Source: Vulcanimicrobiaceae bacterium
GTDB lineage: Bacteria > Vulcanimicrobiota > Vulcanimicrobiia > Vulcanimicrobiales > Vulcanimicrobiaceae
Length of the DNA: 23,897 nt
NCBI GenBank assembly: GCA_046262595.1
Contig: JBHEMM010000025.1
Coordinates: forward strand, 13,159-37,055
Direction of reading: 5' to 3'
A program made the position numbers and the translations under genes. Positions 1 through 23,897 of the stretch are shown here, piece after piece. The notes beneath the pieces are model-generated. The model ran no database searches, had not been told where the DNA came from, and saw only the letters and a program-made list of their open reading frames with translations. Position 1 is the first letter of the stretch, and each line of letters starts with the position of its first letter.

Positions 1-260
1 TGCCCAAGCCGTACAACACGCTGCAGCTCTCCGACGTCGAGGGCTTACGCAAAGTCGTGCGCTCCGCGGGCCGTTCGCTGGTCCTGGTTTCGGGCGGCAG
101 CAAAATGAGCGACGACGAGGCGCTGCACAAAGCGAAGATCGCGATGGAGGCAGGGTGCGTCGGCCTGATCTTCGGACGCAACATGTGGCAGCGTGACTGG
201 GACGACGCCCTGGCAGTGACCGCCCGCATGCACGACGTCATGAAGGGTTATGGACAGTAA
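1..260 (+). CDS. Class I fructose-bisphosphate aldolase (DhnA/LsrF-type), 3' part only; the gene starts before the window
   Basis: The frame is open from position 3: PKPYNTLQLSDVEGLRKVVRSAGRSLVLVSGGSK...EAGCVGLIFGRNMWQ. SGGxK and GxxFGRNxWQ are typical C-terminal motifs of DhnA-type aldolases. Stop TAA at 258-260. Confidence 0.85.
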   Translation, partial: PKPYNTLQLSDVEGLRKVVRSAGRSLVLVSGGSKMSDDEALHKAKIAMEAGCVGLIFGRNMWQRDWDDALAVTARMHDVMKGYGQ

Positions 261-501
261 GCCTGAGGCAACGGACGAGTCCGTTGAAGCGCGCGTAAAC
301 CGCGCGCTCGACAAAGTGCGCCCCGGCATCCAGATGGACGGCGGCGAAGTGTGGCTGCTCAAAGTGGAAAACGGCACGGCCTTCGTGCAGATGCTGGGCG
401 CCTGCGGTGGATGCCCCGCATCCAACATGACGCTCAAAGGCGCGATCGAACGGGTTGTCTGCGCCGACGTACCGGAAGTCACCGACGTGGTTCAGGTCTA
501 A
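250..501 (+). CDS. NifU C-terminal-domain (Nfu-type) Fe-S cluster carrier
   Basis: 83 aa with ALDKVRPGIQMDGGEV and the signature LGACGGCPASNMTLK (CxxC). Start overlaps the aldolase stop by 11 nt. Confidence 0.93.
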   Translation: MDSKPEATDESVEARVNRALDKVRPGIQMDGGEVWLLKVENGTAFVQMLGACGGCPASNMTLKGAIERVVCADVPEVTDVVQV

Positions 502-504
502 TCT

Positions 505-544
505 GCCGCTTCCGTCGCGCAACGTGCGGACGCACGGATGCGGC
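505..544. terminator. GC-rich inverted repeat between convergent genes; possible bidirectional terminator
   Basis: GCCGC-T-TCCGT (505-515) pairs with ACGGA-T-GCGGC (534-544) with one mismatch. It lies between the stops at 501 and 562. No clear U-tract. Confidence 0.35.
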
Positions 545-561
545 CGACGCAAACAGAGCGG

Positions 562-981
562 TTAAAGGACGCGTTTGTCGTCGGGGTTGTCGTGCGGCGA
601 TGCGATAAGAATTGCACGGATGGGGCCGCTGCCGGTGGATTTGATTTCAAATGCCGTATTGCGCGGGACGGAAATCACCGAGCCCGGCTTGAGGGCGAAC
701 GTCGGATAGCCGACCGAGGCAATTCCCGAGCCGCTTACGATATAGAGCAGATCGTCTTGCTTCGTGTAGACTTGCTTGGGCAGACGCCCGATTTCGAGAG
801 CGAGCACGTCGCCTGCGGAAGCGTGCATGATTTTCGATGCGACGGTGCCGTTGCTGTCCGGCGTCATCGCGGCGAATATCGATGCGGAATCCGCGCTCGA
901 CGGCGATTCTTGTGCGTGCACTGCAAGCGCGCCGAAGCCGAAAAGTGCGAGGGCAGCTGCGATAGGAATGAGTTGCTTCAT
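562..981 (-). CDS. Exported cupin-fold protein
   Basis: Sec signal peptide MKQLIPIAAALALFGFGALAVHA|Q. Cupin pattern LLYIVSGSG...LKPGSVISVPRN. RBS AGAGG 5 nt before the ATG. Confidence 0.8.
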   Translation of the reverse strand: MKQLIPIAAALALFGFGALAVHAQESPSSADSASIFAAMTPDSNGTVASKIMHASAGDVLALEIGRLPKQVYTKQDDLLYIVSGSGIASVGYPTFALKPGSVISVPRNTAFEIKSTGSGPIRAILIASPHDNPDDKRVL

Positions 982-1000
982 AAGTACCTCTTAGATGCTG

Positions 1001-1026
1001 AACGTTGAAAGTGGGCGGGTTGTTCC
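1001..1026 (-). promoter_or_regulatory. Putative ECF sigma-factor promoter (GGAAC-N17-CGTT) for the cupin gene
   Basis: The minus strand reads GGAAC aacccgcccactttcaa CGTT, within the 49-nt intergenic gap and about 20 nt upstream of the ATG. Matches the SigH/SigE/SigR-type ECF consensus. Confidence 0.6.
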
Positions 1027-1030
1027 GCGG

Positions 1031-1846
1031 TCATAACGGCGGTAAGCTGCGCAGCCACGCGGGCTCGTTCCGGTGCTCCGCCACACGTTGACGCACGGCC
1101 CGGATAAGCGAACGTCCCTCGAGTGCATCGCGCATTGCGGCCACCGCTTCAAGCGCCCGCGGATCGCCGGATCGCCAGGCCGCTTGCGTTTGCGGCGCCC
1201 ACAGGCACACTGAACCGGAGATGCAGCCCGCGAGGCCGTCCTCGAGAGCATTGGAGAGCAGCGCTTCGGATCCTGGGAAAACGGCAACCGCCGGATCGAG
1301 CGCATGAATCGCGCGTTCCAGCTCCGGCTTGTTCGAACTGTCCTTCAAACCGCAGATGATTCCGGGAAATTCCCGCAGCAAACGCCCGCAGAGCTCCGGC
1401 TCGAACGTAATGCCGCTCATGCGCGGGAAATTGTAGAGCATGATGCTCTGCTGCGGCGGATTCACTCGCGAGAAGAGCGCGTCGAAAAAAGCGGTGATGC
1501 CGTCCGCGCTCGCGTCGCGGTAATAGAATGGCGGGATGATCAGCGCCGCACGGTAACCGCACTCGAAAGCCGCGCGCGTGAGCAGCACGGCATCGCCCAG
1601 TGCGCTGGCGCCGGTGCCGGTCATGAGGCGATCGCACGGAAGCGCAGATGCGAGGGATTGCATGAAGCGCAGACGTTCGTGAAGTCCGAGCGACATCGCT
1701 TCGCCGGTGGTGCCGAGCACGTTCAAGCCGTCGCAGCCGTTTGCGAGCAGATCGCGATAGTACGGGATTGCAAGCGCACTGTCCGGGCGCAGACTCGAGT
1801 CGAACGGCGTGAGAACGGCGGCGATGATACCGCGCACGACGCTCAC
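1031..1846 (-). CDS. DapA/N-acetylneuraminate-lyase family class I aldolase (probably not a true DHDPS)
   Basis: Motifs TPF, GTTGE, PPFYY, LYNFP and the Schiff-base Lys in GLKDSS. The GTG start overlaps the upstream TGA (GTGA, 1843-1846). Confidence 0.9.
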   Translation of the reverse strand: MSVVRGIIAAVLTPFDSSLRPDSALAIPYYRDLLANGCDGLNVLGTTGEAMSLGLHERLRFMQSLASALPCDRLMTGTGASALGDAVLLTRAAFECGYRAALIIPPFYYRDASADGITAFFDALFSRVNPPQQSIMLYNFPRMSGITFEPELCGRLLREFPGIICGLKDSSNKPELERAIHALDPAVAVFPGSEALLSNALEDGLAGCISGSVCLWAPQTQAAWRSGDPRALEAVAAMRDALEGRSLIRAVRQRVAEHRNEPAWLRSLPPL

Positions 1847-2835
1847 CGTCCGGTCGCGCCTTTAAGGAAAAACGCGAGATTTGCGGGCCGCTCGGCGAGC
1901 CGGCGCATCAGGTACGCAAACCAATGCGTCCCAAACGGAACGGCAAGCCGCACACGATAACCGGCCTCGAGCAGCTCTCCCGCAACCGGCGCGCCGATAC
2001 CGTACAGCATCTGAAACTCGAAACGCCCGCTTTTGGGCAAGCCGAGCTGCGCGGCGCGACGCAGCACCCATTCGACGATGCGCCGGTCGTGCGTGGCGAG
2101 GGCGGTGTAGCCTTCGTTGCTCAGCGCCATATCAGCGAGATGGATATACGCGCCGTCAACGTCGCGTTTGTCGGGATAAGCGATCGCCGCCGGCTCCAAA
2201 TACGCGCCTTTCACGAGCCGCACGTTCGGGCGCAGCGGCAACAGCGAACGGAGATCTTGCGCGCTGCGCCGCAGATACGACTGCAAAACGAAACCCACAT
2301 TTTCGAAGCGCTCGTGCAGGCGCCGATAGACGCACAGTGTGGCGTCCACGTAGCGCGACTGTTCCATGTCCATGCGCATGGTGTTGCCGCAGGCTGCAGC
2401 CGCTTGCGCGATGCACGCGGCGTTCGCGAACGCGAGTTCCGGATCCAGATCCAGACCGGCGTGCGTAAGTTTGAATGCGACGTTTGCATCGAGCCCGAGG
2501 CGCGCGAACGTTTGCAGCAGGCCGCAATAGGCTTCGGTCACTGCGGCCGCCTCGGCAGCGCTCGCGACGTTTTCACCTAAGATGCCGCATGCGACCGCAA
2601 AACCGCGCGCATTCAGTTGTGCCGCTACGCGCAGGAAGTCTTCGGCGTTCTCGCCGGCAACGAACCGGCCGGCACCGAGGGCAAATCCGTATTTGGTGAC
2701 CAGCCGCTGCGCGTGCGGGCTGCCCGAGGCGGCAAGGATTAGTGAGCGCAGCGCGGGCAGTACCAGACCACCGCGCCTTCGCGCGAGACCGGAAGCATGT
2801 GGTCGCGTTTGCCGCGGCGGCCGCACTGCGCGCAT
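1843..2835 (-). CDS. Monofunctional proline dehydrogenase family flavoprotein (true start uncertain; homology begins near 2754-2766)
   Basis: Motifs RFVAGE, LGE, FKLT, RMDME, VLQSYL, VRLVKGAY, ATHD, EFQMLYG, YLMRRLAERPAN. The only canonical starts (ATG 2835, GTG 2826) lie inside the upstream ORF. Confidence 0.92.
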   Translation of the reverse strand: MRAVRPPRQTRPHASGLARRRGGLVLPALRSLILAASGSPHAQRLVTKYGFALGAGRFVAGENAEDFLRVAAQLNARGFAVACGILGENVASAAEAAAVTEAYCGLLQTFARLGLDANVAFKLTHAGLDLDPELAFANAACIAQAAAACGNTMRMDMEQSRYVDATLCVYRRLHERFENVGFVLQSYLRRSAQDLRSLLPLRPNVRLVKGAYLEPAAIAYPDKRDVDGAYIHLADMALSNEGYTALATHDRRIVEWVLRRAAQLGLPKSGRFEFQMLYGIGAPVAGELLEAGYRVRLAVPFGTHWFAYLMRRLAERPANLAFFLKGATGR

Positions 2836-2969
2836 GCGTACGTCTTTACCGTCGCACGGCGTGGGGCCGCGTGTCCGCCGCGCGTCGCGCCGTACGCCAC
2901 AATGACGACTGCCGACAAGGCTGCCAGCGGCGCCCAGGCAAAAAATTCGTGAATTGTTTGGCTGCCCAT
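2739..2969 (-). CDS. Small membrane-anchored zinc-ribbon protein, hypothetical
   Basis: 76 aa: hydrophobic segment FFAWAPLAALSAVVIVAYG, then YACAQCG...WYCPRC (two CxxC pairs). Fills the gap between cheR and the dehydrogenase in the same orientation. Confidence 0.7.
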   Translation of the reverse strand: MGSQTIHEFFAWAPLAALSAVVIVAYGATRGGHAAPRRATVKTYACAQCGRRGKRDHMLPVSREGAVVWYCPRCAH

Positions 2970-3011
2970 AGCCCGCCAGTTTTGCGCGGCCGCGCCGGCC
3001 GCCTTCAGCCG

Positions 3012-3871
3012 CTACCGCATGCGGCGGTAGATCGGGAAAACCTCGTCGACTTTGCGGAAGACGCCTTCATGCGGCGTTGCGTGGAGCGATTCGGCCGAGC
3101 TTAAACATAAGAATCCGAAGCGCGATAAGCTTTGCAAGAAAAGATTGTGCACGCGGTACTGCAGCGACTTGCTGAATTGCGGCAGCACGCCGCGCGAAAC
3201 AATGCAATGAAACTCGTTCAGCGAGGAGTCGGTGGCCAAGCTGTGCGTGGAGAAGATCATTTGGCGCCGGATCTCCTCGTTGAAGCACACCGTGTCTTCA
3301 TTGAGCTCGCAGTAGTCCGAAAGCGGCGCCTGGCCGCCCGAGAGGCGGTAGTCTCCGGCAAGCTCTTCGATCGAGCCCACGGCAAAGACGCCCTCGCGCG
3401 CGACGGCGAGCGCGATCTCGCTCATATCGGTCGCGTAGATCATGCACTTTTGCAGGATGCCCGCTTCGCGCAGAACGCACGCGATGGTGTAGACGTCCTC
3501 ACCGGTGGAGCACGCCGGGAACCACAGGCGCACGAACGAGTACGTGCGCAAAAACGGCACGACGCGATCGCGAAACGCCTTATAGTATTCGGGCGTTTTA
3601 AACAAACGCGCAGGTGAGAACGACATGGCAAAGATGAATTTGCGCAGCGCGTCCCGGTCGTGCAGCAGCCGCTCCTGCAGGCCGCTGATCGTCTGCACAT
3701 CCTCTGCGCGCATGCGCTCGAAGACCCGGCGTTTGAGCGGGCCCGGAGCGTATTCCCGGAAATCGTAACCGCTCCACCGCACGATCGCTTCAAGCAAAAG
3801 CGAAAGCTCGACGGCCGCGCGTTCTTCGCTGCGGTCATCGGCTTCGCTTAACAGCGGCCCCTTTTCCCGGA

Positions 3872-3887
<16 letters not shown>
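3012..3887 (-). CDS. cheR: CheR-family protein-glutamate methyltransferase homologue (degenerate motifs)
   Basis: GYDFREY...[27 protein letters not shown]. The start overlaps the kinase stop by 16 nt. Confidence 0.88.
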
Positions 3888-9604
<5,717 letters not shown>

Positions 9605-9650
9605 AAAAAGATGAAACGCTCCGTTCGGGCAAGACGTTGCCCATTCTTCA

Positions 9651-9675
9651 TTTCCATTTCGAACTTCTGCCAAAC
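9651..9675 (-). promoter_or_regulatory. Possible SigB/SigF-type promoter for the kinase operon
   Basis: The minus strand reads GTTTGG-N13-TGGAAA, against the SigB consensus GTTTaa-N12-14-GGGwAw, 46 nt upstream of ATG 9604. Confidence 0.35.
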
Positions 9676-9725
9676 ACGGGCTCGCTAGGTTTAGCAAGCT
9701 AGCCGTAATGGGGAGAAGCCCATTG

Positions 9726-11255
9726 ATGCAAGTGCGGAATAACATCGATCCGCTTGATTTGCTTGCGGAGGCGAGCCGTTTGCTGACGGCCTCTTTCGAC
9801 TTGTCCTCCACCTTGCCCAAAGTGGCCGACCTGTGCGTGCGCAATCTCGCCGACTACTGCGCGATTTTTTCGTCTTACGGGGAAGCGGGCGGGGTCACAA
9901 TGGTGGAAGCCGCGGACCAACCCGGCGTGCACATGCACGCCGCAACGCCCGAAGCGCTACCGGCCGTCTTGCGCGAGCACGGGTACGAAAGCATCGTCGC
10001 GTGCCCGATTACCGGGCGCAGCGTTAGCGGAATCTTTGCAATTGCCAACCGCTCGCCGGACGTCTTCGGCGAGGACGTCATCAAGCTCGCCAACATTCTG
10101 GCACTGCAGATCGCGAACAGCCTGCAGCAATCCGTCCTTTTCGAGCGTACGTACCGCGTTGCAGACCGGCTGCAGCGCGCGCTCCTGCCCGAGCATCTGC
10201 CGACCGTTCCGGGAGCGCGATTCCACGCGGCATACCGGCCCGCAAGCGACGAGGCGGAAGTCGGCGGAGACTGGTACGATGCGTTCTGGCTGCCCGATGG
10301 GCGCGTTGCCATCTCGATGGGGGACGTCGCCGGTCACGGTTTGAGCGCCGCGACCATCATGGGCGAAATTCGTCAGGCGATGCGCACAACCGCGGTGTTT
10401 GAACACTCGCCCGCGACTGTTCTCGAACATATCAACAATGTGATTAACCTGCGAAGCGGCATCGGCATGGTGACCGCGATCTTCGCGTACTACGAGCCGG
10501 CCAAGCGGGAACTCACGTACGCCGTCGCCGGCCATCCTGCACCGGCGCTGGCGATCGGCGGTGGGTTTTGCGGTTTTTTGCCCGGCGGCGGCATGCCCCT
10601 CGGCGTCGACGACAAAGTCCAGGCGCGGGATTGGACGATGACCTTGCCGCCGCGCAGCGGCATCGTTTTTTATACGGACGGAATGACGGAATATTCTCGC
10701 GATATCTTCGCGGGCGAGGCGATGCTGCTCCAAGCGAGCGCGCGCGCTTTTGCAGTCGACGGTGCAAACCCGGCGCTCGCGCTGCAAGAGCGCATCTTCG
10801 ATGCAAAAGTGAACCGCGACGATGCCGCAACGCTCACGCTGGCTTGCGAAGACGGCCCTATTGTTGAGACGGCCCGCTTCTCCGCCATCCCGGTCGCCGC
10901 GCCGATCGTGCGTGCGCTGCTTCAGCGCTTCTGCGAGCAGCACGGCGTCGGCGAAGTGCAGACGTTCTCGATCATTACCGCTGCCGGCGAGGCGGTTGCG
11001 AACGCCGTGGAGCATGCATACCGCGGCGACGATCAAGGCTTCTTTTACGTGCGTCCGTCCGTCGAAGGCAATCTCATCACTATCGAGATCGAAGACGGCG
11101 GACGCTGGCGTCCGTTCGCGCCGCGCGACGAACGCGGGCGCGGCATGGTACTCATGTATGAATTGATGGATCGCGTTCGCATCACCTCAACGCAGTCCGG
11201 CACGAACATCATCATGACGACGAGCCGGACGAGCGAAGAACCAGCGCCGCATTGA
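9726..11255 (+). CDS. GAF + SpoIIE/RsbU-type PP2C phosphatase + RsbW-type anti-sigma kinase fusion
   Basis: Linker [13 protein letters not shown]2C motifs VGGDWYD, GDVAGHG, YTDG, RDDA; kinase motifs [26 protein letters not shown] at 9712-9715 favours TTG 9723 or ATG 9726 over ATG 9708. Confidence 0.92.
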
Positions 11256-12459
11256 TCCCGCCGAATCCCGACGAGTTCGACAACGTCAAACGCGCGCGCG
11301 CGTGCCGCGCTTGACGCGATACGTTTAAAGCGCACTCCGGATCCAAACGCTCCAGATTCACCGCGCCCGGCACGACGCCGTCCCGCATTGCGAGCAGCGC
11401 GATCGCAATCTCCCACGCGCCGGTTGTTCCCAGCGCGTGGCCGTGCTGGCCCTTGGTCGCGCATACCGGAATCTGCGCGAGGCGCTCACCAAAAACACGT
11501 TCGTAGGCGCGCGCTTCCGCCCGATCGCCCAGCCGCGTCGACGAGCCGTGCGCGTTGAGCACTTCGACTTGATCTGCCGTCACGTGCGCATCTTCGAGCG
11601 CGCGCTGCAGAGCCGTCGCGGTTTGATCGCCGCCTTCGATGGGCGCCGACATGTGATGCGCGTCGTTGGACGTTCCGTACCCGGCTATCTCCCCGTAAAT
11701 CCGCGCGCCGCGCGTCTGTGCGTCCGCGAAACGCTCGAGCAGCAGCATTCCGGCGCCTTCGGCCATGACGAAGCCGTCGCGCTTTTCGTCGAACGGACGG
11801 CTTGCGTGCGCGGGGTCGCTGTTGTTCGTCGACATCGCGCGCGCAACCACGAACGCGCCGTACGTGAGCTGCGCGAGCGGGGCCTCGACGCCTCCCGCAA
11901 GCGCCATGCGCAGTTCACCGTGGCGGATAGCGCGCGCCGCATCGCCGATCGCCATCGCGCCCGAAGCACACGAGTTTCCGTTCCCGGTCGAATGCCCGGT
12001 GGCGCCGAACTCGATGGCGATGTTGCTGGCGGCGGCGCCGCCGAAAACGGATATCGTCACCAGCGGGCTCACGCCGCGTAAACCCTCACGATGGAAAATT
12101 GCCATTTGGTCTTCAGCGATAGAGATGCCGCCGAGCGCCGACCCGGTAAAGACGCCGGTTTCGCCGGCACGTTCGCCGAGCTGCTCGAGCTGCGCGTCGG
12201 TCAGCGCGAGGTGGGCGGCGCAGACCGCCATTTGGGAGAAACGATCCGTCCACTGTATCCTGCGCTTGGTCATAAATGCAGCGGGCTCGAAGTCGTCGAC
12301 CTGCGCTGCAATGCGCGAGCGGAATGCGCCGGCGTTGAAACGCGTGATCGTGCTCACTGCGACGTGCCCCTCAAGCAGATTGCGCCACATCGTTTCGACG
12401 CCGTTGCCGAGCGGCGAGATGATGCCGATGCCCGTGACGGCGACCCGGTGCGGGCTCAC
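11212..12459 (-). CDS. Beta-ketoacyl synthase (FabF/KS-alpha-like), stand-alone
   Basis: RVAVTGIGIISPLG, catalytic Cys in NSCASG, SRPFD.KRDGFVMAEGAG, NAHGSST, KGQHGHALG, SNSSGFGG. GTG start at 12459 overlaps the upstream TGA. The 3' end overlaps the convergent phosphatase gene by 44 nt. Confidence 0.92.
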   Translation of the reverse strand: MSPHRVAVTGIGIISPLGNGVETMWRNLLEGHVAVSTITRFNAGAFRSRIAAQVDDFEPAAFMTKRRIQWTDRFSQMAVCAAHLALTDAQLEQLGERAGETGVFTGSALGGISIAEDQMAIFHREGLRGVSPLVTISVFGGAAASNIAIEFGATGHSTGNGNSCASGAMAIGDAARAIRHGELRMALAGGVEAPLAQLTYGAFVVARAMSTNNSDPAHASRPFDEKRDGFVMAEGAGMLLLERFADAQTRGARIYGEIAGYGTSNDAHHMSAPIEGGDQTATALQRALEDAHVTADQVEVLNAHGSSTRLGDRAEARAYERVFGERLAQIPVCATKGQHGHALGTTGAWEIAIALLAMRDGVVPGAVNLERLDPECALNVSRQARHARARLTLSNSSGFGGINAALVLRSSGSSS

Positions 12460-12875
12460 GGCTGTGCCTCCGCAAGCGCTTTCACACAGCGCAGCGTGCG
12501 CGTTGCAATCGGATCGATAAACCAGCGGCCGATGACGGGAGCGAGCGGCGAGCGCAGTTCGTGCTCGATCGTGACGCGCGTTCCGCGGGGATGCGGATCG
12601 AAACGCCACCACACGAGCATGCCGCGCGTCCAGCCGCGCACGTGGCGGAACGTGATCTGCGGAATCTCCGGATCGTTCACTTGCTCGGCGCGCCAGCGCA
12701 CCGGAATCATGCCCCGCCGCGCCGCCATTTCAACGACGCGCGTGTGCCCCGCTTCGGAAAGGACGCGTACGAAGCGGTAGTGCGGCAACATTTGCGGCCA
12801 ATGCTCCGTCGCGCTCGCGAGATCGTAGATGCGGCGGCCGGGCGCTTCGATCACGATCTCGTTGCGCATGTTCAC
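12456..12875 (-). CDS. SRPBCC/START-fold polyketide cyclase/aromatase-like protein
   Basis: NEIVIEAP..RIYDLA....HWPQMLPHY, WRAEQ, ITFRH, GM...WRF, GTRVTIEH. Start is GTG 12875 (GTGA overlap) or ATG 12869. Confidence 0.85.
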   Translation of the reverse strand: MNMRNEIVIEAPGRRIYDLASATEHWPQMLPHYRFVRVLSEAGHTRVVEMAARRGMIPVRWRAEQVNDPEIPQITFRHVRGWTRGMLVWWRFDPHPRGTRVTIEHELRSPLAPVIGRWFIDPIATRTLRCVKALAEAQP

Positions 12876-13966
12876 GCGCTCACCGCGTCCAAAAGCGGCG
12901 CGAACAACGGCGCGCACGGCGCGAGAAACGGCATCCGCAGGGAGAGTGAGACGATCGAGGAGTAACGTTTGCGCCTCGCTATCTCACGGTATAGGGCGCG
13001 CCCGTACGCTGCGAACGATGCCGCTTCGCTTGCGCCGGCGCGCACGGCGAGCAATGCCTTGCAGGCCAGCCGCGCGCCATATAACGCCAGATACACGCCT
13101 TGTCCGGTGAAGGGATCCACAAACTCGGCCGCGTCGCCTGCCAGCAGCACGCCCGGCGCATGGAACGCGGTGGCGCGGTACGCAAGCGGGCCGATCGCAA
13201 TGCGGTTTCCTTGCAGCGTCGCAAACGAAAGATCGATCGTTCCCGCGCTTAATTCCGCCGCACGGCCGCGCACAAACGCTTGCATATTCTCGCGATGGGC
13301 GCGCACGTCGCGTTCGTAAACGATGAGCATCACGTTTGCCGTTTGCGCGTCAAATGGATTCACCGCGAAGTACGTACGGCCGTCGACGAACATGTGCACG
13401 TACCGGTCCAACGCCCGCAATCCGCCGTAGTGGCCGCCCAGCGCAAAACGCGCTTCGCCCTTCGGCGGCGCGTGCAGGCGCAGTTCTTTGGCCAAAAGCG
13501 AATGCGCGCCGTCCGCCGCAACGAGCGCGCCGGCCGTAAGCGTTGCATCGCCGCCCTCCGGCAAACGGATGCGCAATCGTACGTTTCCTTCCGAGGCAGT
13601 AACGTTTTCCGCGCGCGCTCGGATGGCGCGCACCCCCGCCGCGATGGCGGCGCGGCGCAAAACGTCATCCAGCGTTTGCCTTGGAAGCGACCAGCCGGGC
13701 GTTCGAAAGGGCAACTCGGCCCTCGCACCGCGCGTAAAAACGCGCACGCCCTTTAACGCGTACGCGTGCGGTTGCAATACCGGCGTTAAACCAAGCGCGC
13801 CGAGCATTCGCACTGTGGTGCCGCTCAAATATTCCCCGCATGGCTTCGTGCGTGGAAACTCGGAGCGGTCAATGAGCGTTACGTCGAATCCTTCGCGTGC
13901 AAGCAGCAGCGCGGCCGCCGAGCCGGCCGGCCCCGCACCCGCTACGAGGACGCTATTTTTTAAAAT
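12872..13966 (-). CDS. FAD-dependent oxidoreductase, geranylgeranyl-reductase/flavin-monooxygenase family (start not canonical; coordinate set at an in-frame ATT)
   Basis: The frame is open from 13975. Upstream of the track start (TTG 13828) it reads ILKNSVLVAGAGPAGSAAALLLAREGFDVTLIDRSEFPRTKPCGEYLS. Later motifs are RQTLD, VAADGAHS and LAGDAAEFVDPFTGQG. Confidence 0.9.
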   Translation of the reverse strand: MLKNSVLVAGAGPAGSAAALLLAREGFDVTLIDRSEFPRTKPCGEYLSGTTVRMLGALGLTPVLQPHAYALKGVRVFTRGARAELPFRTPGWSLPRQTLDDVLRRAAIAAGVRAIRARAENVTASEGNVRLRIRLPEGGDATLTAGALVAADGAHSLLAKELRLHAPPKGEARFALGGHYGGLRALDRYVHMFVDGRTYFAVNPFDAQTANVMLIVYERDVRAHRENMQAFVRGRAAELSAGTIDLSFATLQGNRIAIGPLAYRATAFHAPGVLLAGDAAEFVDPFTGQGVYLALYGARLACKALLAVRAGASEAASFAAYGRALYREIARRKRYSSIVSLSLRMPFLAPCAPLFAPLLDAVSA

Positions 13967-14195
13967 ACTCCGCGTTTACTTCGATGAAGTTTTGCCACTT
14001 GCCCGGCACGTCGGAGTCGGCAAAGATCGCTTCCACGGGACACGCGGAAACGCAGGCCCCGCAGTCGATGCAGACTTCGGGATCGATATACAGCATCGTG
14101 TCGTCTTCAGCGCCGTGGATACAATCCACCGGACACACGTCGACGCAGGACTTGTCCTTGGTTCCAATGCACGGTTCCGTGATGACGTAGGCCAT
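13953..14195 (-). CDS. fdxA: 7Fe-type ([3Fe-4S]+[4Fe-4S]) ferredoxin, 80 aa
   Basis: MAYVITEPCIGTKDKSCVDVCPVDCI...YIDPEVCIDCGACVSACPVEAIF has the Cys spacing of FdxA/FdI-type ferredoxins. ATG at 14195. Confidence 0.93.
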   Translation of the reverse strand: MAYVITEPCIGTKDKSCVDVCPVDCIHGAEDDTMLYIDPEVCIDCGACVSACPVEAIFADSDVPGKWQNFIEVNAEYFKK

Positions 14196-14208
14196 GATGC
14201 TCGATTCT

Positions 14209-14244
14209 GTTCCTTGCTGCGCAGCAGTTCCTTTTAGCCTAACA
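14209..14244 (-). promoter_or_regulatory. Extended -10 promoter (TGtTAGGCT) with a downstream palindrome, for the ferredoxin operon
   Basis: TG-T-TAGGCT at 14244-14236. Perfect 12-bp palindrome TGCTGCGCAGCA at 14215-14226, bracketed by two AAGGAAC copies (14233-14227 and 14215-14209). Confidence 0.5.
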
Positions 14245-14284
14245 TGCGGGAGCGGCCGGACGCTTCGATAAAACTCTGCGGCCT

Positions 14285-14539
14285 TTAGCCGACGATCCGC
14301 CGCCCCGCGCCCATCCGCACGAGCGCGATGAGCGCGAAACCTCCGCAGGCCGCCGCAGCGATACTCCACCCGTCGAACGCATCGAAGGCCGGCCGGTGCA
14401 CCGCTAGCTTATAGACAAATGCGGCCAGTCCGCCGCCGAGCAGGCCGACCAGCGTATCGGAACCCAGGCCCGGAGAATCGGGAAGCACGTACCGCGCGGC
14501 CAATCCCGCGAGCACGCCGGCGAGCGCTTCGATTGCCAT
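14285..14539 (-). CDS. GlsB/YeaQ/YmgE (transglycosylase-associated) family small membrane protein
   Basis: 84 aa, three hydrophobic segments; [13 protein letters not shown]...[15 protein letters not shown]...[18 protein letters not shown] fits the family pattern. Confidence 0.72.
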
Positions 14540-14610
14540 ACCGGCTTCTTTCCCGCATGCGCAAGCGATCTCGCGAAACTAAACCGCGGCGCAGGGGGTA
14601 ACGAAGGCGT

Positions 14611-16521
14611 ATGACCACCCTGTGCGAGTCGTGCCGGCTGCGCCCGGCCACTGTCACCGGCGAGGCGACCGGCCTGCCGCAGTATTGCGCTTCCTGCGCC
14701 GCGCGAAACCAGATGACGCGAACCGCGCTCCCGTTGATGGGTGCGGCCCTCACGGCGGCGGCGCTGGTTGCCGGCGGCGCGCTGCTCGTGCAAAAATTCG
14801 ACGTCCCACGCCGCCTGCGCAGCGGCACGCCGACGCTCGCGCAATTCTCGCGGGATCTGACGGATCTCGCGCGCAACGGCAAACTCGATCCCGTGATCGG
14901 CCGCGATACCGAAGTGGAGCGCCTGATCGCGATTCTCGCGCGGCGCAGTAAAAACAATCCCGTGCTGGTCGGCGAGCCGGGCGTAGGCAAAACGGCAATC
15001 GTGGAAGGCTTGGCGCAACGCATCGTCGCGGGCAGCGTTCCCCAGGTTCTGCGCGATAAGCGCGTGCTCGCGCTTTCGCTCGGTCCGCTCGTGGCGGGCA
15101 CCAAATACCGCGGTGAATTCGAGAGCCGCGTTAAGCGCATCTTGGATGAAGTGCGCAAGGCGGCGCGCGATGTGGTGCTTTTCATCGACGAACTGCATAC
15201 GCTGGTCGGAGCCGGCGCCGCCGAAGGTTCGCTCGATTTGAGTTCGATGATCAAGCCCGAACTCGCGCGGGGCGATCTGCAATGTATCGGCGCAACGACG
15301 TTCGACGAATACCGCAAGTACATCGAATCGGACGCGGCGCTCGAACGCCGGTTTCAACCCGTCATGGTCAACGAACCGGATATCGAGCAGACCGCGCAGA
15401 TCTTGCGCGGCTTGCGCGAGCGCTACGCGCAGCACCACAATGTAACGATTACCGATGAAGCCGTTGCGGCAGCGGCAGCGCTATCCGCGCGGTACATCGC
15501 GGATCGTTTTCTTCCCGACAAAGCGATCGATCTCATGGACGAGGCGGCGGCCTCCGTTGCGCTTGCCAATAAAGGTGCCCTGCCGCATCCGCCGGTTACC
15601 GCGGCGCATGTGGCGGGCGTCGTCACGAAATGGACGGGCATACCGCAAAGCACGCTTTCAGAGTCGCAAGCGAACAACTTGCTCGCGCTGGAACAGACGC
15701 TCGGCAAGCGCGTGATAGGGCAGCCGCAAGCCATCGCCGCGGTAAGCGAGGCAATCCGCCGCGCGCGCGCCGGCCTGCACGATCCGAATAAGCCGCTGGG
15801 CAGCTTTTTATTCATGGGTTCGAGCGGTGTCGGAAAGACGGAGCTCGCAAAAGCGCTCGCCGCATCGCTCTTCGGCACGCAGGAAGCACTGGTGCGCATC
15901 GATCTTTCGGAATTCACGGAGGCGCACACGATCTCGCGGCTGCTCGGCGCGCCGCCGGGATACCAAGGTCACGACGAGCCGGGACAATTGACCGAACCGG
16001 TGCGCCGGCGTCCGTACTGTGTGGTGCTTTTCGACGAGCTGGAAAAGGCGCATCCCGACGTCGCGGCAATTCTGCTGCAAATTCTGGACGACGGCCGGGT
16101 CACCGACGCAAAAGGCCGCACGATCGATTTCCGTCACGCGCTGATCATCATGACAACGAACGTCCCGGCCGACGAACTCAGCGATTCGTTCCGCCCGGAG
16201 TTCTTGAACCGGATCGACGAGAACGTGCACTTCAACGATCTGCGTTTGGAAGATATCGAACACATCGTCACCATTCACGTCGATGCGCTCGCCGGGCGCC
16301 TGGGCGCTCGCGACGTGCAACTGCAGCTCGATGCGCCCGCGCGCGCGTTTCTGGCGAGGGAGGCGCTCAAAGGCGGCTCCGGCGCACGCTTCGTCCAGCG
16401 CATCGTCGCGCGTCATATCAGCACGCCGCTTTCCACGGCGCTGCTGCGCGGCGAATTCAAAAACAGCGGGCGAGCCGACGTGCGTTTCGAAAACGGCGCC
16501 TTGGTTGTCCATGCCGCCTGA
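14611..16521 (+). CDS. Class 1 Clp/Hsp100 AAA+ ATPase with an atypical architecture
   Basis: AAA-1: [56 protein letters not shown]-2: [43 protein letters not shown]-terminal CESC...CASC plus a hydrophobic stretch. Confidence 0.95.
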
Positions 16522-16529
16522 GCAAGCGC

Positions 16530-16562
16530 TCTCAAATCGTTCACAGCATGGCGCTCTATGCT
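16530..16562 (+). promoter_or_regulatory. OmpR/PhoB-family tandem box plus -10 element (probable leaderless promoter)
   Basis: TCTCAA-N5-TCACAG (16530-16546, 11-bp period), then 10 nt, then TATGCT (16557-16562), then 7 nt, then ATG 16570 with no Shine-Dalgarno sequence. Confidence 0.55.
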
Positions 16563-16569
16563 GAGCGGC

Positions 16570-17052
16570 ATGAAGAAGCCATTCTTTGCTCTCGTCCTTG
16601 CGGCGGCGTTGATGCCGCTCGCAGCAGCTCCCACGCTCGCGCAAGCGCCGCCCGCGGGGCCTCCGGCTTTCCGCGCGCAGATGGAACAACTCCACGCGAC
16701 GGCAAAAACGAACGTGTTCAACGCGCTTAGCGCGGATCACCGGACGCGCGTGCAAGCGATCATCAATCAGGTGAACGCCGGAACACTCGACCGCCGCGGT
16801 GCCGCATCACAGATCGACGCATTCCTTTCGCCTTCCGAATCGCAAGCGATTCTGGCGGAAGGCAAAAAAATGCACGATGCGATGCGGCAGTACTTCGCCC
16901 AGAATCCGCCGCGGGGCGGCGAACGCATGGGCGGCCCGGGTGCACGCGGCCGACGGGGCACGCAAGCTCAGCATGAACGCACGCCGGATGCCGGACGCAT
17001 GGTGGTGATGCTCGGCGCAAACCGGCGGCAGCGGCCGCCGAGCCAGCCTTAA
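16570..17052 (+). CDS. Exported alpha-helical protein, possibly Spy/CpxP-like (LTxxQ) chaperone
   Basis: Signal peptide MKKPFFALVLAAALMPLAAAPTLA|Q; two LTxxQ-like turns (ALSADHR, FLSPSES); Gly/Arg/Pro-rich tail. Confidence 0.7.
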   Translation: MKKPFFALVLAAALMPLAAAPTLAQAPPAGPPAFRAQMEQLHATAKTNVFNALSADHRTRVQAIINQVNAGTLDRRGAASQIDAFLSPSESQAILAEGKKMHDAMRQYFAQNPPRGGERMGGPGARGRRGTQAQHERTPDAGRMVVMLGANRRQRPPSQP

Positions 17053-17068
17053 AACGGATCGCCCAACG

Positions 17069-17560
17069 TTACAGCAAAGCGCGGATCGATGCTTCGATCT
17101 GCGCTTTGCTCATTTCACCCACGACGATTTTGCGCACGACGCCGTCGCGCGAGATAAAAACGTGCACGGGCAGGCCGTTCACCAGGTACGCGCTCTCTAA
17201 ACTGCCGTCGTCGACGACCGCCGGATAAACCAGCGAATATTTACGCACGAAACCGCGCGCTTGCACGGCGCCTTCCAATTCGTCCACGCCCACGACCCGC
17301 AGCCCTTGCCGCGCATATTTCTTCTGCAGCGCATTGACGTCCGGAGCTTCAGCGTTGCACGGAGGGCACCAAGTGGCAAAGAAGTTCAGATAGACCGGCT
17401 TTCCGGCCAGCGAGGACATCGAGAGCTTACTTCCCGACGCCGTTGTTTGTGACCATTGCGGCGCCGGTTGACCAACGTGGGCCACCGTTGATTCGCCGCC
17501 GTGCGCGCACGCGGCTACCACCGCGAAGACGGGTGCTAATGCGATGGAACGTTTAACCAT
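17069..17560 (-). CDS. TlpA/ResA-family thiol:disulfide oxidoreductase, lipoprotein
   Basis: Lipobox VAA-C; GKPVYLNFFATWCPPC; cis-Pro motif GLPVHVFISRDG. Start overlaps the ribF stop by 8 nt. Confidence 0.92.
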   Translation of the reverse strand: MVKRSIALAPVFAVVAACAHGGESTVAHVGQPAPQWSQTTASGSKLSMSSLAGKPVYLNFFATWCPPCNAEAPDVNALQKKYARQGLRVVGVDELEGAVQARGFVRKYSLVYPAVVDDGSLESAYLVNGLPVHVFISRDGVVRKIVVGEMSKAQIEASIRALL

Positions 17561-18470
17561 AACTCGGATACGCCACAGCCTGCACGTCGAGATTCATCTG
17601 CTGCATCAATGCCTCCGCATTTTGAAACGTCTGCTGCCCGCGCACGAAGCGCAAATCGCGCAACGCCAACTGCTCGCCGTAAATCGTGCCTTGAAAATCG
17701 CGCAGCCACGCTTCGATCGTTCGCTGCGATCCCTCGAACGTCGGATTCGTGCCGATCGAAACGAGCGCTGCGTAATCGCGCCCGTCGTGCCGCGCCACCG
17801 CGGCATACACGCCGTCGCGCGGAAGTAACTTTTCCGGAACGGCGATGTTCGCGGTGGGAAAGCCTAAGTCGTGGCCGCGCCCGCGACCCATCTGCACGGC
17901 GCCGCGCAGTTCGTAGCTGCCCGCAAGCAGGTCGTCGGCTTGCTGCATGTCGCCGCGCGCGATCAAGCCGCGAATGCGCGTGCTCGATATGCGCTCGCCG
18001 GCACCGTCCCGCGTATTTTCCAGCGCCTCGAACGCGACGCCGTGCGCCGCAAACGTTTGCGCCATGAGCGTCGAGTCGCCCGTGCGCTTGTGGCCGAAAC
18101 GGAACGTTCTCCCGACGACGACCCCGCGGACCGCAAGTGCCTGCAGCAGCGTGTGCGTGAGGAAGTGTTCGGCGGTTTGCGATGCGACGGCATCGTCAAA
18201 CGGCACAAAAAAGCACTCGTCGAAACCCGCCTGAGCGATGCGCGCGATGCGCTCCTGCGGCGTACAGATCAGCGCCGGCTCGGTGCCGGGGCGCAAAAAC
18301 GCCGCCGGGTGATTGGAAAACGTGAGCGCTGCGGCGCGCCATCCCGGCTTGCGCAGGCGCAGCGTGCGGCGCGCGATCTCTTGGTGACCGCGGTGCATGC
18401 CGTCGAAAAAACCGATCGCCAGAACGAGCGGGCGCCCCGGCTCACGTTCGAGCGAGTAGTGCAGCTTCAT
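17553..18470 (-). CDS. ribF: Bifunctional riboflavin kinase / FAD synthetase
   Basis: GFFDGMHRGH, FRFG, ISSTRIR, GRGRGHDLGFPTAN, SIGTNPTF. Usual position after truB, with an ATGA overlap. Confidence 0.96.
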   Translation of the reverse strand: MKLHYSLEREPGRPLVLAIGFFDGMHRGHQEIARRTLRLRKPGWRAAALTFSNHPAAFLRPGTEPALICTPQERIARIAQAGFDECFFVPFDDAVASQTAEHFLTHTLLQALAVRGVVVGRTFRFGHKRTGDSTLMAQTFAAHGVAFEALENTRDGAGERISSTRIRGLIARGDMQQADDLLAGSYELRGAVQMGRGRGHDLGFPTANIAVPEKLLPRDGVYAAVARHDGRDYAALVSIGTNPTFEGSQRTIEAWLRDFQGTIYGEQLALRDLRFVRGQQTFQNAEALMQQMNLDVQAVAYPSYG

Positions 18471-19339
18471 ACGAACACTTTTCGCGGCGCGAGCAGCGTG
18501 CCGTGCGCCTCACCGACGCCGACCAGCGTGCGCGATTCGTCGCGCACGAAGACGTGTTTGCCGGCCGCGCCGGCAGGCAACGGGACCAAACGCCCCGCGC
18601 GGAAATCAGCGGAGTGCCGCAGGTCGAGCACGATGGTGGGGAACGGAATGATCTGCTCGGGCGCAATGAGCGCTTGGCGTGGATCGTCGGCGATGTGATC
18701 GAGCGTGCGCGCTTCGGCTAACAGAAACGGCCCCGACGCTTCACGCACCAGCGCGCCCATATGGGCCGGCACACCGATGGCCGCGCCGATATCTTCGCAC
18801 AGCGTACGCACGTACGTGCCTTCGCTGCATGCGATGCGCAGACGCGCGGTGCCGCGCTCGGCGCCAAGAAGGCGCACGCCGTAAACCGTTATTGAACGGG
18901 GTTTGCGTTCCACGTCGCGGCCCTCGCGCGCGATTTCGTAGAGCCGCTTGCCCTCATGATGGACGGCGCTGTACATTGGCGGAACTTGGTCGATCTTGCC
19001 GACGAACTCAGGCAGCGCGCGATGGAGCCGTTGCAGCCAGTCAACGGGCACCGGCGTTTGCTCGAGCGTTTCCCCCGTTGCATCGCCCGTCGCCGTCGAC
19101 CGGCCCGGCACGAACGCGCAGACGTAAGCCTTGCGCTGGTCGGTTAAAAGCGGAATGAGACGGGTTGCTTTCCCGACCGCAATGGGCAGGACGCCCGCCG
19201 CTTGCGGATCGAGCGTTCCCAAATGCCCGACGCCCACATGTTTGTCGCGGGCGTACAAACCATAAATGCGGCGCATGCGCGCGACGATGCGCGCCGATGT
19301 TGGACCCGCCGGCTTAAAGACGTTGACGAATCCGAGCAC
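18467..19339 (-). CDS. truB: tRNA pseudouridine(55) synthase
   Basis: KPAGPTS, VGHLGTLDP (catalytic Asp), QVPPMYSA, GKRLYEIAR, CSEGTYVRTL. Confidence 0.97.
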   Translation of the reverse strand: MLGFVNVFKPAGPTSARIVARMRRIYGLYARDKHVGVGHLGTLDPQAAGVLPIAVGKATRLIPLLTDQRKAYVCAFVPGRSTATGDATGETLEQTPVPVDWLQRLHRALPEFVGKIDQVPPMYSAVHHEGKRLYEIAREGRDVERKPRSITVYGVRLLGAERGTARLRIACSEGTYVRTLCEDIGAAIGVPAHMGALVREASGPFLLAEARTLDHIADDPRQALIAPEQIIPFPTIVLDLRHSADFRAGRLVPLPAGAAGKHVFVRDESRTLVGVGEAHGTLLAPRKVFV

Positions 19340-19343
19340 GATC

Positions 19344-19592
19344 TTACTTTGATCGGGGCACGAGCAGCTGCTCGCGCCTGACGAAACGCCCGTAGTAATA
19401 CACGGCCGCTCCGAGCACGAACAGAATTCCTCCGAACAGCACGCCGCGCGCCGTAAAAATGGCCGCAGTACTGACGAGCAGTACGCCCAGCAACGCGACG
19501 ATGATGCCCCAGCGCAGAAACGGCGTATCGCGACGCGTCCCGAAGAGCGCGGCGCCGCCGATGACGACCGCGAGCATAACGAGCAATTTCAC
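19344..19592 (-). CDS. Small integral membrane protein, hypothetical (about 3 TM segments)
   Basis: 82 aa, GTG start; three hydrophobic runs and a basic C-terminus. Fills the nrnA-truB gap with 3-4 nt spacers. Confidence 0.75.
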   Translation of the reverse strand: MKLLVMLAVVIGGAALFGTRRDTPFLRWGIIVALLGVLLVSTAAIFTARGVLFGGILFVLGAAVYYYGRFVRREQLLVPRSK

Positions 19593-19595
19593 GCG

Positions 19596-20576
19596 CTACA
19601 GACCTTCGGCGCGCAGCGCTTCGTGCACCGCACGGATGCCTTCATCGAGCGGGCCGGCATACGTGAGCCCGGAGGCGCGGAAGTGGCCGCCGCCGCCCAA
19701 TCGGGCCGCCGCGGCTTGCACGTTCACGCGGCCGCTGCTGCGCAAACTCACGCGCATGTCGCCGTCGTAATCTTTGAACAGCGCGGCGACTTCTGCGCCT
19801 TCGACCGATCGCAGATGGTTGACGATCTCTTCCGTGTCTTCGCCGTCCGCGCCGCATGCCGCGAGCATCGCCTGCGTGACGTAAGAATAGATGAAGCGCC
19901 CGCCGTCCATCATTTGAGCCGCGTCGAGCGCCTTGCCCAGGAGTTTGATTGCCGCAAAACGTTTGTTGGCGAAAATCTCTTCGGTGATCTGCTCTTTATT
20001 GGCCCCGATCGTCATCAGTTCGGCGGAGATGCGCAGAACGTCGGGCGTCGTATTGCTGTGCATGAAGCCGCCGGTGTCCGTCATGATCGTCGTGAGCAGG
20101 CACGTGGCGATATCCACGTCGATCGGCGTGCGCAGCGCGCGCAGCAGGTGCAGCACGCAGGTCCCGGTCGAGCACTCACTTGTGAGAACGTAGTTCAGTT
20201 TGCCGAAGTGATCGTTGCCCAGATGATGATCGATATCGAGGATGTTTTCACGGTCGATCGCCGGCAAGAATTCGCCGGCGCGCGAGGCGCTGCTCATGTC
20301 GCCGAACACCCAGAGCGCGTCGGCCGGCAAATCGGCCGGAATATCGCGAGAGACGAATTCCGTATCGGGTAAAAAGCGCAGGTTGCGCGGAACCGGGTCT
20401 TGCTGAAAATATAGAACGCGCTTTCCGAGCCGCTTGAGCGCGATGCCCAGAGCCAGGCCGGCCCCGAGCGTGTCTCCGTCGGGCTTGACGTGGCTGACCA
20501 TGACGAACGCGCTGCGTTTGAGCAGCTCGTCCACAACCTCTTGGGTGCCTGAGGAAACGTTCTTCTCGTCGATCAC
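19596..20576 (-). CDS. nrnA: DHH/DHHA1 bifunctional nanoRNase / pAp phosphatase
   Basis: SHVKPDGD, DIDHH, TDTGGF, RVSLRS, GGGGH. Usual position after rbfA, with a GTGA overlap. Confidence 0.92.
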   Translation of the reverse strand: MIDEKNVSSGTQEVVDELLKRSAFVMVSHVKPDGDTLGAGLALGIALKRLGKRVLYFQQDPVPRNLRFLPDTEFVSRDIPADLPADALWVFGDMSSASRAGEFLPAIDRENILDIDHHLGNDHFGKLNYVLTSECSTGTCVLHLLRALRTPIDVDIATCLLTTIMTDTGGFMHSNTTPDVLRISAELMTIGANKEQITEEIFANKRFAAIKLLGKALDAAQMMDGGRFIYSYVTQAMLAACGADGEDTEEIVNHLRSVEGAEVAALFKDYDGDMRVSLRSSGRVNVQAAAARLGGGGHFRASGLTYAGPLDEGIRAVHEALRAEGL

Positions 20577-20932
20577 GCGTTGTCTCCGCGCGCTTGCGCG
20601 GCGGCCTGCAACGCCTGACTGATAGTGATCGCCCGCTCGGTCGAACGATCTTCCACGAAATGCAGCTCGGGAATGTGCCGCAACTTCACCAGATGCCCCA
20701 GCTCGCCGCGCAGAAAGCGGGCGGCATGCTCGAGCGCATCCATGGTCTGTTTGGCAGCGTGGCGGTCGCCGATGATCGAGACGAACACTTTGGCGTGATG
20801 CAGATCCTGCGTCACTTCCACACGAGTCACGGTGGTAAAGCCCAAACGCGGATCCTTGAGCTGCTGCGTGATCACCGTGCCGAGCGCGCGTTGAATTTCA
20901 TGGTCGATCCGCTGTTGGCGTTGAAATTTCAT
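20573..20932 (-). CDS. rbfA: 30S ribosome-binding factor A
   Basis: MKFQRQQRI...LKDPRLGFTTVTRVEVTQDLHHAKVFVS...LRHIPELHFVED. ATG at 20932 overlaps the infB stop (TGATG). Confidence 0.96.
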   Translation of the reverse strand: MKFQRQQRIDHEIQRALGTVITQQLKDPRLGFTTVTRVEVTQDLHHAKVFVSIIGDRHAAKQTMDALEHAARFLRGELGHLVKLRHIPELHFVEDRSTERAITISQALQAAAQARGDNA

Positions 20933-23766
20933 CAGGCGTGAGCCAGTTCTGCGGCCACCGTTTCGACGGTGTAGGCTTCGATGACGTCGCCGACTTTGAG
21001 GTCCTGATAGCGCGCCACCTGGATGCCGCACTCGTAACCTTCCGCCACTTCTCTGACGTCGTCCTTGAAGCGCCGCAGTGATTCCAATTCGCCGTCGAAG
21101 ATGACCGCTTGATCGCGCAGGACGCGCACTTTCGCGCCGCGCGAGATCTTGCCGTCTTTGACGTAGCAGCCGGCAATCGAACCGACCTTGCTGACTTTGA
21201 ACACTTCGCGGACTTCTGCGTGGCCGAGCGTCACCTCGCGCTTCACCGGCGCCAGCATGCCGCGCATGGCCTTCTTGAGATCGTCTTCCACTTCGTAGAT
21301 CACTTGATAGAAGCGCAGATCGACGCTCTCGTTTTCGGCGAGGCGTTTCACTGTTTCGTCAGGACGGATGTTGAAGCCGATGAGCACCGCGTTCGAGGCG
21401 CTCGCCAGATTTACGTCGTTCGGTGAAATCGCACCGACGCCGCCGTGGATAACGTTGATGTCCACTTCTTCGGTCGACAGCGATTCCATACGCGCGCGCA
21501 ACGCCTCGACCGAGCCTTGGCCGTCGGCCTTGACGATGATGTTGAGGCTTTTTTTGCCTTCCGCGGGCATTGACATAAACGTCTCGAGCGAGATGCGCGC
21601 TCCGCCGGTTGCGGAGATGCGAACGTCGCGGCGGCGCGTTTTGCGTTTGTCGGCGGTTTCGCGCGCGACGCGTTCGTCGGAAACGACCATGAGCGTGTCG
21701 CCTGCCGAGGGGACGTCCTGCAGGCCCATGATCTCTACGGGAATCGACGGTCCGGCTTTCTTGACTTGTTTGCCCTTATCGTCAACGAGCGCGCGCACTT
21801 TGCCGAACGTCCCGCCGGCGACGACGATGTCGCCCACGCGCAGCGTCCCGTTTTGAATCAGAACCGTTGCAACCGCGCCGCGGCCGCGGTCCAGTGCAGA
21901 CTCGATGACGACCCCGGTGGCGCGGCGGTTTTTGTTGGCTTTGAGATCCCGGATGTCGGCTTCGAGCAGCACCGTTTCGAGCAAACTGTCGATGCCGTCG
22001 CCGGTGCGCGCGGAAACCGGCACCATCTCGATATTGCCGCCCCAATCGACGGCCTGCAGGCCCTGTTCCGACAGCTGCTGTTTGATGCGTTCGGGTTGAG
22101 CGTCGGGTTTGTCCATTTTATTCATCGCAACGACGATCGGAACGCCCGCCGCTTTCACGTGCGCGATCGCTTCCCGGGTTTGTGGCATGACGCCATCGTC
22201 CGCGGCAACCACCAGGATTGCGACGTCGGTCACTTTTGCCCCGCGCGCCCGCATCGCCGTGAAGGCTTCATGCCCGGGCGTGTCGATGAACGTGATTTTG
22301 CGATCGTTGCGATCGACGGTGTAAGCGCCGATGCGCTGCGTGATGCCGCCGGCTTCGCCGGACGCGACGTTCGCTTGGCGGATACGGTCGAGCAACGATG
22401 TTTTACCGTGATCGACGTGACCCAGAACCGTGACGACCGGCGGTCGGGAGGTCATCATCTCGGGCTTGTCTTCTTCCTGCTCGACGGTGACTTCTTCGCC
22501 CGCTTCTTTGACGACGGCGTTGAAACCGAACTTTTTCGCAACGGCAATCGCGACGTCGCTCGGGATGTTTTGATTGATCGTCGCCATCGTGCCCATCTTG
22601 ATGAGCTCTTTGATGATGTCTTTCGCGGGAACGATCATTGAGGTCGCAAGTTCTTGCACGGTCAGCAAGTCCGGAATCTCGATCGCTTCCAGCTTCGCTG
22701 CCGGTGCAACCGCAACGGCGTCCGGCCGCTTCTTGCGGTTGCGCTCTTTTTCGAGCAGCAGCTCTTTTTCGCGATCTTTCTTATTCAGCTTCTCGTCGCG
22801 ATCGCGCGAACGGTCGCCGGGGCGTCCGCTGCCCGAGCTCGGCGCCGGGCCGTCGGTGGGCGAGGGCGGCATGCCGGGGGCACGCGGCGCGAAGGGACGG
22901 CTTACGCCGCCCTGCGGCGGCGTGAGCGGGCGGAAGGGGCCGTTGCCTTGGACGCGCCGCTGTTGCGGCGCGGCGGAGATCAGACGCCCGGGCTGCGGCA
23001 CGCGCGGCTGACCCGGCGCGGGAACCTGCGTTTGCGCTTGCTGCTGCGGCGGACCCGATTGGCCGGGGCGCGGAGCGACACCGGGGCGGCCGGGCAGGCC
23101 GGTCTGCGGGCCGGGCTCGGCACTGGCGGAGGTGGTGGGCGGCGGCGCCGGACGGCGAGGCGGCAGAACGGATGTCTGGCCCGACGGAACCGGACGCAGA
23201 CGGGAAAGCGGTGCCGGCGGCGCGGCGGGCGGGCGCGGTGCCTTGCGGACAGCCGGCTCCGCTTCGGGCGTGGGCGCTTCGGCCGGCGCAGCGATCGTTT
23301 GCATTTCAGGCGCCGGCGGCGCTGGCGCTTCGGGCGCTTGAGCGGCAGCGACCGGCGCTGCCGGCACGGCAGCGACAGCCTCATCGGGCGGCGCGGCGGA
23401 GACGGCAGGTACAGCGGGCGGTGCAACGGTCTTGCGGCGCGTCGTCGCGCCGGTCACGCGTTTGAGCGTCGGAATCGGTTCCTCGACCGGCGGCGCCTTC
23501 GCGCGCGGAGCGGCCTTTGGAGTGGGCGCCGGCCGCGCGGGCGGCGCAGCTTGCTCGGGTGCCGGCGGGGCGGACTTGGGCTGGGCAGCTTTTGACTTAA
23601 CGAGAACGCTGCGGATCAGGTCCGCGATGTGGTCGGGAACGACGCTCAGCTGATTCTTCGCTTCGAAAACGCCGCCAAGCCGCTCGTTGAAGAGCGTAAT
23701 TAATTCTTTCGAAGTGAGCCCGACTTCTTTTGCAAGTTCAAATATCCGAACTTTTCCGGTAGCCAA
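20932..23766 (-). CDS. infB: Translation initiation factor IF-2
   Basis: N-terminal RIFELAKE; Pro/Ala-rich linker; [47 protein letters not shown] start with GAAAGG 6 nt upstream. Confidence 0.98.
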
Positions 23767-23782
23767 ATTCTGCCTTTCACGC

Positions 23783-23832
23783 TGCAGGCGCTAATGAAAT
23801 CCCTCGAACGCGCGTGGCCGGGGGCGCCTGCA
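23783..23832 (-). promoter_or_regulatory. Stem-loop immediately upstream of the infB ribosome-binding site
   Basis: TGCAGGCGC (23783-23791) and GCGCCTGCA (23824-23832) form a perfect 9-bp inverted repeat around 32 nt. Confidence 0.4.
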
Positions 23833-23897
23833 TTGCCCTCAGTTCATCGGCGTGTCCTTCGCTCCCAGCTCACGCATGGGTGTGGTTTAGCATGTCT

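Follow-up and report, generated by a model that had tools for sequence, protein, structure and literature searches.

The question raised by this locus is whether a proline dehydrogenase (PRODH) gene that lacks the proline-selecting Tyr acts together with the aldolase gene overlapping it in the breakdown of hydroxyproline. The window, i.e., the whole 23,897-nucleotide stretch of DNA that was analysed, belongs to a soil bacterium of a lineage named Vulcanimicrobiia/Eremiobacterota. The locus is laid out as follows.

2739..2969, minus strand: upstream ORF of 76 aa that contains CxxC pairs and overlaps the start inferred for PRODH
1843..2766, minus strand: monofunctional PRODH, member of the Ala clade that lacks the Tyr; 307 aa if begun at the inferred CTG, 330 aa if begun at ATG 2835
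1843..1846, minus strand: 4-base GTGA start/stop overlap of the PRODH stop and the aldolase GTG, read from the sequence
1031..1846, minus strand: NAL/DHDPS-superfamily class I aldolase of the 3B4U-like subfamily, 271 aa from a GTG start, not a DHDPS
562..981, minus strand: downstream cupin with a signal-peptide-like N-terminus (Pfam Cupin_2, E 3.2e-6)

The CTG start at 2766 was inferred from homologue N-termini and a GAAGG 9 bases upstream, and the ORF caller had placed the start at ATG 2835. The GTGA overlap (1846-1843) would couple translation of the two genes, in agreement with the initial annotation. The 76-aa ORF gave weak zinc-finger matches in Pfam, all below cut-off, and lies close to the pair at 4 of 29 other host-family loci; the cupin adjoins the pair in 3 of 29. 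Both are probably outside the pathway. The promoter scan of the locus returned 0 sites, and the terminator scan stayed below shuffle level.

The first gene product is a genuine member of its family. It matches Pfam Pro_dh (PF01619) with an E value of 1.6e-35 (123.5 bits, cut-off 27), its best solved match is Thermus PRODH (E 1.8e-67), and its model superposes on 2G37 with a TM score of 0.91, an rmsd of 1.7 and 43% identity, giving the (beta/alpha)8 PRODH fold. The residues that set it apart, and the catalytic Lys, are listed here.

1942..1944, minus strand: Ala275 (GCC), at the proline-selecting Tyr site (Thermus Y275; E. coli PutA Y540), from alignment to YTVRAYVP of Thermus PRODH
2584..2586, minus strand: Gly61, at the Asp site of DxLGE (here ACGILGE), from the sequence and homologue alignment
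2461..2463, minus strand: His102 (KLTH for KLTQ), three residues after the catalytic Lys, His in 119 of 119 close homologues
2472-2470, minus strand: Lys99, the catalytic Lys, from the sequence

The YRVRLAVPFG motif corresponds to PRODH residues 270-279. Replacement of the Tyr by Ala (1944-1942) and of the DxLGE Asp (Gly61, 2586-2584) had both been noticed before and hold up, as does the integrity of KLT, DME, KGAY, ATHD and RRxxE (RRLAE). KLTH for KLTQ is a third pocket change, which had been overlooked; His102 is fixed in close homologues and variable among distant clade members. At position 275, 118 of the 119 close homologues have Ala and one has Ser, and none has Asp at position 61. Among PRODH representatives, Asp61 is found in 92 of 116 that bear the Tyr, versus 1 of 34 that do not. 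The catalytic Lys, DME, KGAY, ATHD, RRxxE and the Glu of xLGE are invariant in 119 homologues. In quick trees of bacterial sequences, with SH-aLRT as the support measure, all 51 Ala/Ser/Cys PRODH sequences form one clade (SH-aLRT 99). The Ala-type variant is thus one well-supported clade spanning several phyla, namely Vulcanimicrobiota, Actinomycetota, Chloroflexota/Thermomicrobiota, Dormiibacterota, Armatimonadota/Sysuimicrobiota and others. Assembly error or decay as the source of the Tyr loss is ruled out by homologue conservation and the supported clade.

The enzyme shares with the PRODHs of Thermus thermophilus (2G37/2EKG) and Deinococcus radiodurans (4H6Q) the fold, the catalytic Lys, the ion-pair Glu/Arg and RRxxE, but it differs from them by Y275A, D61G and Q102H, and it is a paralogue besides a canonical copy. 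Against NF045947, which describes proline-specific Thermus-type PRODH, it scored 275 bits (cut-off 500), the gating Tyr and the DxLGE Asp being absent. The small residue expected of HYPDH/PRODH2 at the gating site is supplied by Ala275; PRODH2 carries Ser there. In E. coli PutA, Tyr540 makes the enzyme favour proline over hydroxyproline (PMC3718742, citing Ostrander 2009), and of the Y540S and Y540A forms (3E2Q-3E2S), which likewise have a small residue at the site, Y540S was solved with trans-4-hydroxy-L-proline (3E2Q, by title). Those mutants are engineered single changes, whereas the window PRODH represents a clade that occurs in nature and in which changes at the Asp and Gln sites co-vary. 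PutA Y540A and Y540S reportedly still prefer proline. Ala275 supplies no hydroxyl contact of its own, which we counted against a hydroxyproline substrate.

We then considered the reaction of the aldolase, whose motifs read GTTGE, YNFPRMSG, KDSS and PGSE. Two sites were compared with HOGA1.

1337..1345, minus strand: Lys168-Asp-Ser170, the Schiff-base Lys and the counterpart of HOGA1 Ser198, conserved as Ser in 119 of 119
1268..1273, minus strand: Gly192-Ser193, matching the HOGA1 Gly-Ser (Gly222) by motif position, Gly in 108 of 119 and Ser in 111 of 119

The protein matches Pfam DHDPS (E 4.9e-31) and has the features of a class I aldolase, i.e., GTTGE, the beta-5 Tyr138, Lys168 and a barrel fold (model pLDDT 93.5). 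The initial annotation had reported that the DHDPS Arg138 equivalent and the GDD motif were missing. The site is indeed Met143, yet an Arg stands one position before it in 105 of 119 sequences; PGSE does replace GDD. A role as DHDPS was rejected on these two sites, on a score of 99.6-100.5 bits against TIGR00674 (dapA; cut-off 206), and on the true dapA present on contig C41 of the host genome (280.6 bits against the same cut-off), which has Gly-Asp-Asp at the site of Gly192-Ser193.

HOGA1 Ser198 contacts the 4-hydroxyl (PMC3188589). Ser170 occupies its place, but the same residue occurs in 3B4U and is non-diagnostic. At the site of HOGA1 Asn78 (GSNGE) the window aldolase has Thr47, which had been raised as a caveat; the objection is weak, since HOGA1 N78T keeps the wild-type Km (PMC3188589) and Asn is present in 6 of 30 loci of the host family. 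Descent from HOGA1, as first suggested, is another matter. The closest folds are 3B4U, YagE and the Picrophilus KDG aldolase, a tie within 1 Z unit (34.0, 33.2 and 33.0, at rmsd 1.7-1.9 over 259-266 aligned residues), with 3B4U at rmsd 1.9 over 266 residues and also the best solved sequence match (E 8.8e-37). HOGA1 ranks eighth by fold (Z 30.6, rmsd 2.1, 263 aligned), does not appear among the best 60 solved sequence matches, and its bacterial relative shares 26% identity with the aldolase. HOGA1 orthology was rejected on these grounds: the aldolase belongs to the 3B4U subfamily. It has GTTGE and KDSS in common with Agrobacterium 3B4U and differs by GSE for GDE; the accessible text of bioRxiv 505230 does not assign a reaction to 3B4U. 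Sister aldolases adjoin IlvD/EDD sugar-acid dehydratases (L151, L152, L155, L156) or sit in CoA-transferase clusters. A HypD/LhpC-type deaminase was also rejected, as the epimerase-linked GSCGE proteins form a separate clade in a quick tree (SH-aLRT only, with long branches at the Gaiellales and L083 aldolases) and the host genome (G000, 89.7% complete) yielded no PF05544 epimerase; the solved deaminase 4MPQ ranks 23rd by fold.

The association of the two genes was followed across genomes. The variant PRODH adjoins this aldolase in 112 of 118 copies in the host family, so that the small residue does co-occur with the aldolase neighbour, and in a second family of the class the aldolase adjoins the variant at 9 of the 10 loci retrieved. 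As a control, a DHDPS-family gene lay within 1.5 kb in 0 of 29 Tyr-type PRODH loci. A set of 80 loci drawn largely from other phyla showed, next to the variant, a P5C-dehydrogenase-like gene at 10 loci, a member of a different aldolase subfamily at 7 (one of them partial) and, at 11, a proline-dehydrogenase-beta-like DAO flavoprotein with 1Y56_B as its nearest match. Conservation at the variant locus did not extend to any hydroxyproline transporter, regulator or aminotransferase. Glutamate dehydrogenase lies upstream of the variant in just 6 genomes, and the paralogue is absent from G000; as the deaminating step it was set aside as a hint only.

Elsewhere in the host genome we found a canonical PRODH (contig C38), a P5C dehydrogenase (contig C39) and aminotransferases, which answers the caveat that the last two are missing from the window. 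Neither a hydroxyproline epimerase (PF05544) nor malate synthase was found in G000, which is 89.7% complete; the latter result counted against our best reading. Within the host family, a racemase/epimerase gene is present in 1 of 116 other variant carriers versus 12 of 90 non-carriers, and 8 of 10 fetched racemase/epimerase loci are classic epimerase clusters. Much of this exclusion comes from a single genus (7 of 13), so that its p value of 2.5e-4 is overstated. Of 40 variant carriers outside the phylum, 24 also have a racemase-family gene; a genome-wide exclusion of variant and epimerase holds in the host family and fails outside it.

The pair likely provides the opening step and the final step of an animal-type route from trans-4-hydroxy-L-proline to pyruvate and glyoxylate, a predicted activity to which we assign a probability of about 0.55. 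Loss of the Tyr would make room for the 4-hydroxyl, and the variant PRODH would oxidise the C5-N bond to give 3-hydroxy-P5C. The C39 P5C dehydrogenase may then form 4-hydroxyglutamate, a housekeeping aminotransferase or glutamate dehydrogenase would convert it to 4-hydroxy-2-oxoglutarate (HOG), and the aldolase, presumably a recruited keto-deoxy-acid aldolase, would cleave HOG via a Lys168 Schiff base. The canonical C38 PRODH would go on handling proline. The mammalian pathway consists of HYPDH/PRODH2, ALDH4A1, aspartate aminotransferase and HOGA1 (PMC3958920). Common to both are a PRODH-fold flavoenzyme without the gating Tyr, a DHDPS-superfamily aldolase with the Ser198 and Gly-Ser equivalents, and, in the bacterial genome, P5C dehydrogenase and aminotransferases. 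In contrast, the dehydrogenase here is a minimal barrel with Ala at the gating site, human HYPDH resembling PutA domains (PMC13155685), and the aldolase is of other descent, with Thr for Asn78 in the window copy. The bacterial epimerase route (LhpA/HypRE, D-Hyp dehydrogenase, LhpC/HypD deaminase, KGSA dehydrogenase) has the same likely substrate and also uses a DHDPS-family enzyme (PMC6608401), but its epimerase was not found in G000 and its HypD-type proteins stand apart in the tree. Taken as a whole, the interpretation of the initial annotation is partly supported.

A second Tyr-less, Asp-less PRODH clade carries Leu and includes Ignavibacteria. At locus L298 a Leu-clade PRODH is surrounded by genes for an Xaa-Pro peptidase, a relative of HOGA1 (E 3e-63, next match 1e-44) and alanine:glyoxylate aminotransferase; L280 also has the last two. 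This operon was seen in 2 of 80 Leu-clade loci, 56 of which extend at least 1.2 kb downstream. A plasmid search with the L298 HOGA1 relative gave no match at 1e-45. A single origin of the Ala and Leu clades was neither supported nor rejected (p-AU 0.43) in a quick tree of bacterial sequences. The operon was counted in favour of our best reading; its rarity, and its belonging to the Leu clade and not to the Ala clade of the window PRODH, were counted against it. We propose tentatively that the animal-type route occurs widely among uncultured bacteria, with members of the Ala and Leu clades serving as hydroxyproline dehydrogenases and with aldolases recruited for HOG cleavage from four different subfamilies, of which one is a true HOGA1 relative.

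The pair might instead act on another cyclic imino acid (cis-4- or 3-hydroxyproline, 3,4-dihydroxyproline, pipecolate, hydroxypipecolate or thioproline), with the aldolase cleaving the matching 4-hydroxy-2-oxo acid. Three pocket changes exceed what one hydroxyl needs, at L075 a cis-3-hydroxyproline-dehydratase-like gene follows the variant (395 bits against a cut-off of 500), and the aldolase most resembles broad keto-deoxy-acid aldolases. We nevertheless regard this as unlikely: at L052 and L104 the neighbouring ALDHs score above the glutamate-semialdehyde dehydrogenase cut-off, in keeping with a five-membered ring, a true HOGA1 relative is present in the Leu-clade operon, and trans-4-hydroxyproline is the commonest isomer (PMC3958920).

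Somewhat more doubtful is a reading in which the variant serves as a second PRODH of relaxed specificity that can use proline, the aldolase cleaves 2-keto-3-deoxy acids in general, and the two are joined by inherited gene order and not by a pathway. No PRODH match other than the variant was found in 14 of 40 carrier genomes outside the phylum and in 18 genomes of another phylum, in some cases with the variant beside a P5C dehydrogenase, which suits a proline-capable generalist, these MAGs being incomplete. The aldolase is kept in 31 genomes without a listed variant (one, G203, with a frameshifted copy) and therefore has a use without this partner; in genus g8 the PRODH was lost in place, and g25 has the epimerase route. 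Glutamate dehydrogenase, moreover, flanks a canonical PRODH (L199) as well as the variant. However, all flanks change while the pair stays intact, the Ala clade has aldolase neighbours from at least three unrelated subfamilies compared with none at the Tyr-type control loci, and Ala275 is near-invariant. Very improbable is a PRODH-type reaction on an amino acid with an N-substituent, such as a sugar-amine or an Amadori-type adduct, that passes a sugar-derived keto acid to a sugar-acid aldolase: PRODH oxidises N-substituted glycines (PMC13155685) and the aldolase's sisters sit in sugar-acid clusters, but sugar kinases, transporters and deglycases are not conserved next to the Ala clade and the P5C dehydrogenase neighbours point to a pyrroline product. 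The pair may also have a role of broader specificity.

Our literature search, in which most subscription papers were out of reach, returned no natural bacterial Tyr-less PRODH or bacterial PRODH2/HOGA route, and a review describes trans-4-hydroxyproline breakdown as completely different in bacteria and mammals (PMC3958920). If the animal-type reading is true, soil bacteria would have a further aerobic route, hidden under the annotation 'proline dehydrogenase', for an amino acid that is a major constituent of collagen and of plant wall glycoproteins, and the 3B4U aldolase subfamily would gain its first reaction. Human HYPDH/PRODH2 is a hyperoxaluria target with no solved structure according to PMC13155685, and small natural hydroxyproline dehydrogenases would offer structural stand-ins for it. 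Pocket positions 61, 102 and 275 would provide a simple re-annotation rule and a direct test of how PRODH specificity evolved.

The feature under study is a pair of overlapping genes.

1843-2766, minus strand: proline dehydrogenase (PRODH), 307 aa, start at 2766 an inferred CTG
1944-1942, minus strand: Ala275 of the PRODH, codon GCC, aligned to the Tyr of the strand-8 motif in Thermus PRODH
1031-1846, minus strand: DHDPS-family aldolase gene, 271 aa, overlapping the PRODH gene by GTGA

Alignment to Thermus PRODH placed Ala275 at the gating Tyr, Gly61 at the Asp site of DxLGE and His102 at the Gln site of KLTQ, while the catalytic and flavin motifs were read directly as complete, in agreement with the initial annotation on the Tyr, the Asp and the motifs. 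The predicted structure matched 2G37 with a TM score of 0.91 and an rmsd of 1.7. All but one of 119 close homologues have Ala at position 275, the exception having Ser; none has Asp at position 61, and His102 is invariant. Human PRODH2 has Ser at the gating position, and one may speculate that His102 stands in for the hydroxyl contact made by a Ser. Y540A/S mutants of PutA reportedly keep a residual proline preference. The inferred PRODH start is overlapped for 28 bases by a 76-aa open reading frame (2739-2969, minus), whose N-terminus is hydrophobic and which contains two CxxC pairs. On the same strand, a 1990-aa hybrid sensor kinase (3872-9844), with receiver domains and many tandem repeats read as HAMP-like, is followed by a CheR methyltransferase (3012-3887).

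Listed matches at E 3e-78 or better, the threshold by which we called the Tyr-less variant, occurred in 134 of 301 phylum genomes, the motif being read directly only in fetched loci. When representatives at 50% identity were searched by profile, Asp61 was present in 92/116 Tyr-bearing versus 1/34 non-Tyr proteins. In a 102-row quick tree, all 51 Ala, Ser or Cys rows formed one clade (SH-aLRT 99), which a second tree recovered. The best 80 of 595 loci confirmed in a genome scan comprised 78 with Ala, one with Tyr and one broken by a frameshift, under titles naming Thermomicrobiales, Gaiellales/Thermoleophilia, Dormibacteria, Armatimonadota, Bacillota, Acidiferrales and Binatus; His102 is not general among them (Gln in 12, Leu in 9, Asn in 1). 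In another phylum, 18 genomes have a variant-like PRODH match only, and the motif was read in the 30 best loci. The variant copy at L162 (genome G203) is frameshifted, and that at L045 (G063) carries an internal TGA.

The small residue goes with the aldolase neighbor, a co-occurrence raised in the initial annotation: within the family the aldolase lies within 1.5 kb of the variant in 112 of 118 copies. Of the six unlinked copies, one sits at a contig end and three belong to genus g28, where the aldolase is located elsewhere; the other two are that of G204 and the interrupted one of G063. Of ten loci fetched from a second family in the class, nine have the pair, and the tenth contig stops just past the PRODH gene. 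As a control, no DHDPS-family gene was found within 1.5 kb of Tyr-type PRODH in 29 loci (27 distinct genes). The flanks of the pair vary between genera. This PRODH subfamily is real and conserved, and in this lineage its aldolase partner is fixed. It is apparently undescribed so far; no paper listed in our literature search described a Tyr-less PRODH clade or an animal-type route in bacteria, with PMC3188589, PMC3718742, bioRxiv 505230, PMC3958920, PMC6608401 and PMC13155685 serving as comparison literature. In genus g8 (L143, L144, L145), the chromosomal slot of the variant is taken by a protein of 220-240 aa without Pfam match, flanked by glutamate dehydrogenase on one side and the aldolase on the other; contig C6 of the window's own genome carries a homologue.

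Outside the family, neighbors were counted in the best 80 of the 595 loci, 66 of which extend 1 kb or more in each direction. The variant directly adjoins a P5C-dehydrogenase-like gene in 10 loci (the two that were scored both pass the NCBIfam cut-off), an aldolase of the Gaiellales subfamily in 7 (one of them partial) and one of the window's broad type in 6. A DAO flavoprotein of >70% mutual identity adjoins it in 11, and a KGSA-dehydrogenase-like gene and a 3DZ1-like DHDPS-family gene do so in one locus each. The best solved match of this flavoprotein is 1Y56_B, a structure labeled sarcosine oxidase by the search tool but which we take to be the Pyrococcus dye-linked proline dehydrogenase beta subunit. 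Among another 30 loci of Gaiellales type, the gene after the aldolase is the variant in 4 and a 1Y56-like DAO gene in 15; these 15 (among L339-L362) have a YEF-motif aldolase and then the flavoprotein in the variant's place. A non-homologous swap is possible there. At L075 (8958-11003), the variant is followed by two small open reading frames and a cis-3-hydroxyproline-dehydratase-like gene of the enolase family, below cut-off; that genome holds a second Tyr-less copy, L201.

Among class I aldolases, the window enzyme belongs to the 3B4U subfamily. In fold comparisons of its model, 3B4U, YagE and Picrophilus KDG aldolase tied at Z 33-34, with HOGA1 at 30.6. The aldolase tree, read with a long-branch warning, separates Gaiellales, 3DZ1-like, 3B4U-like, DapA and HypD-type groups. 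Like HOGA1, the protein has the Ser198 equivalent and Gly-Ser at the Gly222 site; unlike DHDPS, it has no Arg at the Arg138 site, as originally read. 4-Hydroxy-2-oxoglutarate (HOG) and the 2-keto-3-deoxy-pentonates differ solely at C5, which makes recruitment of a 2-keto-3-deoxy-acid-type aldolase for HOG plausible. Asn occupies the HOGA1 Asn78 site in 7 orthologues among 30 family loci (L002, L003, L004, L006, L012, L014, L024; GSNGE in one, GTNGE in six). The Km of HOGA1 N78T stays wild-type, according to PMC3188589. Sister proteins adjoin sugar-acid dehydratases; relatives from rhizobia occur within CoA-transferase clusters. Other sister aldolases (L150, L154, L159, L160, L161) share a recurrent gene cluster that also contains a GntR regulator, a TonB receptor, ketopantoate-reductase-like and Gfo/Idh/MocA genes and peptide-binding proteins. 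The aldolase occurs without a listed variant PRODH in 31 genomes. In g28 (L157, L158), where the two genes are apart, it is convergent with an aspartate:glyoxylate-aminotransferase-like gene and a GlcD-type fusion, a context that fits glyoxylate as product. Unpublished genomes enter these tallies (G213, locus L029, in the 30 loci and the 112 linked copies; G233 in the second-family count; G238 and G248 among the 31; G517 and G599 among the 15 DAO loci; further ones in tallies only), and no conclusion depends on them alone.

The epimerase family PF05544 was found in 18/301 phylum genomes. Within the family it occurs in 1/116 other variant carriers versus 12/90 non-carriers, a contrast that reflects few events and is not a statistic, because one genus accounts for 7 of the 13. 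A Cys/Cys epimerase and a GSCGE deaminase-like gene are present in 8 of 10 fetched family PF05544 loci. At L133-L140 (genus g25, G142), family members without the variant have a classic cluster of epimerase, GSCGE deaminase-like and DAO genes. Outside the phylum, 24 of 40 variant carriers have a racemase-family gene, with a GSCGE gene within 1.5 kb in none of 10 fetched loci; canonical Tyr PRODH was shown in 20 of the 40, and the variant is the sole PRODH match in 14.

In a second Tyr-less PRODH clade (SH-aLRT 99-100), the Asp site holds Thr and the Tyr site Leu; a test of a possible common origin with the Ala clade gave a p-AU of 0.43. Eighty metagenome loci had Leu in 78, Tyr in 1 and Phe in 1 (printed counts). 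Two Ignavibacteria-like contigs, whose homologues are named Ignavibacteria, carry a HOGA1-relative/alanine:glyoxylate aminotransferase (AGT) operon.

L298, 2161-9323: C1-like peptidase, Xaa-Pro peptidase, PRODH, GSNGE aldolase, AGT, S37 peptidase
L280, 5001-8236: operon sharing the PRODH-HOGA-AGT core

The best solved match of the L298 aldolase is human HOGA1 (E 3e-63; next, 1.5e-44), and its aminotransferase matches 1VJO (E 2e-121). The HOGA1/AGT core occurs in 2 of the 80 loci, 56 of which extend 1.2 kb or more downstream; a 3DZ1-like gene is present in four others. No other bacterial locus in this analysis mirrors the mammalian hydroxyproline pathway as clearly as this operon, which shows that a bacterial PRODH lacking both Tyr and Asp can sit in such an arrangement. 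It supports the hydroxyproline reading of the window pair, solely by analogy. An FGGY kinase and MIP channel (glpK/glpF-like) lie upstream of the Leu-clade PRODH in L274, L277, L281, L282, L283, L288 and L314.

The window's genome (89.7% complete), placed in Vulcanimicrobiia/Eremiobacterota by homologue names, has both of the canonical genes whose presence elsewhere the initial annotation had put in question: a PRODH on C38 (LDFLGE, RIYVP) and, on C41, an above-cut-off dapA adjoining aspartokinase and semialdehyde dehydrogenase. It also encodes an above-cut-off P5C dehydrogenase (C39), seven matches to class I/II aminotransferases, a glyoxylate-aminotransferase-like gene of class V (C4) and, on C15, a GlcD-like gene; neither proline racemase/epimerase nor malate synthase was found at this completeness. 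The window PRODH would convert hydroxyproline to 3-hydroxy-P5C, the C39 enzyme would yield 4-hydroxyglutamate, an aminotransferase or glutamate dehydrogenase would give HOG, and the window aldolase would cleave it to pyruvate and glyoxylate. The animal-like route proposed initially is kept as the likely one, with one amendment, that the aldolase is not a HOGA1 orthologue. The best reading, to which we give somewhat better than even odds (about 55%), is an animal-type hydroxyproline route built with an aldolase non-orthologous to HOGA1.

Follow-up and report, generated by a model that had tools for sequence, protein, structure and literature searches.

A class-wide Hsp100 subfamily with a zinc-finger-type N-terminus, a predicted membrane-anchor helix, and no M-domain or ClpP-docking loop

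Results

A third Hsp100 paralogue at the locus

The stretch of DNA analysed here (the window) comprises 23,897 nucleotides from a Vulcanimicrobiaceae bacterium (GCA_046262595.1, JBHEMM010000025.1:13159-37055). On its plus strand, positions 14611..16521 encode a class-1 Hsp100/Clp ATPase of 636 aa, the third paralogue in this genome beside ClpB and ClpC. Pfam recognized two AAA modules in the protein (AAA1, 14830..15570; AAA2, 15658..16518; both plus strand) and no Clp-N or UVR domain, and PF02861 (Clp-N) was absent both from the query and from homologues P0001-P0088. The open reading frame, its two AAA modules, and the missing Clp-N and UVR domains were thus present as an earlier note on this DNA had described them. 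Also on the plus strand, a Cys4 module (aa 5-29; 14623..14697) and an uncharged Ala/Leu/Gly helix (aa 38-61; 14722..14793), which is a predicted membrane anchor, precede AAA1. The two AAA modules are joined directly, with no coiled-coil or UVR M-domain, through 41 aa (15517..15639, plus strand), and the insertion that would carry the ClpP-docking IGF/LGF loop is deleted at 16147..16203 (plus strand). An ECF-type promoter-like element (14575..14600, plus strand) ends 10 nt before the ATG. On the opposite strand, a divergent gene at 14285..14539 encodes a YeaQ/YmgE-like small membrane protein, a neighbour that is probably outside the system. A hairpin 3' of the stop codon scored no better than shuffles (z -0.73).

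Distribution and phylogeny of the family

Searches with the N-terminus revealed a family that is mostly single-copy and found in one class of soil bacteria. With aa 1-110 as the query, 88 of the 120 proteins listed shared the N-terminus at E 1.5e-13 or better. The source labels of these 88 homologues were mostly Ca. Eremiobacterota, Baltobacteraceae, and Vulcanimicrobiaceae, with one Rhodanobacteraceae, and a search from a deep member added the labels Ca. Eremiobacter, Velthaea, and Elarobacter. When the N-terminus alone was used as a 39-row profile, it matched 158/160, 3/3, and 10/18 genomes of the three families of the class, nearly always once (tally including five unpublished genomes). Eight genomes of the deepest family (8/18) gave no match to this profile, and the five of them that were checked carried only ClpB- and ClpC-sized ATPases. 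In other classes, 6/69 genomes matched, weakly; five of these six matches were opened and are proteins that we take, from their sequences, to be McsA-like, matching in the zinc finger region only. Among 1.84 billion representatives, 83 matched the profile. The strong ones over zinc finger and helix together were family members or fragments thereof, and the remainder were mostly McsA- or ClpG-like zinc fingers or low-complexity sequence. The earlier note had proposed to check whether the Cys4 motif, the hydrophobic N-terminus, and both deletions are conserved, and this combination holds in homologues across the class. Our literature search found no paper on this Hsp100 family or on a membrane-anchored bacterial Hsp100, and the supplement tables of the ClpE and ClpI studies could list such sequences. 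The subfamily is therefore class-wide and apparently undescribed.

A tree on 519 columns from both AAA modules recovered the family as one clade with support of 100/99 (32 of 44 aligned rows, 12 having been dropped for time or as long branches). This clade is separate from both ClpE+ClpL and the ClpB clade and lies within an unresolved ClpC/E/G/L radiation. Single-domain trees gave monophyly of the family at 95 and 92, and a smaller quick tree of 22 rows placed it beside ClpB at 84, unstarred. In AU tests on 22 rows, ClpE+ClpL (p 0.49), ClpG-like proteins (0.42), and the class's ClpC (0.32) all went unrejected as the sister group. The phylogeny that the earlier note had called for thus sets the family apart as its own clade but rejects none of the three candidate sisters.

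A Clp motor stripped of its docking parts

We then consider the motor itself. AAA1 of the window's protein has intact Walker A/B motifs, pore loop, sensor-1, and Arg fingers, and AAA2 keeps its pore Tyr, Arg finger, and sensor-2. Among 192 homologous proteins of at least 590 aa, the AAA1 motifs were found nearly throughout (Walker A1 in 191, Walker B1 in 192, pore loop 1 in 192, Arg finger in 188), as were Walker A2 (190) and sensor-2 (192) of AAA2. The Walker B2 position was Glu in 133 and Asp in 39 and left the pattern unmatched in 20; the Glu-to-Asp change characterizes AAA2 of the deepest family. From these counts, AAA1 is intact everywhere and AAA2 is somewhat eroded in the deeper families. 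The claim that both rings retain their motifs therefore stands, but the GYQG pore loop singled out in the window is not a family rule, since the AAA2 pore Tyr is followed by Ala in 102 of the 192 proteins, by Gln in 71, and by another residue in 19 (Val in 4).

Could the protein instead enter ClpC or ClpB rings as a modifier subunit, either bringing them to the membrane or damping them? Its AAA1 is 65-71% identical to those of the class's ClpB and ClpC (70% to the genome's own ClpC), and AAA2 is partly eroded in two families, as such a role would allow. However, the AAA1 motifs are complete, neither pore tyrosine has been lost, the AAA2 modules are only about 50-57% identical to those of the class's ClpB and ClpC, and the literature searched offered no precedent. 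We regard a modifier role as very improbable.

The segment between the AAA1 lid and AAA2 measured 36-41 aa in 16 family rows, compared to 40 aa in Escherichia coli ClpA, 88-100 aa in ClpC/E/G/L rows, and 156-173 aa in ClpB/ClpV rows. Such a short join (36-48 aa) was present in 203/208 listed homologues; of the other five, two are ClpC and three were unparsed. The reported lack of an M-domain is thereby borne out across 203 homologues, but by itself it is ClpA-like and no novelty. The segment from sensor-1 to RPEF, where the IGF loop would lie, spans 19-23 aa in family rows (19 aa in the window's protein) and 35-52 aa in all 28 others, the long form being present in ClpB, ClpK/ClpG, and ClpL rows also. 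Because the segment is shorter than in every one of the 28 non-family rows, the loop has been deleted outright and not merely mutated, and its absence, noted earlier for this one protein, is family-wide. A single homologue, P0033, has a long ClpB-like AAA2 loop and appears chimeric. The genome keeps ClpB, ClpP, DnaK, and a normal ClpC with its loop, so the want of ClpP- and DnaK-docking parts in this family counts for partner-free action.

The protein fell below the cut-off of every NCBIfam model for ClpA, ClpB, ClpV, ClpK, and ClpG (829 bits for ClpB, cut-off 1232; 693 for ClpA, cut-off 993; 650-657 for ClpG/ClpK, cut-off 1900). ClpC provided the closest solved structures in both sequence and fold comparison, and the ClpC proteins of Bacillus, Staphylococcus, and the genome itself are the best match to the family; unlike them, the family is without Clp-N repeats, a UVR M-domain, and the IGF loop. 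ClpB differs by its long coiled-coil M-domain for DnaK (156-164 aa versus 41). ClpA of E. coli also has no M-domain (40 versus 41 aa) but carries Clp-N and an IGL loop, with identities of 52% in AAA1 and 44% in AAA2. Listeria ClpL and actinomycetotal ClpIb share the absence of a ClpP motif, as far as excerpts of their descriptions go (PMC11006417; PMC10149685), but keep an M-domain, and their N-termini are without the zinc finger and the uncharged helix. The ClpL N-domain is aromatic and NQ-rich, lacks zinc, and occurs with an M-domain, and the family does not match it. Nor does it match ClpI, described in part of PMC10149685 as an Actinomycetota protein with a ClpC-length M-domain and a Clp-N-type domain. 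In agreement with the earlier proposal that the protein fits none of the described classes, it departs in at least one tested feature from each of ClpA, ClpB, ClpC, ClpE, ClpG/K, ClpI, and ClpL.

The Cys4 module resembles the zinc fingers of McsA, ClpE, and ClpG

The cysteines of the 636-aa protein lie at aa 5, 8, 26, and 29, separated by a spacer of 17 residues. All four are invariant in 39/39 rows. In 95/169 members the spacer is 22 residues, a longer hairpin kept in the deep members, so that the window's protein has a shortened-hairpin form. Compared with the PDB, the N-terminus profile matched McsA (8wtb, E 8.8e-5), ClpE (29hb, aa 2-39, E 0.044), and ClpK/G N1 (8p66, aa 4-36, E 0.22, a weak match taken alone), and ClpG-like N-termini were among the sequence-profile matches. 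AlphaFold modelled aa 1-30 with a pLDDT of about 82. A fold search with the short N-terminal model gave nothing at E 0.001 and only weak RING/treble-clef rows, and a search of the ESM Atlas with aa 1-75 gave no usable match. The homology of the McsA, ClpE, and ClpG zinc domains is stated in an excerpt of PMC10641755. Judged by its sequence, the Cys4 module is a zinc finger of this McsA/ClpE/ClpG type that would bind zinc. McsA was not found in the window's genome, and a McsB-type domain occurred in only 4/61 genomes.

ClpG/ClpK (Pseudomonas, Klebsiella, and E. coli plasmids) is a stand-alone disaggregase that shares the N1 zinc core, the two AAA modules, the absence of a ClpP motif, and probably autonomy with the family. 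It differs in having N2 (Clp-N), an M-domain (97 versus 41 aa), and a C-terminal extension, whereas the family has Cys4 ligands and a 23-residue hydrophobic helix that is absent from ClpK. According to part of PMC8024975, fusing ClpG N1 to an M-domain-derepressed ClpB yields a stand-alone disaggregase. By analogy, the family may be viewed as the natural form of that N1-ClpB chimera plus a membrane-grade helix. ClpE of Enterococcus faecalis (29hb) is similar in that a short Cys4 zinc N-terminus leads straight onto AAA1, with a hydrophobic element behind the zinc core. It differs by an M-domain and a VGF loop, which it needs for ClpP and for degradation with ClpP (PMC13125188, in excerpt), and the stretch behind its zinc core lacks membrane-like hydrophobicity (KD19 -0.12).

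A conserved hydrophobic helix follows the zinc finger

Behind the zinc finger lies a helix free of D, E, K, and R that is 22-26 residues long in 157/166 proteins and is followed by a linker of variable length (18-44 aa in 165/169). In the window's protein, the segment at aa 39-60 corresponds to nt 14725-14790, as previously given; the uncharged run is in fact 24 residues and not 22 (aa 38-61), because a Gln precedes the Lys. The KD19 of the helix was 1.6 or higher in 165/166 proteins. In 37/39 genome-derived rows it outscored even the most hydrophobic window found in the 24 soluble controls, and in 39/39 when we used a plain sum of Hessa values (median sum +0.4 versus +4.5 or more). The helix is also more hydrophobic than all three helices of the neighbouring YmgE-like protein. 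Its sequence is conserved, with Gly44 in 39/39 rows, Gly55 in 38/39, and Ala46 in 37/39. Compared to two same-genus genomes, codon changes in aa 39-60 were 15 synonymous to 0 non-synonymous and 13 to 1, and the helix is hence under purifying selection. Chance or decay is excluded by this synonymous bias together with the same layout in 203/208 homologues, and a recent pseudogene or an assembly artefact was rejected on the layout and the purifying selection across relatives. A likeness of the helix to Pfam DUF2076 stayed below the cut-off (best E 0.0015, 7/39) and was taken as compositional.

The length and hydrophobicity of the helix would fit an attachment of the Hsp100 to the membrane. Its composition (40% Ala, 14% Gly, and almost no aromatic residues) would make it marginal for membrane insertion, and AlphaFold gave the segment a pLDDT of <60 in both models. 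One potential explanation for such a helix does without the membrane. In excerpts of PMC13125188, ClpE binds aggregates through the hydrophobic residues that immediately follow its zinc core. This site occupies the same position as the helix, and the family may instead be a soluble ClpG/ClpL-like disaggregase without lasting attachment to the membrane, whose finger and helix form a sticky N-terminal arm, or a collar of six helices, with avidity for aggregates. ClpL likewise acts autonomously through a short, mobile, hydrophobic, and sticky N-terminus (PMC11006417, in excerpt), and among the post-zinc segments of five McsA proteins (KD19 0.7-1.85), one reached 1.85. On the other hand, the arms known to bind aggregates have an amphipathic or aromatic character and a much lower hydrophobicity, with a KD19 no higher than 0.76 in the corresponding stretches of ClpE, ClpK, ClpL, and three ClpG-like proteins, whereas the helix is near-devoid of aromatics, uncharged over 22-26 residues, and fixed in length. 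We consider a soluble protein, the main rival reading, somewhat unlikely.

If the helix is a membrane anchor, which side do its neighbours face? Its borders are sharply marked by charge: at its N-side edge the last residue is R/K in 162/169 proteins, and at its C-side edge the sequence begins with D/E in 140/169. Within 5 residues of the helix, K+R averaged 2.5 on the N side versus 1.4 on the C side, and within 25 residues they were even (4.9 versus 4.7); in the window's own protein, the C side is the richer one in K+R. Msp1 is arranged N-out/C-in, which the flank charges of the family do not match. With a basic N edge, an acidic C edge, and a zinc finger of cytoplasmic type, an Msp1-like orientation (finger out, ring in) is disfavoured. 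The analogy with Msp1 drawn in the earlier note therefore keeps its support from a conserved hydrophobic helix of spanning length and is weakened in the orientation. Msp1/ATAD1 and TorsinA, whose N-terminal hydrophobic region is described in part of PMC4999309, are functional analogues in that an AAA+ ring carries an N-terminal hydrophobic segment at the membrane; unlike the family, they are single-ring, eukaryotic, and without a zinc finger, and the likeness seen between the anchors is one of function. The flank charges appear to fit best with both flanks inside the cell. For an unbroken 23-residue helix, however, a full span is more fitting than shallow anchoring, and either the zinc finger or the ATPase would then lie outside.

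A full span with the ring outside would make the protein a type II membrane protein, with the finger inside and a Sec- or Tat-exported ring in the periplasm of what we presume to be cells with an inner membrane and a periplasm; its docking parts would then have been lost since the partners are absent there. In favour of this arrangement, the net charge of the N-flank exceeds that of the C-flank in 138/169 proteins, and an RR-x-hydrophobic-hydrophobic pattern is present in 27/169. The near-invariant ATP-hydrolysis motifs speak against it and make a ring-outside topology implausible. The periplasm has little ATP. Moreover, the twin Arg is missing in 73/169, including the window's protein, and K+R are even over 25 residues, so we hold a periplasmic ring to be extremely improbable. 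Tat export, which is marked by a twin-arginine motif, was also rejected as a family trait, with RR in 96/169 proteins and the full pattern in the 27 above, the window's protein having none.

Gene neighbourhood and a putative stress regulon

The divergent YeaQ/YmgE-family gene had been put forward as a candidate partner or substrate. Its ORF (14285-14539) has no Pfam or NCBIfam match of its own and shares 34% identity (E 2e-9) with a syntenic protein above the Transgly_assoc (YeaQ/YmgE-type) cut-off. Such a gene was present at 17/41 loci, in every case on the opposite strand and frequently separated from the Hsp100 gene by a SIMPL gene, and at 0/13 loci of the two other families. The shared promoter motif was missing before 13/13 located copies. 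Given this patchy occurrence, the opposite strand, and the lack of a shared promoter, we judged the partnership unlikely. In two families the Hsp100 gene lies between a ferredoxin gene (31/41 loci) and tlpA-ribF-truB (tlpA at 30/41). In the deepest family the surrounding genes are entirely different, and no neighbour was conserved class-wide among the loci compared. These data bear on another alternative, a remodeller dedicated to a single membrane complex and comparable to ClpV or plasmodial HSP101, with a helix that would span or enter the membrane and pair through its glycine face with a specific partner helix. The conservation of Gly44, Gly55, and Ala46 exceeds the needs of a plain anchor, and at 18/39 loci the gene immediately upstream, in the same orientation, is a SIMPL gene. 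Against such a role, no neighbour is kept throughout the class, the deepest family differing wholly, and in the window's family the Hsp100 gene has its own promoter-like element. A dedicated remodeller is in our view improbable.

This GAAAC-16 nt-GGGTA element was found at 23/26 loci of the window's family and at 0/13 loci of the two other families. Its strict form occurred at 19/39 loci, compared to 0-1 in each of 18 control windows, and the predicted transcript is near-leaderless. A matrix scan yielded 61 sites in the window's genome, and three were followed up. The motif preceded hslV in 17/29 relatives (controls 0/303), the S41 protease gene ctpA in 10/29 (controls 6/297), and the gene for an M48 BepA-like protease in 6/28 (controls 0/290); one unpublished genome was left out of these counts, and the kin are non-independent. 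That the motif is common to periplasmic proteases is the remaining point in favour of a periplasmic ring. A variant with another last base preceded a SigW-like ECF sigma gene in 21/22 cases (controls 10/110) and clpB in 17/24 (controls 1/464), the variant pattern having been relaxed and defined after inspection of the sequences; this related clpB promoter adds to the case for a soluble disaggregase. The SigW-like sigma, which would regulate itself, is a candidate for reading the promoter. Before clpB the strict form was rare (4/24; controls 2/161), and a search before dnaK, groES/EL, lon, htrA, clpP, clpX, and clpC of the window's genome did not find it. CIRCE, CtsR, and HAIR operators, searched with their consensus sequences, were found in 0/39 upstream regions, and our literature search identified no sigma class for the element. 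Because cytoplasmic genes (hslV, and clpB with its variant -10) and envelope genes are mixed in it, the putative regulon does not point to the membrane alone.

A membrane-held, partner-free unfoldase

Taken together, these data lead us to favour, with slightly less than even confidence, a stand-alone, stress-induced unfoldase held by its helix on the cytoplasmic face of the inner membrane. An ECF sigma factor would switch the Hsp100 gene on along with hslV and envelope proteases. The 23-residue helix would insert shallowly or in-plane, so that its basic flanks, the zinc finger, and the ring all stay in the cytoplasm, and it may pack with neighbouring helices through a small-residue face formed by Gly44, Ala48, Ala-Gly51, and Gly55. 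At the membrane surface, the zinc fingers could hold on to membrane-bound proteins that are misfolded or aggregated, much like ClpG N1. With no M-domain to repress it, the ring would thread these clients and release them for refolding or to other proteases without ClpP or DnaK, and tethering would replace the M-domain as the brake.

A bolder form of this membrane-held unfoldase, which we find rather doubtful, is that the family represents the first membrane-anchored Hsp100, a double-ring bacterial counterpart of Msp1 that extracts damaged or mis-inserted inner-membrane proteins partner-free. Such an extractase would have arisen when a de-repressed Clp motor was joined to a zinc finger of the McsA/ClpG type and to a new anchor helix, and it would share an ECF stress regulon with HslVU and with proteases of the envelope.

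The characterized bacterial Hsp100 classes that we checked are all soluble and controlled by an M-domain, an adaptor, or ClpP. The family offers a natural minimal motor that lacks all three controls, present in nearly every genome of one bacterial family. It allows tests of how toxicity is avoided by an Hsp100 that no M-domain represses and of whether bacteria own a protease-free membrane extractase beside FtsH. Even if soluble, it would add a new class to the stand-alone disaggregases ClpG and ClpL. The promoter motif offers a first entry into the stress regulon of a mostly uncultured group; the Hsp100 site is the top PWM site of the genome, though it was part of the training set.

Sites that outline a putative protein-quality regulon

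The ECF-type promoter motif shared by Clp genes of the window's family (GAAAC-16 nt-GGGTA) was also found in front of three further genes of the same genome, namely, hslV (G000:C23:5969; L117), an M48 protease gene (G000:C29:7892; L118), and an S41 protease gene (G000:C29:20358; L119), and a variant of it precedes clpB (G000:C22:30355; L214). Judged from sequence, these sites give the outline of a putative near-leaderless ECF protein-quality regulon.

At G000:C15:8926-about 10500 (L112, L241), the genome also encodes a SigW-like ECF sigma factor, and a GAAAC-N17/18-(G/T)GT(T/C) element lies before the sigma factor's own gene (21/22 relatives). The gene that follows is one that we take, from its motifs, to encode a fusion of a zinc anti-sigma domain with an O6-alkylguanine transferase domain; this protein may possibly be a sensor of alkylating or thiol stress.

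Clp-gene neighborhoods and signaling genes

A 164-aa open reading frame with a signal-peptide-like start (window 16558-17052, +) had no match in Pfam or NCBIfam. Of the 41 loci compared, just 4, the window's included, have it directly 3' of the Clp gene. The block of fabF, a 153-aa ORF, and an FAD oxidoreductase gene (window 11212-13828, -) is retained upstream of ferredoxin in 17 to 18 of the 41. In the deepest family of the class (L057-L063, L067), the Clp gene is preceded on the same strand by what we recognize from sequence as presumptive superoxide dismutase-, FabI-, IscX-, stand-alone Lon N-domain-, and Nudix-like genes, and is often followed by a presumably YCII-like gene. Elsewhere in the window, next to a CheR gene (3012-3887, -), lies the gene (3872-9844, -) for a hybrid histidine kinase of 1990 aa in which about ten HAMP repeats are combined with a GAF domain and three receiver domains.

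Variation within the family and other Clp-related genes

The window's Clp protein has 636 aa, versus about 645 to 655 aa in most relatives, and has lost ~11 linker residues between the helix and AAA1 (window 14794-14829) that these retain. Among the homologs, P0033 carries a ClpB-like AAA2 attached to a family-type N terminus and AAA1, either an assembly chimera or a product of gene conversion, and P0045 looks like a mosaic of two family members.

A ClpC N-terminus query matched a stand-alone, ClpC2-like Clp-N domain protein (G000:C33:23136-23726, -; E value, 4e-12). No McsB-type kinase domain was found among the 37 genomes searched of the window's family, despite retained ClpC; the domain occurs in 4 of 61 genomes, all in one small family (G037-G040). 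Another stripped-down Hsp100 form, a 609-aa Clp ATPase whose N-domain is almost absent, is encoded on a Ligilactobacillus plasmid (L101, NZ_CP117984.1:422-2251), but its N terminus is unrelated to that of the family.
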